Shown here in pieces: positions 1 to 64,000 of a DNA stretch of 64,000 nt. The DNA is from an uncultured virus (IMG/VR IMGVR_UViG_3300035510_000375) (taxonomy: Duplodnaviria; Heunggongvirae; Uroviricota; Caudoviricetes): the IMG/VR virus record IMGVR_UViG_3300035510_000375; one strand, 5' to 3'. The first letter of the stretch is position 1. Each line of letters opens with the position of its first letter. A program made the position numbers and the translations under genes. Under the pieces are notes generated by a model. It was not told the origin of the DNA, did not search any database, and saw only the letters and a list, made by a program, of their open reading frames with translations.

Positions 1-3
1 TTT

Positions 4-1440
4 ATGGCGAATATTGAAATTAAAACAGTAATTGATGATATTTTAAGTAGTTCTACTAAAGTCACCACATTACAATCAAATGTTGCAACTAATACTACTA
101 ATATTGCTAATAATACTAGTAAAATTAGTGACGTGTCAAATGTTGTAGCTGACTTGCAAGGCTATGTAGGATATGCTGATAGTGAAATTGTAGGTGTATG
201 CTGCGATTGGAGAAACAAAACATTTACTAGACTAGCTGGCGCAGTTGGATTAAGTCAGGGAAGTGACTTTGATAAATTTACCCCCTTTGGTGGTAGAAAA
301 AGATGTAATGTAGCTGATGATGGTACAATTAATGCATACTATGGTGATAGTGGTTATAAGGAAGACGGTAGTAATGGTCAAGTAATGGTATATCAACCTA
401 AATTCTATTATAAGATGGTGCCGTTGGTGCTAGAGCCACAAACAGACGGAATAGGTTACCATGTAAGAAAAGCCAATTACTATATATGTTCTACACCTAG
501 AACTGGATTTAAATGTTTTCCAGCATTTACTAAAGGACTATCAAATGGACTTGAGCGAGATTATATAATGCTCCCAGCATTCGATGGTTGTATATATGAT
601 ACTTCAGCTAGTGCATATATCACAGACGATAGTCAGGTAATGAATACTAGTGAAGATAAATTTAGTAGTATTGCAGATGTTAGAGTTGCTAGTGGATTAT
701 CACAAAATTTAACAAGACCTAATATCAATCAAATGTGCCAAAATAGGGGTAGTACATGGTATAGTATGGGCATTCAAGAAGCTAGTGTTACCCAATGGTT
801 AATGTTAATTGAATTTGGTATTGCGAATACACAAACAGCATTAGGGCAAGGTGTAGTTTCTATCACAGATAATGCAAGCTATAATTGTTCATCATATACT
901 GGCAGTACCTCAAGTTTAGGTAATGCAAGTGGACAAGCTACAAGCACTAAAGACTATACTGGTACAAGCCAGACTGCAAGTGGTAAATTAGCCGTCTCAT
1001 ATCGTGGTCAAGAAAACCCTTGGGGCAATATCTGGAAATTTGTCTATGGTATTAATATTTATGGTAATGGTTCGCAAAAAGGCGGTGTACCTTATATTTG
1101 TACTGATTATGATTATGCCGAAAGTAAAAATAATGGTAATTATGAAAGCGCAGGATTTACTTTAGCAAATACAAGTGGATATATATCAGCTTTTGGCTAT
1201 GGTAATGAAGATTATGACTGGCTATTCCTTACTAGTGAATGTAGTGGGGGTAATAGTTCCCTTCCAGTAGGAGATTATACTTATATAACAAGTAATCTAA
1301 ATGGATATCGTATTGCTCCGCTTGGCGGTGGTTGGTATGCTGGCTCGGGTGCTGGTGGCTTTTTTTGGATTTTGAATGATGGTGTTGGTTATCGTTATCG
1401 TAGTATTGGTGGGTGCGCGGTTCAAATTCCAAACGCATAA
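4..1440 (+). CDS. DGR target protein, probable tail receptor-binding protein with C-terminal CLec-like variable domain
   Basis: 478 aa; N-terminal heptad-like stretch, GxENPWGNIW motif, C-terminal LGGxWxxGSxAG...IGGC variable region. Confidence 0.88.
   Translation: MANIEIKTVIDDILSSSTKVTTLQSNVATNTTNIANNTSKISDVSNVVADLQGYVGYADSEIVGVCCDWRNKTFTRLAGAVGLSQGSDFDKFTPFGGRKRCNVADDGTINAYYGDSGYKEDGSNGQVMVYQPKFYYKMVPLVLEPQTDGIGYHVRKANYYICSTPRTGFKCFPAFTKGLSNGLERDYIMLPAFDGCIYDTSASAYITDDSQVMNTSEDKFSSIADVRVASGLSQNLTRPNINQMCQNRGSTWYSMGIQEASVTQWLMLIEFGIANTQTALGQGVVSITDNASYNCSSYTGSTSSLGNASGQATSTKDYTGTSQTASGKLAVSYRGQENPWGNIWKFVYGINIYGNGSQKGGVPYICTDYDYAESKNNGNYESAGFTLANTSGYISAFGYGNEDYDWLFLTSECSGGNSSLPVGDYTYITSNLNGYRIAPLGGGWYAGSGAGGFFWILNDGVGYRYRSIGGCAVQIPNA
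1312..1422 (+). repeat. DGR variable repeat (VR)
   Basis: Ungapped alignment to 1556-1666 with 22 mismatches, all at TR adenines (15 to G, 5 to T, 2 to C). Confidence 0.96.
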
Positions 1441-1468
1441 AAAAATTTAAAAATAATTAAAATTTTAC

Positions 1469-1497
1469 TTTACAAATAGTAAATAATAGTGTACAAT
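1469..1497 (+). promoter_or_regulatory. Putative sigma-A promoter for the TR-RT transcript
   Basis: TTTACA-17 bp-TACAAT. Confidence 0.5.
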
Positions 1498-1555
1498 ATT
1501 AAGCATAAGTACTTAATAAAGTACATAAGGGTTAATCACCCGTACTAATATAAAA

Positions 1556-1666
1556 ATTGCTCAACTTGGCAGTAATTGGAATAATGGCTCGAATGCTAGT
1601 AGCTTTTATTGGAATTTGAATAATGGTGTTAGTAATCGTAATCGTAATATTAGTGGGTGCACAGTT
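1556..1666 (+). ncRNA. DGR template repeat (TR)
   Basis: Adenine-rich copy of the VR (32 A, 10 AAT codons) lying between target and RT. Confidence 0.96.
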
Positions 1667-1847
1667 AATTAATTAAGTAATAACAACTTAGGTTGTTTAT
1701 TATATAAACCAAGGGTTGATTAACCTTGCCTCTTGGCAAAACATATAAAAGTTAAAAGTTGTGGTAGTAACAATTCGTGAAGCCTCGACTAAAACAAATT
1801 AACCGATATATGTAAATGGAAACAGTAGAAAGGCATAGTAACACCAC

Positions 1848-2939
1848 ATGCAAAAAAGATATAATAATTTATACGATAAGATATGTAATATGGAAAATTT
1901 AAAACTTGCACACAAAAATGCAAGAAAAGGTAAAGGCTGGTATAAAGAAGTACAAGAAGTTGATGAAAATTTAGATTATTATTTACACAAATTGCAAAAT
2001 ATGTTAGTATTACATACTTATAAAACAAGTGAATATACAATGTTTAAGAAAAAAGAGGGTGGAAAAATAAGAACAATTTATAAATTACCTTATTTCCCTG
2101 ATAGAATATGCCAATGGGCAATATTACAAGTGATTGAACATTGTTTAATAAATCATTTCATATCTGATACATTTTCATCAATTCCTAATCGAGGTCTTAT
2201 ATATGGTCTAAAACGTGTACAAAAAGCAGTTTACAATGATAAAGAAAATTGTATGTACTGTTTAAAATTTGACATAAGACATTATTATCAAAGCATTAAT
2301 CATAAAATATTAAAAACTAAATATTCAAATATGTTTAAAGATAAAGAATTACTATCACTATTGTATGAAATTACTGATAGTATTAATACAGCTGAATGGG
2401 ATGATTTAAATAGAATTTATCCAAGCGGTAATCAAGATGTCAATACTGGAATACCAATAGGCAATTATTTATCGCAGTACAGTGGAAATTATTATTTATC
2501 AGATTTTGACCATTGGTTAAAGGAAGAAAAACATGTTAAATATTATTATAGAAATATGGATGATTGCGTCATACTTTCACAATCTAAAGAATTTTTACAT
2601 AGTCTTTTAAATGAAATAAAAGACTATTTGTATTTAAATTTGAGATTAACACTAAAGCAAAATTATCAGGTATTTCCAACGTACGTACGAGGCATTGACT
2701 TTTTAGGTTACAGAATATTTAATAATTTTACTTTACTGCGAAAAACAACATGTGAAAATATGAAATATAAATTATTATACCTAAAAGATATCGTAAAGCA
2801 CAATTTAAAATTAACCATACATGATATAGGATGTTTATCAGCCTATAACGGTTTAGTAAAATGGTGTAATGGTTTTAGATTACATACAAAATATTTAAAG
2901 GATTTAATTAATTATAAAGGAAGGCAATTAGCATGGTAG
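1848..2939 (+). CDS. DGR reverse transcriptase
   Basis: Motifs KxRxI, PYFPDRICQ, LKFDIRHYY, GIPIGNYLSQ, RNMDD (YxDD position), GIDFLGY. Confidence 0.95.
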   Translation: MQKRYNNLYDKICNMENLKLAHKNARKGKGWYKEVQEVDENLDYYLHKLQNMLVLHTYKTSEYTMFKKKEGGKIRTIYKLPYFPDRICQWAILQVIEHCLINHFISDTFSSIPNRGLIYGLKRVQKAVYNDKENCMYCLKFDIRHYYQSINHKILKTKYSNMFKDKELLSLLYEITDSINTAEWDDLNRIYPSGNQDVNTGIPIGNYLSQYSGNYYLSDFDHWLKEEKHVKYYYRNMDDCVILSQSKEFLHSLLNEIKDYLYLNLRLTLKQNYQVFPTYVRGIDFLGYRIFNNFTLLRKTTCENMKYKLLYLKDIVKHNLKLTIHDIGCLSAYNGLVKWCNGFRLHTKYLKDLINYKGRQLAW

Positions 2940-3193
2940 ATTATGGAATTACATACAGTGGTGAAAAACCACAAGAAGTAGAAATAACAGAAAATAAAGT
3001 ATTTATTGCTAGTGATATTGAAGAAGTAACTAAAGTAGTTGATGATACAGAAATTACTGAATTTCAATATAATTTAGTTGAATATGAAAAAGATGAATAT
3101 ATCAAATTAATTTCAGATAAAAACGTAGCGTTAGACTCTGAATTAACTGATTTACAGGTTGCATTATGTGACGTATACGAATTGATAGGGTAG
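2933..3193 (+). CDS. Small acidic tail-fibre-associated protein
   Basis: 86 aa overlapping the RT stop; C-terminal LTDLQVALCDVYE pattern common in Firmicutes phage tail modules. Confidence 0.65.
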   Translation: MVDYGITYSGEKPQEVEITENKVFIASDIEEVTKVVDDTEITEFQYNLVEYEKDEYIKLISDKNVALDSELTDLQVALCDVYELIG

Positions 3194-3202
3194 GTGAATA
3201 TA

Positions 3203-3307
3203 ATGGCTAAAATATATGCAGAATTAATTAAAAAGGGATTAAAAACAATAGATGATGTGCCTGAAAAATTGAAAGCACAAGTTGAAGCTATTTTAAATGG
3301 AGAATAA
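3203..3307 (+). CDS. CD1375-like small phage protein (34 aa, not in ORF track)
   Basis: MAKIYAELIKKGLKTIDDVPEKLKAQVEAILNGE preceded by AGGTG RBS. Confidence 0.75.
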   Translation: MAKIYAELIKKGLKTIDDVPEKLKAQVEAILNGE

Positions 3308-3310
3308 AAA

Positions 3311-5362
3311 ATGAGTTCAATTAAAAATGTTACGACAGCAAATCCCGATAACATTCAAGATACTTGTGCTTATATTAGCATTACTGATGATATGTATTTA
3401 AGTTTAAATGAAATTAATGTTATTGGTGATATATATATAAAATTTTATATAAAATCTAATAAAGCTAACACAATTAAACTTCAATGCGGAAATGATAATA
3501 CCACTTCAATTGATGTTACCACAAGTTGGCAAAAAGTGGAGATACCTTTTACTGCGACTGCGGTATTTACTCCGGAGTTTACCTTTAATGTAGCTAATTA
3601 CTGGATTTATAACATGAAACTGGAACAAGCTTCGCAGCCTAGCCAGTATTCACTTGCACCAGAAGATTATGTGCAAGAATCAGAAAATTATACTTTAGAT
3701 TTATTAAAAAATTATAGTACAACTGCGGCGACCTCAAGCGCGGTAACCGCCGCCAAAGAGAGCGTATTACTAACCGCCGCAAGTATTTATGCAACAAAAA
3801 CAGAATTAAATAATGCTATATCTCTTGTTAGGTCAGATGTAAATGATAAATTTGATAATTATAGTACTACCCAAGAAGTAGAAACTATTGTTGAAAATAG
3901 CAAAGCTTCGGGAGAGCCTATTTATTCAGTTACTCCAGTTGGTTCTGGGTACTGGCAGTTTGCAACATTACAAGTAATAAAAGAGTGGGGCCAACATACT
4001 CCTATTGTAATAGAAATAGCCCGAGGATATCAGACTGTCCCATATTCATTATATATAAGTTTTGTACATTCTAGTTATCCAATGATAGACACTTATTTTT
4101 ATGAAGGTAGTGGAGAAACAGTATATGCTTATCTAATTAGTCAAGATAGTAATGGCTTGAGTACTTATGGATTGTATACTAAAGTAAGTAATACTAGTTC
4201 AACCACAGATAGTTATTATTCATTTAATGTTATTAATTTTATTAATCCTATTCCTGATGTAGTAAAAGTAACTTGGACTAATAAATTTATTGTTGAGCCT
4301 AGTAGTTATTTAACCCCTTCTGCGGCGTATTGGAAAGGAACTGCGGCAACCGCTACAACATTAGCAACCGCTAGAACCTTAACTATTGGTTCAACGGGAA
4401 AAACCTTTAATGGAAGTGCAAATGTATCTTGGACGTTAAGCGAAATAGGGGCCGCCGCCTCTTCTCATACACATAGTTATTTACCTCTTGCTGGTGGAAC
4501 TATGACTGGTAATATAAGCTTTGGTACTGCAGGAAAAGGCATCTTTGGTTTAGACGACAGTGGTACAAATAGAGTAATTTCTTCATATTCTAGTGTTACA
4601 GAATCTTCAACTTCTTATACAAGAATTAATTATTCTTATGCTACAGGAAATTGTTATAATAATATTTATATAGGATCTTCATCTGTTGGAAACGATGGAA
4701 GTTCAGCTGCAACGAACGGCTGTACAGGTTACATTTATCTTCGTTGCAATAACGATTTAATTTATTATTCAACATACGGTGGAGGCGCTTTCCGCCCTTA
4801 TACAGATGCATATGCTTCTTTAGGCAGCAGTACAAGCAGGTGGACTCAACTGTATGCGAAGAACGCAACAATTTCTACTTCTGATAGAAATCTTAAAAAA
4901 GATATTGAAAATCTTGATGATAGATATTTAAATCTATTACTTGAACTTCAACCTAAATCATTTAAGTTTATAAATAACACAAGTAATAGAACTCATATTG
5001 GTTTTATTTCTCAAGATGTTGAAGAATTATTAGATAAATATAATTTGACTGCTCTTGATTTTGCAGGATTCTGTAAAGATATTAAAACTGAACAAAAAGT
5101 TATTAAAGAGGCTATATTAGATGAAGATGGTAATATTGTTCAAGAAGAAGAAACTGAAGATGTTAAAGTTTTAGATGATGATGGAAATCCAGTTTATACA
5201 TATAGTTTAAGATATGAAGAATTTATTGCTATTAATACAGCTTTAATTCAAAGACAACAGAAACAGATTAATGAATTAACTCAAACTAATACTTCATTAC
5301 AAGAATTAATAGGTAATCTTACTCAAAGATTGGAAATATTAGAAAATAAAATTTCGGAATAA
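3311..5362 (+). CDS. Tail fibre with C-terminal peptidase S74 intramolecular chaperone
   Basis: YLPLAGGTMTG fibre motif, LGSSTSRW, STSDRNLKKDI cleavage-site motif, HIGFISQDVE, YSLRYEEFIA, terminal coiled coil. Confidence 0.9.
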   Translation: MSSIKNVTTANPDNIQDTCAYISITDDMYLSLNEINVIGDIYIKFYIKSNKANTIKLQCGNDNTTSIDVTTSWQKVEIPFTATAVFTPEFTFNVANYWIYNMKLEQASQPSQYSLAPEDYVQESENYTLDLLKNYSTTAATSSAVTAAKESVLLTAASIYATKTELNNAISLVRSDVNDKFDNYSTTQEVETIVENSKASGEPIYSVTPVGSGYWQFATLQVIKEWGQHTPIVIEIARGYQTVPYSLYISFVHSSYPMIDTYFYEGSGETVYAYLISQDSNGLSTYGLYTKVSNTSSTTDSYYSFNVINFINPIPDVVKVTWTNKFIVEPSSYLTPSAAYWKGTAATATTLATARTLTIGSTGKTFNGSANVSWTLSEIGAAASSHTHSYLPLAGGTMTGNISFGTAGKGIFGLDDSGTNRVISSYSSVTESSTSYTRINYSYATGNCYNNIYIGSSSVGNDGSSAATNGCTGYIYLRCNNDLIYYSTYGGGAFRPYTDAYASLGSSTSRWTQLYAKNATISTSDRNLKKDIENLDDRYLNLLLELQPKSFKFINNTSNRTHIGFISQDVEELLDKYNLTALDFAGFCKDIKTEQKVIKEAILDEDGNIVQEEETEDVKVLDDDGNPVYTYSLRYEEFIAINTALIQRQQKQINELTQTNTSLQELIGNLTQRLEILENKISE

Positions 5363-5447
5363 AAATTTCCAAAACCTAATTTGAAATGCTGCGGGCGGGC
5401 GTGCTCGCTCCAAGCAGCTAATAAAATAAAAGGGAGTTTAGCAAAAC

Positions 5448-5612
5448 ATGGAAAGTTATGATTTAATTAAATATAAATATGAAATAGGAGTTTATTCTTT
5501 AGATTATTTATGTAGACTTGTAGATACGAATAAAATTTCAAAGCAAGAGTTTCATATGATTACTTCATATAATTATACAGGTGTTAAACAAAGAAAAGAG
5601 GGAGTGACTTAA
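5448..5612 (+). CDS. XkdX-like small tail protein (54 aa, not in ORF track)
   Basis: GGGAG RBS; MESYDLIKYKYEIG...LV...ISKQEFHMIT resembles the XkdX pattern; follows the tail fibre. Confidence 0.6.
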   Translation: MESYDLIKYKYEIGVYSLDYLCRLVDTNKISKQEFHMITSYNYTGVKQRKEGVT

Positions 5613-5636
5613 TTGTCACTCCCTTTATTTTTTATT
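5594..5636. terminator. Bidirectional intrinsic terminator
   Basis: AGGGAGTGAC/GTCACTCCCT hairpin flanked by A and T runs between convergent genes. Confidence 0.85.
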
Positions 5637-7105
5637 TATTTAATATTTTTATATCTATCTGAATTAAGAGTTTCAAGCATCAATTCTCTTCCAGTTTTAC
5701 CTGTCAAGACTTGAGTAAAAATTGAGGGTGAAGCACCAGAAACATAAGATACGCTTGGACCAAGATCAAGGATTGTGTTATTTCGTGCATAGACGTTCCA
5801 ATACACGAGTTTTGGCATCTCTAACCCTACTTCCGCCCATTCTTCTCTGATTCTTTCCATTTCAGTTTTTACTTTTTCATCATCGCTCCAATAACTCATG
5901 CGATCTATTTCCATATCAGAAATAACTACAACAGTATTAAGTCTATCTTCCGGATTAGCTTTTAAACTAGTTTCTTTTAATAATTTAAATACCGCTGTAA
6001 GGTTAGTATTATCACATAAATTTGTTTTATAAATTCTTTGTACTTTGTCTACAAAATCAATACCAGTAGTTTCTATCAATTGTGGTTTTGAAGCAAAGCT
6101 AATATAATGATTTTTAAATGGACCTCCAATTCTTTCAGCACAATATAAGCCTAAGCTAATTGCGATATTTATAGGATACCCATACATACTTCCAGAGGTG
6201 TCAACAACACATATCATCTTACATGGTTCTCCATTGAGATAGTCTTTTTGATTTTCCCAATACTTATTAATCATAGCTCTACCTGTTTCAGATAGTTTTA
6301 ATGAATAAGAACCATAACAATTACAAGCATTAGTAACTTTTGATACTATTTCATAAGGATAAAGAGTATCTGCATTTACTTTTGTATTTTCATCTTTTGC
6401 AAAAGCTTCATATTTCTTAGCGATAATATCACGTCTTACAAAAGCATTTTTATATATTAAACCAGCTTTAGAAGGTATTTTTGAAAAATCTATTTTATCC
6501 CATTCATTAGCTGACATTAATCTTTCAAGTACATTAATTCTTTCACGCAAAAATGATAGCATTTTACGATATTCTTTTGAAGTCATGTGTAAATATTTAC
6601 GCAACTTCCTAGCTGTTTTCTTAGTTTTTGAAGATGAAGTATTTTCAGAGGGGATCCACTTGGCAGCCAAGGAAGGAGTCTTACTCTCTACGTCAATAGC
6701 AAGTTGTATCTTAATAATCTTAAAAACATCTTCTTCAAGAGGTGTATCAACTAAAGCAAATAAATCATCATATCTACCATAATTAGCAATTTGTGCAAGG
6801 TTTCTACGAGCAATATCAGGATAAGTTTTTGCTAACCAATTATAACATACTCTAAAGAAACGTCTTTCACCAGCACCACCTCGGCAATCTCTAATCCAGA
6901 ATAAACACTTTAATGCAAGTACTTCATCCTCTTCAAGCGCATTTTTAAATAAGTTAATACAGTCTTCATCTGTCCTTTGGCGGTAAGCCGCTCCAAAGGC
7001 GAACATATCATAGACTTTTGAGAGTGTACTTTTATGTGCTAAGGCGCCGTTTTCAGTATAAGTAAAATTTGTAGCTTCTTTTAAATTCTGCATTAATGTA
7101 TTCAT
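5636..7105 (-). CDS. DUF2828-family TROVE-like/vWA protein (Ro60-related)
   Basis: TENGA, RDCRGGAGER, SLAAKW, vWA MIDAS DTSGSM, ISDME, WNV motifs. Confidence 0.85.
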   Translation of the reverse strand: MNTLMQNLKEATNFTYTENGALAHKSTLSKVYDMFAFGAAYRQRTDEDCINLFKNALEEDEVLALKCLFWIRDCRGGAGERRFFRVCYNWLAKTYPDIARRNLAQIANYGRYDDLFALVDTPLEEDVFKIIKIQLAIDVESKTPSLAAKWIPSENTSSSKTKKTARKLRKYLHMTSKEYRKMLSFLRERINVLERLMSANEWDKIDFSKIPSKAGLIYKNAFVRRDIIAKKYEAFAKDENTKVNADTLYPYEIVSKVTNACNCYGSYSLKLSETGRAMINKYWENQKDYLNGEPCKMICVVDTSGSMYGYPINIAISLGLYCAERIGGPFKNHYISFASKPQLIETTGIDFVDKVQRIYKTNLCDNTNLTAVFKLLKETSLKANPEDRLNTVVVISDMEIDRMSYWSDDEKVKTEMERIREEWAEVGLEMPKLVYWNVYARNNTILDLGPSVSYVSGASPSIFTQVLTGKTGRELMLETLNSDRYKNIK

Positions 7106-7127
7106 TATTTTATCTCCTTTTATATCA

Positions 7128-7250
7128 AACTAAGCATAAATAATTTTATATTACTTCTTTTGGGGAAGAAAGATTATTAAAAATTATCAAAAAATTTTTC
7201 TTTTACCTGTTAATTTCTTGTCATTATTATTTTTGCTGTATATGCTTAAA
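7128..7250 (-). ncRNA. ACAGCAA stem-closed RNA motif, copy 1
   Basis: TAAGCATA-T-ACAGCAAAA...TATGCTTA-GTT; directly upstream of the DUF2828 RBS. Confidence 0.6.
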
Positions 7251-7318
7251 TATTTTTAGAAAGTATGACTGCGGGAAGGGGCCCGCAGCCGCACACAGGA
7301 AAGGAATTTTGTGAACGT

Positions 7319-7391
7319 AACTAGACAAGTTTATGGTTTAAACATTACAACATACTTTCTATTATTAATAATTTTGCTGTGACTTGTCTAA
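7319..7391 (-). ncRNA. ACAGCAA stem-closed RNA motif, copy 2
   Basis: TAGACAAGT-C-ACAGCAAAA...ACTTGTCTA-GTT. Confidence 0.65.
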
Positions 7392-7401
7392 TAAGGAAAT
7401 T

Positions 7402-7469
7402 ATCGTGGTAGGATATGAACCTACATCTCTTTTCATCTCTGAAAAGTATGCTACTTACACCACACATAT
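7402..7469 (-). ncRNA. tRNA-like element with GAGA-capped arm in place of an anticodon loop
   Basis: D-arm-like TGGTGTAAGTAGCATA, stem CTTTTCA-GAGA-TGAAAAG, T-arm GTAGG-TTCATAT-CCTAC; imperfect acceptor stem. Confidence 0.45.
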
Positions 7470-7630
7470 AGTTATTTGGAGTCACCGGGTTACAGCCCCA
7501 GAAGATACCTCGATGTCGAGCGGTACTTCTATGACCTCGCATTTTTCTTTGTGGACAAAAAATGTAAAATACCCGACATAGTAAGCGCTAAGTCGTTCGC
7601 ACCCCTGAACGTTGGCGAGGCTCCCAAATG
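7463..7630 (-). ncRNA. About 170-nt rod-like structured RNA candidate
   Basis: Nested pairings ATTTGGGAG..TCGCC/GGTGA-CTCCAAAT, ATGTCGGG/CTCGACAT, CATTTTT/AAAAATG. Confidence 0.45.
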
Positions 7631-7651
7631 ATTCAGCTGACGAGGTTGAAA

Positions 7652-7722
7652 CTGCGGATATAGGTGCTGCCCCTATTCCTAGAGCTTCAAAGGCTCCTGC
7701 GCTACTGTTACGCCAATCCGCA
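7652..7722 (-). tRNA. tRNA-Gln(UUG)
   Basis: Cloverleaf; anticodon arm GGAGC-CT-TTG-AA-GCTCT; atypical T-loop (GGCAGCA). Confidence 0.8.
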
Positions 7723-7804
7723 AAACTAAATTTTTTATTTTTTCTTTTCTTTATCTTATGTATATATTATATCATAAAATTTTTTAAAAATCAATTAATT
7801 TTAA

Positions 7805-8336
7805 TGTACTGCATGGGATTAACCCATGACAACCGGATTTTTCGTCATTTAGAAAGCATCTTTTAACATATAATCCTTTGCAAATTTAATTCCTACTGTC
7901 TGTCCATTTTTTGTAGGTTTAATTCTTAATCTTTGTTCTCTTTTACCACACTCAGAAATTGAAATAATATAACAATCTCCATCATACATAGTTGCAAAAT
8001 AATCTATTTCGTCTTTACTATAACTACAATTAATAGTTCCTTTTGTATTAGTATGACTTGTGCTTGTAGTAAATATAAAATATTCGCCATTTTCTCCCAA
8101 ACGAAAAGTCTTTACTTGAATTTTTAATAGTTTACCATTTATATCAACAATAAAATCATATCTACTATCAGATACTAACGGTTGGCTAACCTGAAAGCCT
8201 AGTTCAAGAAAAGCATTAGCAACTTGCAATTCTGTAATTTTTCCTTGAAAATGAGTACTTAACATTTATACCCCTTCCAAAGATACTTCTGTATGCCAAA
8301 AAAAGTCAGGTGCTCTACCAACTGAGCTAGCGGCAC
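7805..8336 (-). tRNA. Split tRNA-Lys(UUU): 5' half 8301-8336, 3' half 7805-7839, 461-nt insert; 3' half degenerate
   Basis: 5' half GTGCCGCTAGCTCAGTTGGTAGAGCACCTGACTTTT; 3' half AATCCGGTTGTCATGGGTTAATCCCATGCAGTACA has a 5-nt T-loop and two stem mismatches. Confidence 0.75.
7849..8265 (-). CDS. PD-(D/E)XK homing endonuclease (I-Ssp6803I / PDDEXK_5-like) inside split tRNA-Lys
   Basis: GxxxE...YDFIVD...KIQVKT...YSKDEIDYF motifs. Confidence 0.85.
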   Translation of the reverse strand: MLSTHFQGKITELQVANAFLELGFQVSQPLVSDSRYDFIVDINGKLLKIQVKTFRLGENGEYFIFTTSTSHTNTKGTINCSYSKDEIDYFATMYDGDCYIISISECGKREQRLRIKPTKNGQTVGIKFAKDYMLKDAF

Positions 8337-8552
8337 ATATTTCTTCCTTCTTCCCTTAGAGTGCCACTATTTCAGCACTCTAGTCAACTCAAAAGCACCT
8401 TTAGTATCTCCGCAAGCAAACATATAATTTGCAGCAATTTCTACTTGGCACTTTCTTAAATAGTTACATACTTTTGTACATAAATATTTCATATCTTACT
8501 CTCCTTTTTTAAATGTAATAATATTAATTTGTGTGAGAGTTGAATGAAATAA

Positions 8553-8617
8553 AACAAGACAGCCTGTATCTCCTTGAAGCTAGAAATTCATCATATATTT
8601 TGCTGTTACTGTCTTTG
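8553..8617 (-). ncRNA. ACAGCAA stem-closed RNA motif, copy 3
   Basis: AAGACAG-TA-ACAGCAAAA...CTGTCTT-GTT; begins a few nt after the tRNA-Pro 3' end. Confidence 0.65.
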
Positions 8618-8620
8618 TAG

Positions 8621-9200
8621 TCGGAATGGCGAGATTCGAACTCACAACGTCTCGGTCTAGGAAAATCTTAGATTATTCTACTATTCTCCTTTCAATTTGG
8701 AAATTTGATTTTGTAATTCATACACTTCTGCAAGATGAATACCTTGTTTTTGATTATTTGAAGGATACTCATACCTAAGACGAAATGTAGTTTTACCTGC
8801 TATTTCAGAAATAGGAATTAAATATGATTTGCCTTCAAAATAAGTATAAAACATATCAACTTCATCTTCTGAATAAGTTTTTCTAATGGTTGTTTTTGTA
8901 TTTGTTGTAGATGTTCTTGTAGAAATTTCAAATGCAACTTTTTCTTTTATAGTGTCTTTTGACCAACTCGCAGTTTTACATTGAATTCTATACAATTTAT
9001 TATCAATATCAACTACAACATCATATCTTGCACAATTCCCATAAGGAATAGAACAATGATAACCTAAATCAATAAATGTTTTTATACATTCAAGTTCAGT
9101 TATCATACCTTTGCTTAATGTATTATCCATATTTTATTTTCATAGAATAAAAATCTCTTTTCCCAAGCCGAGTGGACTAGCCAAATTGTCCTACATTCCA
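8621..9200 (-). tRNA. Split tRNA-Pro(UGG): 5' half 9163-9200, 3' half 8621-8657, 505-nt insert
   Basis: Joined halves give an intact cloverleaf: TGGAATG/CATTCCG acceptor, CTCGG-CT-TGG-GA-CCGAG, GTGAG-TTCGAAT-CTCGC. Confidence 0.85.
8681..9130 (-). CDS. PD-(D/E)XK homing endonuclease (PDDEXK_5-like) inside split tRNA-Pro
   Basis: KGMITE...YDVVVD...RIQCKT...YSEDEVDMF; paralog of 7849-8265. Confidence 0.85.
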   Translation of the reverse strand: MDNTLSKGMITELECIKTFIDLGYHCSIPYGNCARYDVVVDIDNKLYRIQCKTASWSKDTIKEKVAFEISTRTSTTNTKTTIRKTYSEDEVDMFYTYFEGKSYLIPISEIAGKTTFRLRYEYPSNNQKQGIHLAEVYELQNQISKLKGE

Positions 9201-9251
9201 AAGGCGGGAACCCCGACTAAAAACTCTGAGCCAAAGCCCCCGCAATATAAT

Positions 9252-9313
9252 AACAAGATAGTATTTTTACATAGCCTTCTGTAAATGATAAAGTATTGCT
9301 GTAACTATCTTTA
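9252..9313 (-). ncRNA. ACAGCAA stem-closed RNA motif, copy 4
   Basis: AAGATAGT-T-ACAGCAAT...ACTATCTT-GTT. Confidence 0.65.
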
Positions 9314-9327
9314 TAAAATTATTTTTT

Positions 9328-9452
9328 ATAGGTAACCTTCGCGAAACCTATTGGCTAGACTGATAACTTATATAGTCTCGCATATCTCTTGCGCTTAACT
9401 ATTCCCTCTCAGTCCGCACTACCGTTTGAATGAGATATTTGCAACGAAGGTT
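9328..9452 (-). ncRNA. About 125-nt multi-stem RNA candidate downstream of tRNA-Leu
   Basis: AACCTTCG/CGAAGGTT closing stem, ATATCTC/GAGATAT, AGACT/AGTCT, plus ATAGGT/ACCTAT possible pseudoknot. Confidence 0.45.
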
Positions 9453-9457
9453 TTAAA

Positions 9458-9874
9458 TGCGGGAGGTGGGATTCGAACCCACACGACCGAGGTCCTGGGA
9501 TTTTCTTACTACTCTATGTTACCATAGCCACTTAAAAGTGTTGTAGTCTGGACTATGTCTTCTCCATATCATTAAGACTTAGGAGGATGGTGTATTTCAT
9601 AATAATTTTAAGATTTATTAAAATTAATTTATATTTCATAGATGGAATAATATATGGTTCAATCATGGAGAAAATTTCATTGCTTCTTTTTCCATCCTAA
9701 AATTATTATTAGTCTCTACACATTTATCAAATTAAAAATAATTTGAATTTAGCTCGGCGTTCTCCTAGCTCTTCGCCGAATTAGCCATCATTCACACTAA
9801 AAGTTTCCTAGTAGGTGCTCTACTTACGTTGCTAGGATAAAAGTCCCATGCGGCTGCCTTTACGCCACTCCCGC
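9458..9874 (-). tRNA. tRNA-Leu(UAA) with group I intron (exons 9841-9874 and 9458-9504)
   Basis: Spliced anticodon arm TGGGA-CT-T^AA-AA-TCCCA, long variable arm, GGTTCGAATCC. Confidence 0.9.
9505..9840 (-). mobile_element. Group I intron in the tRNA-Leu anticodon with endonuclease remnant
   Basis: Follows exon U, ends in G; core-like AATTCGGCGAA, TAGAGACTA, ACATAGTCC; internal fragment translating as IEPYIIPSMKYKL. Confidence 0.88.
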
Positions 9875-10167
9875 TTAAAAAAGACTTTTCCATAATAACA
9901 TAAAGTCATAAAAAGTTATTATGAGGTTCGCTATCTACTGCTAGCGCTACGCTCTCTTCAACAGTACAGTTCCGGGTTATCTTTAAGTCCTTTGGCGACC
10001 ATGTGACGGGGACTCTGTCAATGCCATCTCAAAAACCTTCCCACAACATTTCAATATCGAATATCATTTTCTTTACCTGAACGTCGCTTTCTTTTACCTC
10101 TTGGAGTAGAGAACAGGTTCATCTTTTACTTCATTACCTGCGTTTGAAAGTGCTCTTGTCGAGCAAA

Positions 10168-10235
10168 AACCTAATGCTGGAATTGAACCAACGACTTCAG
10201 AGTTTCTGACATATTCCCACTATACTAATTAGGTT
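10168..10235 (-). ncRNA. tRNA-like element with 3-nt anticodon loop (pseudo-tRNA or mimic)
   Basis: AACCTAAT/ATTAGGTT acceptor, TCAGA-AAC-TCTGA arm, GTTGG-TTCAATT-CCAGC T-arm. Confidence 0.55.
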
Positions 10236-10389
10236 GATAGACTATTGTGCGTTCTCCGGTCTATCGGCGATCCAGCTAATTTTTATATTGTAAACTATTT
10301 ATATAAATAGAATTAACTCTTTTTTCCTTATTTCTTTATCTTATGTATATATTATAACATAAAATTTATTAAAAATCAAAAATATTTTA

Positions 10390-10800
10390 AGACTGTGCTG
10401 TTGAATTTTACACCATTTTTAGCCTGTCATAAAGAGGAAAAAATTGGTTTTGTTTTCGGTAAAGGCACAAAACCTAAGCCTCTATGAAAAAGCTCCCCTA
10501 CGCATCTACAAGTGCGGATACCCGCATCTCTTACTCATAATTAAATAAGTATGCTATACTTACACCAACCTGTTCTACGGAACGGGAGAAAAAGACATAC
10601 CCCAATTGTCTACACTACTTACTTTATTTTAAGTGGCTAAGCTTTTTGATCTAGGGATACCACTCAAGTTCCATAATTTGGCAAGGGAACCTTCTAAATG
10701 ATGCCAGTATTCAGTGATACCTCACAAAGGGTTTTACTCTTCCAGCCCAATCAAAGTCACTTATCTATCTTTATACAGCACGTAAGCCGCTGTTGCTTAA
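10390..10800 (-). ncRNA. Large (about 400 nt) ORF-free structured RNA candidate
   Basis: End pairing GTGCTGT/ACAGCAC, internal stems (AGTGG/CCACT, GGTTTTGT/ACAAAACC), embedded tRNA-like domain at 10512-10570. Confidence 0.45.
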
Positions 10801-10855
10801 CTTATAAGTTATTTAAGCCAAAAGCAATAATGATATTTCTATCAGTATTTGCTAG

Positions 10856-10926
10856 TTGCGGGGACGGGACTTGAACCCGTGTCTCTGGGGTATGAACCCA
10901 GCAAGGAGCCGCTCCTCTACCCCGCA
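10856..10926 (-). tRNA. tRNA-Met(CAU), initiator-like
   Basis: CTGGG-TT-CAT-AC-CCCAG with three G-C pairs at the base of the anticodon stem. Confidence 0.85.
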
Positions 10927-11012
10927 ATATTTGCTCCCGTTTTGTTTTAATGATCTTTCCTTGGGATAATCCACAAGCACCAAAGGCAGTTTTATAGGGA
11001 GCTCTGCACATG

Positions 11013-11087
11013 TCACCCGACTGGTGCACGATACCAGATTACAGCATTGAAAGCGCTGTGTCCTAGTCCAACTTAGACGACCGGGCG
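11013..11087 (-). tRNA. tRNA-Glu(UUC)
   Basis: CAGCG-CT-TTC-AA-TGCTG; atypical T-loop. Confidence 0.75.
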
Positions 11088-11222
11088 AAGGTGCGGTTTA
11101 AGGTTAACCGCAAACCAAACATTTGAGAGAGGTTACAATATTTAAAACAAAAACTTTTTTATTTCTTTATCTTATGTATATATTATAACATAAAATTTTT
11201 AAAAAATCAATTAATTTTTAAA

Positions 11223-11295
11223 AGTTGATAATGAGATTCGAACTCATGATGCTGATTTTGCGGACCAGCCCCTTAGACCACTTGGATATATCAAC
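11223..11295 (-). tRNA. tRNA-Cys(GCA)
   Basis: CTGGT-CC-GCA-AA-ATCAG (C33 instead of U33), U73 discriminator, TTCGAAT loop. Confidence 0.8.
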
Positions 11296-11305
11296 ATATT
11301 TCCAA

Positions 11306-11395
11306 CGAAGAGGGAGGGATTTAAACCCTCACCCCATATAAATAACCTACACCCTTAGTAGGGGCGCCTCTTCAGCCATACTTGAGTACCGCTCC
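11306..11395 (-). pseudogene. Degenerate tRNA-Ser (anticodon ACT, probably derived from GCT)
   Basis: GGAGCGGTACTCAAGT..GAAGAGG Ser-type body with mismatched acceptor and variable arms and a TTTAAAT T-loop. Confidence 0.65.
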
Positions 11396-11459
11396 ATTTT
11401 TAAATGTTTTATTTCTTTACTTTATATATATTATAACATAAAATTTTATAAAAATCAAA

Positions 11460-12215
11460 TTACCATTTATTACTAAACACATGATCGCCAATAGAGAATT
11501 TAGGATGATTTAGGCTTCTACTAAAATAAACGCAATCACTTAAATCAAGAGTCTGATTATTATAATAAACTGTCTTATTTCCTTGTAAAGCATACTCTGC
11601 GGCAGCTATTATACTATCATCCATCTCTCCATTATCATAACAATTTAGTCCAGATTCAAAAGAACCATTACTAACAGGAGAAAACTGATGCGGTGATGTG
11701 ATTACATCATACACAGTATTTTTAAACTCTGCGGACTCTACCCTATTCATCACAACAATACCAACTGCTTGTTGACCTGCGGCGCATTGACCTCGCGCTT
11801 CCGCCCATATAATTGCAGATAAATACCTTAAATCAGATGAAGATACATCTTCTTTAGCTTCTACTATTGTTACTGTTGGAGTTGGTGTGCTAGTAGAAGT
11901 TGGTACTGGTGTACTAGTAGGAGTAGGAGTTACAGTTGGTATTGCTTCTATTGATATAGATTCCGTCTGTATCTCTAACTCTTGAGGCTTTTCAGCCTCT
12001 GCAATAGTAGGTGTTACTGTAAATAATACCTCATTAGTTTCTACGTCAACAATAGTAAGAGTTGTTAAGATTGGCGCGGGTGTCGGTGTTTCCGCCTCAA
12101 TACTCTCTTCTATTATTTCTGACTGTGCTTGGCTATCAATAACAATAGCGCAAGGTGTCACGACAAAAAAACTCATAAAGATACTTGCCGCAACAATTCT
12201 TTTCATTAAATTCAT
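11460..12215 (-). CDS. Cell wall hydrolase (SleB / Hydrolase_2 family) with signal anchor and Pro/Thr linker
   Basis: AIIWAEARGQ...VVMNRV...QFSPV...IGDHVF. Confidence 0.88.
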   Translation of the reverse strand: MNLMKRIVAASIFMSFFVVTPCAIVIDSQAQSEIIEESIEAETPTPAPILTTLTIVDVETNEVLFTVTPTIAEAEKPQELEIQTESISIEAIPTVTPTPTSTPVPTSTSTPTPTVTIVEAKEDVSSSDLRYLSAIIWAEARGQCAAGQQAVGIVVMNRVESAEFKNTVYDVITSPHQFSPVSNGSFESGLNCYDNGEMDDSIIAAAEYALQGNKTVYYNNQTLDLSDCVYFSRSLNHPKFSIGDHVFSNKW

Positions 12216-12280
12216 TTTTTCTTACCTTTCTTCTAGTTTTTGCGAAAAAACTATTAGAAACAAGTATAGAAAATAATTCA

Positions 12281-12544
12281 TTATTTTCTCATTGAAGATT
12301 TCCAATAAGCCATCCACTCATCATAGGAATATCTTTCTCTTATCCAAGGCTTGCCCTTCCAATCTTGAATCGCTTGTTCCTTACTCCAATAACCAGCCCA
12401 TGTTCCTCCGCCTGAAGAATGTCTGCGGTAGGCGCCGCCATTGGGAATTTCCGCAAGCTTATCGTGTCTAAGTCGCCGGTTCAGATAACGATAATCTTCT
12501 TTTTCGTATATTACTATTGGGAATTTTTTATAAGATCTCGACAT
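12281..12544 (-). CDS. Hypothetical phage protein (MSRSYKK start)
   Basis: GGAGG RBS supports a start at 12544 rather than 12604. Confidence 0.65.
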   Translation of the reverse strand: MSRSYKKFPIVIYEKEDYRYLNRRLRHDKLAEIPNGGAYRRHSSGGGTWAGYWSKEQAIQDWKGKPWIRERYSYDEWMAYWKSSMRK

Positions 12545-12619
12545 ATATAATACCTCCATTTTTAAAGTATTACATACTACGCATCTCCTTCCTTTTTGCG
12601 TCATATTTATTTTAAAAAT

Positions 12620-12910
12620 TTAAATAATAAAATTAATCTGTCTTGCCTTTGCGTTAATAAAATTTTTATATCTTCTCATATCATTTTGATTATTCCAAGA
12701 GTAAACTAATACATCACGTTCTTGGTTATATTTAATATGTGAAACATTATATTCATTCTTTAACAATAGAATAAAGTCAGTTAGAGAGATATTTAAAATG
12801 CGGGCGGGCAGATACCACGCGCCTGAACCATGCCCTAAATCTGATACATCGTTGCAAAACCATCTGCCCGTAGGGCTTTGCCATTCATTTAATTTAAAAA
12901 CATGACTCAT
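12620..12910 (-). CDS. Hypothetical phage protein
   Basis: AGGAG RBS, co-oriented operon. Confidence 0.7.
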   Translation of the reverse strand: MSHVFKLNEWQSPTGRWFCNDVSDLGHGSGAWYLPARILNISLTDFILLLKNEYNVSHIKYNQERDVLVYSWNNQNDMRRYKNFINAKARQINFII

Positions 12911-12922
12911 AATAATCTCCTT

Positions 12923-13225
12923 TTATAAACCTAACCTAGCTACCAATTCAGCTACATTCTGTTTTTCTTCTTCTGAAGGCTCAATTGCTGTACTAACTGT
13001 AGGGGCATCCGCAAATTGTACTGATTCTACTTGTGCGCCAGGTATGTCTATATCCGAATCTCGCTCCACATTAGTCTTAGCTGCAGTGAGTGTTACTTTA
13101 ATCTGAACTTCAGCGCCATCTTCCATCATAGGTATGCGCAGCTCTTTATCATAACGAAATGCGCCTGGAAACACTTCTAATATTTTTGCAATTATTTTTT
13201 CTTTCGACTCTGATCCTTTTGCCAT
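12923..13225 (-). CDS. Hypothetical phage protein
   Basis: Coupled start/stop with the upstream ORF. Confidence 0.7.
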   Translation of the reverse strand: MAKGSESKEKIIAKILEVFPGAFRYDKELRIPMMEDGAEVQIKVTLTAAKTNVERDSDIDIPGAQVESVQFADAPTVSTAIEPSEEEKQNVAELVARLGL

Positions 13226-13431
13226 TATACTACATCTCCATATTCTTCTATTACTTCTGTAGCAGAAGCTACTAAAACTTCATACAAATCTAAAAGTGGC
13301 ATATCTCTTGATTTAGCTATTTCCTCAATTACCATCGCTAGTACAGGAATATCAAATTCATAAGACTTATAGCTTGATATTACATCAGTTATTACATTTA
13401 CATCATTTAACGCGTCTTTAATAGTATTCAT
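13225..13431 (-). CDS. Hypothetical protein
   Basis: RBS plus upstream repeated promoter. Confidence 0.65.
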   Translation of the reverse strand: MNTIKDALNDVNVITDVISSYKSYEFDIPVLAMVIEEIAKSRDMPLLDLYEVLVASATEVIEEYGDVV

Positions 13432-13490
13432 TTTTTATTTCCTTTCCTTATTTTCATATATATTATATCATAAATTTTATTAAAATTCAA

Positions 13491-14309
13491 TTATTTTTCA
13501 AAAGTAAACACTAAATTATCCTTCTCTAGTTGCTCTGAAAGTTGCGCGGTGGCGTTACATATGTTACATCCCGCGCCTTTGAGACAGCGCTTTCCGCACT
13601 TCACCCTACGTTCCGCAAAAGTAGGCAATAGGTAACGACTATCTAAATCACTATCAAAGTCTATAATAATCTCTTTTAATTTACCGAGCCACTTCTTATC
13701 TTTTGCATAAATCTCATAATAGGTAGAATTGCGGTTGATAGGTCCATAGAACTCATAAACATCTACATACTTTGAGTAATAAAGTTCATCTTCTGGTCTA
13801 ATAAAAAACTTATGTAAAGGTGCGGAGTCCGCCCAGCAAGACTGTGCTACGTTAGGAAAGCACCTTACTTCAATATTAAATAAATGCAAATGATTAGACA
13901 CCTTATCTAATTCAAAGCCTAAATCCTCTGTAATATAAATACTCGATGGTTTTAACCTAGTATATCCCCATAAAGTGTCCCAATTGGTAACATGAGTATT
14001 GAAGAAATATTTATATTTTACTTTACTTTCTACAATAGCATTAAATACCTCTTTAACTGGACCTGTATATGGGTTAAGCTTAAAACAGATATCAAGATTT
14101 GGATTTTCTGCGGAAATGGCATCAAAAATTCTAATACAATCATTTTCTAGGAAATCTTGTTCATCCGCAATATAAATATTTATTCTTTGTTCTTTATGAG
14201 CATTTAAAAATCGTACTAACGTAGTATCTTTTCTATTGTAAGTGATAGTAATTTCGTCTACTTCATTTAAATATTTAAATTCTCTCTGATAATTAACACA
14301 ATATTTCAT
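13491..14309 (-). CDS. Conserved phage protein with C-terminal Cys cluster, possibly peptidase U32-like
   Basis: FFIRPED motif and CxxxCxxxxxCxxC; family assignment tentative. Confidence 0.5.
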   Translation of the reverse strand: MKYCVNYQREFKYLNEVDEITITYNRKDTTLVRFLNAHKEQRINIYIADEQDFLENDCIRIFDAISAENPNLDICFKLNPYTGPVKEVFNAIVESKVKYKYFFNTHVTNWDTLWGYTRLKPSSIYITEDLGFELDKVSNHLHLFNIEVRCFPNVAQSCWADSAPLHKFFIRPEDELYYSKYVDVYEFYGPINRNSTYYEIYAKDKKWLGKLKEIIIDFDSDLDSRYLLPTFAERRVKCGKRCLKGAGCNICNATAQLSEQLEKDNLVFTFEK

Positions 14310-14367
14310 TTTGTACTCCTGATAAGAAAAGGGGTAGGAGGCTATCCTACCCTTCGTATTTATATTA

Positions 14368-14754
14368 CTATGCGAGCTTATAGCCCATTACCTTTGACCT
14401 TGCGCCCTCTACCTTAATCTCTTCCTTAGCAACCTTACCTTCCTTAGCAAGCTTTGTAAGTCTACTAACTACCTTAGCCTTAGTAACTTCTTCATCATCA
14501 ATGAGAATCGTAATCTTTGCAGCGGTCTGAAATTCATCTGTAAGTACCGAAAGGATTGTATCAACGAGTTCATCTGGCTCTGTTGCCTTCTCTTTTCTGC
14601 GGGCTGCTGCCTTGTCTGCCTTATTGTCAATTGATTCAATTTGCTTATCAATGAAAGCTACAATCTCTTCTATATTCTCAACATCTGAAGCCTCTACGAT
14701 AGGTCTAATCATTTCAAAATACTGTTTCTTTGTTGTCTTTACTGTGTCTGCCAT
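14368..14754 (-). CDS. Putative winged-helix DNA-binding protein, paralog A
   Basis: TKKQYF...IVEASDVEN shared with 23601-23969 and 26798-27202; C-terminal HTH-wing pattern. Confidence 0.7.
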   Translation of the reverse strand: MADTVKTTKKQYFEMIRPIVEASDVENIEEIVAFIDKQIESIDNKADKAAARRKEKATEPDELVDTILSVLTDEFQTAAKITILIDDEEVTKAKVVSRLTKLAKEGKVAKEEIKVEGARSKVMGYKLA

Positions 14755-14814
14755 AATATTATGTCTCCTTTATTCTTTATTGTATATATATTATATCATA
14801 AAATTTTTCAAAAT

Positions 14815-15900
14815 TCAAGTTTCATATACATCTATTCCTGTTATTTCCTTAAATATATTCGCATCAAAGTTTGGAAGTGCCTTGATGACATCTTTTTCTC
14901 TGTTTGACAGACTGTTCCACCAAATCTGACCACATTCAGATTCATCAAGTTCTTTCAGATAACCGCCTGTTGTCTTATATTCAGGATGCTGTTCTTTTTC
15001 TTCATCAGTCATATCATCTGACCAAATCCATTCAAGAACATTTTTCTGAATTTTATTCAACAGTCTTCTTGCTTCTGAATTCCACCAATCCCTGAAAGTC
15101 CAATCAGAAGGTTTATTGAACATCAGAATCTTTGCTTCTTTGGTATTAAAACAGCCACTTGAAAAAGAAGTCTTGTTCCAATCACCGCTGTTCCTGTTAC
15201 CGCTGTTGTAGTCACCGCTGTTCTTGTTACCGCTGTTGCAATCACCGCTGTTATAATCACCGCTGTTCCTGTTACCGCTGTTGTAGTCACCGCTGTTCTT
15301 GTTACCGCTGTTACAATCACCGCTGTTCCTGTTACCGCTGTTGCAATCACCGCTGTTGCAATCACCGCTGTTGCAATCACCGCTGTTCTTGCTACCGCTG
15401 TTGCAATCACCGCTGTTCCTGTTACTGCTGTTGTGGTCACCGCTGTTCCTGTTACCGCTGTTGCAATCACCGCTGTTCTTGTTACCGCTGTTGCAATCAC
15501 CGCTGTTGTAATCACCGCTGTTCCTGTTACCGCTGTTGTGGTCACCGCTGTTCCTGTTACCGCTGTTGCAATCACCGCTGTTGCAAAATCCTGTGTTGGC
15601 TTTTCCCATATTGACCATTTTCAAAACTTCTTCCCAACTGATTTCACGAACAATTTTGATTTTGTTGGTGCAACATTTGCTGTCATCATCTTGGGTGTCA
15701 ATATCACCAAGTGCTTCAATCTCTGCAACCTTGTTTTCAGGATTGAATTTATAATAATTGAAGCAGTCTTTCAGTTCTTTGCAGAAGTGAAATCCTCTGT
15801 TGCAACAGGAAGGTGTCACATCTTCTTCAAATACTTCACCAACTGCATATTGAAAACCTCTGCATGTCCAATCAGGTTCAAAAACTTTATATCCTTTCAT
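14815..15900 (-). CDS. Pentapeptide-repeat protein (NSGDC/NSGNR)
   Basis: About 27 tandem 5-aa repeats between N- and C-terminal globular domains. Confidence 0.88.
   Translation of the reverse strand: MKGYKVFEPDWTCRGFQYAVGEVFEEDVTPSCCNRGFHFCKELKDCFNYYKFNPENKVAEIEALGDIDTQDDDSKCCTNKIKIVREISWEEVLKMVNMGKANTGFCNSGDCNSGNRNSGDHNSGNRNSGDYNSGDCNSGNKNSGDCNSGNRNSGDHNSSNRNSGDCNSGSKNSGDCNSGDCNSGDCNSGNRNSGDCNSGNKNSGDYNSGNRNSGDYNSGDCNSGNKNSGDYNSGNRNSGDWNKTSFSSGCFNTKEAKILMFNKPSDWTFRDWWNSEARRLLNKIQKNVLEWIWSDDMTDEEKEQHPEYKTTGGYLKELDESECGQIWWNSLSNREKDVIKALPNFDANIFKEITGIDVYET
15181..15585. repeat. 15-bp coding tandem repeat
   Basis: (RTYACCGCTGTTNNN)n array. Confidence 0.95.
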
Positions 15901-15916
15901 TTATTAACACCTCTTT

Positions 15917-16108
15917 CTAAAATAAATATGTTATTTTTCTTAAATCTGAATCTGTAAAATCAGAATCGGAGAGATTGTATGTACTAAAAATCTCTGTAGC
16001 GGCTTCCTGTAGAGAATAACCTGCGGCTGCCGCATCCTCAAAAGCTGGTAATACCATATCTAAATTTTGCTGACTTTGCTTGATCCAGTTATTCATTCCT
16101 AACATCAT
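15917..16108 (-). CDS. Hypothetical protein
   Basis: Overlaps the stop of the upstream gene. Confidence 0.55.
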   Translation of the reverse strand: MMLGMNNWIKQSQQNLDMVLPAFEDAAAAGYSLQEAATEIFSTYNLSDSDFTDSDLRKITYLF

Positions 16109-16368
16109 AAGAAACTATCGCCTTTCGCTTCATATTCTTCTTTTGAAATTTCTTGCCAGTCCCACCAAGCACCCTTTAAATAATTAAAGCACCCTTCTGC
16201 AGATGTTATCTCGCCTTCCGCTTCTTCATATTCCTTCAATTTATAATTGGAAAAATTAATTGCTAATTGATAACTTACTGAATCAACATCTACAGAATTA
16301 TCAAATGCTACCCAATAGGATTTATAATTAAAATAAACGTGCCCTACTGTTATTTTATAATATTTCAT
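16105..16368 (-). CDS. Hypothetical protein
   Basis: RBS plus repeated promoter. Confidence 0.65.
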   Translation of the reverse strand: MKYYKITVGHVYFNYKSYWVAFDNSVDVDSVSYQLAINFSNYKLKEYEEAEGEITSAEGCFNYLKGAWWDWQEISKEEYEAKGDSFL

Positions 16369-16587
16369 TTTCTATTCCTTTTCCTTTATCTTATGTATAT
16401 ATTATAACATAAATTTTAATAAAAATAAAATAATATTTTTAATTTTAATACATATTTATAAGAGCAATTACACCTAGCATAGCCATTGTAAAAGCGGCAT
16501 AACTATCTTCTTCATCTTCAGCGGTAATAGTTTGATACAACATTAAAAAAATTATAATTAATAGTGCAACAATCATTAACATAATAA

Positions 16588-16779
16588 TCACCTATCTTCC
16601 TTGCGGCGGATGCGTGCTAATCTACTAGCCCTAGTATCGGTGCGCGCAGGCTGACCGCCGCGTACTGCTTTATAACATTGACAATGCTGACAGTACTTGC
16701 GGAAAGTGCCTTCTTTACCTAGCCTACAATGCCTTTCCGCCTCATAATAAATACAAGAAATTTCTCTATCTTTTGCCAT
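16588..16779 (-). CDS. Small Cys-rich (possible Zn-binding) protein
   Basis: C..C..CxxCxC and basic tail. Confidence 0.6.
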   Translation of the reverse strand: MAKDREISCIYYEAERHCRLGKEGTFRKYCQHCQCYKAVRGGQPARTDTRASRLARIRRKEDR

Positions 16780-16780
16780 A

Positions 16781-17041
16781 TTAATATCCCTCCGACTCTA
16801 TTAAAGTAATTCTAATACCACCTACTGCCTTACCTTCTTTAAATTCTGAATAAGAGCAAATAGCTTCTGAACATTCATTATCTTTTGCTTCAATAAGATG
16901 ATATTCAATCAGATACCAAGGGATATCCATAACGAGCCCCTCAAAAACGGGTTCCTCATCTTCAGGATGCTTTAAATTCACTACATATACAATAGTGTTA
17001 CACAAACCATCTAAATAAGGAAGTATTTTCTTTAATTTCAT
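16781..17041 (-). CDS. Hypothetical protein
   Basis: GAGGTG RBS supports a start at 17041. Confidence 0.6.
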   Translation of the reverse strand: MKLKKILPYLDGLCNTIVYVVNLKHPEDEEPVFEGLVMDIPWYLIEYHLIEAKDNECSEAICSYSEFKEGKAVGGIRITLIESEGY

Positions 17042-17097
17042 ATTACGCACCTCTTTCTTATTTTCTATATTTATTATATCATAATTTTTATTAAAAA

Positions 17098-17778
17098 TCA
17101 ATATTCATTAAAGCTTGCAAAATCAATAATAACTGGGCGGCTACCTATATAACCTACATTACCCATGTGCAAATCCTCTATATCGTAGTCTTTAATAAAT
17201 TCAACCAAATCTTCAAATTTTTCTTCACCATAGTAATTAATTACATCTGCTACCCATCCCATGATAGAGTCTTTGAAGTAATAATTATTAATCTCGCACT
17301 GTTTTTCTGCAAAATTAATTTCTTCTTGGGTTACAGAAGAAGAACGTTCAGATTCATCATACACTTCCGCAACTTCTTGAATATAGATAGGAAAATTTTG
17401 AATTTGACCAATCATTTCTTCTTGGCAAAATATTTCTTCTACTTGATATTCTTTTGCGGACTGGAGCAATAGGATTTCTGCATGGCAATAATCCCAACAG
17501 TCCCAATTATCATCATCATTACCATACTCAAATTCGCAATAACCATCTTCTCCATAGCCGTCGCGGTAATCACCAGAAAAAGGTATTTTAATAACATAAC
17601 TTGCGTGAAAAGGCATAAGAACAAACTTAGTAGCTCCTTCATTTTTTTCAAATTCAAAATAGCTAGGCAAGAAATTCAGAATCTTTTCTGTAGTATCATA
17701 AGAAGTGAAGCGGTCTTGCAATTCACAATTTTTAAGTACATTTAAAATTTCTTCATAATTAATATTCTTATCTAGCAT
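17098..17778 (-). CDS. Protein-kinase-like fold protein
   Basis: GATK loop, YVIKIP (ATP Lys), DLHMGN catalytic loop, IIDF metal-binding motif. Confidence 0.7.
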   Translation of the reverse strand: MLDKNINYEEILNVLKNCELQDRFTSYDTTEKILNFLPSYFEFEKNEGATKFVLMPFHASYVIKIPFSGDYRDGYGEDGYCEFEYGNDDDNWDCWDYCHAEILLLQSAKEYQVEEIFCQEEMIGQIQNFPIYIQEVAEVYDESERSSSVTQEEINFAEKQCEINNYYFKDSIMGWVADVINYYGEEKFEDLVEFIKDYDIEDLHMGNVGYIGSRPVIIDFASFNEY

Positions 17779-17852
17779 ATTAACACCTCAATTTTTATTT
17801 TCTTTATTTTTTATTATATATATATATATATATATTATAACATAAATTTTTA

Positions 17853-18041
17853 TTAAAATAAAATGAGAGCAATAGATAGGTCTGAAATATTATCTGCATT
17901 TTCACTAAGAACAATGCCATAGCCGCCAATAGGTGAAAATGAATATTTATCTGTATCTTCTGCAGAAAGGGTATACAATTCCGCATTAATAAAACTCGTC
18001 ATGTCTGTGGAGAATAATCTCTCTTTAGTTACGAATCCCAT
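17853..18041 (-). CDS. Hypothetical protein
   Basis: AGGAG RBS. Confidence 0.55.
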   Translation of the reverse strand: MGFVTKERLFSTDMTSFINAELYTLSAEDTDKYSFSPIGGYGIVLSENADNISDLSIALILF

Positions 18042-18051
18042 GTTTTACTCC

Positions 18052-18618
18052 TTAATCAATAGGTGTAATAATACAACGATTAATTCTTGTTGTTTTTACA
18101 CCTCTAAATTCTTCATGCTTTATTACTGTACATACCAAGTCTACAACAGTACCTTTTGGTATGTCTAATTCTTTTGAAGTCATCCATACAAGGCAGTTTT
18201 TACCACAATAGAAAGTGTAGATATTGCACCAGCCGTAATAACCATTATAGCCTCTACTTGACTTATAAACTGCGGTAAGGTATCTTATGCGCTCCCCTAC
18301 CTTGCCTATGTATTCTGATAGCGAGGGTCCCGCGCTTTCTTTAAATTTTTTGTCTATTATCTCTTGGGCAGATTCACTATAGCAGAATATTTCATCTTTT
18401 TCATCCCAAGAGCCTAATAAGTTAATATCAATAGGTATAAGTTGATAATCAGCAGGAAGATTTATAGGGGTGGGCGTATGCCACTTAAGAAGCGGGCTAT
18501 ATTTGCAACCCGACAACTTAAGGTAGTCTTTAATAGCATATGTGTCTTCTCCGAGTATACAGTAAGTCTGACCAGACTCGTTAAAACCTTGCTTTGTAAA
18601 CCATTGTTCTTTCTTCAT
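18052..18618 (-). CDS. Hypothetical protein with OB-fold-like C-terminus
   Basis: GGAGA RBS before MKKEQW; C-terminal H.EFRGVKTT.I.R beta-rich pattern. Confidence 0.6.
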   Translation of the reverse strand: MKKEQWFTKQGFNESGQTYCILGEDTYAIKDYLKLSGCKYSPLLKWHTPTPINLPADYQLIPIDINLLGSWDEKDEIFCYSESAQEIIDKKFKESAGPSLSEYIGKVGERIRYLTAVYKSSRGYNGYYGWCNIYTFYCGKNCLVWMTSKELDIPKGTVVDLVCTVIKHEEFRGVKTTRINRCIITPID

Positions 18619-18634
18619 TATATATTCTCCCCCA

Positions 18635-18961
18635 CTACCAATATATGGCATCGCGCTGAGCCTCTTCAATTTCATAAATGCTAATATCAAATCCGGATGC
18701 GCGGGAAGCGGCTTCGCGCTCCTCATCACAAGAGTAAAAGAAGTGATAAGCATCTATGATTTGTGGATACGTTATGGCTTGATTGAAATCGCCGAAAGCC
18801 AAGACTGCCGCACTTAGTATGCGGGCATCCGCAATATCTGTATGATGATACCAACTAAAGGTTTGACGTTCAATAATCGAGGTTGGTTCAAAAATACCTT
18901 CCGCCTCATAGTACTTCAAAGTTAAGTCAATTGCGTTTTGAATTAAAGTATAATTTGTCAT
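18635..18961 (-). CDS. Hypothetical protein
   Basis: GAGG RBS plus promoter. Confidence 0.65.
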   Translation of the reverse strand: MTNYTLIQNAIDLTLKYYEAEGIFEPTSIIERQTFSWYHHTDIADARILSAAVLAFGDFNQAITYPQIIDAYHFFYSCDEEREAASRASGFDISIYEIEEAQRDAIYW

Positions 18962-19025
18962 ATTTTTAACCTCTCTTATTTCTTTTTTATATATTAATTA
19001 TAATATAAATTTTACTAAATTTCAA

Positions 19026-19211
19026 TTAATATCTTTTTCTATCTATTACTTCTGCTATAAAGCAAACAAGATTTAATATTGCATTAAATCCCCACAAGAT
19101 ACACAATAGTAAAGCAGTGTTATCTGACATATTTACGGAAGTGTAAAATTCATAGCCATAAACAATAGATAAGAAAAAATCTAAAATTGTTAATATAAAA
19201 TATAATATCAT
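19026..19211 (-). CDS. Small two-TM membrane protein
   Basis: Two hydrophobic segments; RBS plus promoter. Confidence 0.55.
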   Translation of the reverse strand: MILYFILTILDFFLSIVYGYEFYTSVNMSDNTALLLCILWGFNAILNLVCFIAEVIDRKRY

Positions 19212-19298
19212 GATTCTTTCCTCTTTTGTTTTTTCTTATATATTAATTATAATATAAATTTTTAAAAAAATCAAGAGGGGAGGATAAGGAGGAATTTA

Positions 19299-19327
19299 TT
19301 GACAAAATGTAAATTTTTTGTTATAAT
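19299..19327 (+). promoter_or_regulatory. Consensus sigma-A promoter
   Basis: TTGACA-17-TATAAT with extended TG. Confidence 0.8.
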
Positions 19328-19367
19328 ATAGATATAAGAAAATCAAAAGGAGAAAGAAAGAAAAAGA

Positions 19368-19676
19368 ATGAAGGTAATAGATTTATTATTTAAAATAATT
19401 TATGTCTTTTATGATACTATTGAATGGCGGGATGAATTAATAAATTATATTGCAAATAAAAATAATTGTATATATTTACGTGATGACCAAGAAATTATGG
19501 CTGGCTTTACTAATATAATTTTCTTGCCAAAAGAAAGATTACTAAGTGTGGAAGATGGCTATATGAGAGGTGTAGAAGATGAATATTCCGGATGCGAAGT
19601 ATGGATACAAGAGGGAATTGAGAAAAGGAGAGATTCTTTTGTAGTTATAAATAATAATTTAGAAGTAATGCGGTGA
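19368..19676 (+). CDS. Hypothetical protein
   Basis: AGGAG RBS downstream of the promoter. Confidence 0.65.
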   Translation: MKVIDLLFKIIYVFYDTIEWRDELINYIANKNNCIYLRDDQEIMAGFTNIIFLPKERLLSVEDGYMRGVEDEYSGCEVWIQEGIEKRRDSFVVINNNLEVMR

Positions 19677-19790
19677 CCTTGACTTGAGGCGCCTCAAAGC
19701 AACATTCCCGCAGCAGCAGTAAATAAGGAGGAGAATAGGTTGGGAAAAGTTTAGGAAAGTTACGGTTAGTTAGGAAAGAGAGCCGAAAAT

Positions 19791-20390
19791 ATGACGAATT
19801 ATTTAACTAATGAATTATATTTATATTTAGTATTATACTCAGATACAATAAGTAAAATTAATTTCTCTGATATTGCAAAGAAAACGGGTAAAACAAGACA
19901 ATCAATATCAAAATATTATAAAATATTATTGGAAGAAAATATGATTACGCAAGAAGATAATAATATTATTGTTGATAATAGATATGAATTAAATAAAGCA
20001 GAAATTAATTTTATACGAGAAACTTTTAATATATATCCTGCTACTTATATAGCATATATTATTTACAAAGAAAGATACCCTTTTGAAACTGATGAAAGTA
20101 TTAGTAGAAGGCTAGGGGTTAGTAGGAAGAAAATTGATTTATATTTAGCAGATATGAAACAAAATGGAAAAATGAAAAATTATATTTATGCTATTATTCA
20201 AAATCAAAAAATAATGTATATTGGTTCTACTTGTTGTTTAAATATGAGGATGGAGCAACATTGTAGGAAAAGACAATTCTTAAAGGAAAAGGATTTTATT
20301 ATATTGGAAGAATGTAATAAAAATAATCGTTTTGAAAGAGAAGCTTATTATAGAAGAAAATATCTTCCTGAGTGGAATCAAATTATATAG
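19791..20390 (+). CDS. HTH plus GIY-YIG domain protein
   Basis: SDIAKKTGKTRQSISK HTH; C-terminal YIY...YIGST...R..QH...E...P.WN. Confidence 0.72.
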   Translation: MTNYLTNELYLYLVLYSDTISKINFSDIAKKTGKTRQSISKYYKILLEENMITQEDNNIIVDNRYELNKAEINFIRETFNIYPATYIAYIIYKERYPFETDESISRRLGVSRKKIDLYLADMKQNGKMKNYIYAIIQNQKIMYIGSTCCLNMRMEQHCRKRQFLKEKDFIILEECNKNNRFEREAYYRRKYLPEWNQII

Positions 20391-20401
20391 GAGGAAGAAA
20401 A

Positions 20402-20758
20402 ATGGAAACAAGAGAAAATCAAAAAGTAATAACTACTATGAAAGCTATGTGCGATAGTGATCATTATTATTCTACCGTAAATATAGATGCGGCAAGCCGT
20501 GCTATGACGCTTCTTAAACCTAATACTTTTAAATTATGGTTTTATTTAGGTAAGAATCAAAATAACTATACTTTTGCTTTATCAAAAGTAGATGCTATGA
20601 GATTTTGTAATATATCAAGGTCTACATATCTGGCGGGTATTAATGAATTAATAGAGTATGGGTATTTGGTACAAGATAAGAATGGTTCTAATCATTATAA
20701 TTTTTATGAAATGCCTATTGAAGAAGAAATGATTATTACTGTTAATAAAAATGCTTAG
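20402..20758 (+). CDS. Winged-helix protein, replication-initiator-like
   Basis: ISRSTYLAGINELIEYGYL motif; GGAGG RBS before METREN; immediately followed by iterons. Confidence 0.6.
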   Translation: METRENQKVITTMKAMCDSDHYYSTVNIDAASRAMTLLKPNTFKLWFYLGKNQNNYTFALSKVDAMRFCNISRSTYLAGINELIEYGYLVQDKNGSNHYNFYEMPIEEEMIITVNKNA

Positions 20759-21056
20759 TAGTATTAAAATTTAGACCATTTTTGCAAGATTTTGGATTTT
20801 TACTTAACCAATATATATATATTATATATCCTTAAGTAAACTATTAAATTTAGACCACTTTTGCTAGTTTTGTTAATAAAAATATTTAGTGGTATTAAAG
20901 TTAGACCTATTAGCAAAATATAAAGTGGTATTAAAATTATACCTATGGGTATAAAAATTATACCTATATTTAAATTTTGAGTTGTGGCGCTTATGAGGTC
21001 TAATTTTGCTAGGTGGTATTAAAATTATACCCATAGTGGTATTAAAGTTATACCAG
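20756..21056. repeat. Iteron-like direct repeats (putative origin)
   Basis: About 7 copies of (G)GTATTAAA(A/G)TTA(T/G)ACC plus one inverted partial copy near 20996. Confidence 0.75.
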
Positions 21057-21213
21057 AAATATTATAATATATTACAGAGTCGAATTGAAACATAACTCAT
21101 ATTCGAGCTTCGCTCTCATATTCGAGTATGTTTCAATTCTCTACGCGGGCGGATTTCAAATATTAGCCAACTTGCAGTTGACTAAAAGAAAGGAGATGTT
21201 GGGCAACTGAAAG

Positions 21214-21513
21214 TTGTCCAATAATAAAATGAGAAAAACAAGAAAATTAAAAAAGAGAATGAGTGAAGATGTATTCTTAATGGAGCTTGCGCGCAAACAC
21301 ATGTCCCCCGCCGCATTTAAGATGTATCAGATTATCTGCGATTGGGATGATTTACCTTTTTTAGAGAAGGATATACAATGGGTGTGTAAGAAATTGAAGG
21401 TTGATAGGGAAACCTATGATAAGTTGATTGAAGAGATTGGAGCATTTAATATGTTAGTATTGACTTCTTTTGATAAGGTTGAACAAAATGTTAGTCAACT
21501 GAAAGTTGACTAA
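21214..21513 (+). CDS. Hypothetical HTH-like protein
   Basis: ORF flanked by CAACTGAAAGTTG hairpins; start uncertain. Confidence 0.5.
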   Translation: MSNNKMRKTRKLKKRMSEDVFLMELARKHMSPAAFKMYQIICDWDDLPFLEKDIQWVCKKLKVDRETYDKLIEEIGAFNMLVLTSFDKVEQNVSQLKVD

Positions 21514-22019
21514 TAAATGTTAGTCAACTGAAAGTTGACTAATAGTTGACTAACGGTTAATAGGTATGATAAAGTCATAGAATTTGCGTTTGGGGGGCAG
21601 TGTCCTCAGTGCGGGAATGCTTTTTTATGAGAAGAGTGATATTAAATTTTTCAATCCTTGGACAACCGAAGGTTGCCCAATATCTACATGAGGTATTTGA
21701 AGAAAATGGGGATAAGGGGCATAGGTTTGTTACTATTGAGGTTGTGTAAGAAAGGTATTTAATGATTTTTTAAAAATGGTAAGAGAAGGATTTAAAAAAT
21801 TGATTTTTGATTTTTTTTAGTTAATTAACATAAAAAGATAAGGATAATTATTGAAGAGATTATAAGGTAGAAGGGGTAATAAAAGAGAAAGGAAATGGTT
21901 ATAAAGGTAAGTAGTGAAGTAGGGTAAAAAATTATTAGATAGGTAGGGGAAATTACTGAAAGGATAGGATAGGGTAGGGAAATATTATATAGGTGAGTAG
22001 AGAGGTTGCTAAAAAGGTA

Positions 22020-22222
22020 GTGAAATAGGTGATATGTAATAAAATAAGCAATAAAATAGGTAATAGGTAATAAAATAGGTAATAAAATAGGTAATAAAAT
22101 AGGTGATATGTAATAAAATAAGCAATAAAATAGGTAATATGCAATAAAATATGCAATAAAATAGGTAATATGCAATAAAATATGCAATATGCAATAAAAT
22201 ATGCAATAAAATAGGTAATATG
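22020..22222. repeat. Degenerate 12-mer tandem array (AATAAAATAGGT / AATAAAATATGC)
   Basis: Directly visible; end of a strongly purine-skewed tract starting near 21830. Confidence 0.85.
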
Positions 22223-22363
22223 CGGTGGCCGCCCGTCCTCGCTATATATCCTAATCATTTACTCCTCGTCCCTACTACCCGTTAGACAACTTTCAGTTGC
22301 CTAACTATTCTTTTATCAAGGTTCAGAGGCTACCCTTCATAGGTAGCCTTAATATCCCGCTGC

Positions 22364-22723
22364 CTAAAATAATCTTTCTAGGAAGCGCCTCAAAGCCTCA
22401 TCCGCATACTCTTCATTATCTTTTCCTTTTGTAGCAAATCCGCCCTCTGTTTCTTTAATTCCTTTTGATAAGACTTCTACATCTGCATCATTATAATCTT
22501 CTATTGTACCAAGAGCAACAAGATAATCTAACATTGCCCTAATCATCTTTTCTCTTGCTTTGATAATAAGAATATTTTTCTTAGCTTTTTCTTTGGCAGC
22601 GGCCCTTTCTTTTTCTACTCTTGATGCCGCATCCGCAAGACGTGTATCAAAGTCTTTCTTAATTTCTTCTAATGTTTTACCACTTCTAATTAAATCTTCA
22701 AGTGACATATCTTTAATAGCCAT
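22364..22723 (-). CDS. Hypothetical coiled-coil protein
   Basis: AGGAG RBS, promoter, downstream hairpin. Confidence 0.7.
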   Translation of the reverse strand: MAIKDMSLEDLIRSGKTLEEIKKDFDTRLADAASRVEKERAAAKEKAKKNILIIKAREKMIRAMLDYLVALGTIEDYNDADVEVLSKGIKETEGGFATKGKDNEEYADEALRRFLERLF

Positions 22724-22828
22724 ATTATATATATCTCCTTTTTATTTTCTATATATATTATAACATAAATTTTTATAGATTTCAAATGTTAGGCAATCTT
22801 CGATTGTCTAAAAATTTTTTTGGAGAGG

Positions 22829-23075
22829 TCTTTTGGTTTTGCTGTACGTAAGGTATATTATTTGTTCGTAATTTTGCTAAAATATAGGTTTTCTGAAAAA
22901 GTATAAGACAAGAGTAGCAAAGTAAATGATTACATAGAAAATTTGGGCGGTAGTTGAGACTTGTAGCCCCGAACCAAGGTTGCCGCTGCCTATATAAGTA
23001 TTTTTATTAGTGTACCTTATTTTAAAAAAATTTGAGTCTCTCTTTTGGTTTTGCTGTACGTAAGGTATATTATTT
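22829..23075. repeat. 35-bp exact direct repeat (22829-22863 and 23041-23075)
   Basis: TCTTTTGGTTTTGCTGTACGTAAGGTATATTATTT twice. Confidence 0.85.
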
Positions 23076-23600
23076 ATTGATTATTTTGTTAAATTATAAT
23101 TCTGACGAAACTTTGGAGGGAAGAAAAAATTTTTGGATAAAAATATGAAAATTTTAGCAGGGCGTTATGGGTTAGTAAAATTGAAGGTGCGGGAGGCAGC
23201 GGTATGAGGGGCGGGAGCTCGGTATAGATGCGGTATGTGGGTGTTTTCGGGAAACCGCGGTATGAAAGTGAAGGGTCAAACAACTAGAAAAAAATTCCGT
23301 ATAAGTGCTCCGAAGGTAGAAACGGAGCGTCCTGATTGTGGACGCTCCGTCCAGTATATCACATTCTCCCCAGCTTGCCAATGTCATTTTTATTTAAAAA
23401 ATGTCATTTTTTATTTATTTTTCATGTAAAAACGCACAAAAAATGCAAAAACACTTAAAAAATAAGCATTTTTGCATGAAATTATCTTGAGGGGTGGCAC
23501 TTTTTAGCACCATTCCCGCAATGAAAGGAGGATTTTTTACCAAAAATTGAATTTTAAAAGGTGTGAGGGGACTCGAACCCCTCTGGAAACCATGTTCACC

Positions 23601-23969
23601 CTATACTTCTACTGAATAGTAAGGCTTGCCTTTTACTTCTGTTCTAACTACACCCTCTAATCTACCAACGATATAAGTAAGCTTCTGCGCACTCATAACC
23701 TTTGTTTCTTTACCTACTGTATAGGTAGATGGAATATCAGTATTGCGTAACAATTCTGAAATTGAAACAGGCTCGTCATAGGTTGCAAGAATAGCTCTAA
23801 TAGTCTTGCCCAGCTCTTCTGTTACGGCTGCTGTTTCCTTATCTTTGCTTCTCTTGTTATCAAGCAATTCTACCTCATGTTCAATGAAAACAAGGATATT
23901 TTCCTTATTTTCAACGTCACTTGTTTCTACGATACCTTTAATGATTGCATAATTTTCTCTTTTTGTCAT
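23601..23969 (-). CDS. Putative winged-helix protein, paralog B
   Basis: TKRENY...IVETSDVENKE; C-terminal GKPYYSV wing. Confidence 0.7.
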   Translation of the reverse strand: MTKRENYAIIKGIVETSDVENKENILVFIEHEVELLDNKRSKDKETAAVTEELGKTIRAILATYDEPVSISELLRNTDIPSTYTVGKETKVMSAQKLTYIVGRLEGVVRTEVKGKPYYSVEV

Positions 23970-24033
23970 AATAAACTACCTCTTTCTTTATAATATATTT
24001 TTATTTTAGGGATAGGGCTTATGCCCTATTCCC

Positions 24034-24393
24034 TTATTTTTTGTTTCTATGACGAATAATCTTTAATGAAAATTCGTCATCACCTACGTTAAAAGTAATC
24101 TCGCCTTCTTTGGCTATCTCTACATTTAATACCTCAAAATCTATATTCTTAGATTTACTAGTACGAGTTAAGCAAAATTTTAAGAAGTGGATAAGTGCTA
24201 GTTTTTCCTTATCTTCCTTTTTTGTTTTTTTAGGTGTCTTAGGGCGATTTTCACTAATCACATAGTTGCGTTTCGCACACTGTTTATTGTGTATCTCTTG
24301 GTCGGCGATAGCACAAGCATCTTCATAGGTTATGTTATCATCTTTGAGATCTTTCATAATTTCCTCAATAAGCTTTTCTCTACTTTTTGCCAT
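24034..24393 (-). CDS. Hypothetical protein
   Basis: GAGGTG RBS, follows the exonuclease. Confidence 0.65.
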   Translation of the reverse strand: MAKSREKLIEEIMKDLKDDNITYEDACAIADQEIHNKQCAKRNYVISENRPKTPKKTKKEDKEKLALIHFLKFCLTRTSKSKNIDFEVLNVEIAKEGEITFNVGDDEFSLKIIRHRNKK

Positions 24394-24396
24394 TCA

Positions 24397-25098
24397 TTAT
24401 GCACCTCTTTCTGCTTTTGCTTTTTGTACTTTGTACCAACACCTGCTATTAAGAGTTTTATCCATTTTCTTATGCTGTCTATAGCAATATGACATAATAG
24501 CGACCTCTATAAGGACATCTTCAAGTCCAGTATGACTTTCTACAAAATCTGCATTTTTAGTAATATATCGGTATGCACATTCTGCGGAGGTCTGTATATT
24601 GCCATTTTTAGAAATGAACCTATTTTCCTCTGCAAACTTAATATAACTAGGTCTGCTTAAAATCACATCACAAGCCATATTCCATATACAGAAAAACTCT
24701 GTACCTTCTGGGAAAAACCAATGAGATTTTGCGTTAGAACAATATTTCATATCATTATTGAGGGCACGTTTGTCAAAACCCATGTTATAAGCACCTACTT
24801 GAGTTATGTTATACTCTTTCATATCGGCTAGTATCTGTTTGCGTACGTTGTATAGTGAAGTCAATATACGTTTGCCAGCTTTAATATCATCCCAGTAGGC
24901 AGGGATTTTTTTTGCAAAATGGGCTGAATTCATTAAGTTCCTTTCACCTAAGAATATGTTATCTATAACGTAGCTACGAGTGAGGTAAATATTGCCATGC
25001 CTATCGCAAATAGCATATCCAATATCATAGGGTAAGGGATTTTCAAGCCCGTTTGCTGTTTCGGTATCAAGTACCATAAAATAAGTTTTTTTCTTCAA
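24397..25098 (-). CDS. DEDDh 3'-5' exonuclease (DnaQ-like)
   Basis: VLDTET, AYNMGFD, HTGLED motifs. Confidence 0.85.
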   Translation of the reverse strand: MKKKTYFMVLDTETANGLENPLPYDIGYAICDRHGNIYLTRSYVIDNIFLGERNLMNSAHFAKKIPAYWDDIKAGKRILTSLYNVRKQILADMKEYNITQVGAYNMGFDKRALNNDMKYCSNAKSHWFFPEGTEFFCIWNMACDVILSRPSYIKFAEENRFISKNGNIQTSAECAYRYITKNADFVESHTGLEDVLIEVAIMSYCYRQHKKMDKTLNSRCWYKVQKAKAERGA

Positions 25099-25619
25099 GA
25101 TTATTAAATCCTTCCTTTCCTTTTTGTACTTTTATTATAGCATACTTTTTTACTATTGTCAAGTACTTTTTTAATTTTTTAAAGCTATTTTTTAAAGTTG
25201 CTTTTCTTTTTTGTACCTTTATTATAGCACTTTTAATTAAGTTTGTCAAGTGCTTTTTTAATTTTTTACAAGCTTTTTTGTTGTGCTACCTTGCTTTAAA
25301 GTTGCTTTCCTTAACTTGTACTTAGATTATAGCAAACAATTGTCCAAAAATCAAGTGGGAATACTGCACAAAAATTTGCTAATTTCGGGATAAAATTTTG
25401 TGCATTTTTTTTGAAAAAATCGCTTGACAAAAGTGGTGAGGTGTGTTATAATGGATCTTTCGGAGCGTTTGCTAAAGAACCATCGCAAACGCTCCGCCCA
25501 TTAAAAATAGAGGGCGTTCCCGCCCTCTAAACTATTTACATTAATAAAATCAATTACTGTTTCAAATAAAGTCATAGAAATTTCATTATTTATATAGTCA
25601 CCAATGCTTCCCATAATAT

Positions 25620-25808
25620 TTATACCTCTTTTTTACTTCTTAATTTTCTAAAATATTCTTGTCTTTTTGCTAGTGTTTCCGGCTTAACTGATATAATTGT
25701 TTTAGTTTCCTCATATTTTACATTTAATTTACCTGTAGGCTGTTTTTCTCTTGCCAGCTCATAAGATGTAGTTTCCATATTTCCAATAGTATAAATCACT
25801 CTTTTCAT
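25620..25808 (-). CDS. Hypothetical basic protein
   Basis: GAGG RBS before MKRVI. Confidence 0.55.
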   Translation of the reverse strand: MKRVIYTIGNMETTSYELAREKQPTGKLNVKYEETKTIISVKPETLAKRQEYFRKLRSKKEV

Positions 25809-25851
25809 AATTGTTAACCTCTTTTCTTTATTTATTTTGTGGGGGCAAGGC

Positions 25852-26328
25852 TTATAAAGCCTTGCTTTCTGTCGCAAAATACTTTACATTAAATGTTTTT
25901 GCAATTTCTTTTACAGCCAAACTCTGCTCTTGCGTTGAACAGTATGCGTTAAAGATAACATATCTTTCATCACTTGTTGCAAAATCCGTATAAGGAATTT
26001 TTGACTTAATTAAAATCATTTCTAAGTCGTTTGCATATTTGGTTCTTGCCGTCATCTGAACCACCCATAGTTTATCTTTCCTAGCTTTTTCTTCAAATAG
26101 CTTTACTGTATAAACACCTATAACATTACAAATAAAAGTAATCAAGCACTTTTCCCACATAGGGAAATTTGATACAGTATAAACCAGCATTATGTTATAA
26201 AAAGCAAAATACCCGCCACTTATAACACTTGCTACGCCTTTACTACTCTTTACGGTAGTAATTGTTCTAATAGTGGAAAATACCACATTGATAATTGATA
26301 GAATAATAAAAGTAATTAAAAATTTCAT
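25852..26328 (-). CDS. Membrane protein, DUF2179/DUF5698-like
   Basis: Three N-terminal TM helices plus soluble alpha/beta C-domain. Confidence 0.6.
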   Translation of the reverse strand: MKFLITFIILSIINVVFSTIRTITTVKSSKGVASVISGGYFAFYNIMLVYTVSNFPMWEKCLITFICNVIGVYTVKLFEEKARKDKLWVVQMTARTKYANDLEMILIKSKIPYTDFATSDERYVIFNAYCSTQEQSLAVKEIAKTFNVKYFATESKAL

Positions 26329-26797
26329 TTTTTTGTTATCCTTCCTTTCCTTTTTGTACCTTTATTATAACACTTTTAAGGAAGCTTGTCAAGAACTTTT
26401 TTAATTTTTTATTTTTTCAAGTTTGCTTTCTTGAGGTCTTTCCCTAACTTGTAATTAGATTATAGCAAATAAATCAGAAAACGTCAAGGGGTAAAGTTGC
26501 ACAAAAATTAATGCTTTTCGGGATAAAAAATTGTGCAAGATTTTTCAAATTTTCGCTTGACAAAATACCAAGAGTATGGTACAATGGAATATTCGGCTGA
26601 TTTGCAGTAAAACGCCCGCAAATCAGCCGCCCAAAGCAAAAAAGAACAAAGGCATTTCTACCCTTGCTCTTTTTCTATAGGAGGTAAACAAAATTTTGAA
26701 GTTTAGTCACACTGGGGAGATTCGAACTCGCCTATTATCCATTTATACTATCAGTGTGGTATTATCGGGGGAACTAGGTGTTCCCCCTTATTCATTT

Positions 26798-27202
26798 TTA
26801 CTTTACAGAGTAGTAAGAGTTCTTACCCTCTTTAGTATTGACTACTCTGCCAGCCTTTACAAGAACACTAACTACTGCAGTAAGCTTCGAGCTACTCATA
26901 GTCTTAACCTCACCGTCAACCGTATAAGAAGTAAGGCGAGAGTCCTTGAGCATTTCACTAATTCGCATAGGAGTGTCACTCTCTGAAAGTACCTCATAAG
27001 CGATTTCTGCAAGTTCTTCATTAATTTCAGAAGTTGCGTTGGAACGAGAACTACATTTCTTATTAAGCTTATCAATCTCATTCTCGATAAAGAAGATAAT
27101 ATCTTCCTTATTTTCTACATCACTAGCCTCTACAATAGGCTTAATCATAGTGAAGTAATCTCTCTTAGTTGTTTTCTTAGTTGTGTTTGTTTCTGTCATC
27201 AT
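26798..27202 (-). CDS. Putative winged-helix protein, paralog C
   Basis: TKRDYF...IVEASDVENKE; C-terminal GKNSYYSV wing. Confidence 0.7.
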   Translation of the reverse strand: MMTETNTTKKTTKRDYFTMIKPIVEASDVENKEDIIFFIENEIDKLNKKCSSRSNATSEINEELAEIAYEVLSESDTPMRISEMLKDSRLTSYTVDGEVKTMSSSKLTAVVSVLVKAGRVVNTKEGKNSYYSVK

Positions 27203-27706
27203 TATCGACCTCTTTCTTTATTTTTTATTTTTTTGTTTTTGTATCTTTATTATAGCACATTGTTTAAAGTTTGTCAAGTAGTTTTTTATTTTTTTGGAGG
27301 ACTTCTCATTTTCTTTTTACCACCTTTCCTTTTTGTACTTTTATTATAGCACTTTAATTACTATCTGTCAAGTGCTTTTTTTAATTTTTTTAAAGGTTTT
27401 TGTTTTGCACTCTCGTGTGCTTTCCTTACCTTGTACCTAAATTATACTGCGGGAAGGCAAAAAAGTCAAGGGGGAATGTTGCACAAAAAAAGGGGGGATT
27501 TTGGGATAAATCTTTGTGCAAGATTTTTCAAATTTTCGCTTGACAAAATGACTGAGGAGTAGTATAATGGATCTTTCGGGGCGTTTGCTAAAGAACCATC
27601 GCAAACGCCCCGCCCAATCAAAGAAGAGAGGCGCATTTTGCCTCCCTTCCCGCATTTTCCTTTCTTTGAGAGCACTCGCTATTGATTTTTACGGGTGCCC
27701 CTTATT

Positions 27707-27964
27707 TTATTCATAAATCTGATAAATAGATGCTTCCATGTAGTCAAATTCATTTTCTATAAACTGGTCTATACTGCAAGGCTCATCAAAATGTGTCTCT
27801 TCATACTGTTCTTTAAGTTCCTCTGCACATACTTTGGCAAATATTGCTTTAATTTCATGTTCTGGCATATCTTTTGCAAATAATAATCGTGTAAAATCCA
27901 TATAAACTGAATCTAGCCATTCCCAACCATACTCATAATATTTATATCTTTTTACTTCTACCAT
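27707..27964 (-). CDS. Hypothetical acidic protein
   Basis: Co-oriented ORF in early module. Confidence 0.55.
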   Translation of the reverse strand: MVEVKRYKYYEYGWEWLDSVYMDFTRLLFAKDMPEHEIKAIFAKVCAEELKEQYEETHFDEPCSIDQFIENEFDYMEASIYQIYE

Positions 27965-27970
27965 AATAAA

Positions 27971-28177
27971 TTACCCCCATATCTCGCTGATTACTTCATC
28001 TACTATTGCATCTAAAAGTTGTTCATAATTTCTATAGCCGGTACGAGCATATATAATGCTATTGTAAATCTCTTCCCATGAACCCGATACTATACATCGG
28101 ACTAGGTTAATTTCATCACTTGTAGCTACTCCATTTTCTACTAAAAAATCATAAATTTCATTTTCTCTTTTGGTCAT
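27971..28177 (-). CDS. Hypothetical protein
   Basis: AGGTGG RBS plus promoter. Confidence 0.65.
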   Translation of the reverse strand: MTKRENEIYDFLVENGVATSDEINLVRCIVSGSWEEIYNSIIYARTGYRNYEQLLDAIVDEVISEIWG

Positions 28178-28977
28178 TTTTATTATACCACCTTTCTTTT
28201 TTATACTTTAATTATAGCACTTCTTTTTATTTTTGTCAAGCACTTTTTTAATTTTATTTTTAAGGGGGAAGGCTTGCTTTCCTTACCTTGTATCTAAATT
28301 ATAGCAGATAATACGGGATTTTTCAAGTGGTAATTTTGCACAAAAATTCAGTGTTAAAATTGTGCAATGTGCACAAAGAAGGCAAATGCGGCGCACCTCC
28401 TTACTGACGCTCGTCACCGCGCCGTAGAGTAACTACTTTATTAAATTTTAATTTCGGAAATGAATTATAGATTGAAACAACTGGAAAAGGGTTCTTAAAA
28501 TGTTTGACTATATGCTGTTTGGGGCTGAGCCGACCGCACATCGACCGTATGCGGTTTCAAAAGTAGATGTTGCATAGATTACTTTAGAAATGAAGAAATA
28601 GCTTTAAAACATAAATCTGCGTTATCTTGAGATTGAACAGTATCTTGTTCAGCAAAATTTTTCATAGCTGATGATATAAGTTCTTTGACTGGAACAAACT
28701 CTAAAATCATTTTTAACGCAGCAAGTTCATTTAAATCTAATTTCATAGCTCTGCTCCTTTCTTATCTTTTATACTTATATTATAACATAAAATTTTATAA
28801 ATTTCAATAGTGAAGAAAGGCGGGAAGGTTGCTATAATTCTGCATTATCTAGGTATGTGCGCGCTATAGCGAACTGCCGCAATTTGAGGGGTATTTATTG
28901 ATTGCTTTTGTTAGGGTATTGCTCTTGTTGAACATTATAAAAAGGCGATTTTTGACAATCGCCCTTATTTTTAATTA

Positions 28978-29427
28978 TTAATTAAAAGCAATGATATATT
29001 TGCCCTTCTGGTCAATGAACCCATCATAGGGAAGTAATACTTTATCCTTAGTAAATAAGTATGAGTCCATAGCCTTAAAAATCTTTTCCATTGTGCTAGG
29101 CGAGAGTTGCTCCATAGGCAAATACAGAGTGCCAATCCTAATAAGCTGGCAAGGTTCTTCCATATCTTCCAAGAGGTCCGAGATATAATCATTAAGAATA
29201 TCTCGTAAGCTGTTTCTCGTATAGAGTTTACCGACGGAGTAAAACTCTTCTATTTTTTCGAGTGGCTGGCTGTTTAAGATAAGCCCTTGCAGCTTTAAAG
29301 TCCAGTTTGCAAAGTCTGCAACATAATCATCATGATAACCTGTTGCTGCTATACTCATGCAATTAAAAGCCATGCGCATTTCTTCAATACATTCTGCCAT
29401 TTTGTGATAAAGTTTGTTTTCAGTCAT
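28978..29427 (-). CDS. Hypothetical protein
   Basis: AAGGA RBS, downstream hairpin. Confidence 0.65.
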   Translation of the reverse strand: MTENKLYHKMAECIEEMRMAFNCMSIAATGYHDDYVADFANWTLKLQGLILNSQPLEKIEEFYSVGKLYTRNSLRDILNDYISDLLEDMEEPCQLIRIGTLYLPMEQLSPSTMEKIFKAMDSYLFTKDKVLLPYDGFIDQKGKYIIAFN

Positions 29428-29485
29428 TGTTAAAATCCTTATTCTTTCATTATATTTTTAGTAGTTTGTAGTTGGCGTTTGTACC

Positions 29486-29707
29486 TCAATTGAGGTACAA
29501 AGCAACCATTTTCTCGTTTTCTTGTTTACACATTTTATCAATATGTCTTAAGCACTTGTTTTCTACAGTGCTATCATATCCGTTTGGAACAAATATCATA
29601 TCTCCGTTTGAAAACTCCACATAGCTAATATAAGGGTTAAAGGTAAATGCTATCCCCTTATAAGTTACTACTCTGTTTCTTGAAAGCTGTTTAGTCATAA
29701 TAGTCAC
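29486..29707 (-). CDS. Hypothetical protein
   Basis: Co-oriented ORF in early module. Confidence 0.55.
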   Translation of the reverse strand: MTIMTKQLSRNRVVTYKGIAFTFNPYISYVEFSNGDMIFVPNGYDSTVENKCLRHIDKMCKQENEKMVALYLN

Positions 29708-30097
29708 CTCATCTCATAATATAATCGTATTGTGCCTTAATGCTGTCATAAGTTAGCATACGTTTATCATAGTCACAAACTAAGCAACAAAATACATAGG
29801 TTTGCTCGTCATAAAATCCATAACGTTTAATAACGTTGTCTATCATGGTATCTATGCTCATGCCGTCACCCCCTTAATATATTCAAGTGCATTGTAACGT
29901 GAGCCATAAACCCTTATGGCTTGTTTAAAAAGTGGACTAGTTAACATACAGTAGGTGTTATTATTGGAGTCCTTTCCCTCAAGAATTGTAAAATGTATTC
30001 CATGAAAAGTGATATTGTATCTCATTATTGTTTACCTCTTGTCTTAATATTTTATTGTTTGGTAGGTTGAGGCTTCCAGCCTCAACCTATGTTTTAT

Positions 30098-30496
30098 TTA
30101 ATAAGTAATAGTACAACCTTTTTTATTCCATGTAGAATTAAAGCTGGCAATAATAGTACATGTAATTATAGGATATATATCAATTGGTACTTGTAGTAAA
30201 AACTCGTATGGTTCGTCTAATTTACTCTGTAGAGTTATAGATAACGTATAATAAGCTGAACAATCTTTACAATTAGCTTGTTCATAATCTTTAATAGCTT
30301 TGTTTAATTCTTTAAGTGTATCAGTTGCAAAGCATTGGTGTTGTGCTAGTTTCTCACAATTATATTTTACCATGTTTTCTTCGCCGAGAAATTTATATGT
30401 CTTTATGCTTTCAAGCGTACTATGGTATAAAGAATTAGCACAAATTAAGTTTTGAATACTATAACGTATTATTTTTCCTAAATCCTGTTTTGTCAT
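30098..30496 (-). CDS. Hypothetical protein
   Basis: GAGGT RBS; terminator hairpin at about 30062-30090. Confidence 0.65.
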   Translation of the reverse strand: MTKQDLGKIIRYSIQNLICANSLYHSTLESIKTYKFLGEENMVKYNCEKLAQHQCFATDTLKELNKAIKDYEQANCKDCSAYYTLSITLQSKLDEPYEFLLQVPIDIYPIITCTIIASFNSTWNKKGCTITY

Positions 30497-31031
30497 TTTA
30501 TTTACCTCAATATTAAAATTTATAGGTTTTTCACCCTACAGGGTTTAAGTGCCTGTAGTCACTCTTGTCTCTATTCTTTAGCAAGCCTTAACAAGTTAGC
30601 TTGTTGATGTTTAAATTGATTAAGTTGTCAAGTTTCAAGTTGTTGTTGTTTTCAACTGTCTACATGATACTACTTAACAAGCATTTTGTCAACAACTTTT
30701 TTAAAAAAATTTTTGTCTTTTCTTGACTGATTTTTTGTACTTTTTACACCACTTGTTGCGTGGTTGAACGAGCAAAAGAATTGTACCCACGCAACGCAGA
30801 AAACAGAAGAGCGAACAAATTTTTGTGGCAACAATAGACAAAAGAGCAGAAGTGATCAGAAAATACAAAAAGGCGGGGTACGTTTGTGGGAATTCCTAGA
30901 GAAATAGTAGGAATTAGCCCTCCCCACGACATTTCCCCCTCCAAAAGTAATTTCCGTTTCCATAAAACGCCCCCCATCTATTTCTGGGAAAATAAAAAAT
31001 AAGGCTTGAGCACTATACCCAAGCCTTTACT

Positions 31032-31241
31032 TTACATCTTAAAATTTGCGTTCCACCCATCATCATTTTTACTAGCTTCCCAATTTTCTTGAAAAACTTT
31101 CATATCTCCATAAGCAGTTCCTTTACCAAAGAACCCATTTACAAATATCCATTTTCCACGTTCTGTTATATTTATAAAATATTTTCTTCCCTTTTTAAAA
31201 CCTGTACTTTTATCATCACCAATATATTTTACTCTAATCAT
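31032..31241 (-). CDS. Hypothetical protein
   Basis: Coupled to the upstream ORF; start at MIRVKY. Confidence 0.55.
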   Translation of the reverse strand: MIRVKYIGDDKSTGFKKGRKYFINITERGKWIFVNGFFGKGTAYGDMKVFQENWEASKNDDGWNANFKM

Positions 31242-31458
31242 AATACACTTCCCAATCTTTTTGCATTTCTTCTCTTCCATCATATACTTTAACTATATCA
31301 TCTATTCTAATATAAACATATTCCATATCATCATCATACAAGAGTCTAGCATTATATTTCTTTTCTTTATCAAGCGGTAACTGATTTCCTTTATACTTAA
31401 CTTGAACCATCTTGCTTCTTACCTCTTCCATATTTACTATAATCTCTAGGTTTTGCAC
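31234..31458 (-). CDS. Hypothetical protein
   Basis: VKY.G pattern shared with the adjacent ORF; start uncertain. Confidence 0.5.
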   Translation of the reverse strand: MQNLEIIVNMEEVRSKMVQVKYKGNQLPLDKEKKYNARLLYDDDMEYVYIRIDDIVKVYDGREEMQKDWEVYYD

Positions 31459-31527
31459 CCCACATCATTTCATATAGTCCGCGCTTAGCGATTTTCTTTG
31501 CGGACGGCAGCGGCTGTTTTCTTATTT

Positions 31528-31878
31528 TCATGCGGTTACCTCACTTTCAGCGGTTTCCGCCTCCCAACTTACATCATAGAATGTACCTTTTTCACCATTG
31601 GGACCTTCAGCCGCTGTAACAATATACCCCGCCTCTAGTAACAAATCTACATTCTCTATCTCTTCTATATAAATGCTCTCGCCTATACTAAAATAGCCAA
31701 GACCAGCATTCTCATTAATCTCTTGAATTATTTTCTTTAATTCTTTATTTTTCTTTCTCTCTTTGCGCGCTTTAGCTTCTGCGGTAGCGATTGCGCGAGT
31801 CTCTTCTGCGGATGGGACTTCAGGCATATCCGCTTTTAATAATACGTCTATCTTATTTAATAATTCTTCTGTTGTCAT
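31528..31878 (-). CDS. Hypothetical protein
   Basis: AGGAG RBS. Confidence 0.65.
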   Translation of the reverse strand: MTTEELLNKIDVLLKADMPEVPSAEETRAIATAEAKARKERKKNKELKKIIQEINENAGLGYFSIGESIYIEEIENVDLLLEAGYIVTAAEGPNGEKGTFYDVSWEAETAESEVTA

Positions 31879-32111
31879 ATTTTTCTCCTATGCGGGAATG
31901 GAGACTACGCGCTCCCTAACCGAGGTCCCCGCCACTTACTTTATATGTTATTGTGTCATCTAACCATATCTCTTGAGTATTCATTACTGTATATCCCATA
32001 TCTCTTAAAGCTATTGCTGTATCGTGATATTTTACAAATATAAGACACCATTTTTCATTGTGTAACTTTACTATTTCTAAATACTCTAGCCACTTTTGGA
32101 GTTCTTCTTCC

Positions 32112-32579
32112 TTACTCATTATTGTAGCACCATTTTTTAAAGACGTCATTAAAATTACCCTTATTGCCACTCATCTTTTTTACTATTGCCATAGCTAAGC
32201 CTTTTTCTTTATCATAAACATCATCTCCGCCACATTTTACTACTGTTTTACTTCCATCTTCCCAAAAAACAATAGTTGCAGGATAGTTAAAAATTACATT
32301 TTTAATTTTAGGCATATCGTTCATTTCCTCTCTTGATTTTGTATTTTCTTTTAATATTAAAGTTGTAATTTCTTTTGTGCCTTCTAATTTATGAAGTTGA
32401 CCTTTATTCTCTTGTAAAAACCAGCTTTGAAGTTTTAAATGATAAATTAATTTTCCTATAATTTTACTATTTACAATTAAATTAAATTCTATGATTTGAC
32501 TAGTTTCTCTGACCATTTCAACATGACATCCAATACCAAATAATCTTAGATTTTCTAAACAAAATAATAAATTAGCCAT
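32112..32579 (-). CDS. Phage protein with IFNYPATIVFWEDGSKTVVKC domain
   Basis: Widespread phage domain in the C-terminal half; possible second start at MNDMPK. Confidence 0.6.
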   Translation of the reverse strand: MANLLFCLENLRLFGIGCHVEMVRETSQIIEFNLIVNSKIIGKLIYHLKLQSWFLQENKGQLHKLEGTKEITTLILKENTKSREEMNDMPKIKNVIFNYPATIVFWEDGSKTVVKCGGDDVYDKEKGLAMAIVKKMSGNKGNFNDVFKKWCYNNE

Positions 32580-32733
32580 ATATTTTATTAACCTCTTTTC
32601 TTTTTCTATATATATTATAACAAAAAATTTTATAAAAATCAATTATTTTTTATTAACCTTTTGTTTTTTCTTTTTCTACTTATATTATAACAAAAAATTT
32701 TTAAAAAATCAACCAATTTTCTTTAAGCTAGTC

Positions 32734-32762
32734 TTGACAAACGAAAATTTTTATGGTATAAT
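32734..32762 (+). promoter_or_regulatory. Consensus sigma-A promoter opening the rightward arm
   Basis: TTGACA-17-TATAAT with extended TG; divergent from leftward promoters at about 32610-32712. Confidence 0.8.
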
Positions 32763-32788
32763 ATTTGTAGATAAAGAAAGGAGAGTTT

Positions 32789-33961
32789 ATGGCAGACATA
32801 AGTAAAGAAGATTTCATTTTTTCAGAAGACGTTGATTTAGAAGAAGAATGTCAACAAGAGAATGAAAACCTAGAAGAACAATTAGTTGCGGAAGACATTA
32901 AACCTACTAGGAAATTGGATTATTCTCTTAAAACTCCTGAAGAAAGAAATGAATTAGTTAAAAAAATAATTGACGAAACGCCTCCTGAACAGCTTACTAA
33001 TAATTATTTAACTATATTAGCAGATTATATTATTTTTGCTATGGATAAAGCAGAAAGACAACAAAAAAAGATATTAACTGAAAATAGAATGGTAACTGTT
33101 AACAAGCGGGAGACCTCGTTTCAAGGGCTCGCTGAGCAACTTGAGAATGGCGAAGATGGTATTTATAATATGATGATTCAAGATAAAAATATTATTCTTA
33201 TGCCAAAGATATCTATTACTCAACAAGATTTAGATGATATTCCTGCATTGCGGGAGTTGCACGAATCAATAGAAGAAATAGAGAAGCAAATGAAGGCAGC
33301 AACCGGAAAAAAGAAATTTTTATTAAAGAAACAACTAATAGAAATGCACCAGGACCAGTATGTGATCCGAAGTGCCTACCGCCGCCCAATGTATATGATG
33401 AATGTAACAAAAAGTTTTTCTAAATTGCGTTTAGATGAAAAAGTAACAATAGATGAAAATGGAGATGTAAAAAGTAATTGTATAGTTTCATTATATAATC
33501 CTAAACATATTTCTGCTCTATTGTGCAATTATTCTCAACTAAAAGCAGATTGTTATGGTAAATTTTGGAGCGACTCATATTACTTAATGCAAGATTTAGA
33601 AAATTTAATTAATAATACTTTAAAAGATAAATATCCTTTATATTATGATTTACTTACATATAAAATTGATGGTATTCAAAATGCGGACATCCAAAAAATT
33701 CTAGAACAAGATTATGGTATCAAACATTCTGTTGAGTATATTTCATCTTTATGGCGTAATAAAATACCTAAGCTATTAGCGGAACAGGCAAAAGAAGACT
33801 ACTTAATGTGGTATTATACTACTCAAGAATATGGTAAATGGAAAAAATGTTCTCGTTGTGGTGAAATTAAATTAGCTCATAATCGTTTTTTTAGTAAAAA
33901 TAAAACTTCTAAAGATGGTTGGTACAGTATTTGTAAATGCTGTAGAAATAAGAAAAAGTAA
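32789..33961 (+). CDS. Conserved phage protein with C-terminal Zn finger
   Basis: KKCSRCGE...SICKCC. Confidence 0.75.
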   Translation: MADISKEDFIFSEDVDLEEECQQENENLEEQLVAEDIKPTRKLDYSLKTPEERNELVKKIIDETPPEQLTNNYLTILADYIIFAMDKAERQQKKILTENRMVTVNKRETSFQGLAEQLENGEDGIYNMMIQDKNIILMPKISITQQDLDDIPALRELHESIEEIEKQMKAATGKKKFLLKKQLIEMHQDQYVIRSAYRRPMYMMNVTKSFSKLRLDEKVTIDENGDVKSNCIVSLYNPKHISALLCNYSQLKADCYGKFWSDSYYLMQDLENLINNTLKDKYPLYYDLLTYKIDGIQNADIQKILEQDYGIKHSVEYISSLWRNKIPKLLAEQAKEDYLMWYYTTQEYGKWKKCSRCGEIKLAHNRFFSKNKTSKDGWYSICKCCRNKKK

Positions 33962-34021
33962 GGACTTTTTACTTTAATTTTTTTAGTAAAAATATAAATA
34001 ATTAGAAAGGAGGAAAACGTT

Positions 34022-35239
34022 ATGAGTGTAAGTTATACTTGTCAAAAATGCGGGAGAGCATTAAATGAAAAAGAATTTTATACTTACAGAGATGGCAGAA
34101 AAACAGAATTATGTAAAAAATGTTTAACAATGCATATTGACAATTTTGATGAATCTACTTTTGTTTGGATATTAGAAAAAATGGATCTACCTTATATTCC
34201 AGAAGAGTGGAATAAAATACGTGATGCCGCTTTTGCGAAAGATCCTCTAAAAATGACTGGAATGTCTGTTTTAGGTAAATATTTATCTAAAATGAAACTT
34301 ACTCAGTTTATGAATAAGGAAACCCATGAACCTTATCACTTTGCGGATTCTGAAAAAATTATTGCCGTAAATGAGAAAAAACGGCAAGTTGCTATAGCCC
34401 AACAGAAGATATTAGAAGAGCAAGTACAAAAGCGGTATGAAAATGGAGAAATTTCAGAAGCTGAATATAAAACATTAATGAGCACCGAAACTCAACATGA
34501 GGAGATAAGTGCGGCAGCTCCTGTACCTGCGCCCGAAGCCGTGCATAATGAGCATGAATACATGAGTGAAGACGAACTAATCGACCCCGCCGCAGAATTA
34601 TCTAATGATGATAAAATATACTTAGCTATGAAATGGGGTAGATTATATAAACCTAATCAATGGGTAAAATTAGAAAAGCATTATAATGAAATGATGTCTT
34701 CTTTTGATATTCACGATGCGGATACTACTAGTACCTTATTACTATTGTGTAAAACTTATTTAAAAATGGATGAAGCTATTGATATTGGTGATTTTGATTC
34801 TTATCAAAAATTATCTAGGGTTTATGATGCGATGCGTAAGTCCGCAAAATTTACTGCCGCCCAAAATAAAGGTGAACAGGGTGACTTCGTTGATTGTATT
34901 GGAACTATGGTAGCCTATTGTGAAAAAGTTGGTGGTCAAATTCCTAAGTTTGAAATAAAAGAAGATAAAGATATTGTTGATACAATTATTAAAGATTTAA
35001 AAAATTATAATAAGTCTCTTATCTATCAAGATACTGCTCTTGCTAAGCAAATTGAAGATTATATTAAAAAGAAAGAAATTAATGAGCAAATGAAAAAAGA
35101 TAAAGAAGAAGCAAAGAAAAAAGGTTTAGAAAATTATGAATTGACAGACCAAGATATTCAAGAGAATTTAGACAGAATAAAAGAAGAGCAAGAACAAGAT
35201 AAAATAATTTTAGAACAGGAGGATGATAATATAATATGA
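34022..35239 (+). CDS. Zn-finger protein, candidate terminase small subunit
   Basis: N-terminal CxxC..CxxC; overlaps the TerL start; function inferred from position only. Confidence 0.55.
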   Translation: MSVSYTCQKCGRALNEKEFYTYRDGRKTELCKKCLTMHIDNFDESTFVWILEKMDLPYIPEEWNKIRDAAFAKDPLKMTGMSVLGKYLSKMKLTQFMNKETHEPYHFADSEKIIAVNEKKRQVAIAQQKILEEQVQKRYENGEISEAEYKTLMSTETQHEEISAAAPVPAPEAVHNEHEYMSEDELIDPAAELSNDDKIYLAMKWGRLYKPNQWVKLEKHYNEMMSSFDIHDADTTSTLLLLCKTYLKMDEAIDIGDFDSYQKLSRVYDAMRKSAKFTAAQNKGEQGDFVDCIGTMVAYCEKVGGQIPKFEIKEDKDIVDTIIKDLKNYNKSLIYQDTALAKQIEDYIKKKEINEQMKKDKEEAKKKGLENYELTDQDIQENLDRIKEEQEQDKIILEQEDDNII

Positions 35240-38200
35240 GTTTACAAAAATTGTTAGAGTTATCTTCTTCACGAACTCAAAAACAAGGACTTTCTGAGGA
35301 ACGTTTATTGGCACAAGTAGATAATCTAAGAGATATGATTGCTTTTTTTAGAGAATATCCAGATTTATTTGTAGATTATTTTAAGGGTGAGGATAGTACA
35401 TTCCATTTTTATTTTTATCAGAGAATTTTTTTAAGAATTGCTATGAGGCATAGATATGTCTATGCAACATTTCCGAGAGCGTAAAGTTTGCGCCAATAAA
35501 AATTATAAAATTTTTGACAAACTTCTTTAATTGCGGGAACCCTAATTTCATATTTATGTGAAAGGTGAGGGAAATAAAGATGATTATGGGAATCCGCAGC
35601 CAAGTATTTAAATTAAAGGAGTTAAAAATGAAAACACAAATTAAAAATTATAAAAAATATAATATTTATGATAATGGAGATGTAGAAAATATAGAAACTA
35701 ATAAAATTTTAAAAGGCTCTATATCTGAAAATGGTTATAAATATTATAGGCTATCTAAAGATGGCTTGAAAAAAATGTTTTATGCACATAAACTAGTAGC
35801 AGAAGCATTTATTCCTAATCCAAATAATCTGCCAGTTGTGAATCATAAAGATGGTAATAAATTAAATAATAATATAAATAATCTTGAATGGGTTAGCTAT
35901 TCTGAAAATGTTATTCATGCTTATAATAATAATTTAATTTCCAAGAATAGGAAGACCGAATATTATGATAAAGACCTTCCTAACGAAGAATGGAAAACTT
36001 TTGAAGATTATAATAATTATTTAATTTCTAATAAAGGTAGGATAAAAAATGTTATTACTAATAGACTTTTAAAACCTTCAGTTGCGAGTGGATATTATAA
36101 AGTTAGATTAAGTAAGAATGGAAAAGTTAAAGATTTTCTTATTCATAAATTAGTTTATTGTCTTTTTAATGATGAAGAATATTTAATTGATAAAAATTAT
36201 GTTATTGATCATATTGATGCTAATAAATTAAATAATAATATTAATAATTTAAGAAAAATTACTAATAGTGAAAATGCTATTGCAGCACTTTATGAACAAC
36301 AAGTTAATAATAGTGCAAAAAGAGTCGGTCAATATTCTTTAGATGATGAGTTATTAAATATTTTTCCTTCTACAAGGGAAGCAGCTAAACAATTAAAATT
36401 AGATAGTAGTACAATTTCTAAAGTATGTAGAGGGCAAAATAAAACTCATGGTGGTTTTATTTTTAAGTATATTTAATTTAAATAAAGGTTCAACGACTAT
36501 TCTGAAATAGCCTCCTCGGAATATAAATAGAGGCAATAGAAGTAGGGCCGAAGTTAATGCGGCGGGTGAAAATCCCTTAAATCGAAATAGGAAGATTTTT
36601 ATATTTATATAAAAATGTGATATAGTCTATTCTATATAGAAATATATAGCAGTTCATAAGAGAACGTATGTAAAGTTACGATTTACATAGAATATAAAGA
36701 TTCAAAATCATTTTTATCTATGATGATTTTAATGATACGATGTATTTTATATCCCAATTCGCATTTATTCGTGACTACAGGTGGTAAGGAACAAGCAGCG
36801 AGCATCACCATCGCAAAAATAGAAGAAATATGTAGGCTTCTTCCATGCCTAGCTAACGAGTTAGATTTAGATAGAGGTAAAACGACTAAAGCTAAGGATA
36901 ATGTAAAATATGTATTTAAAAATGGTTCTACTATTGATATTCTTGCGGCAAGGGAGAGTTCGAGAGGACAACGTAGAACGGGTAGAAAAAATTTTACTAT
37001 GTTGTCATCATTGTGGACAATTTTAAATAATTCTTCTTTACTAATTTTCTAATATATTAGAAAAAAGGAGTATAAAATGGTAGGATATATTTATCATATT
37101 AAAAATATTAAAACTAACAAGGAATATATTGGTCAAACTTTAGATGTAGAATGGAGAATATATAAACATTTTCAGGCGCTAAAGAATGGAAAACATCATT
37201 CAGATAAGCTTCAGAGGTCTTATAATAAGCATGGAAGAGAAGCTTTTCAAATTTCATATCAAGAAATAGAAATTGATAGTTATGATGAGTTATTATTAGA
37301 AGAAGTAAAAGAGATAGCTAAATATAATAGTTATGAAAATGGTTATAATGAAACTAGGGGAGGAGAAGGTCACCCTACTCTATTTGATTACGAAACTTCT
37401 ATTTTAATTTATCAATTAGGACAAAGATACGAAGGAATAAAACATAAATTAGCTGATTATTTTAATTGTGATAGAACAAGTATTACAGCTGTTTTTAGAA
37501 AAGATTATTTAGCAAAAGAAGAATATGATGAGCAAGCATTACAAGAATTAATTAAAAAAATTAATATTACAGATAAAAATTTAAAAGGAAATTATAAAAA
37601 TAACTGGGATAGATCTTTAACTCAAGAACAAGTGCTAAATATTCTTTCGACAATAGAAATTAAAAATTTTTCTCAATCTGCTTGTGCAAAAGCTTATGGA
37701 GTTACTAAAGATATAGTTCAAGGAATCTGTTCTGGAAAGCATTATAAAAAAGATTATGAAATTTTTCAATCATTATCAAAACAAGAAAAAGAATCTTTTG
37801 CTGAAAATATGTGTAATACTACAAACGTAATTAAGTTGCATTATGAAGGACAGAGAGGCCCTGTAAAAAATCCTTTAACTCAAGAACAAATTAATTATAT
37901 TTTAGATAATAAAGGGAAAATTACCCAAACTAAAATTGCTCAAAATTTAAAAATTTCTAAAGATAGGGTTTCTAATGTAATTAATAGAAAAAGTTATTTA
38001 GATATGATTTGGGTGTATGAAAAAGAACATTCTTCCAATTAAACATTAAACTGCCCGTTTAAAATCGCGGAATTAAGCTGGAACCCTGAGATGGGAATCA
38101 GAACCGAAGGCTATAGGAACTATAGTCAGGGGCAACGCATAGTGGGTGAAAAGATATAATCCCACCACGAGGCCGCGACATTTAATATAAATGAAAAGAT

Positions 38201-40570
38201 ATGCTGAACTTATAAAAATTAAATTATAAGAATTAAAAGATAAAAAACTTTTAAGATAACATTAATGGGTTTAATGGAAGAGTGTGTTCTGATTGACCAG
38301 ACTGCACTTAACGAGATCATAATCCCCACAACCAACGTTGACAGGCTTCTTTCGGATGGAAGTAGACATGAAGAAGAAGTTGTTAACAAGAGTCAAATAT
38401 ACATTAACTTTTTTGGGCAAAACGTTACAAAAATATGTGCATAATTTTTAATATACAATAGTATATAAAAAAGGATAAGGATAATTATGTATTATATATA
38501 TAAAATAGAAAATTTAGTAAATCATAAAAAATATATAGGGCTAACTAATAATATTGCTAGAAGAAGAGCTAGACATTTTACTGATTTAAGAGGTAATAGG
38601 CATGATAATAGCTTTTTACAAAAAGAATTTAATATTTATGGAGAAGAGAATTTTTGTTTTAATATTGAATTTCAAGGTGATATTACAAGTCAAGAAATTG
38701 GAGAAAAAGAAAAAGAATATATTAAAAAATATGACAGTTATAGAAATGGTTATAATCAAAATGAAGGAGGAAATTTTGGTCCTTCAAATGGCGGAAGTCA
38801 TTTAACACAGTCAGATATTTTTAATATTTTATCTGCAATAGAATTTTGTTCTAGACCAGGACAAATACTCTCAGATATCTATGAGGTTTCCAAAACTACA
38901 ATTAGTAGAATAAAAAAAGGTGAAAATCATTGTCAATATAAAGAAGAATATGACTCTCTTCCTTTAGAAGAACGTAAAGCTATATATAAAATTTTTTGTG
39001 ATAGCACTAATTTTTATGAGCAAAAAGTAAAGAAAACTATTATACAGTCTAAAAGAAAATTAAATGAATTTCAAGTGCATTTAATTTTATGTAATTTTGA
39101 ATTTAAAATTTTTACCAGAAAAAAGATGGCAGAAATAGTTAACGTTAAAAGTACTTATACTTTAGATTGTATAAAAAATGGAATTAGTTATAAAGATTAT
39201 GCTTTAACATATTCTCAGTTAACGAATGAACAAAAAGAACAATTAGTGTCGCTATTGAGTAATCAATAGTTGTAACCCCTTGAATTGCTGGAAAGCCCTA
39301 ACGTATAGTCGAGGGTAATCAGCAGCTAAGCCTTAATCAAAGGAAAGTTCAACGACTAGTCTAAAGACGTACATTCAAGTGAATGGAAGCGGGGGGCTCC
39401 TAATAAAATAGGATGAAGATATAGTCTACTCTTATAAGAAATTATAAGCAGTTCATAAGAGAACGCACATAGCTTAACGAACTATGTGGAATAAAAGGAA
39501 CTACAGCAGGGTACAGAAATACCTTTGCCTATGCTAAATTAGTAGAATTATTGATTCAATCTGTAGTAGAACCGGATTCTGCTATGATTATGGGTGGAAC
39601 TTATGAGACACCTGTATGCGAAGGTTTATTAAGTGAAGATTTCGTAGAACAGCTGCGCTCACAAGGAACATTTAATGAAGATTCCTTTGACCGAGAGTAT
39701 AGAAGCCTTTGGTCTGGAGATGTGGAGAATAGTTTCTTCTCATCAGAAAAATTTGATAAACATAGAGTTTTATTACAGCCGGAGTATGAATATAGTGGCC
39801 GCAGTAATAAAAATGCTTACTATGTTATTGGCGTCGATGTAGGAAGAACTGAATGTACAACAGAAGCTAGCATATTTAAAGTTACACCTCAACCGCAAGG
39901 AACTGCAACAAAAAGCTTAGTATGTATTTATTCCTATGAAGCTGAACATTTTGAAGCGCAAGCTATAAATTTAAAAAGATTATTTTATAAATATAAGGCG
40001 CGAGCCCTTGCTATTGATGCGAATGGTCTAGGTGTAGGATTAGTAGATTTCTTAACTACATCACAAGAAGACCCGGAAACTGGCGAATACTTTCCACCTT
40101 TTGGTGTAGAGGGTGGAACTTTTGAAGAAGCTACAGAACAATATAAAAAGGTTCGAGGTAATAACGTTGAAGAAAATGCTTTATTTTTAATAAAAGGAAA
40201 TGCACCAATAAATACGGAGGCCTATTCTTATACGCAAACTCAAATGGCTAGTGGAAAACTTAAATTTTTAATAGATGAAGCTGCCGCAAAAACTAAATTA
40301 ATGAGTACCAAGATGGGCCAAAATATGTCATTAGAGCAACGAAATGATTATTTGATGCCTTTTGTACAAACATCTATTCTTAAAGAACAGATGATGAATT
40401 TGGTTGAAAGTAATGAAGGAACCAATATTATCTTAAAACAGGCTTCAAGAGGAATAAAGAAAGATAAATTTTCTTCCTTCGTTTATGGTTTATTATATAT
40501 AAAGAGAGAAGAAGACCGCACTAAAAAAAGAAAAAAGAGAAATATTGAAGATTTCTTATTCTTTTCTTAA
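35236..40570 (+). CDS. terL: Terminase large subunit, 4 exons (35236-35482, 36700-36983, 38268-38404, 39499-40570; 579 aa spliced)
   Basis: Splicing restores FPRAY-SKSF (Walker A), RGQRRTG-GLMEE (Walker B) and QIYI-TTAG; nuclease GVDVGR and KDKFS; exons sum to 1740 nt. Confidence 0.93.
35483..36699 (+). mobile_element. Group I intron 1 of terL
   Basis: Follows exon U, ends in G; AATTGCGGGAA, AATCCGCAGCCAAG, GTTCAACGACTA, GATATAGTCT. Confidence 0.92.
35628..36476 (+). CDS. Intron-encoded HNH endonuclease (two HNH units, NUMOD1-like tail)
   Basis: VNHKDGNKLNN..NLEW and IDHIDANKLNN..NL; FPSTREAAK; AAGGAG RBS. Confidence 0.9.
   Translation: MKTQIKNYKKYNIYDNGDVENIETNKILKGSISENGYKYYRLSKDGLKKMFYAHKLVAEAFIPNPNNLPVVNHKDGNKLNNNINNLEWVSYSENVIHAYNNNLISKNRKTEYYDKDLPNEEWKTFEDYNNYLISNKGRIKNVITNRLLKPSVASGYYKVRLSKNGKVKDFLIHKLVYCLFNDEEYLIDKNYVIDHIDANKLNNNINNLRKITNSENAIAALYEQQVNNSAKRVGQYSLDDELLNIFPSTREAAKQLKLDSSTISKVCRGQNKTHGGFIFKYI
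36984..38267 (+). mobile_element. Group I intron 2 of terL
   Basis: U/G boundaries; IGS CTGCCCGTT (38051) pairs with AACGGGTAG; core lies downstream of the ORF. Confidence 0.9.
37077..38042 (+). CDS. Intron-encoded GIY-YIG endonuclease
   Basis: GYIY...YIGQT...R...H...NGYNETRGG. Confidence 0.9.
   Translation: MVGYIYHIKNIKTNKEYIGQTLDVEWRIYKHFQALKNGKHHSDKLQRSYNKHGREAFQISYQEIEIDSYDELLLEEVKEIAKYNSYENGYNETRGGEGHPTLFDYETSILIYQLGQRYEGIKHKLADYFNCDRTSITAVFRKDYLAKEEYDEQALQELIKKINITDKNLKGNYKNNWDRSLTQEQVLNILSTIEIKNFSQSACAKAYGVTKDIVQGICSGKHYKKDYEIFQSLSKQEKESFAENMCNTTNVIKLHYEGQRGPVKNPLTQEQINYILDNKGKITQTKIAQNLKISKDRVSNVINRKSYLDMIWVYEKEHSSN
38405..39498 (+). mobile_element. Group I intron 3 of terL
   Basis: U/G boundaries; GAATTGCTGGAA, AATCAGCAGCTAAG, GTTCAACGACTA, GATATAGTCT. 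Confidence 0.92.
38487..39269 (+). CDS. Intron-encoded GIY-YIG endonuclease
   Basis: YIYKI...YIGLT...R...NGYNQNEGG. Confidence 0.9.
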   Translation: MYYIYKIENLVNHKKYIGLTNNIARRRARHFTDLRGNRHDNSFLQKEFNIYGEENFCFNIEFQGDITSQEIGEKEKEYIKKYDSYRNGYNQNEGGNFGPSNGGSHLTQSDIFNILSAIEFCSRPGQILSDIYEVSKTTISRIKKGENHCQYKEEYDSLPLEERKAIYKIFCDSTNFYEQKVKKTIIQSKRKLNEFQVHLILCNFEFKIFTRKKMAEIVNVKSTYTLDCIKNGISYKDYALTYSQLTNEQKEQLVSLLSNQ

Positions 40571-40641
40571 AAATTGTGGTCAATTCTTATCAAAGTAATT
40601 AGGGTTTTTTTAAAATATTAATGTATTAAGGAGGCTTTAAA

Positions 40642-40998
40642 ATGAAAGCTAGCAGAGGCGAAATTAAGATTTTTGACATTTTATCCGCAGCAGGATTGGA
40701 TTTTAAAGAAGAATATAGTTTTCCTGACCTTGTAAGTACGAATGGTAGAGCTTTGCGCTTTGATTTTGCAGTCTTTGATGATAATGGAGATTTAGATTTT
40801 TTAATAGAATTTCAAGGTATTCAACATTACGAAGCTAAAAGCAAATTTGGCGGGATATCTGGATTGCGTAAGCAACAGTATAATGATATGCAAAAAAGAG
40901 AGTATTGCCATAAACATAATATTACTTTAGTAGTGATTCCATACTGGGATGAAGCAAGAATGAACTATGACTATATTATGACTGCAGCGGGCTATTAA
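40642..40998 (+). CDS. Vsr/DUF559-like PD-(D/E)XK nuclease-fold protein
   Basis: SRGE...LRFDF...LIEFQGIQHY...D..K..YC...IPYW. Confidence 0.75.
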   Translation: MKASRGEIKIFDILSAAGLDFKEEYSFPDLVSTNGRALRFDFAVFDDNGDLDFLIEFQGIQHYEAKSKFGGISGLRKQQYNDMQKREYCHKHNITLVVIPYWDEARMNYDYIMTAAGY

Positions 40999-41035
40999 AA
41001 AATTATAACATTATTAGAAAGGTTGGGTATTTATC

Positions 41036-42613
41036 TTGATTAATAGACGAGAAGAAATTAAGAAAAAAGGCTTTAATATGAATGCCAATGTTGCTTCTAT
41101 TGTAGAAGATGATTATTCAATTCCTCATAATACAGTTGATTTCTCAAAAATAAAAATTGGAGTTAAATCTTTAGAAAATGCAGTCTTAGATGATGATAGT
41201 TATAGACGTCTGAATCCTAAGCTGGGAGATAAAACAGAGGTATTAAGAGCCATTATGAATGGTGACTATGATGCTATGCGTGATATTTCTAATTTTTTCT
41301 ATAAAACCAGTGGTATCTATTCACGTTTATGCCGTTACATGGCTTATTTATATAGATATGATTGGTATATTACTCCATACATAAATTCTGATAAAATAAC
41401 AGATGAAAAAATATTAGACGGTTTTAATAAAGCATTAACTTATCTTGATAACTTTGAAGTAAAGAAATTCTTTGGTGAAGTTGCTTTAAAAGTTATCAAG
41501 AATGGATGCTATTATGGATATAAAGTTCCTCAGGCGGATAGAATGGTAATTCAAGAGTTGCCGCCAAAGTACTGCCGTTCAAGATTTTCTGTTAATGGGC
41601 GGCCAGCTGTAGAATTTAATATGAAATTTTTTGATGACACTTTTAGAGATACTGCTCAAAAAATGAAAATGTTAAATCTATTTCCGCCTGAATTTAAAAA
41701 AGGTTATGTTCTTTATAAAGAAGGTAAATTGGTGCCAGATTTTCAAGGGGATACCGCAGGTTGGTATTTACTAGATATTGAAAATAGTATTAAATTTAAC
41801 CTTAATGATAATGATTATCCAGCATTTATATCTGTCATTCCCGCAATTATTGATTTGGATGATGCGCAGGCTCTTGATAGAAAAAAGATGCAACAACAAT
41901 TATTAAAAATTATTATTCAAAAAATGCCAATAGATAAAAATGGTGATTTAGTATTTGACGTAGATGAAGCTCAAGCTCTTCATAATAATGCGGTTAAAAT
42001 GCTGCAAAATGCTTTAGGTATTGATGTTTTAACTACTTTTGCTGATGTAGATGTTGCAGACATGGCAGATAGTACTTCTACCTCTACATCTTCAGATGAA
42101 TTAGAGAAAGTAGAAAGAGCCGTTTATAATGAAGCGGGTGTTTCACAAATGCAATTTAATACAGACGGTAATATTGCTCTTGAAAAATCTATTTTAAATG
42201 ATGCTGCTCATATGTATACTTTACTTTTGCAGTTTGAAGCATTTTTAAATGATTTACTTAAACCTTATAATAAAAATCCTAAAAAAGTTTATTATAAAGT
42301 GCAAATGTTAACTACCACTATTTACAATTATCAAGATATGGCTAAATTATATAAAGAGCAAACTCAATTAGGTTATTCTAAGATGCTACCTCAAATTGCA
42401 TTAGGTCAGAGTCAGAGTTCAGTATTAGCTAATGCTTATTTTGAAAATGATATACTTGATTTAGTAAATGTATTTATTCCACCAATGAGTAGTAATACCA
42501 TGAGCGCGGATGCCATTGCTGAAATGAAAGAAAAAGGCACTGCCGGCCGCGAAGAAAAACCTGATGATGAAAAAAGTGAAAAAACTATTCAGAATAGAGA
42601 ATCAATGAGCTAA
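41036..42613 (+). CDS. Portal protein (putative)
   Basis: 525 aa between terL and protease/capsid; acidic GRxxK tail. Confidence 0.7.
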   Translation: MINRREEIKKKGFNMNANVASIVEDDYSIPHNTVDFSKIKIGVKSLENAVLDDDSYRRLNPKLGDKTEVLRAIMNGDYDAMRDISNFFYKTSGIYSRLCRYMAYLYRYDWYITPYINSDKITDEKILDGFNKALTYLDNFEVKKFFGEVALKVIKNGCYYGYKVPQADRMVIQELPPKYCRSRFSVNGRPAVEFNMKFFDDTFRDTAQKMKMLNLFPPEFKKGYVLYKEGKLVPDFQGDTAGWYLLDIENSIKFNLNDNDYPAFISVIPAIIDLDDAQALDRKKMQQQLLKIIIQKMPIDKNGDLVFDVDEAQALHNNAVKMLQNALGIDVLTTFADVDVADMADSTSTSTSSDELEKVERAVYNEAGVSQMQFNTDGNIALEKSILNDAAHMYTLLLQFEAFLNDLLKPYNKNPKKVYYKVQMLTTTIYNYQDMAKLYKEQTQLGYSKMLPQIALGQSQSSVLANAYFENDILDLVNVFIPPMSSNTMSADAIAEMKEKGTAGREEKPDDEKSEKTIQNRESMS

Positions 42614-42628
42614 AGGAGGATTTGGTTT

Positions 42629-43960
42629 ATGTCAAGAATGAGCATAGCCACTATTGACAATCCCGAATTTATCAACTTACAGCCATTAGATATTAATCCA
42701 GGCCTTAGTAAATGCGAAATTAAAGTATTATATACTGGTAAAAATAGAAATGGTAGTTTTATATCAAAAGAAGTTGCTACTGAAATGTCTAAAACATTGC
42801 GTGGCGCTCCTATTGTAGGTTGGTATAGAGAGGATAAACAAGACTTTGGTGATCATGGTGAACGCGTTGTTTGCGATGCGGATGGTATTAAATTTGAATG
42901 TATGACAAAACCTTATGGATTTGTTTCACCGGATGCTGAAGTGTGGTTTCAAAATTTTGAAGATACAGATGACTTTGGAAACAAGGTTGTTAGAGAATAT
43001 TTAATGACTACTGGTTATTTATGGACCGGTCAATACGAAGAGGCTAAATTGGCTTTTGAAGATAGCGGACGTCCGCATTCTATGGAGCTAGATGAAGACA
43101 CTTTAAATGGACAATGGTCACAAGACTTAAATACAGGTATTGACTTTTTTATAATAAATGACGCAATATTCTCAAAGTTATGTATTTTAGGCGAAGATGT
43201 AGAACCTTGCTTTGAAGGTTCTAGTGTTACTAAACCAGAAGTTAGTAATACTTTTAGTAAAGATGTAGATAAATTTAAAGCTACATTATATACTATGATG
43301 AATGATTTAAAATTTGCGTTACAAGGAGGAAAGACAATGGCTGAAATAAATGAAAAAATTGAAGCGGGAGCTCCTGCTGAAGATTTTTCAGCAATTCAGG
43401 ACAAAGATGAAAAATCTGTTACAGAGAAAAATCAAGAATTTACAGAAGGTTCATCTGTTGAAAATGAAGTTGCAGATACTTCTACTGAGTTTGAAAAGAA
43501 AGACGAAGAAGAAAAAGAGCAAGAAACCTCTGATAATGAAGATAAAGAAGAAGATAAAGAGGATGATGAAGATAAGGATAAAAAATATTCCTTATTAGAA
43601 GAAAAATTCACCGCTTTAGAGCAGAAATATTCTGCTATGGAAAAAGATTATCAGAGTCTTTTAGCATTTAAAAATAAGGTTGATAATGAAAAGAAAGATG
43701 CTTTAATTAATAGCTTCTATATGTTATCTGATGAAGATAAGAAAGAAGTTGTTTCTAATAAAGAAAAATATTCTTTAGAGCAAATTGAAGAAAAACTTTC
43801 TGTAATTTGCTTTAGGAAAAAAGTTTCTTTTGAAGATAACGAAGTAGAACAGAAAAATGAATATCAGTCTGTTACAACTTATTCATTAAACTCAACAGAA
43901 GACAATAGCGTACCGGCTTGGGTACAGGCTTGTCGCTCAGTTCAAAATAAGAATAATTAG
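42629..43960 (+). CDS. Prohead protease / scaffold
   Basis: NRNGS, HSMEL, LCILG..VEPCFE motifs; acidic coiled-coil C-terminus. Confidence 0.75.
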   Translation: MSRMSIATIDNPEFINLQPLDINPGLSKCEIKVLYTGKNRNGSFISKEVATEMSKTLRGAPIVGWYREDKQDFGDHGERVVCDADGIKFECMTKPYGFVSPDAEVWFQNFEDTDDFGNKVVREYLMTTGYLWTGQYEEAKLAFEDSGRPHSMELDEDTLNGQWSQDLNTGIDFFIINDAIFSKLCILGEDVEPCFEGSSVTKPEVSNTFSKDVDKFKATLYTMMNDLKFALQGGKTMAEINEKIEAGAPAEDFSAIQDKDEKSVTEKNQEFTEGSSVENEVADTSTEFEKKDEEEKEQETSDNEDKEEDKEDDEDKDKKYSLLEEKFTALEQKYSAMEKDYQSLLAFKNKVDNEKKDALINSFYMLSDEDKKEVVSNKEKYSLEQIEEKLSVICFRKKVSFEDNEVEQKNEYQSVTTYSLNSTEDNSVPAWVQACRSVQNKNN

Positions 43961-43972
43961 GAGGATATATAA

Positions 43973-44488
43973 ATGGCTGTTATTAGTAGAGTTGGTTTTG
44001 GCCAGGTTGAGCCAAATCATTTATCTATGACACATACTGGTCAGATTTATGCGCAGTTGCCTGCAAATAAAGAAATTAAGCAGTTAGAAAATGGTCAATT
44101 TGCAAAGTATGATATTGCAAATGGAGAAGTAAATTTTACAGGCGAAGGCGAATGGCTTTTAGTATTTAATGAAGTTAAGTTATATGGTTATTACCATGAT
44201 GAATCTTACAAAGATTATGTAATGAAAGCAGATGCTTTTACAGAACAGGAAATGACACCAAGATTAGTAAAGACTAATGTAGGCGATATTTTCACAACTA
44301 ATACTGTTGGTGGAGCCGGTTCTTTCAGAGAAAAATATGATGGAATCGACCTTAATGTTGGAGATACTGTAACTCCAGGCGCTGATGGTTTTCTTGCTGC
44401 AGGTTCAGGAGATATTGAATTTACTGTAGTTAAAGTTTACACAATGCCTGATGGTCAACCAGCTGTTAAGCTTCAGAGAACAAAATAA
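43973..44488 (+). CDS. Capsid decoration / structural protein (putative)
   Basis: Position between scaffold and capsid; LENG motif. Confidence 0.6.
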   Translation: MAVISRVGFGQVEPNHLSMTHTGQIYAQLPANKEIKQLENGQFAKYDIANGEVNFTGEGEWLLVFNEVKLYGYYHDESYKDYVMKADAFTEQEMTPRLVKTNVGDIFTTNTVGGAGSFREKYDGIDLNVGDTVTPGADGFLAAGSGDIEFTVVKVYTMPDGQPAVKLQRTK

Positions 44489-44504
44489 GGAGGAGAAATA
44501 AATT

Positions 44505-45506
44505 ATGACTTATAAAGAGTTATTGGCATTAGGAAAAATCGTTGTTAATGCAAACCCTTCTGCTCCTACAGCTTACTCATGGGGCGAAGATAAATTTTCA
44601 TACGCAACTTTAAATGAGACTTTTGCTCAAGAATTAAATAAATTACATAAAGAAAATCCTAAGCAAGCATACGCGCTTATGGAAGAAACTATTAATGATG
44701 TATTACCAAAGAAAGTACTTGAACAGTACGGTCAGTTTGCAGAAATTAAGACTTTTGCACAGGGTGATAAGCCAGTATTCGTACAGAGAATTACAGAAGC
44801 TTCTCGTAGACGTGCTAAGCAGTTCATTACAAAAGTTGGACTTGCTGGTGCTTACGAAGTATTTAAGTTAGATGGAAAGAGCTACGAAGTAGCTACAAGC
44901 GCATTTGGTGGTGCTGCTAATATTCCTTTTGAAGAGTATCTTGATGGTAGAGTTCAGATGTCTGATGTGCTTGATATCGTGCTTGAAACATTAGACGAAA
45001 AGATCTATCTTGAAATTGAAAAAGCTTTAATTGGTGCAGTTAGCAATTTACAAGCTGCTAATGTATATTCAAGCACAATCTTTGAAGAAAAAGAAATGGA
45101 TAAGCTTTTAGCTATTGCTGATTCTTACGGCCAGGCTACAATCTATTGTACTTTTGACTTCGCAGCTACAATGCTCCCTGCTGAAGGTTGGGTTTCAGAT
45201 GAAATGAGAAATGCTAGATGGAATAATGGTTACCTTGGCAACTACAAAGGTCATAAAGTTGTTGTATTACAGCAATCTTATGAAGATGAAACAAATACTG
45301 TTAAGGTTATTGATCCTTCATATGCTTGGATTATCCCAGGCGGAGCTGAGAAACCTGTAAAGGTAGCTTTTGAAGGAACAGCTCACATGAGAGAAACTCA
45401 AAATGAAGACTGGTCAACAACTACACATATTTATCAGAAAGTCGGCGTTGGCGCTTTGATTACTAATGATATTTGTGTATATCAGAATACAAGTCTTACA
45501 AAATAA
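44505..45506 (+). CDS. Major capsid protein (putative)
   Basis: 333 aa, strong RBS, biased codon usage, followed by a terminator. Confidence 0.75.
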   Translation: MTYKELLALGKIVVNANPSAPTAYSWGEDKFSYATLNETFAQELNKLHKENPKQAYALMEETINDVLPKKVLEQYGQFAEIKTFAQGDKPVFVQRITEASRRRAKQFITKVGLAGAYEVFKLDGKSYEVATSAFGGAANIPFEEYLDGRVQMSDVLDIVLETLDEKIYLEIEKALIGAVSNLQAANVYSSTIFEEKEMDKLLAIADSYGQATIYCTFDFAATMLPAEGWVSDEMRNARWNNGYLGNYKGHKVVVLQQSYEDETNTVKVIDPSYAWIIPGGAEKPVKVAFEGTAHMRETQNEDWSTTTHIYQKVGVGALITNDICVYQNTSLTK

Positions 45507-45525
45507 TTACAATTAAATAATACTA

Positions 45526-45558
45526 CTGGGGATATTTAAATATATCCCCAGCTTTTTT
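45526..45558 (+). terminator. Intrinsic terminator
   Basis: CTGGGGATAT/ATATCCCCAG then T run. Confidence 0.85.
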
Positions 45559-45580
45559 GGAGATAAAAGGAGATAAAAAT

Positions 45581-46186
45581 ATGTTGGAAGATAACACAAT
45601 TATTACTGTTTTGAATAGAAATAATGGAAGTACTGGTTATGGTATTCCGGAAATGAATCTACATAGAAAGTTTGCTCCAGGTGAAACTAAAAAGATTTCT
45701 ATGGATGAACTTAGAAAACTTTCATATCAAACTGGCGGAGATTATTTATTAAATAATTATTTAGTAATGTTTAATGAAGAAGCTGTTGCAGAATTGATTG
45801 GAGATGTAGAGCCGGAGTATTATTATACAGAAGAAGATATTCAAAATCTTTTGGTAAATGGTTCTTTAGATCAACTTGATGATTGCATTACATTTGCTCC
45901 TAAAGGGGTAGTTGATTTAGTTAAATCTATTGCAGTAAAGATTAAACTTAATGATATGAATAAAAGAGAGTTAATTTTTAATAAAACTGGTTTCAATCCA
46001 GATAATGCAATTAAGAACAATAAATATGCAGAAGATGCTGAAAAGAAAGAGAAAGAAGTTAAAAAGGTCCGTAAGGCGACAATCCCTGGTCAAGAATCTG
46101 AGACTGTGGTTGAAAGCGCCGAACCTGCAACTCCGCAGCGAAAAACTTCTGTACCTAAATATAAAGTTGTATCTGAACTAAAATAA
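45581..46186 (+). CDS. Hypothetical virion-region protein
   Basis: AGGAG RBS before MLEDN. Confidence 0.7.
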   Translation: MLEDNTIITVLNRNNGSTGYGIPEMNLHRKFAPGETKKISMDELRKLSYQTGGDYLLNNYLVMFNEEAVAELIGDVEPEYYYTEEDIQNLLVNGSLDQLDDCITFAPKGVVDLVKSIAVKIKLNDMNKRELIFNKTGFNPDNAIKNNKYAEDAEKKEKEVKKVRKATIPGQESETVVESAEPATPQRKTSVPKYKVVSELK

Positions 46187-46202
46187 TTATAGGAGGTGTA
46201 TT

Positions 46203-48061
46203 ATGGCAGATACTAATAAGACACCTTTCTCTCAAGTTTATGACAGTTTTTTTACTAAAATCACAGATGATATGTATATGGAATTAACCGAGCTTGATAC
46301 TTTTAGAATGTTAGAGGATTTATTAATTGCTTCTATACAATATTTTGAATTTCCTCGTATTGATATTACTTCTTATGAATTAAGTAGTATATCTGGAGAG
46401 GAAGAATATTGTGGGATTGAAAGTAACGATGTTCTAGTTAAGGCTATTATCTATGATGGCGGTTATTTTAATAATACATTAACTGCAGAGGAAATTAATA
46501 TACTATCTACCTATATGGTTGTTGAATGGATGGGGCAACAATTAGCCAGTGTAGAAAATACAAGAATGAAATATAGCGGATCAAGTCTGGTCCTCTTTAT
46601 TAGAAATATTAAAGAAAATTTTAGGAAAAACTGGAACCCTGAAATGGGAATCAGAGCGGAAGTCTTAGTTTAAAAGCTTTGACACGCGCAGAGCATAGGA
46701 GAATTAAACTTATGAGTAAAATAATAGTTCCACAAGAACTACAAGATAAAATAGTAGATTTGTATGTAAATAAAGGTTATGGTAGAATGAAAATTAAGAA
46801 GGAATTACATCTTGATTTTGGAGATACTATAATAAAAAGAATTTTACAAGAAAATAATATTCATATTAGAAATTTTAATGAAGCTAAAGTTGGTTGTTAT
46901 AAAACAGAAGTTCCTCAAGAAATTCAAAAACAAATTATTGAATTATATCAAAAAGGTTATGGATTGGATAAGATTGTTAAAGAGTTATCTTTACCTTTTA
47001 GTTTTGATAAAGTTCGTTCAATTTTACAAGACAATGGAATCCATATTCGGAATCTTCAAGAAGCTTCTCTTGTAAAACAAATGCCGGAATTAAGAAAGTA
47101 TACTGTTAATGATGATTATGTTTTAGAAAGTCATAATGGGGCTTGGCTATTAGGTTTTATTGCAGCAGATGGATATTTACCTATTACAAAAGGTGCTAAA
47201 AACAGAATAACTATAACCTTGCAAGAACAAGATGAAGAAATATTACAAAGGATAGCTAAAGAACTTGAATATAATGGACCTATATACCATTTTGAAAATC
47301 AAGGTTTTCCCGCTGTTTCTTTATCATTTTCATCACAAAAACTTCGACAGCAAATAGAAAATTATGGAATTGGAAATAATAAAACTTTTAAATTATCTCA
47401 TATTCCCAATCTTCCTAATGAATATAAATTAGATTTTATTAGAGGCTTTTTTGATGGAGATGGAAGTTTATATGAGCCAAAAGGAAAAAAGATTAATATA
47501 AACTTTACTTGTGCTAGTGAAACTTTTTTAAAAGATATTACAAAATTTTTCTTTGAAGAATATGGAATTAATGAACCAAAAATTCATTCTCAAGAAAGAG
47601 TGCATATAATCTATACAATTAATTATTATGTAAAAAATAGTTTAACTATTTGTAATGCATTTTATAATAATGATTATTTATCTTTAGCTAGAAAAAAAGA
47701 ACATTTTTTTACTATCAAAAAGAAATATAATTTACCATAAGATATAAACTCCCACGAGCCTAAATACCTCAAAAAGGTAAAAAGATATGCCGAACTTATA
47801 CGAATAACAAGTATAAGAATTGAAAGATAAAAAGCTTTCAAGGTAACAAATTTTGCAGATTTCAAATTCACATCTCAAGCGAATCATATGTCCAAGATAC
47901 TGACGGTACAAAAAGACTATGAAAGAAAAGGTTTTCATTTGCAAAGATTATATAAACGTAGAGCACTTAATGAAGATGGTAGAATGCGTTCTACTTTTGA
48001 TTTAATAATGGATGCTTATCCTTCAGGAAGGACTTATAAACACCATGCTTATAAAACATAA
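46203..48061 (+). CDS. Putative head-tail adaptor, 2 exons (46203-46581, 47856-48061; 194 aa)
   Basis: Splicing restores KYSG-SDFKFTSQANH in frame. Confidence 0.8.
46582..47855 (+). mobile_element. Group I intron in neck gene
   Basis: P1 GGATC/GGTCC, AACTGGAACCC, AATCAGAGCGGAAG, AAGATATGCCG; terminal G. Confidence 0.88.
46712..47740 (+). CDS. Intron-encoded double-motif LAGLIDADG endonuclease with duplicated N-terminal HTH
   Basis: WLLGFIAADG and FIRGFFDGDG; VPQE.Q..I..LY repeated twice. Confidence 0.9.
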   Translation: MSKIIVPQELQDKIVDLYVNKGYGRMKIKKELHLDFGDTIIKRILQENNIHIRNFNEAKVGCYKTEVPQEIQKQIIELYQKGYGLDKIVKELSLPFSFDKVRSILQDNGIHIRNLQEASLVKQMPELRKYTVNDDYVLESHNGAWLLGFIAADGYLPITKGAKNRITITLQEQDEEILQRIAKELEYNGPIYHFENQGFPAVSLSFSSQKLRQQIENYGIGNNKTFKLSHIPNLPNEYKLDFIRGFFDGDGSLYEPKGKKININFTCASETFLKDITKFFFEEYGINEPKIHSQERVHIIYTINYYVKNSLTICNAFYNNDYLSLARKKEHFFTIKKKYNLP

Positions 48062-48362
48062 TGCTGAAATATCTAACGTGGCAGTTGCAAAAGAGATAAA
48101 AAAGATTACCAATCTTATTTATAAGCTATTGCCAATAAGAGAAGAAAACTTAGATTGGGAAAAACCGCTAGAAACAATTATTGAAGAATTAGCTGGAATG
48201 GATAGATTGTTAATCGACCAACATGAAATTTTATTTCCATTATTAAATAAATTAGAGGGCTTGTTTACTCTTACTGAAGAAAATGATTTTACTTTATTCA
48301 GAAGAACTATATTTGAGTGCTTAAGCCTCATAAATGCGATGGCGAAACAATGTCAGGATTAG
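48045..48362 (+). CDS. Hypothetical virion-region protein
   Basis: Overlaps both neighbours; start uncertain. Confidence 0.65.
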   Translation: MLIKHNAEISNVAVAKEIKKITNLIYKLLPIREENLDWEKPLETIIEELAGMDRLLIDQHEILFPLLNKLEGLFTLTEENDFTLFRRTIFECLSLINAMAKQCQD

Positions 48363-49357
48363 AAAATTTAAAAACTAGACTTGAATATCATGGGGGCGTT
48401 GCTCAAGAAGGTCGAATGCAGCAAGCAAAATTAAATAGTTTGCGGAAATCGCTCTTATATTCTTATCAAGCTGCTACCGCAGTTATAGATGGAAAAATGT
48501 TTCGCTGTCTTATGAACCCTAACAAACAAAAGGCAGATTATGATTGTAAAATATTATCTATTCCGTATGAAGATATTTGCATTGGGGAATATGATGCGGA
48601 GACTAAAACCGTATCTCCGTTTGAGCCAATTGGAAAAACAAATGGCGGCAAAATACCTACAAGAATTGAAGCTGGTCGTACTTTTTTATGGAAAGAGACT
48701 GATACTCATTGGATAGTATATTTAAAATTTTTAGAAGAAGATGCCTATTTTAGAGGGGAAGTATATAAATGTGAAGATGAACCCATCACTATTAATGGAC
48801 ATGAATATTATGTGTACATTAGAGGTCCTGTTGAAACCACAATTCAATGGAATATAAAAGATAGTGTTACTTGGAATGATTTAAATTATTCTTTAATTAT
48901 GTATATCACTCAAAATGAAGAAACACTAGATTATTTTCACAGATTTCAAAAATTAAAAATTGGGAATGAAATGTGGGAAGTCAAGACAGTAGATCCTTAT
49001 TCTGCAGATGGCATTATTGAAGTTTGCTTAGGTGAATGGTATAATAATGAATTTGAAGAAGAGCCTACTAAAAAGCCGGATAAAACTGATAAGCCTATAG
49101 ATGAGGCGGACAAGCAGCGCCTGCCGCATATTGATGGTCCTACTATTGTTCAACCTTATGATATTATACAATATTCTATAAAAGGTTTACAAGATGGTAA
49201 ATGGATTATTAGCAATAATAAGAAAGCACGTTTTGTAAATAGAGAAAAAGATGTAATTACAATTGAAATAATTACAGGTAAAAGTGGAGAGTTTAATTTA
49301 ACTTATGAAAATGAGGAACAAAGTATAACTTTACCTATTGAGATTAAATCATTATAG
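48350..49357 (+). CDS. Putative head-closure / neck protein
   Basis: Beta-rich, positional inference. Confidence 0.55.
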   Translation: MSGLENLKTRLEYHGGVAQEGRMQQAKLNSLRKSLLYSYQAATAVIDGKMFRCLMNPNKQKADYDCKILSIPYEDICIGEYDAETKTVSPFEPIGKTNGGKIPTRIEAGRTFLWKETDTHWIVYLKFLEEDAYFRGEVYKCEDEPITINGHEYYVYIRGPVETTIQWNIKDSVTWNDLNYSLIMYITQNEETLDYFHRFQKLKIGNEMWEVKTVDPYSADGIIEVCLGEWYNNEFEEEPTKKPDKTDKPIDEADKQRLPHIDGPTIVQPYDIIQYSIKGLQDGKWIISNNKKARFVNREKDVITIEIITGKSGEFNLTYENEEQSITLPIEIKSL

Positions 49358-49375
49358 AGATAAAAGGAGTATAGG

Positions 49376-49963
49376 ATGCGTAAAGATTTGATTCGTCTAC
49401 CTGCCCTTAATTCTTCCTTTCTTTCTTGTGAGAAAGATATTGAATTAATATTGCGTAGACTCTTTGTTGAAAGCCGTCCTTACAGTGATGAATTAAAAAG
49501 ATTATTAGTAATTAGTGCAAAAGATTGTCTTGATAATACAACTAGCACTCAATATCAAGAAAAATTAAAAGAAATGACCGTTGCAAAAATGGTTGAAGAT
49601 GGATATATAAGATTGGAGCCTAAACTTAGGTTTCCTGAGCATGAACAAGTAAAATCTTATATTATTGTTTCTTTTGATAATTTTACTATGAATACTACTA
49701 ATCCTCAATTTAGAGACTGTACAGTCTCTTTTGATATAATTTGTCATACTGATTATTGGGATATAGGCAACTATAGATTAAGACCATTAAAAATATGTGG
49801 TTATATTGATGGTTTATTAAATAATACTAAATTAACTGGTATTGGTCAATTTAATTTTTTGGGCTGTAATGAGTTAATCTTAAATGAAGATTTGGCTGGA
49901 TATACTTTAATGTATCAGGCAGTCCATGGAACTGATGATCAGATTCCTGGTAGAGATGAATAA
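49376..49963 (+). CDS. Putative tail terminator / completion protein
   Basis: Positional inference; AGGAG RBS. Confidence 0.5.
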   Translation: MRKDLIRLPALNSSFLSCEKDIELILRRLFVESRPYSDELKRLLVISAKDCLDNTTSTQYQEKLKEMTVAKMVEDGYIRLEPKLRFPEHEQVKSYIIVSFDNFTMNTTNPQFRDCTVSFDIICHTDYWDIGNYRLRPLKICGYIDGLLNNTKLTGIGQFNFLGCNELILNEDLAGYTLMYQAVHGTDDQIPGRDE

Positions 49964-50697
49964 TGGTTAATGATTTGATGCTATTGGCGGGAACGGATAT
50001 TCCTTTTCAACAAGCCCAAATCACCATTCATCAACCTACTATAAAGGAAATTTCTTATATAGGTGAAGATGCCTTTTTTACAGGTTGCGAATTATTAAAC
50101 TTTTCCAAAGATATGTTATCTACAGAGGACAAATCTAGTTTAGAGAATACAACGAATTTTGAAATATTAATGTCAATAATGAAAGATAGAAATCCAGCAG
50201 TACAAAGAAATAGAATTAGTGCAACTTTAGTACTGTCTTTAATGTTTCCTAATTATGAAATACAATTCCAAAATGATGGAATCTCTTTAACAAGAGAAAA
50301 TGAAGAAGTTCATTATATTAATAATCAAAATTTTGAAGCATTTAAAGAAATTATTGCCATGATGTTTAGCTTAAAAATGCGGACTTCGGAAAGTGAATAC
50401 AACCCTATGGGTAAGCGCGCAGCGGAAATCGCTGAAAAATTAAAGCGTGGCCGCGCAAAAGCTGCAGAGGGCAAGGGAGAAAAAAAGATTTCTATTTTAA
50501 ATAGATATATTTCAATACTTGCAGTTGGAGAATCTAAAGATATCAATTCTCTGTTAGAATATACTGTTTATCAATTATTTGATGAATTTACTCGTTTTGA
50601 ACTAAAAACTCAATATGATATTTATGTTCAAGCAAAAATGGCGGGAGCCAAAGATTTAAAAGACGTAGATAATTGGATGAAAGACCTTCATCCATAA
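49963..50697 (+). CDS. Hypothetical tail-region protein
   Basis: Coupled ORF; PTIKEI motif. Confidence 0.65.
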   Translation: MVNDLMLLAGTDIPFQQAQITIHQPTIKEISYIGEDAFFTGCELLNFSKDMLSTEDKSSLENTTNFEILMSIMKDRNPAVQRNRISATLVLSLMFPNYEIQFQNDGISLTRENEEVHYINNQNFEAFKEIIAMMFSLKMRTSESEYNPMGKRAAEIAEKLKRGRAKAAEGKGEKKISILNRYISILAVGESKDINSLLEYTVYQLFDEFTRFELKTQYDIYVQAKMAGAKDLKDVDNWMKDLHP

Positions 50698-50739
50698 TTC
50701 TATATTGAATGTAAAATTTTACAAGGAGGAAATATAGAT

Positions 50740-51663
50740 ATGAAGTTTGGTGTACGTGAATGCGCAAACATAGTATTTAAGGCTAAGTCTACTGTTAGAA
50801 TTGGTAACAAAGTCTTTAAAAAGGGACAGCCAGTTCTTTACATTGACACAGCAAAAACTTCTACTTTAGAAGGTGCTGCTACTACTGTCTATGCTCAGGG
50901 TGGCCGTGGTAATACAAGACTGATAGCATGGGAAGGAGAGAAGACACTCACCTTTACAGTTGAAGATGCTCTCTTATCTCCTATTGGTTTTGCAATCTTA
51001 TCTGGAGCTGGATTATTTGGTAAGGATAGTAAAGCTAAGACAAGACCAATTCATTATCATACAACTACTTATACTACAGTAGACACAGATGGCAGTATTG
51101 ATTTAACAGATGCTATTGGTAATGATAAGATTAGCGGAGATGATCCAATTTTCGTAGCAACCGTTGAAGAAGATGGTTCTATTGACACTGTTCTTAATGT
51201 AGATGAAAGTGAACTTACTGTTGCAGATGGCAAGATTACTGGAGATGCTTTGAAGGATGTTGAAGCTGGTCAGTCAGTATTTGTTGATTACTACTTACTT
51301 AAAGAGCAGAGCAAGGTTGATGAGCTTCAGATTGATGCAGATCACTTTGCTGGATACTATTATGTTGAAGCTGATACATTATTCAGACGTCAATCAGATG
51401 GTGTTGATTTACCTGCAAATCTTACAATTCCTAATGTTAAGATTCAGTCTAACTTCACTTTCAGTATGGCATCAACTGGAGACCCAAGTACATTTACTTT
51501 CACAATGGATGCATTCCCAGATTATACATACTTTGACAAGACTAAGAAAGTACTTTGTGTATTGCAGATTGTTAAAGATGGCGAGGATGCTGAAGATACA
51601 GAAGGCTATAGTGTAATGGATGGTCATGATCATACAGACACAACTGTAGAAGCTGAAGGCTAA
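50740..51663 (+). CDS. Major tail (tube) protein (putative)
   Basis: YAQGGRGN..LIAW, GDPSTFTFTMDA; biased codons; terminator follows. Confidence 0.75.
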   Translation: MKFGVRECANIVFKAKSTVRIGNKVFKKGQPVLYIDTAKTSTLEGAATTVYAQGGRGNTRLIAWEGEKTLTFTVEDALLSPIGFAILSGAGLFGKDSKAKTRPIHYHTTTYTTVDTDGSIDLTDAIGNDKISGDDPIFVATVEEDGSIDTVLNVDESELTVADGKITGDALKDVEAGQSVFVDYYLLKEQSKVDELQIDADHFAGYYYVEADTLFRRQSDGVDLPANLTIPNVKIQSNFTFSMASTGDPSTFTFTMDAFPDYTYFDKTKKVLCVLQIVKDGEDAEDTEGYSVMDGHDHTDTTVEAEG

Positions 51664-51671
51664 ATATATTA

Positions 51672-51706
51672 GAGGGAGGGTTTAATTACCCTCCCTTATT
51701 TTTTTA
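51672..51706 (+). terminator. Intrinsic terminator
   Basis: AGGGAGGGT/ACCCTCCCT then T run. Confidence 0.85.
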
Positions 51707-51724
51707 TATAGAGGGTGGTTAATT

Positions 51725-53242
51725 ATGTTAATAAGATATACGCCTAAGACACAAGAAGGTAAAGACTCAATAAAAACTGGGAAAAAGCAATCTGATTTTA
51801 TGGATTATTATTATATCCATCGCCATCTTGAGCATTTTAAAAAAAGAGATACGGCTGTAATTCTTTACATGGAACAAAAAGAAGCTTTATATGATGAAGC
51901 AAAAAGTAGATATGCTAAACATTATTTAGAAAATATTAATAATAAGGAAGCTTTAACTTTTTTAAATGATTCTATGTCAGAGGAGGAAATAATGTCTGCA
52001 GTTAGCACAATTGATGAAAAACTTAAAGCAAGTTTGGAAAAAAATATTACTAAAGAAATACCTTTAACACAAATTTTTTCTAATGCCCATAAATCTATGA
52101 AAGATTATTTAAATAGTAAAAATATACAATCTTTAAATACTTTTTTCCAATGTATACAACAAGCAACTTCAGTTTTAGAGGATAATGATAGGTATATTTT
52201 AGCACCTGTTTTGAAAGCTGCAACTGATATAACTGCTTTATCTGATTTATCAAAGGTACAACAAATAATTAATGATTATCAAAATGACACAGAATTAGTT
52301 CCTATTGCTTCAAAAACTGTTTCTTCTATTATAAAAAGTATTAATGGTTTAGTATCGGGATTAGAAGCAGATGATTTACAATTTAATTCAGCTTCTTCTT
52401 TTATTAATAATATATTTTCTACTCAGGTTGGAGAGTATTTTATTAGTAAAGGCGTTGTAAATGGTTATATTAAAGGTGAGGAAGCTATAAAAGAAGCAAT
52501 CACAAAGTCTTTAGTAGGAGCTCGTTCAACTCGAAAAGAAGATTTAGTAGGGGTAGAGATTACAAACGATGGGGCGCTTGCTGAATATATTGATAAATAT
52601 TCTCAGATAAATGGAAATACTAGATTTAAAGTTGATAATAGTTTTGCTGGACTTGAAATAACAGAGGGGAAGGACACTATAAATGTTAATTTAGGAATTA
52701 GCACAAAGTGGTATAAAAGAAATAAAGACAATAGTATTAGTAGCGTCTCAATTACAAGAGAATCTGCCTTAAATAGGATAAACCAAATGTATAATGTAAA
52801 TCAACGTGAGTATGTATACAATACATTAGGCTTAGCTAATCAAGATGCCGAAGGCATTCAAGCCTTGAAACAAGCAATATTAGCTAGGAATATTGATTTA
52901 TTTTTATCTGGTTTGGGTATTAATGGAGACTTTGCACAATTTATAGCTATTGGAAATGAGATGTACTCAATATGGGATATTATTAATGCGGTAGAGCACT
53001 ATAATACTGGGGCGGGTACTAGCGAATTTAGTAATATAAATTCTCAGGATCCTATAGTTATTTCTTTTGAAGGGCTGCAGGCTATTACTGATAAGACTCA
53101 AAATGCGTTAACTGAAGAAGCCAATTGGATAGCTGCTCAAAAAAGAAGTAGAGATCAAAATAAATTAATTAAAAATTTAAAAATTCATGGAAGATTTTAT
53201 CCTCAACGATTAAAAAATATTTTATCAAATAAAAATTCTTAA
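51725..53242 (+). CDS. Hypothetical protein
   Basis: 505-aa ORF with no recognised motif. Confidence 0.7.
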   Translation: MLIRYTPKTQEGKDSIKTGKKQSDFMDYYYIHRHLEHFKKRDTAVILYMEQKEALYDEAKSRYAKHYLENINNKEALTFLNDSMSEEEIMSAVSTIDEKLKASLEKNITKEIPLTQIFSNAHKSMKDYLNSKNIQSLNTFFQCIQQATSVLEDNDRYILAPVLKAATDITALSDLSKVQQIINDYQNDTELVPIASKTVSSIIKSINGLVSGLEADDLQFNSASSFINNIFSTQVGEYFISKGVVNGYIKGEEAIKEAITKSLVGARSTRKEDLVGVEITNDGALAEYIDKYSQINGNTRFKVDNSFAGLEITEGKDTINVNLGISTKWYKRNKDNSISSVSITRESALNRINQMYNVNQREYVYNTLGLANQDAEGIQALKQAILARNIDLFLSGLGINGDFAQFIAIGNEMYSIWDIINAVEHYNTGAGTSEFSNINSQDPIVISFEGLQAITDKTQNALTEEANWIAAQKRSRDQNKLIKNLKIHGRFYPQRLKNILSNKNS

Positions 53243-53252
53243 AAATTTTGAC

Positions 53253-53281
53253 TTGACAAGAAAAAATTTTTATGTTATAAT
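53253..53281 (+). promoter_or_regulatory. Consensus sigma-A promoter
   Basis: TTGACA-17-TATAAT with extended TG. Confidence 0.75.
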
Positions 53282-53314
53282 ATATATAAGAAAGAAATAA
53301 AAGGAGAAAAAGGT

Positions 53315-53884
53315 ATGGGAAATTTATCTTATACAGATTTAAATTTAAAAATAGATAATAGTATTACTACTTTTGATTTTAATGGTAAAACAATAGAAGT
53401 ATTAAAATATTTACCTATAGAATCAAAATATGATTTAGTAATGATTACATTACAAAAATCTTTTGAAAATGGTATTTATAATCCCGTTAAATTAAATATG
53501 TATTTTCTATTAAATTTAGTTTATTTATATACTAATTTATCTTTTACTGATGAAGATAGAGCGGATGAAGGAAAATTATTTGATGAATTATCAAGTAATG
53601 GCTTTTTAGATAAATTATTAACGGTTATAGATGAAGATGAATATAATAGTTTATATAGTGATATAATTGAAACTATTGATAATATTAATGAATATAATCT
53701 TTCTGCTGCGGGAGTGCTTAAAGGTGTCATTAATGATTTACCTATAAATGCTTCTGAAGCTATGAAAATTGTGGATAATTTTAATCCTGAGAAATATCAA
53801 GAAGTTATAAAATTTGCGGAAGCTGCTAATGGCGGAAAACCTATTCCATTGGCTAAATATGCAAAGCCGAGTATAACTGAATAA
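53315..53884 (+). CDS. Hypothetical protein, possible tail assembly chaperone
   Basis: Directly upstream of the tape measure gene; positional only. Confidence 0.55.
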   Translation: MGNLSYTDLNLKIDNSITTFDFNGKTIEVLKYLPIESKYDLVMITLQKSFENGIYNPVKLNMYFLLNLVYLYTNLSFTDEDRADEGKLFDELSSNGFLDKLLTVIDEDEYNSLYSDIIETIDNINEYNLSAAGVLKGVINDLPINASEAMKIVDNFNPEKYQEVIKFAEAANGGKPIPLAKYAKPSITE

Positions 53885-53982
53885 GCAGGTCAAAATAGAT
53901 TAATTGATAAGTCCTTACTATCATATATTGGTAGTAAGGACTTTATTTTTTATATATATAAATATGAAAAGGAGATAGAAGG

Positions 53983-56900
53983 ATGGCATCAAATGCTAAT
54001 ATAAATGTTAAAATTGGTTTTACAACCGATACTAGTGGCTTAAAAACTGCGCAAACCGCTTTGGAAAAAATTATTGTTTCAGCCAAAGCTAACGCAGCTA
54101 CGCCAGGCCAACAGTTAAATGTTGGTTTACAAGCAGCAGCAAAAACCGCCTCTTCTTTACAGGAAATTTTACAAAAATCCTATAATGTAGATTTAGGAAC
54201 ATTAAATGTTAATAAATTTAATCAAGAGTTAATTAAATCTGAATTAGACATAAAACAAATTAAATCTAGTTTAGAGCAAGCTGGTATTAAAGGCGCGACA
54301 GCCTTTAATGCAATTGGTTCTAGCATTTTAAATACCAATATACAAATAAAAGAATCTAGTAAATTATTAGACCAAATGGCTACTACAATGGCTAATACGG
54401 TTAGATGGGGAATCACCTCTGCCATCTTTCAGGAAATAACTAGTTCATTATCTAGTTCAGTATCTTATGCTGAAAATTTAGATAGCACTTTAAACGATAT
54501 TCGTATAGTAACAGATAAAAGTGCGGAAAGCATGAAAACTTTTGCAGAGCAAGCTAATAGCGCAGCAAAAACATTAGGCGCCAGCACGCTAGATTACACC
54601 GAAGCTAGCTTGATCTATTACCAGCAAGGCCTTAACGACACAGAGGTTGCCGCAAGAACTGAAACAACCTTAAAGGCTGCAAACGTAACAGGACAAACTG
54701 GTGAAGAAGTATCAGACGAGTTAACTGCGGTTTGGAATGGTTATAAAGTTACAGCAGAAGAAACTGAATTATACGTAGATAAATTAGCTGCGGTTGCCGC
54801 TACTACCGCATCAGACCTAGAAGAACTTTCTACCGGTATGAGTAAAGTAGCATCTGCCGCAAGTAATATGGGTGTAGATATTGACCAATTGAATGGTATG
54901 ATGTCTACAATTATCTCTGTTACCAGAGAGGCTCCAGAATCAGTAGGTACCGCGCTCAAGACCATTTTCGCGCGTATGGAAGATTTAGAGCTAGATGGAG
55001 AAGATGAATATGGAGTTTCATTGGGTGATGTATCTTCTTCTCTTGATTCAATGGGAGTCTCTATTTTAGATGTAGAAGGAAATATGCGTGACCTTGGAGA
55101 AGTTATTGAAGAAGTTGGTAATAAATGGAACTCTGGGGTATGGTCAGATGCGCAGAAACAAGCTTTAGCTATTGACCTGGCTGGTAAGCGTTAAGTAATG
55201 GCGCTTGTAAAAGAGTTTAAATTGCGGGAACACCCTTAGAGCCTTAGCAACCAAGCTATTGTGGTGACATAATAGTGGCGAGGCTAGCGACCAAGGTATG
55301 GTAACATCGCTAAGGATTGGGCAACCAGACGCAACGAAATTTCTTAGGACAAGATAATCACACTGTGGTTATTTTCTAATTATATTAGAAAATAAAAATA
55401 AAAGGAGATTATCAAAATGTCAGAATAATTAAAACAAATTTATTATGAAGGAAATCCTACAGATTATTTTATTTCTTCTTTTGGAAGACTATATAATCAA
55501 AAAAACTAATAATTGGTATAAAGGTAGGGTTTCTGAAAATGGTTATTTAGATTATATATTAAAAATTAATAACCAACAAAAAGCTTTAGAGCGCATAGAT
55601 TAGTTGCTGAATATTTTATACAAAAAATCTGCAGAATGCAATATTGTAAATTATAAAGATGGGAATAAATTAAATAATAATGTAGAAAATTTAGAATAGG
55701 TAACTAATCAAGAAAATACAATTCATGCGATTGAAACTGGTTTAAGATCTAAAAACTATAATACTATTATGTATTATGAAGGAAATTTAGAAAATGAAAC
55801 ATGGAAGCCTTTACTAAATACATCGTATTCTGCATCTAATTTAGGAAGGATACGTAACAATAATACCAATAGAATCTTAACCGGAAAAAGAGATACTGGA
55901 TATGTCCGTTATGAGCTAAGAGTGGACGGAAAAAGAAAAACTTTTCTTGGACATAGATTAGTATATAAAGCTTTTAATAATAATTTTAATTTATAAGATA
56001 GAACTTTAATTATTAATCATATTGATGGAAACAAGCAAAATAATTGCTTAGAAAATTTAGAATTAACAACTCAAAGTGAAAATATGAAGCATAGTTATTA
56101 TATCACTAAAACAAATTCTAAGGCAAGGCAGGTTGGTCAGTATGATAAAGAAATGATTCTTATTAAAATTTATAATTCTGCTAATGAAGCTAGTAGAGAA
56201 ACGGGAATCAGTCAAAGTTTAATATCTGGGGCTTGTATAAGAGAAGGTACAAGTCATGGTTTTAATTGGAGGTGTTTGTCGTAAGAAAGACGCTCAGAGA
56301 CTATAATAGCTCCTCTAGCAATAGAGTATGGTATAGTCCAGACTACAACAGAAATGGCTATCGAAAGATAGTGTAGTAATGCAGTACAACAACCTCTTGT
56401 CATTATTCGATAACTGGAGTATGTATACAGATGCAGTTGAGACCTCTACAAATGCTGTTGGTACATTACAAAAACAACAAGACATTTATATGGAATCAAC
56501 AGATGCAAAATTACAAAAATTAAAAACAACATGGCAAGATTTATATGGTAGTTTAATAGATGAAGATGAATTAAATACTGGAATAGATGCATTAAGTAAC
56601 TTAGTTCAAGTATTTGATAACTTTATTGATTCTTTTGGCGGTGGTACTAAATCCATTATAGCTTTTGGTACAGTCATAGCTAATATTTTTAATAAACAAA
56701 TTAGTAAAGCAATTATTCTTGCCAATTCTAATGCTCAAAAATATGCTCAAAATGTCGCTACTGCAGAAAAACAGTTAGAATTAATTTCTGCTAAAATTGC
56801 AGATGTAAATAAAGCGCAAACTACTACAGGAAAAGGTACCATTACCGCTAACGATATTGCAATACAAAAAGAATATGAAGTTGAATTAAATTATGCTAAA

Positions 56901-59900
56901 CAGCTTCAAGCAGCTAGAAAGGGTATTACACAAGAGCAGTATTCTGAATTAGTAAAAATGCAACAAAAAAGAGGCCAGCTTGAATATGAAACAGTTTTAT
57001 TACAAAAACAAGCAGCCGCAGAAGTAGAAAAGGCTACTGGTATTGAAAAAAATAATTTAGAAGAAAATGAATATTTAAATAAACTAAATATTATATTTGG
57101 AACGCTACAATCTGAAACAGAAGAAGCAACAGAATTCGCTAGAAAAAAACTTGATGAAACAAAAGAACAATTAGATGCAGATAAAGAAGAATTAATACTT
57201 AAACAAAAACAAACTAAAGAACTGGAAGTTCAAACTAATGAAATAATAAAACAAGCTAAAGCTAGCACAAAAAATACTAAATCAGAAGGAAATAATATTG
57301 ATCAATCAGTAATAGATAGTAAACAAAATTTTTTAGACGAAGTAAAAAAATATGTTAATAATTTTGATATTCCAAATGAAGAATTATTACTATTTATAGA
57401 AGATTTTCAAGAATTATTAAATAAACAAGATAAATCTAAAAAAGATTGGGAAGAGATTGAAGATGACCAACAAAAGATTGTTAACATTGTACAACAAGAA
57501 TTAATAGTTCATAATAAAAATATAGAGTTGTTAAAAGAACATGTTGAACTTTCTTCTGATAATGTAAATAAGGCTAATCAAGAATGGAAAAATCAAAAAA
57601 AAGCAGCTGCGGAAATGGAAAAAAAGGTTGAAGCTGTAGAAAAATATAAAAAAGCAGTAGAAGAAATTCAGTCTAAGCAAAACAGTAGTGCAAATATAGA
57701 TAATCAATTTTCTGGTGCTATAGAAAATGCTAAACAAAATAAAGATATTGCGCAACGGGTTCAAACAGCCACAGCGGCCATATCTTCGTTAACAATGGTA
57801 TGGAGTTCCGTTTCTTCTGTAGTGCAAACTATTGAAGATGATACTGCCGACACCGTAGATAAGATTGAACAAGTTGTCATGAGTCTTGGAATGTCATTAC
57901 CAATGGTAATTTCTAATATGAAGCAGTTGGGAGATACATTAAATATTACAAATTTAGGTATTAAGTCAAATATCCAACTTAAAAAAGCAAGCAAAGCGGT
58001 TGAAGAGGCTAGTTTGGCAATCCAAGATAAAGAAACCTCAATAGCTCTTACTCAGCAAGCTATAGATACAAAAAATATAACCATTGAAAAAATTAAAAAA
58101 GAATTAAAATTACAGGCTAATTTAACAGATAAAGAGACTATTGCGATTTTATCTTCCAAATCTAAAGAAGAATTAATAAGTATAGGTCTAACAGAAGAAC
58201 AAGCTATTGCAATAACAGGGCAGGCCGCAGCAGAAGAAGTGTTGTTAAAGGCTACAGAAGAGGAGACTGCTGCTCAAGAAGTTTGGAATGCTTCATTACT
58301 GGCTAATCCTGTTTTAGATGTTGTAGTTGCGTTAGTGGCTCTTGCAGCAATCTTATATGGTGTAGCCAAAGCAAGTGAAAAAGCTGCAGAAGCACAAGCG
58401 GAATTTCAAGAGGAAGTCTATACTAAGACAAAAGAAGTATCTGACAGTACAAATGAAGAGGCTGAAAATCTTACACAATTATACCAATCATATATAGAAA
58501 TGACAGCTGCACTAGATGATACTCAAGAGTCTAAAGATAATTTAAAATCAGCTACAGAGGAATTATGTACTGCTCTTGGCATTGAATGGGATGCTTTGGA
58601 TAAAATACAAGGAAAATATGAAGATGTAGATGCAGCTATTCTTCAGGCTCAAAAAGATAGCCTACAAACTGCTATTAATAACAATCAAGATACTCTTGAT
58701 GATAGTCAAAATGTTTTATTTAATAAAGTAAATATTGCTTCTAAAAATAGTTTATCTAATGATAATGGCTTATTAACTTATAAGATAAAAACAGGACTCT
58801 CTCTTGGGGATAACGATCAAGAAGTTTTAGAGTTAGCAGCGTCTTGGCTAATGGAAAATTATAAAGATAAATTAGATTTTTCTTCTTTTGATACGGAACA
58901 AGAATTTATATCGCATACTGGTGGCACATCTGAAGACTATGATACTTATTTAGAAGAAATTCTCCAAGGTGGTGTTATACAATTTGGCAGCGATATATCA
59001 ACAGATGAAGCAGTATCAATTTTACAAGAATTATATAATTATATTATAGCACAAGAATATGATGGTAATTTAGGTAGCGCAGAATCTTATAAGCAATTTA
59101 CTGCAATTTTTGGTGATACAGGTGTTACTGATACTTTAACAGAAGTTAAAGAAACTAGAAGCGAAATGGAAGACCAGATTTTACAATTAGCGGGCTTAAA
59201 AATACAATCTCAATATGATATTTCACAAATTACAACTACTCAAGAATTACAAGAGTATAGAGATGCTTATATTGCGCAGTTGAAATCTGATTTAGAGGCG
59301 GCGGGCTATGATGTTAGTTCATATACCTCGTCATATTTTGATGATTTAGCTGATGAATTTTTATCCGGATTTAATAATTTATCGGATACTTCAGAAGACC
59401 AGTCTATTATTGATGCTTTTACCTCACGATTTTGGAATGAAGACTGGTCAAGTACAAGAGAAATGAGTTATAAAGACCTTCAAGACTTTTTACAAAAAGT
59501 AGAAGAAGAAGGCGGATTAGATTTATTAGCTACCATTGACCTAGATGAAGTTAGTTCTCTTGAAGCAATAAAAAATACCTATGAAAATTTAAAAAATAAT
59601 TTAGACTTAGAAAATATCACAGCTAATATTACTACAATTATAACTGCCCAATCTGAAATTAACTCAGATGAAGGTTTAACCGAAGATACTAGAACTTCTT
59701 TAGAAGATACTTTTGGAGATTTAATTGATTGGGATGCTTTTGACGCTTCAACTCCACTTGAGCAGATTACTATGCTAAATGAATTATTAGCTGAAAATAA
59801 TAAAGAATTATTAGAAAATTATGATGCTCAAGCTAATGTACAAGAAGCTGAGGAAGAAAGGTTAGCTAAGGTTTCTGAATTAAAAGAAGAATATGAATCT

Positions 59901-62900
59901 TTAAAAGCAGAATTAGAACATTTAAAAGAAGCAGATAATTATGGTTATATTCCTACTGAATCATTTGATTATATTGAAGATCGAATGGCTGAAATTAAAA
60001 AAGAGTTAGAAGATGAAATAACTATTGATATTAATATAGATCAAACTACTATAGATGTTTTTTCCAATGCGATTGACCAAATTTTATCTGGCGCTACTCA
60101 GATTCAATCTGTAGCGGAAATGATTGGTGAAGGGTTTTTAGTTGCAGCAGAGGATGCTTCAGTATTGGCAGCTACATATCCTTCTATTTTAGACAACGCA
60201 GAAGTATTAGCAGATGGACAAATTCAATTAAATAGTGATGTTGTTGCGGCCATATTAAATGGCAATGCTGATGTTATTGAAGGAGATACTGAAAAAACAG
60301 CTGAACTGTTAAGAAGTCAAATTGCTTTATTAGATGCAGATATGGTATATCAGCAAAGTATAATTGATAACTTACAAGCTTATGTTGAAGGAAGTCAAAA
60401 TGCTAGTGAAACTAACAAAAAAATTGCAGCTGCAGAAGCTACTTATAAAACTACTGTAAGTGAAAATGCTACAAATGAAGAAATAGATGCTATTAATACT
60501 GTAATGGAAGCCAATGTTGAGTTTACCAATGATGTTTTAACAAATTTAGACGCTGTAGGAACTCGTATATCAAAAGTTTCTTCAATTATGAAAAGATTTA
60601 TAAATGGTGAAGAGGTTGATTATCAAGTTCTTGGAGGAACGGCTGTTGGAGGAAACGCTTCTTATTACACTTCTAATTTTGATGCTAATTCTTATAAAAA
60701 TTTATCTGATACTAACAAACAAGCCGTTTTAGAACAGATTGATTCCGCAGTTGCTCAGCTAGAGGCAGACGAGAAGACAAGGGCTTTATTAACAGCAGAA
60801 TTAAGTAGCTTATTAAGCGGTTCTAATAGTGCTACTGATGCAGCTAAAAATGCTGCCGCTGGGTTAGGCGGAACCTATGAAGAGGAAGATCCAGAGGTTC
60901 TTGATTACCTCGAAGATGAAGCAGACCGATATCATGATATTAACCTTGAGATTGAAAAACTTTCAACTAACTTAGAGCGACTTCAAAATCAGCAAGATAA
61001 ATTATATGGTCAAGATTTAATTGATAATTTAAATGAACAGTTAGATATACTTCAACAACAAAACGCGGCATACAAAACCAAAATTGCATTAGCTAAACAA
61101 GAAGCTAGTGAAATTAAATCTAGCTTAGCAAGCGCAGGAGTTACTTTTACTGACGATGGCTATATTGCTAATTATGCTTCTGTAGTGCAAACTAAATTAA
61201 ATTATGTAAATAGTTTAATTGAACAATATAATGCTATGTCCGCAAGTGAGCAAGAAGAGTTCGCGGATACAGTGGACGCCGCAAAAGAAGATTATGAAGA
61301 TTTTGTAGAACAAATTGAAAATTATGATACCTTAATATCTGAAACAATTCCAGACCTTGAAGATGATATTCAAGAAGTAGTAGATAAAGAAATTGAAATT
61401 AATATTTCTAAATTTACTATGGAAATTGAAATTAGATTAGATATGGCGGAAGCTGAAAGAGAATATAATGAGTTTAAACAAAAAATCATTGATGATATAG
61501 CAGATGATGATTACGTAGGATTAGCTAATTATAAACTTAAAGACATGAACTCCTATTATAATAGCGAGGGCACTGCCGCAATTCAAAAATTAACCGAACA
61601 AGTTAATAACACTCTTGCAGAACTTACGCAGATGGATAAAACTGGTTGGTCTGACATTTATGGCGATGATAGAAGCCAAGCACTTGAAGATTTACAAACT
61701 TATTATGAAAAATTAATAGAATCACAAGAAGATTTTAATGATTTAATAGATGATATTCAAGATTATTATGTTGATACTATTAAAAAAGCTAATGATGCTT
61801 TTGATGACCAGGTAGATACTTATGAATATATTGGCGATTTATTAGAGCATGACATGAAAGTTGTTAAATTGATTTATGGCGATGAAGCATATTCTAAGAT
61901 GTCAACTTACTATGATAAGATAGAAACTAATAATAATAACCAATTATCTTTCTTGAGTAAAGAAAAAGCTTATATTGAACAAATGATGGCTGCAGAAACA
62001 AACGAAGAAGTTCTAGCGGAATGGAAAGAGCAATGGGAGTCTGTAGTATCAGATTTAAATAGTTTAGTAGAAGATTCTATTCAAAATATTATTGATAAAT
62101 ATACAAATGCCATTAATGAGACTTTTGATGCTATTGCAGATAAATTGACTAATGGTATGGGATTAGATTTTACAGAAACTCAATGGGATTTAATTAATGA
62201 TAATGCAGATTCTTATTTAGATACAGTTAATGCAATATATAAAACACAAGAAGTTAAGAGTAAATTTATAGATGCTATAAATAATACGGATAGTGTTTCT
62301 GCACAAAAGAAACTTAAAGCGGTAATGAATGAACAGCTTGATATCTTAGAGAGTCAAGAAGAATTAACTCAGTATGATATTGATAGAGCAAATGCAATGT
62401 ATGAAATTGCGGTTAAGCAAATTGCTTTAGAAGAAGCTCAACAAAATAAATCTTCTATGAGGCTGAGACGTGATTCCCAAGGTAATTATACTTATCAGTA
62501 TGTAGCTGATGAAGATAGTATTTCTAAGGCTCAAGAAGAGTTGGCGGAAGCTCAAAATAATTTATTTAATTTAGATAAAGATCAAGTTCAAGAAACTTTA
62601 GATGACGCATTAAGTGCTTATAAAGAATGGCAAGATGCTATCACAAGTTATACAGAGCAAGCTTATGAGGATGGTACTTATAATACTCAGGCATATTGGG
62701 ATAAATTAGATGAAATTAATGCTCAATATACAGAAAAATTTAATCGCTATTGGGAAAATTACCAAGAAGCTAAGACTAATCTTGAAGATTCTACTATTCA
62801 GTCATTGAAGAGTAGTTATGATACAGATAATGAGAATTTTGTATCAATGATTTTAAAGAATGAAACTTTATTCACATCATTTATTGGTACTAGCACAGAA

Positions 62901-64000
62901 GAATATCAAAACATGACTGATGAAGAAAAGAAGCAAGCTGCTTCGTTAGCATTAAAGAATGAGGAAGTATGGAATAATATATCAGATATAACAAAAACAG
63001 CTATTACTGAAGAGATTGTTCCACAAGTAACGTCTGGTGTTGCGACTATGCTAGAAAGTATTGCGGGAGAGGGCGGTTTTGAGCAAATTGCAACTGAGGC
63101 TACTAACAATGTAAAAGATGCAACAGAAGATTATGAAACTAGCTTAAATAATGTAGCTGCTTCTGCTGATGTTGATTTTACCGCAATAGGTAATGGTATT
63201 GATTCTACTGTTGATAGTACAGAAGCTTTGTTAGAAGATAATCAAGAATTATTAGATAGTTATGATGATGAAATAACAAAGATAAAAGAAGTTATTACAA
63301 ATATGACTACTCTGATTGCTAAGTATAATAGTGCGGCGGCAGCTGCTCAAAGGGCTACAACTGCTGCCTATGATTACATAACCGCGACTAATGAAAAAGC
63401 AGCAACAGCCGCAAGAAATTCTAGCTCTAGTTCTAGCGGTTCCTCATCTAGCTCTAGTTCTAGCGGTTCCTCATCTAGCTCAAAAATCACATCTACATTA
63501 AAAGATGTTGCTAGTGCTGCAACAGAAACAGTTAAAGCTTTGGCAACAAACAGTGGAGATAAGACATCTGATACTACAACTAAAGATAAAATGTATGTTA
63601 TTGTTTCTCCGGATCAATTAACTTATCGTTATTATACTGGAAATAAATTGTATAGCACACGAACTAATAGAAGTGCTAAAGATGCTCTTTCAGAATATAA
63701 TAGATTTAAAACTACTAATAAAGATAAATATGATTTTACTTTAGTAGGAGCCAGTTATGGCCCTGGACTCACTTCAGCAAAAATTACTAATAAATCAAAA
63801 GGACAAGTAAATAGCGGAGTAACATTATGGGGCGCTTATCAGGGTACAACTTTAAGATATACGGCTGGTTCAGAAGATGACCTTCGTCTATGGGCGGCCA
63901 AGTATGGTTATTATCCTGCTTTTGATACAGGCGGATATACTGGTTCTTGGGGTGACGATGGTAAACTAGCTGTTCTTCATCAAAAGGAATTGGTTTTAAA
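53983..64000 (+). CDS. Tape measure protein, 2 exons (53983-55191, 56382 to beyond 64000), more than 2900 aa, truncated by the window
   Basis: TP901-type core (ESVGTALKTIFAR); splice gives AGKR-QYNNLLSLFDNW; FDTGGYTG..LHQKELVL at 63921 is in the same frame. Confidence 0.9.
55192..56381 (+). mobile_element. Group I intron in tape measure gene
   Basis: P1 AAGCGT/GCGCTT, AATTGCGGGAA, CTCAGAGACTA, GTATAGTCC; terminal G. Confidence 0.92.
55417..56284 (+). pseudogene. Degenerate intron HNH endonuclease
   Basis: HNH/NUMOD fragments (AHRLVAE, DGNKLNN..NLE*, INHIDGNKQNN) broken by stops and frameshifts. Confidence 0.85.
63420..63481 (+). repeat. 27-bp tandem repeat encoding a Ser-rich linker
   Basis: TCTAGCTCTAGTTCTAGCGGTTCCTCA twice plus a partial copy. 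Confidence 0.85.

Follow-up and report, generated by a model that had tools for sequence, protein, structure and literature searches.

The window analysed here is a 64,000-nt stretch of DNA from an uncultured gut virus of the Caudoviricetes (IMG/VR record IMGVR_UViG_3300035510_000375). Two tRNA genes on its minus strand, tRNA-Pro(UGG) at 8620-9200 and tRNA-Lys(UUU) at 7805-8336, are each interrupted after nucleotide 36 by an insert that carries one PDDEXK_5 open reading frame (ORF). In tRNA-Pro, the 5' exon (positions 1-36 of the tRNA) lies at 9163-9200 and the 3' exon, which starts at position 37, at 8620-8657. Both were called by ARAGORN with introns allowed, and the junction is placed by the rule that holds across related genes and by uninterrupted alleles of a relative. 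The 505-nt insert between them (8658-9162) consists of 32 nt, an ORF of 149 aa (8681-9130) and 23 nt. The tRNA-Lys 5' exon (positions 1-36; 8301-8336) is read from the sequence and is followed by a 461-nt insert (7840-8300), made up of 35 nt, an ORF of 138 aa (7849-8265) and 9 nt, and then by a degenerate 3' half (7805-7839). Standard tRNA finders miss such split genes: ARAGORN in default mode calls neither, and with introns allowed it reports tRNA-Pro with its 505-nt insert and makes no call for tRNA-Lys. A junction at 36/37 is compatible with both genes, and Pro alone would also fit 37/38 because of a shared G. An ORF-less group I intron, in the adjacent tRNA-Leu(UAA) gene, is located 260 nt away.

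In the minimum free energy (MFE) structure of the complete Pro precursor, the cloverleaf is present, together with a 9-bp helix that extends the anticodon stem. The 5' strand of this terminal helix (9158-9166), which is also paired in the centroid fold, comprises U33, the anticodon (34-36) and insert positions +1 to +5; the 3' strand (8657-8665) comprises insert positions -8 to -1 and G37. A second 9-bp helix joins 9142-9150, within the 5' untranslated stretch, to 8673-8681, which extends to the last base of the ORF stop codon. The fold energy of the precursor has a z score of -2.54, and 2 of 100 shuffled sequences fold as well. No cloverleaf appears in the fold of the Lys precursor. By eye, its 3' half shows an anticodon-stem mismatch, an acceptor stem with one mismatch plus one wobble pair, and an unusual T loop, and the terminal helix of the precursor is irregular. 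An earlier, sequence-only reading of this DNA proposed that the insert ends of both genes pair and extend the anticodon stem, which is borne out for Pro and less cleanly for Lys, and it rightly described the Lys 3' half as decaying. Of the two copies, Pro shows all the features of a competent member of the family described below and looks competent, whereas the Lys copy, with its degenerate 3' half and irregular helix, is most likely a dying member.

Both ORFs match PDDEXK_5 (PF11645) far above the cut-off of 26.1 bits (Pro, 82.6 bits, E = 3.4e-23; Lys, 80.1 bits, E = 2e-22). The Pro ORF also gives a profile match to 2OST, the structure of I-Ssp6803I (E = 2.1e-16), and its structure model (pLDDT 88.2) has 2ost_A as top Foldseek match (TM 0.75, E = 1.7e-10). 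The neighbours of the model are DNA enzymes, I-Ssp6803I first and Hjc next; EndA is not the nearest. Residues E12, D37, D41, Q50 and K52 are invariant across 10 nuclease sequences, and catalytic roles are assumed for them from the family. Relatives of the Lys ORF, 44-70% identical to it, reside inside tRNA genes of other phages. Thus, the assignment of one PD-(D/E)XK ORF of the I-Ssp6803I family to each window tRNA, made earlier from the letters alone, agrees with Pfam and the sequence and, for Pro, with ARAGORN and the modelled fold.

The intron in Synechocystis tRNA-fMet that encodes I-Ssp6803I is inserted after anticodon base 36. The phage ORFs share with this enzyme (PDB 2OST, PF11645) the nuclease family, the fold and a location within a tRNA anticodon loop. 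The target DNA of I-Ssp6803I is the pseudo-palindromic anticodon stem-loop, within a 23-bp site (PMC3384342), and its host is a 655-nt group I intron with a 150-aa ORF (PMC1995217), so that about 200 nt are left for the ribozyme. Unlike this intron, the phage inserts have 2-46 nt on each side of the ORF and no detectable core, and their ends pair with the anticodon rather than forming P1 and P10.

One alternative is that the inserts are ordinary group I introns, with a core that is buried in the ORF or acts in trans, perhaps from the Leu intron. The residence of I-Ssp6803I in such an intron and the proximity of the Leu intron in the window would favour it. No Rfam intron family matches either window insert at E ≤ 10, and no group I or group II match is present at that threshold in 8610-9215 or 7790-8345. 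Cores of group I (RF00028) and group II are likewise absent from 20 related loci at E ≤ 1 and from 12 further related loci at E ≤ 0.1. The same kind of search detects the adjacent Leu(UAA) intron as a positive control at 24.5 bits (E = 3.2e-4), a score below the Rfam gathering score of 50. Across the family, only 12-46 nt of non-coding sequence precede the ORF and 2-23 nt follow it, and the flanks in the window (32 + 23 and 35 + 9 nt) do not provide enough non-coding RNA for a core. Along 38 ORFs, identity at third codon positions stays level (0.55-0.74, except in the first sliding window, which holds 28 comparisons only); therefore, no conserved RNA block is hidden in the ORF. Group I introns have U ahead of their 5' splice site and end in G. 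Among 41 family members, the base preceding the 5' site is U in 32, C in 5 and G in 4, and the insert ends in A in 22, C in 12, G in 4 and U in 3; in the window, Pro has G36 and a final A, and Lys has U36 and a final A. These boundaries contradict a group I assignment. With no core in 2 + 20 + 12 sequences, flat third-position identity and the wrong boundary bases, it is very improbable that the inserts are group I introns, and the earlier view that the flanks are too short and lack a group I or II core is upheld.

The inserts also differ from the other established classes. A group II assignment is opposed by the lack of a domain V/VI match and by an ORF that is a PD-(D/E)XK nuclease, not a reverse transcriptase. 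Archaeal bulge-helix-bulge (BHB) introns have two 3-nt bulges with a 4-bp helix between them. In the window inserts this motif is absent, as the sequence-only reading had noted: registers were tried by eye and none fits, pairing runs unbroken from 33-37 through +6/-9, and both splice sites fall inside paired stretches, not in bulges. Nor is the canonical BHB site at 37/38 used, given the 36/37 junction indicated by the uninterrupted alleles and by the Lys and Ser cases described here.

Inserts of this kind recur. A search of viral contigs found 128 relatives of the ORF, 79 loci of which were kept, and in many large phages these are placed likewise within tRNA arrays. For 51 of 73 distinct ORF cores, ARAGORN reports a tRNA that extends across the ORF, on the ORF strand every time. 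Excision of the insert at 36/37 yields a full-length tRNA in 41/41 curated distinct genes, which represent 11 anticodons, and the junction always restores a standard 7-nt anticodon loop. One curated gene encodes a 90-nt long-arm tRNA that is readable as Ser(GCU) only with the 36/37 junction. Nine viral contigs have in common an identical 35-nt tRNA-Thr 5' exon; five carry the gene uninterrupted and four with an insert, which begins directly after U36 with no duplication and no loss. These presence/absence alleles fix the site exactly and mark the insert as mobile, in the gene of a relative and not in the window genes. The 36/37 junction first assigned to both window genes (with 37/38 as an alternative for Pro) is supported by these alleles and by all 41 curated genes, and the fixed insertion site across phages that was then proposed for testing is confirmed. 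For the window tRNA-Pro itself, an exact-match scan for an uninterrupted allele gave only a near-identical 12-kb contig, and the nearest record (G001) is without the tRNA array.

The terminal helix has a common layout in the family. Pairing joins U33 to A37, the anticodon to the last three insert bases, and the first insert bases to those upstream of these three. In the 41 curated genes, the anticodon is paired to the last three insert bases in 122 of 123 cells. Shuffling of partners gives 74.0 ± 4.5 (maximum 91, with 0/2000 reaching 122), and registers that are slid yield 56-72. For the seven pairs from +1/-4 to +7/-10, 228 of 287 cells are paired, compared to 137.4 ± 7.6 for shuffles and 190.3 ± 5.8 for shuffles within an anticodon group (0/2000 in both), and most of these positions use five or six different pair types. 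An uncurated set of 51 rows gives 439/561 versus 288 ± 10.7. The covarying terminal helices sought in the earlier reading are thus present, and they match the anticodon of each tRNA. Motifs beside the helix appear by eye to be conserved across tRNA types, and they differ between subgroups.

A small novel RNA motif within the paired ends might self-cleave or self-splice, leaving ligation to a host enzyme. Candidates, picked by eye, are internal loops with 5' CAAAC and 3' GCAUUG, 5' CUGAC and 3' CUGAUG, or 5' UAGAC and 3' GACUA. Covariation of the helix and conservation of helix-adjacent motifs across different tRNA types, again by eye, would fit such an activity. We consider it quite unlikely, however, since the motifs vary between subgroups, the non-coding RNA amounts to only 12-46 nt and 2-23 nt on the two sides, and no Rfam ribozyme family matches inside any insert at E ≤ 1 in 20 loci. 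The sole weak match, to twister-P1 (34.7 bits versus 67.2), is in locus L080 and lies outside the insert. A true K-turn in the CUGA/CUGAUG loops and RNase P or RNase Z mimicry were also weighed by eye, and support for either was insufficient.

The tRNAs obtained by joining the exons are well formed. In the 41 spliced tRNAs, the 866 stem pairs comprise 820 Watson-Crick and 46 G-U pairs, with 18 unpaired stem positions; 204 neighbouring tRNAs have 238 unpaired stem positions. Between related alleles, stem differences in the exons are two-sided in 90 cases, one-sided in 3 and pair-breaking in none (311 compared pairs; 16 of 17 allele pairs). Two-sided changes of this kind could reflect vertical co-divergence, with selection acting on the split genes. 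This interpretation was dropped because related split genes have unrelated sequence in the 550 nt to each side (30 comparisons yielded two matches of 18-21 nt) and because divergence of the intron shows only a weak correlation with that of the exons (Spearman 0.25, 0.22 and 0.59). For the same reasons, intact exons could stem from repeated homing into live genes. The Pro halves are indeed intact in the fold, as first described, but the argument that their intactness favours splicing is weakened by this alternative.

These observations bear on the main competing explanation, in which the inserts are never spliced. An endonuclease gene would home into the pseudo-palindromic DNA of anticodon stem-loops and kill live tRNA genes, whose exons would appear intact only through recent insertion. 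The helix built on the anticodon stem would then be an RNase III-type processing or stability element by which the nuclease mRNA is released from, or protected within, the array transcript. Interrupted and uninterrupted alleles with identical exons are consistent with this explanation, as are the unrelated flanks and the weak link between intron and exon divergence. Because a continuous helix of about 20 pairs requires a paired loop and anticodon, this explanation, too, would lead one to expect the match to the anticodon. However, split tRNAs that are intact are very common (51/73 ORF cores by ARAGORN and 41/41 curated), their stems are at least as clean as those of their neighbours, and in every case the junction restores a standard 7-nt loop. 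RNase III cuts with a 2-nt stagger, and a cut of this type would not require so exact a register.

Several unusual copies touch on the same question. Locus L089 carries a spare tRNA inside its insert, which implies that insertion is harmful and so would suit unspliced homing; it is the single relative of this kind, and by eye (n = 1) it lacks the terminal helix, which argues the other way. An insert at L008 also encodes a tRNA. At L041 only the anticodon stem and the helix remain, between two other tRNAs. This remnant, which suggests that the helix can matter to the insert alone, is in keeping with an unspliced element, as are the decayed copies, which include the window Lys gene and L091. No convincing ORF-less mini-intron that follows the helix rule was found among the short-intron ARAGORN calls in these loci. 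Taking both sides together, unspliced homing inserts are a possible but not a probable explanation.

Parts of the stretch occur in seven metatranscriptome runs, and contigs from four of them were examined. In three gut runs, contigs across 7600-9399 are only unspliced, as an unspliced homing insert would predict, but the Leu group I control is likewise unspliced, and the cover possibly derives from DNA or precursor RNA. Exon junctions of Pro and Lys are absent from the metatranscriptome contigs, and the Leu group I junction is equally absent. The sole joint in the region, present in one run, leaves out 115 nt of the Leu intron and is a variant, not splicing.

The earlier proposal to look for RtcB or another RNA ligase was followed in related phages: RtcB is absent from five of five genomes, and a putative ATP-dependent RNA ligase ORF (PF09414) is found in 4/4 near-complete genomes, a count made in insert-bearing phages only. 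Its matches lie at threshold (29.9 and 27.0 bits, for a cut-off of 27), and one of the proteins also has a PHA02142 OB domain. PF09511, the T4 Rnl1 type, is found in 0/5 genomes, and control genomes are also without a match. No ligase was detected among 54 window ORFs scanned at E ≤ 0.001, and no EndA-like protein was identified.

We think that the inserts may be protein-dependent tRNA introns in which the terminal helix sets the positions of two cuts, offset by three pairs, and we put this at about an even chance. The direct evidence consists of the anatomy, the exact site, the presence/absence alleles, the helix covariation, the intact exons and the lack of a known ribozyme. From these we infer that the RNA is cut and joined, and which enzymes are responsible. 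In each member, a homing-endonuclease ORF with minimal ends and no ribozyme core is inserted exactly between positions 36 and 37. In the transcript, the terminal helix would present the splice sites 36|+1 and -1|37 on opposite strands, three pairs apart, with 3' overhangs. A protein endonuclease would cut at both sites, and an RNA ligase would close the nick left in the anticodon loop. Against splicing stand the lack of spliced RNA, the decayed copies, the absence of RtcB and the resemblance of the nuclease to DNA enzymes. The sequence-only reading had offered either minimal hairpin introns removed by a protein nuclease and ligase or in trans, or homing elements that disrupt tRNA genes. Conservation of the helix agrees with its first option, for which splicing is presumed.

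A more specific proposal, which is rather doubtful, is that the intron-encoded PD-(D/E)XK homing endonuclease is itself the splicing enzyme. I-Ssp6803I leaves a 3-nt 3' overhang on DNA. The RNA helix would reproduce the left half of this enzyme's homing site on DNA, centred on the anticodon, and both RNA strands would be cut with the same 3-nt 3' stagger. The resulting 3'-OH and 5'-phosphate ends could be sealed in the anticodon loop by an ATP-dependent RNA ligase of the phage or its host. We know of no protein-only tRNA splicing in bacteria or phages.

Three known systems offer partial parallels. Archaeal BHB introns, which are spliced by EndA and RtcB, also have no ribozyme, can carry a homing endonuclease and pair with the anticodon region; they are protein-dependent, as is proposed for the phage inserts. 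They differ in that the phage site is 36/37 rather than 37/38, and in that the phage helix is continuous without two 3-nt bulges. The phage inserts, in contrast, reside in bacterial viruses, with no EndA-like protein identified and RtcB in 0/5 related genomes. SOS splicing removes DNA transposons from animal mRNAs through RTCB, AKAP17A and CAAP1, with no spliceosome or ribozyme (PMC12779559). There, too, pairing of an element's inverted ends triggers removal and a protein ligase joins the flanks. The paired ends in that system are transposon terminal repeats, whereas the phage helix is adapted to the anticodon of each tRNA and the junction is precise. In Lak megaphages, tRNA genes contain 'enigmatic introns', inserts of unknown type in the anticodon region that have alleles with and without them and that sometimes encode a tRNA (bioRxiv 10.1101/356790). 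The phage inserts studied here share the location and both kinds of allele, and the tRNA-encoding form is matched by L008. The available part of that preprint mentions neither an endonuclease ORF nor a terminal-helix rule.

The window inserts therefore appear to be members of a large, apparently undescribed family of phage tRNA intervening sequences; our literature search found no published description of core-less PDDEXK_5 tRNA inserts. The earlier suggestion of a candidate new intron class is sustained insofar as anatomy, site and helix recur in many phages, and their status as introns would depend on splicing. In the prevailing view, the introns of bacteria and their viruses are all self-splicing (group I or group II), and protein-spliced tRNA introns define archaea and eukaryotes. 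According to a 2014 review, the phage introns known at that time were all in protein genes, despite the many tRNA genes that phages carry (PMC3984707). The archaeal splicing endonuclease belongs to the PD-(D/E)XK fold superfamily (PMC3424549). If the inserts are spliced, they could be the first protein-dependent tRNA introns outside archaea and eukaryotes, and they would bear on the origin of BHB introns and of their PD-(D/E)XK-fold endonuclease. Were the encoded nuclease also the splicing enzyme, bacterial viruses would possess self-contained, protein-only tRNA splicing. This would parallel, in a living system, the descent from PD-(D/E)XK DNA nucleases that has been proposed for the archaeal endonuclease. 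Otherwise, this family could be evidence that homing endonucleases are maintained in tRNA genes with no splicing element, with an RNA helix serving their own expression.

The window is phage DNA of low GC content. It encodes a tape-measure-type tail protein, a reverse transcriptase, a cell-wall hydrolase and numerous homing endonucleases. Its tRNA array lies at about 7400-11400 (-) and includes two split genes that default ARAGORN does not call; with introns allowed, it calls the Pro gene. tRNA-Pro(UGG), at 8620-9200 (-), carries a 505-nt insert whose sole ORF (149 aa, 8681-9130 (-)) matches Pfam PDDEXK_5, and the halves of tRNA-Lys(UUU), at 8301-8336 and 7805-7839 (-), enclose a second PDDEXK_5 ORF (138 aa, 7849-8265 (-)). 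These observations confirm the sequence-only reading, which had described two tRNA genes split by ribozyme-less nuclease inserts with paired ends. The non-coding flanks measure 32+23 nt in the Pro insert and 35+9 nt in the Lys insert, the lengths that it gave.

The array and its surroundings hold several other elements. A tRNA-like gene at 10168-10234 (-) scores 49.3 bits; its acceptor, D and T arms are normal, while in the anticodon arm only three bases close a 5-bp stem, which leaves the gene without an anticodon. A 489-aa DUF2828 + DUF7788/vWA protein gene (5636-7105 (-)) adjoins a weak tRNA-like element (7400-7468 (-), 27.3 bits), and the two may form a Ro/Y-RNA-like module. In related loci, the tRNA arrays contain weak matches to YrlA (Y RNA-like), one at L113 248-359 (34.4 bits) and others in L016 and L040. 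An AT-rich element of ~50 nt that resembles a promoter (TTGATTTTTAA ... TATAAT-like) recurs in the window's array, at 7746-7794 and about 10330-10385, where RNA-library contigs reach far greater depth and branch into other sequences. Elsewhere in the window, three GIY-YIG, one HNH/NUMOD and one LAGLIDADG homing-endonuclease-type genes and the reverse transcriptase are found (19791-20387, 35565-36473, 37077-38039, 38487-39266, 46679-47737 and 1848-2936).

Both insert ORFs far exceed the PDDEXK_5 cut-off, and the nuclease clearly belongs to the I-Ssp6803I family. A ten-member family profile retrieves I-Ssp6803I (2OST) with an E value of 2.1e-16, and a structure model of the Pro ORF (pLDDT 88.2) has 2OST as its closest structure (TM 0.75), with archaeal Hjc resolvases next. 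In Blastocatellia genome bins (L114-L116), a gene of this family is free-standing and lies outside the nearby tRNA-Arg(CCU), which is intact and located ~85 nt upstream of it.

Unlike that of I-Ssp6803I, the carrier of the nuclease here is not a group I intron. Each window insert was searched on its own against Rfam under permissive filters; no group I or II core is matched even at E up to 10, as had been predicted. The same kind of search recovers the 336-nt ORF-less group I intron of the neighbouring tRNA-Leu(UAA) (9458-9874 (-), classical 34/35 site, called by ARAGORN with introns allowed) at 24.5 bits and E 3.2e-4, with P3, P4, P6 and P7 recognisable, and is therefore able to see a weak phage group I core. 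This control scores below the Rfam gathering score of 50 and escapes detection in a search over longer sequence; one RNA run contains a variant of it with 115 nt missing internally. No intron family is matched in 20 related loci (E <= 1) or in 12 genome-bin loci (E <= 0.1). A core hidden within the ORFs, which would have undermined the original proposal, was not found either: at the conserved residues of 38 aligned ORFs, identity in the third codon position stays level at 0.55-0.74 (overall 0.64), a range that leaves out the first window of 28 comparisons, and so the coding sequence hides no conserved RNA block. The boundary bases are also wrong for group I. The base before the Pro 5' site is G36, both window inserts end in A, and inserts ending in G make up only 4/41 of the family. 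A hidden group I intron is thus very improbable, and a small ribozyme of unknown type is unlikely.

Relatives of the nuclease define a family with one insertion site. Sixteen relatives of the Lys ORF were found in viral contigs, and an alignment-based scan gave 128, of which 79 loci were kept. The majority lie inside tRNA arrays on contigs of 50-400 kb. ARAGORN reports a tRNA spanning the ORF, always on the same strand, in 51 of 73 distinct ORF cores, a set in which some places are represented twice at different offsets. Removal by eye of nine rows as mis-joins (L008 Ile, L010 Ile, L016 Thr, L094 Met, L036 Asp, L047 Lys, L075 Asn, L040 Ile and L035 Leu) leaves 41 distinct split genes: Asn(GUU) 11, Lys(UUU) 10, Thr(UGU) 7, Gln(UUG) 3, Met(CAU), Asp(GUC) and Gly(UCC) 2 each, and Pro(UGG), Lys(CUU), Val(UAC) and Ser(GCU) 1 each. 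Excision between tRNA positions 36 and 37 restores a full-length tRNA in all 41, and the 90-nt long-arm Ser tRNA has a Ser anticodon solely under this junction. The fixed site that was anticipated from the window is confirmed by uninterrupted alleles. An identical 35-nt tRNA-Thr 5' exon is common to nine contigs, five uninterrupted and four with an insert that starts directly after U36, with nothing duplicated or lost. This is the pattern expected of a homing element.

The 22 ORF cores without an ARAGORN call were sorted by reading their flanks. Some share the split design (Ile-GAU, Ala-UGC, Pro-UGG, Lys-UUU, Gly-UCC and a partial Ser-GCU), two are truncated by contig ends, the window's Lys copy and L091 are decayed, L093 has its insert at a different site, L041 is a remnant and L089 has a spare tRNA in its insert (both described below), and a few have no nearby tRNA. 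Four, given a brief look, have longer inserts of 650-850 nt.

The ends of the inserts pair with each other and with the anticodon loop, prolonging the anticodon stem. U33 pairs with base 37 in 41/41 curated genes, which is trivial because both bases are near-universal in tRNAs. The anticodon and the last three insert bases are paired in 122/123 cells (AAA with UUU, AAG with CUU, ACA with UGU, AUG with CAU and CAA with UUG, for example). When partners are exchanged at random among genes, 74.0 +/- 4.5 cells pair and never more than 91, so that 0/2000 shuffles reach the observed count, and slid registers give 56-72 of 123. The next seven pairs, entirely inside the insert, are formed in 228/287 cases versus 137.4 +/- 7.6 in shuffles and 190.3 +/- 5.8 in shuffles within the same anticodon (0/2000 each), with five or six pair types at most of the seven positions. 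These counts bear out the covariation expected of the terminal helices. If the window's Lys and the nine rows removed as mis-joins are counted too, the tally is 439/561 versus 288 +/- 10.7. One position, the fourth insert base opposite the seventh from the 3' end (+4/-7), is frequently mismatched (15/41). Past +7, many members have by eye a short conserved internal loop and then another covarying stem. In Asn(GUU)-type relatives (such as L014, L039, L049, L050, L068 and L096) and in L025, the two strands of this loop read by eye CUGA (5') and CUGAUG (3'). These words resemble box D/box C and might give tandem G-A pairs.

Both junctions lie within this continuous duplex, three pairs apart. Such geometry marks a double-strand cut with two-fold symmetry and differs from both a bulge-helix-bulge and a group I P1/P10 arrangement. 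Cutting at both junctions would leave each product with a 3-nt 3' overhang, and that on the tRNA side would be the anticodon. I-Ssp6803I cuts its DNA site leaving 3-nt 3' overhangs around the anticodon. Three DNA-level causes of the anticodon match were considered and rejected: target-site duplication, homing primed from the cut ends, and shielding of the junctions from re-cleavage. Each would give a direct repeat or no constraint. Since an inverted complement is seen, which none of the three predicts, the constraint acts on RNA.

No published description of core-less PDDEXK_5 tRNA inserts was found in the literature searched. Archaeal protein-spliced introns with homing endonucleases would be closest in workings, but the phage inserts have neither their defining site nor their bulge-helix-bulge. 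The nearest published concept found is SOS splicing in animals, in which paired inverted transposon ends trigger ribozyme-free excision and RTCB ligation (PMC12779559). Lak megaphages carry tRNA introns of unknown type termed 'enigmatic', and the part of that account covered here says nothing of a nuclease ORF or of a helix rule (10.1101/356790). L008 2458-2612 (also L010) has a tRNA-in-tRNA like the one described there: the anticodon loop of a tRNA-Pro(UGG)-like gene contains a complete tRNA-Phe(GAA) gene, which overlaps the last anticodon bases of the outer gene. A catalogue of bacterial tRNA introns required a group I match by design (10.1101/2020.01.27.920355).

Free energy alone folds the Pro precursor into a cloverleaf plus both helices, and gives no such fold for Lys, whose terminal helix pairs only with a bulge. 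At window 8298, one T is missing from the U-run over the Lys anticodon and insert start in three independent RNA-library assemblies. The Lys copy, whose nuclease gene is still intact, is probably a relic in decay. The earlier contrast between intact Pro halves and a decaying Lys 3' half therefore holds, but intact exons are no proof of selection on the split genes. Related alleles differ in exon stems at 90 two-sided, 3 one-sided and 0 pair-breaking positions among 311 compared pairs. This was dropped as proof of such selection because the flanks of related split genes (550 nt each side) are unrelated and intron and exon divergence correlate weakly; the exons may instead derive from different live recipient genes.

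The main rival reading, less likely than splicing, is a homing insert that is never spliced and whose helix is self-serving. The anticodon stem and insert ends would plausibly build a helix of ~20 pairs through which the nuclease mRNA is processed or stabilised, while the tRNA is simply lost. The helix is able to persist without a tRNA: in a remnant at L041 (around 650-1160), between two intact tRNAs, the ORF is flanked by a Thr(UGU)-type anticodon stem, loop and terminal helix alone, its own acceptor, D and T arms being absent. Metatranscriptome contigs contain unspliced sequence only, although the same contigs fail the Leu group I control. The proposed new intron class is partly supported: the missing core, fixed site and covarying helix stand, and no ligated RNA was seen.

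RtcB is absent from all five related phage genomes searched (94-100% complete). An ORF of 394-488 aa with a threshold-level RNA_ligase (PF09414) match occurs in 4/4 near-complete genomes, all of insert-bearing phages; none was seen among the 54 window ORFs scanned. Putative ATP-dependent RNA ligases include L097 844-2310 (-), with PF09414 at cut-off and a PHA02142 OB domain, and L098 31-1215 (+), with PF09414 at cut-off. Splicing is favoured by the exact junction, by a helix fitted to each anticodon and by the frequency of intact tRNAs with clean stems, which are at least as clean as in 204 neighbouring tRNAs. It is also favoured by the sole relative with a spare tRNA, L089, which lacks the helix: its 609-nt insert by ARAGORN holds a whole spare tRNA(CAU) besides the nuclease ORF, and pairing between the insert ends and the loop of the split gene is absent. 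On balance, there is about an even chance that the inserts of this family are removed from their tRNAs by protein-dependent splicing.
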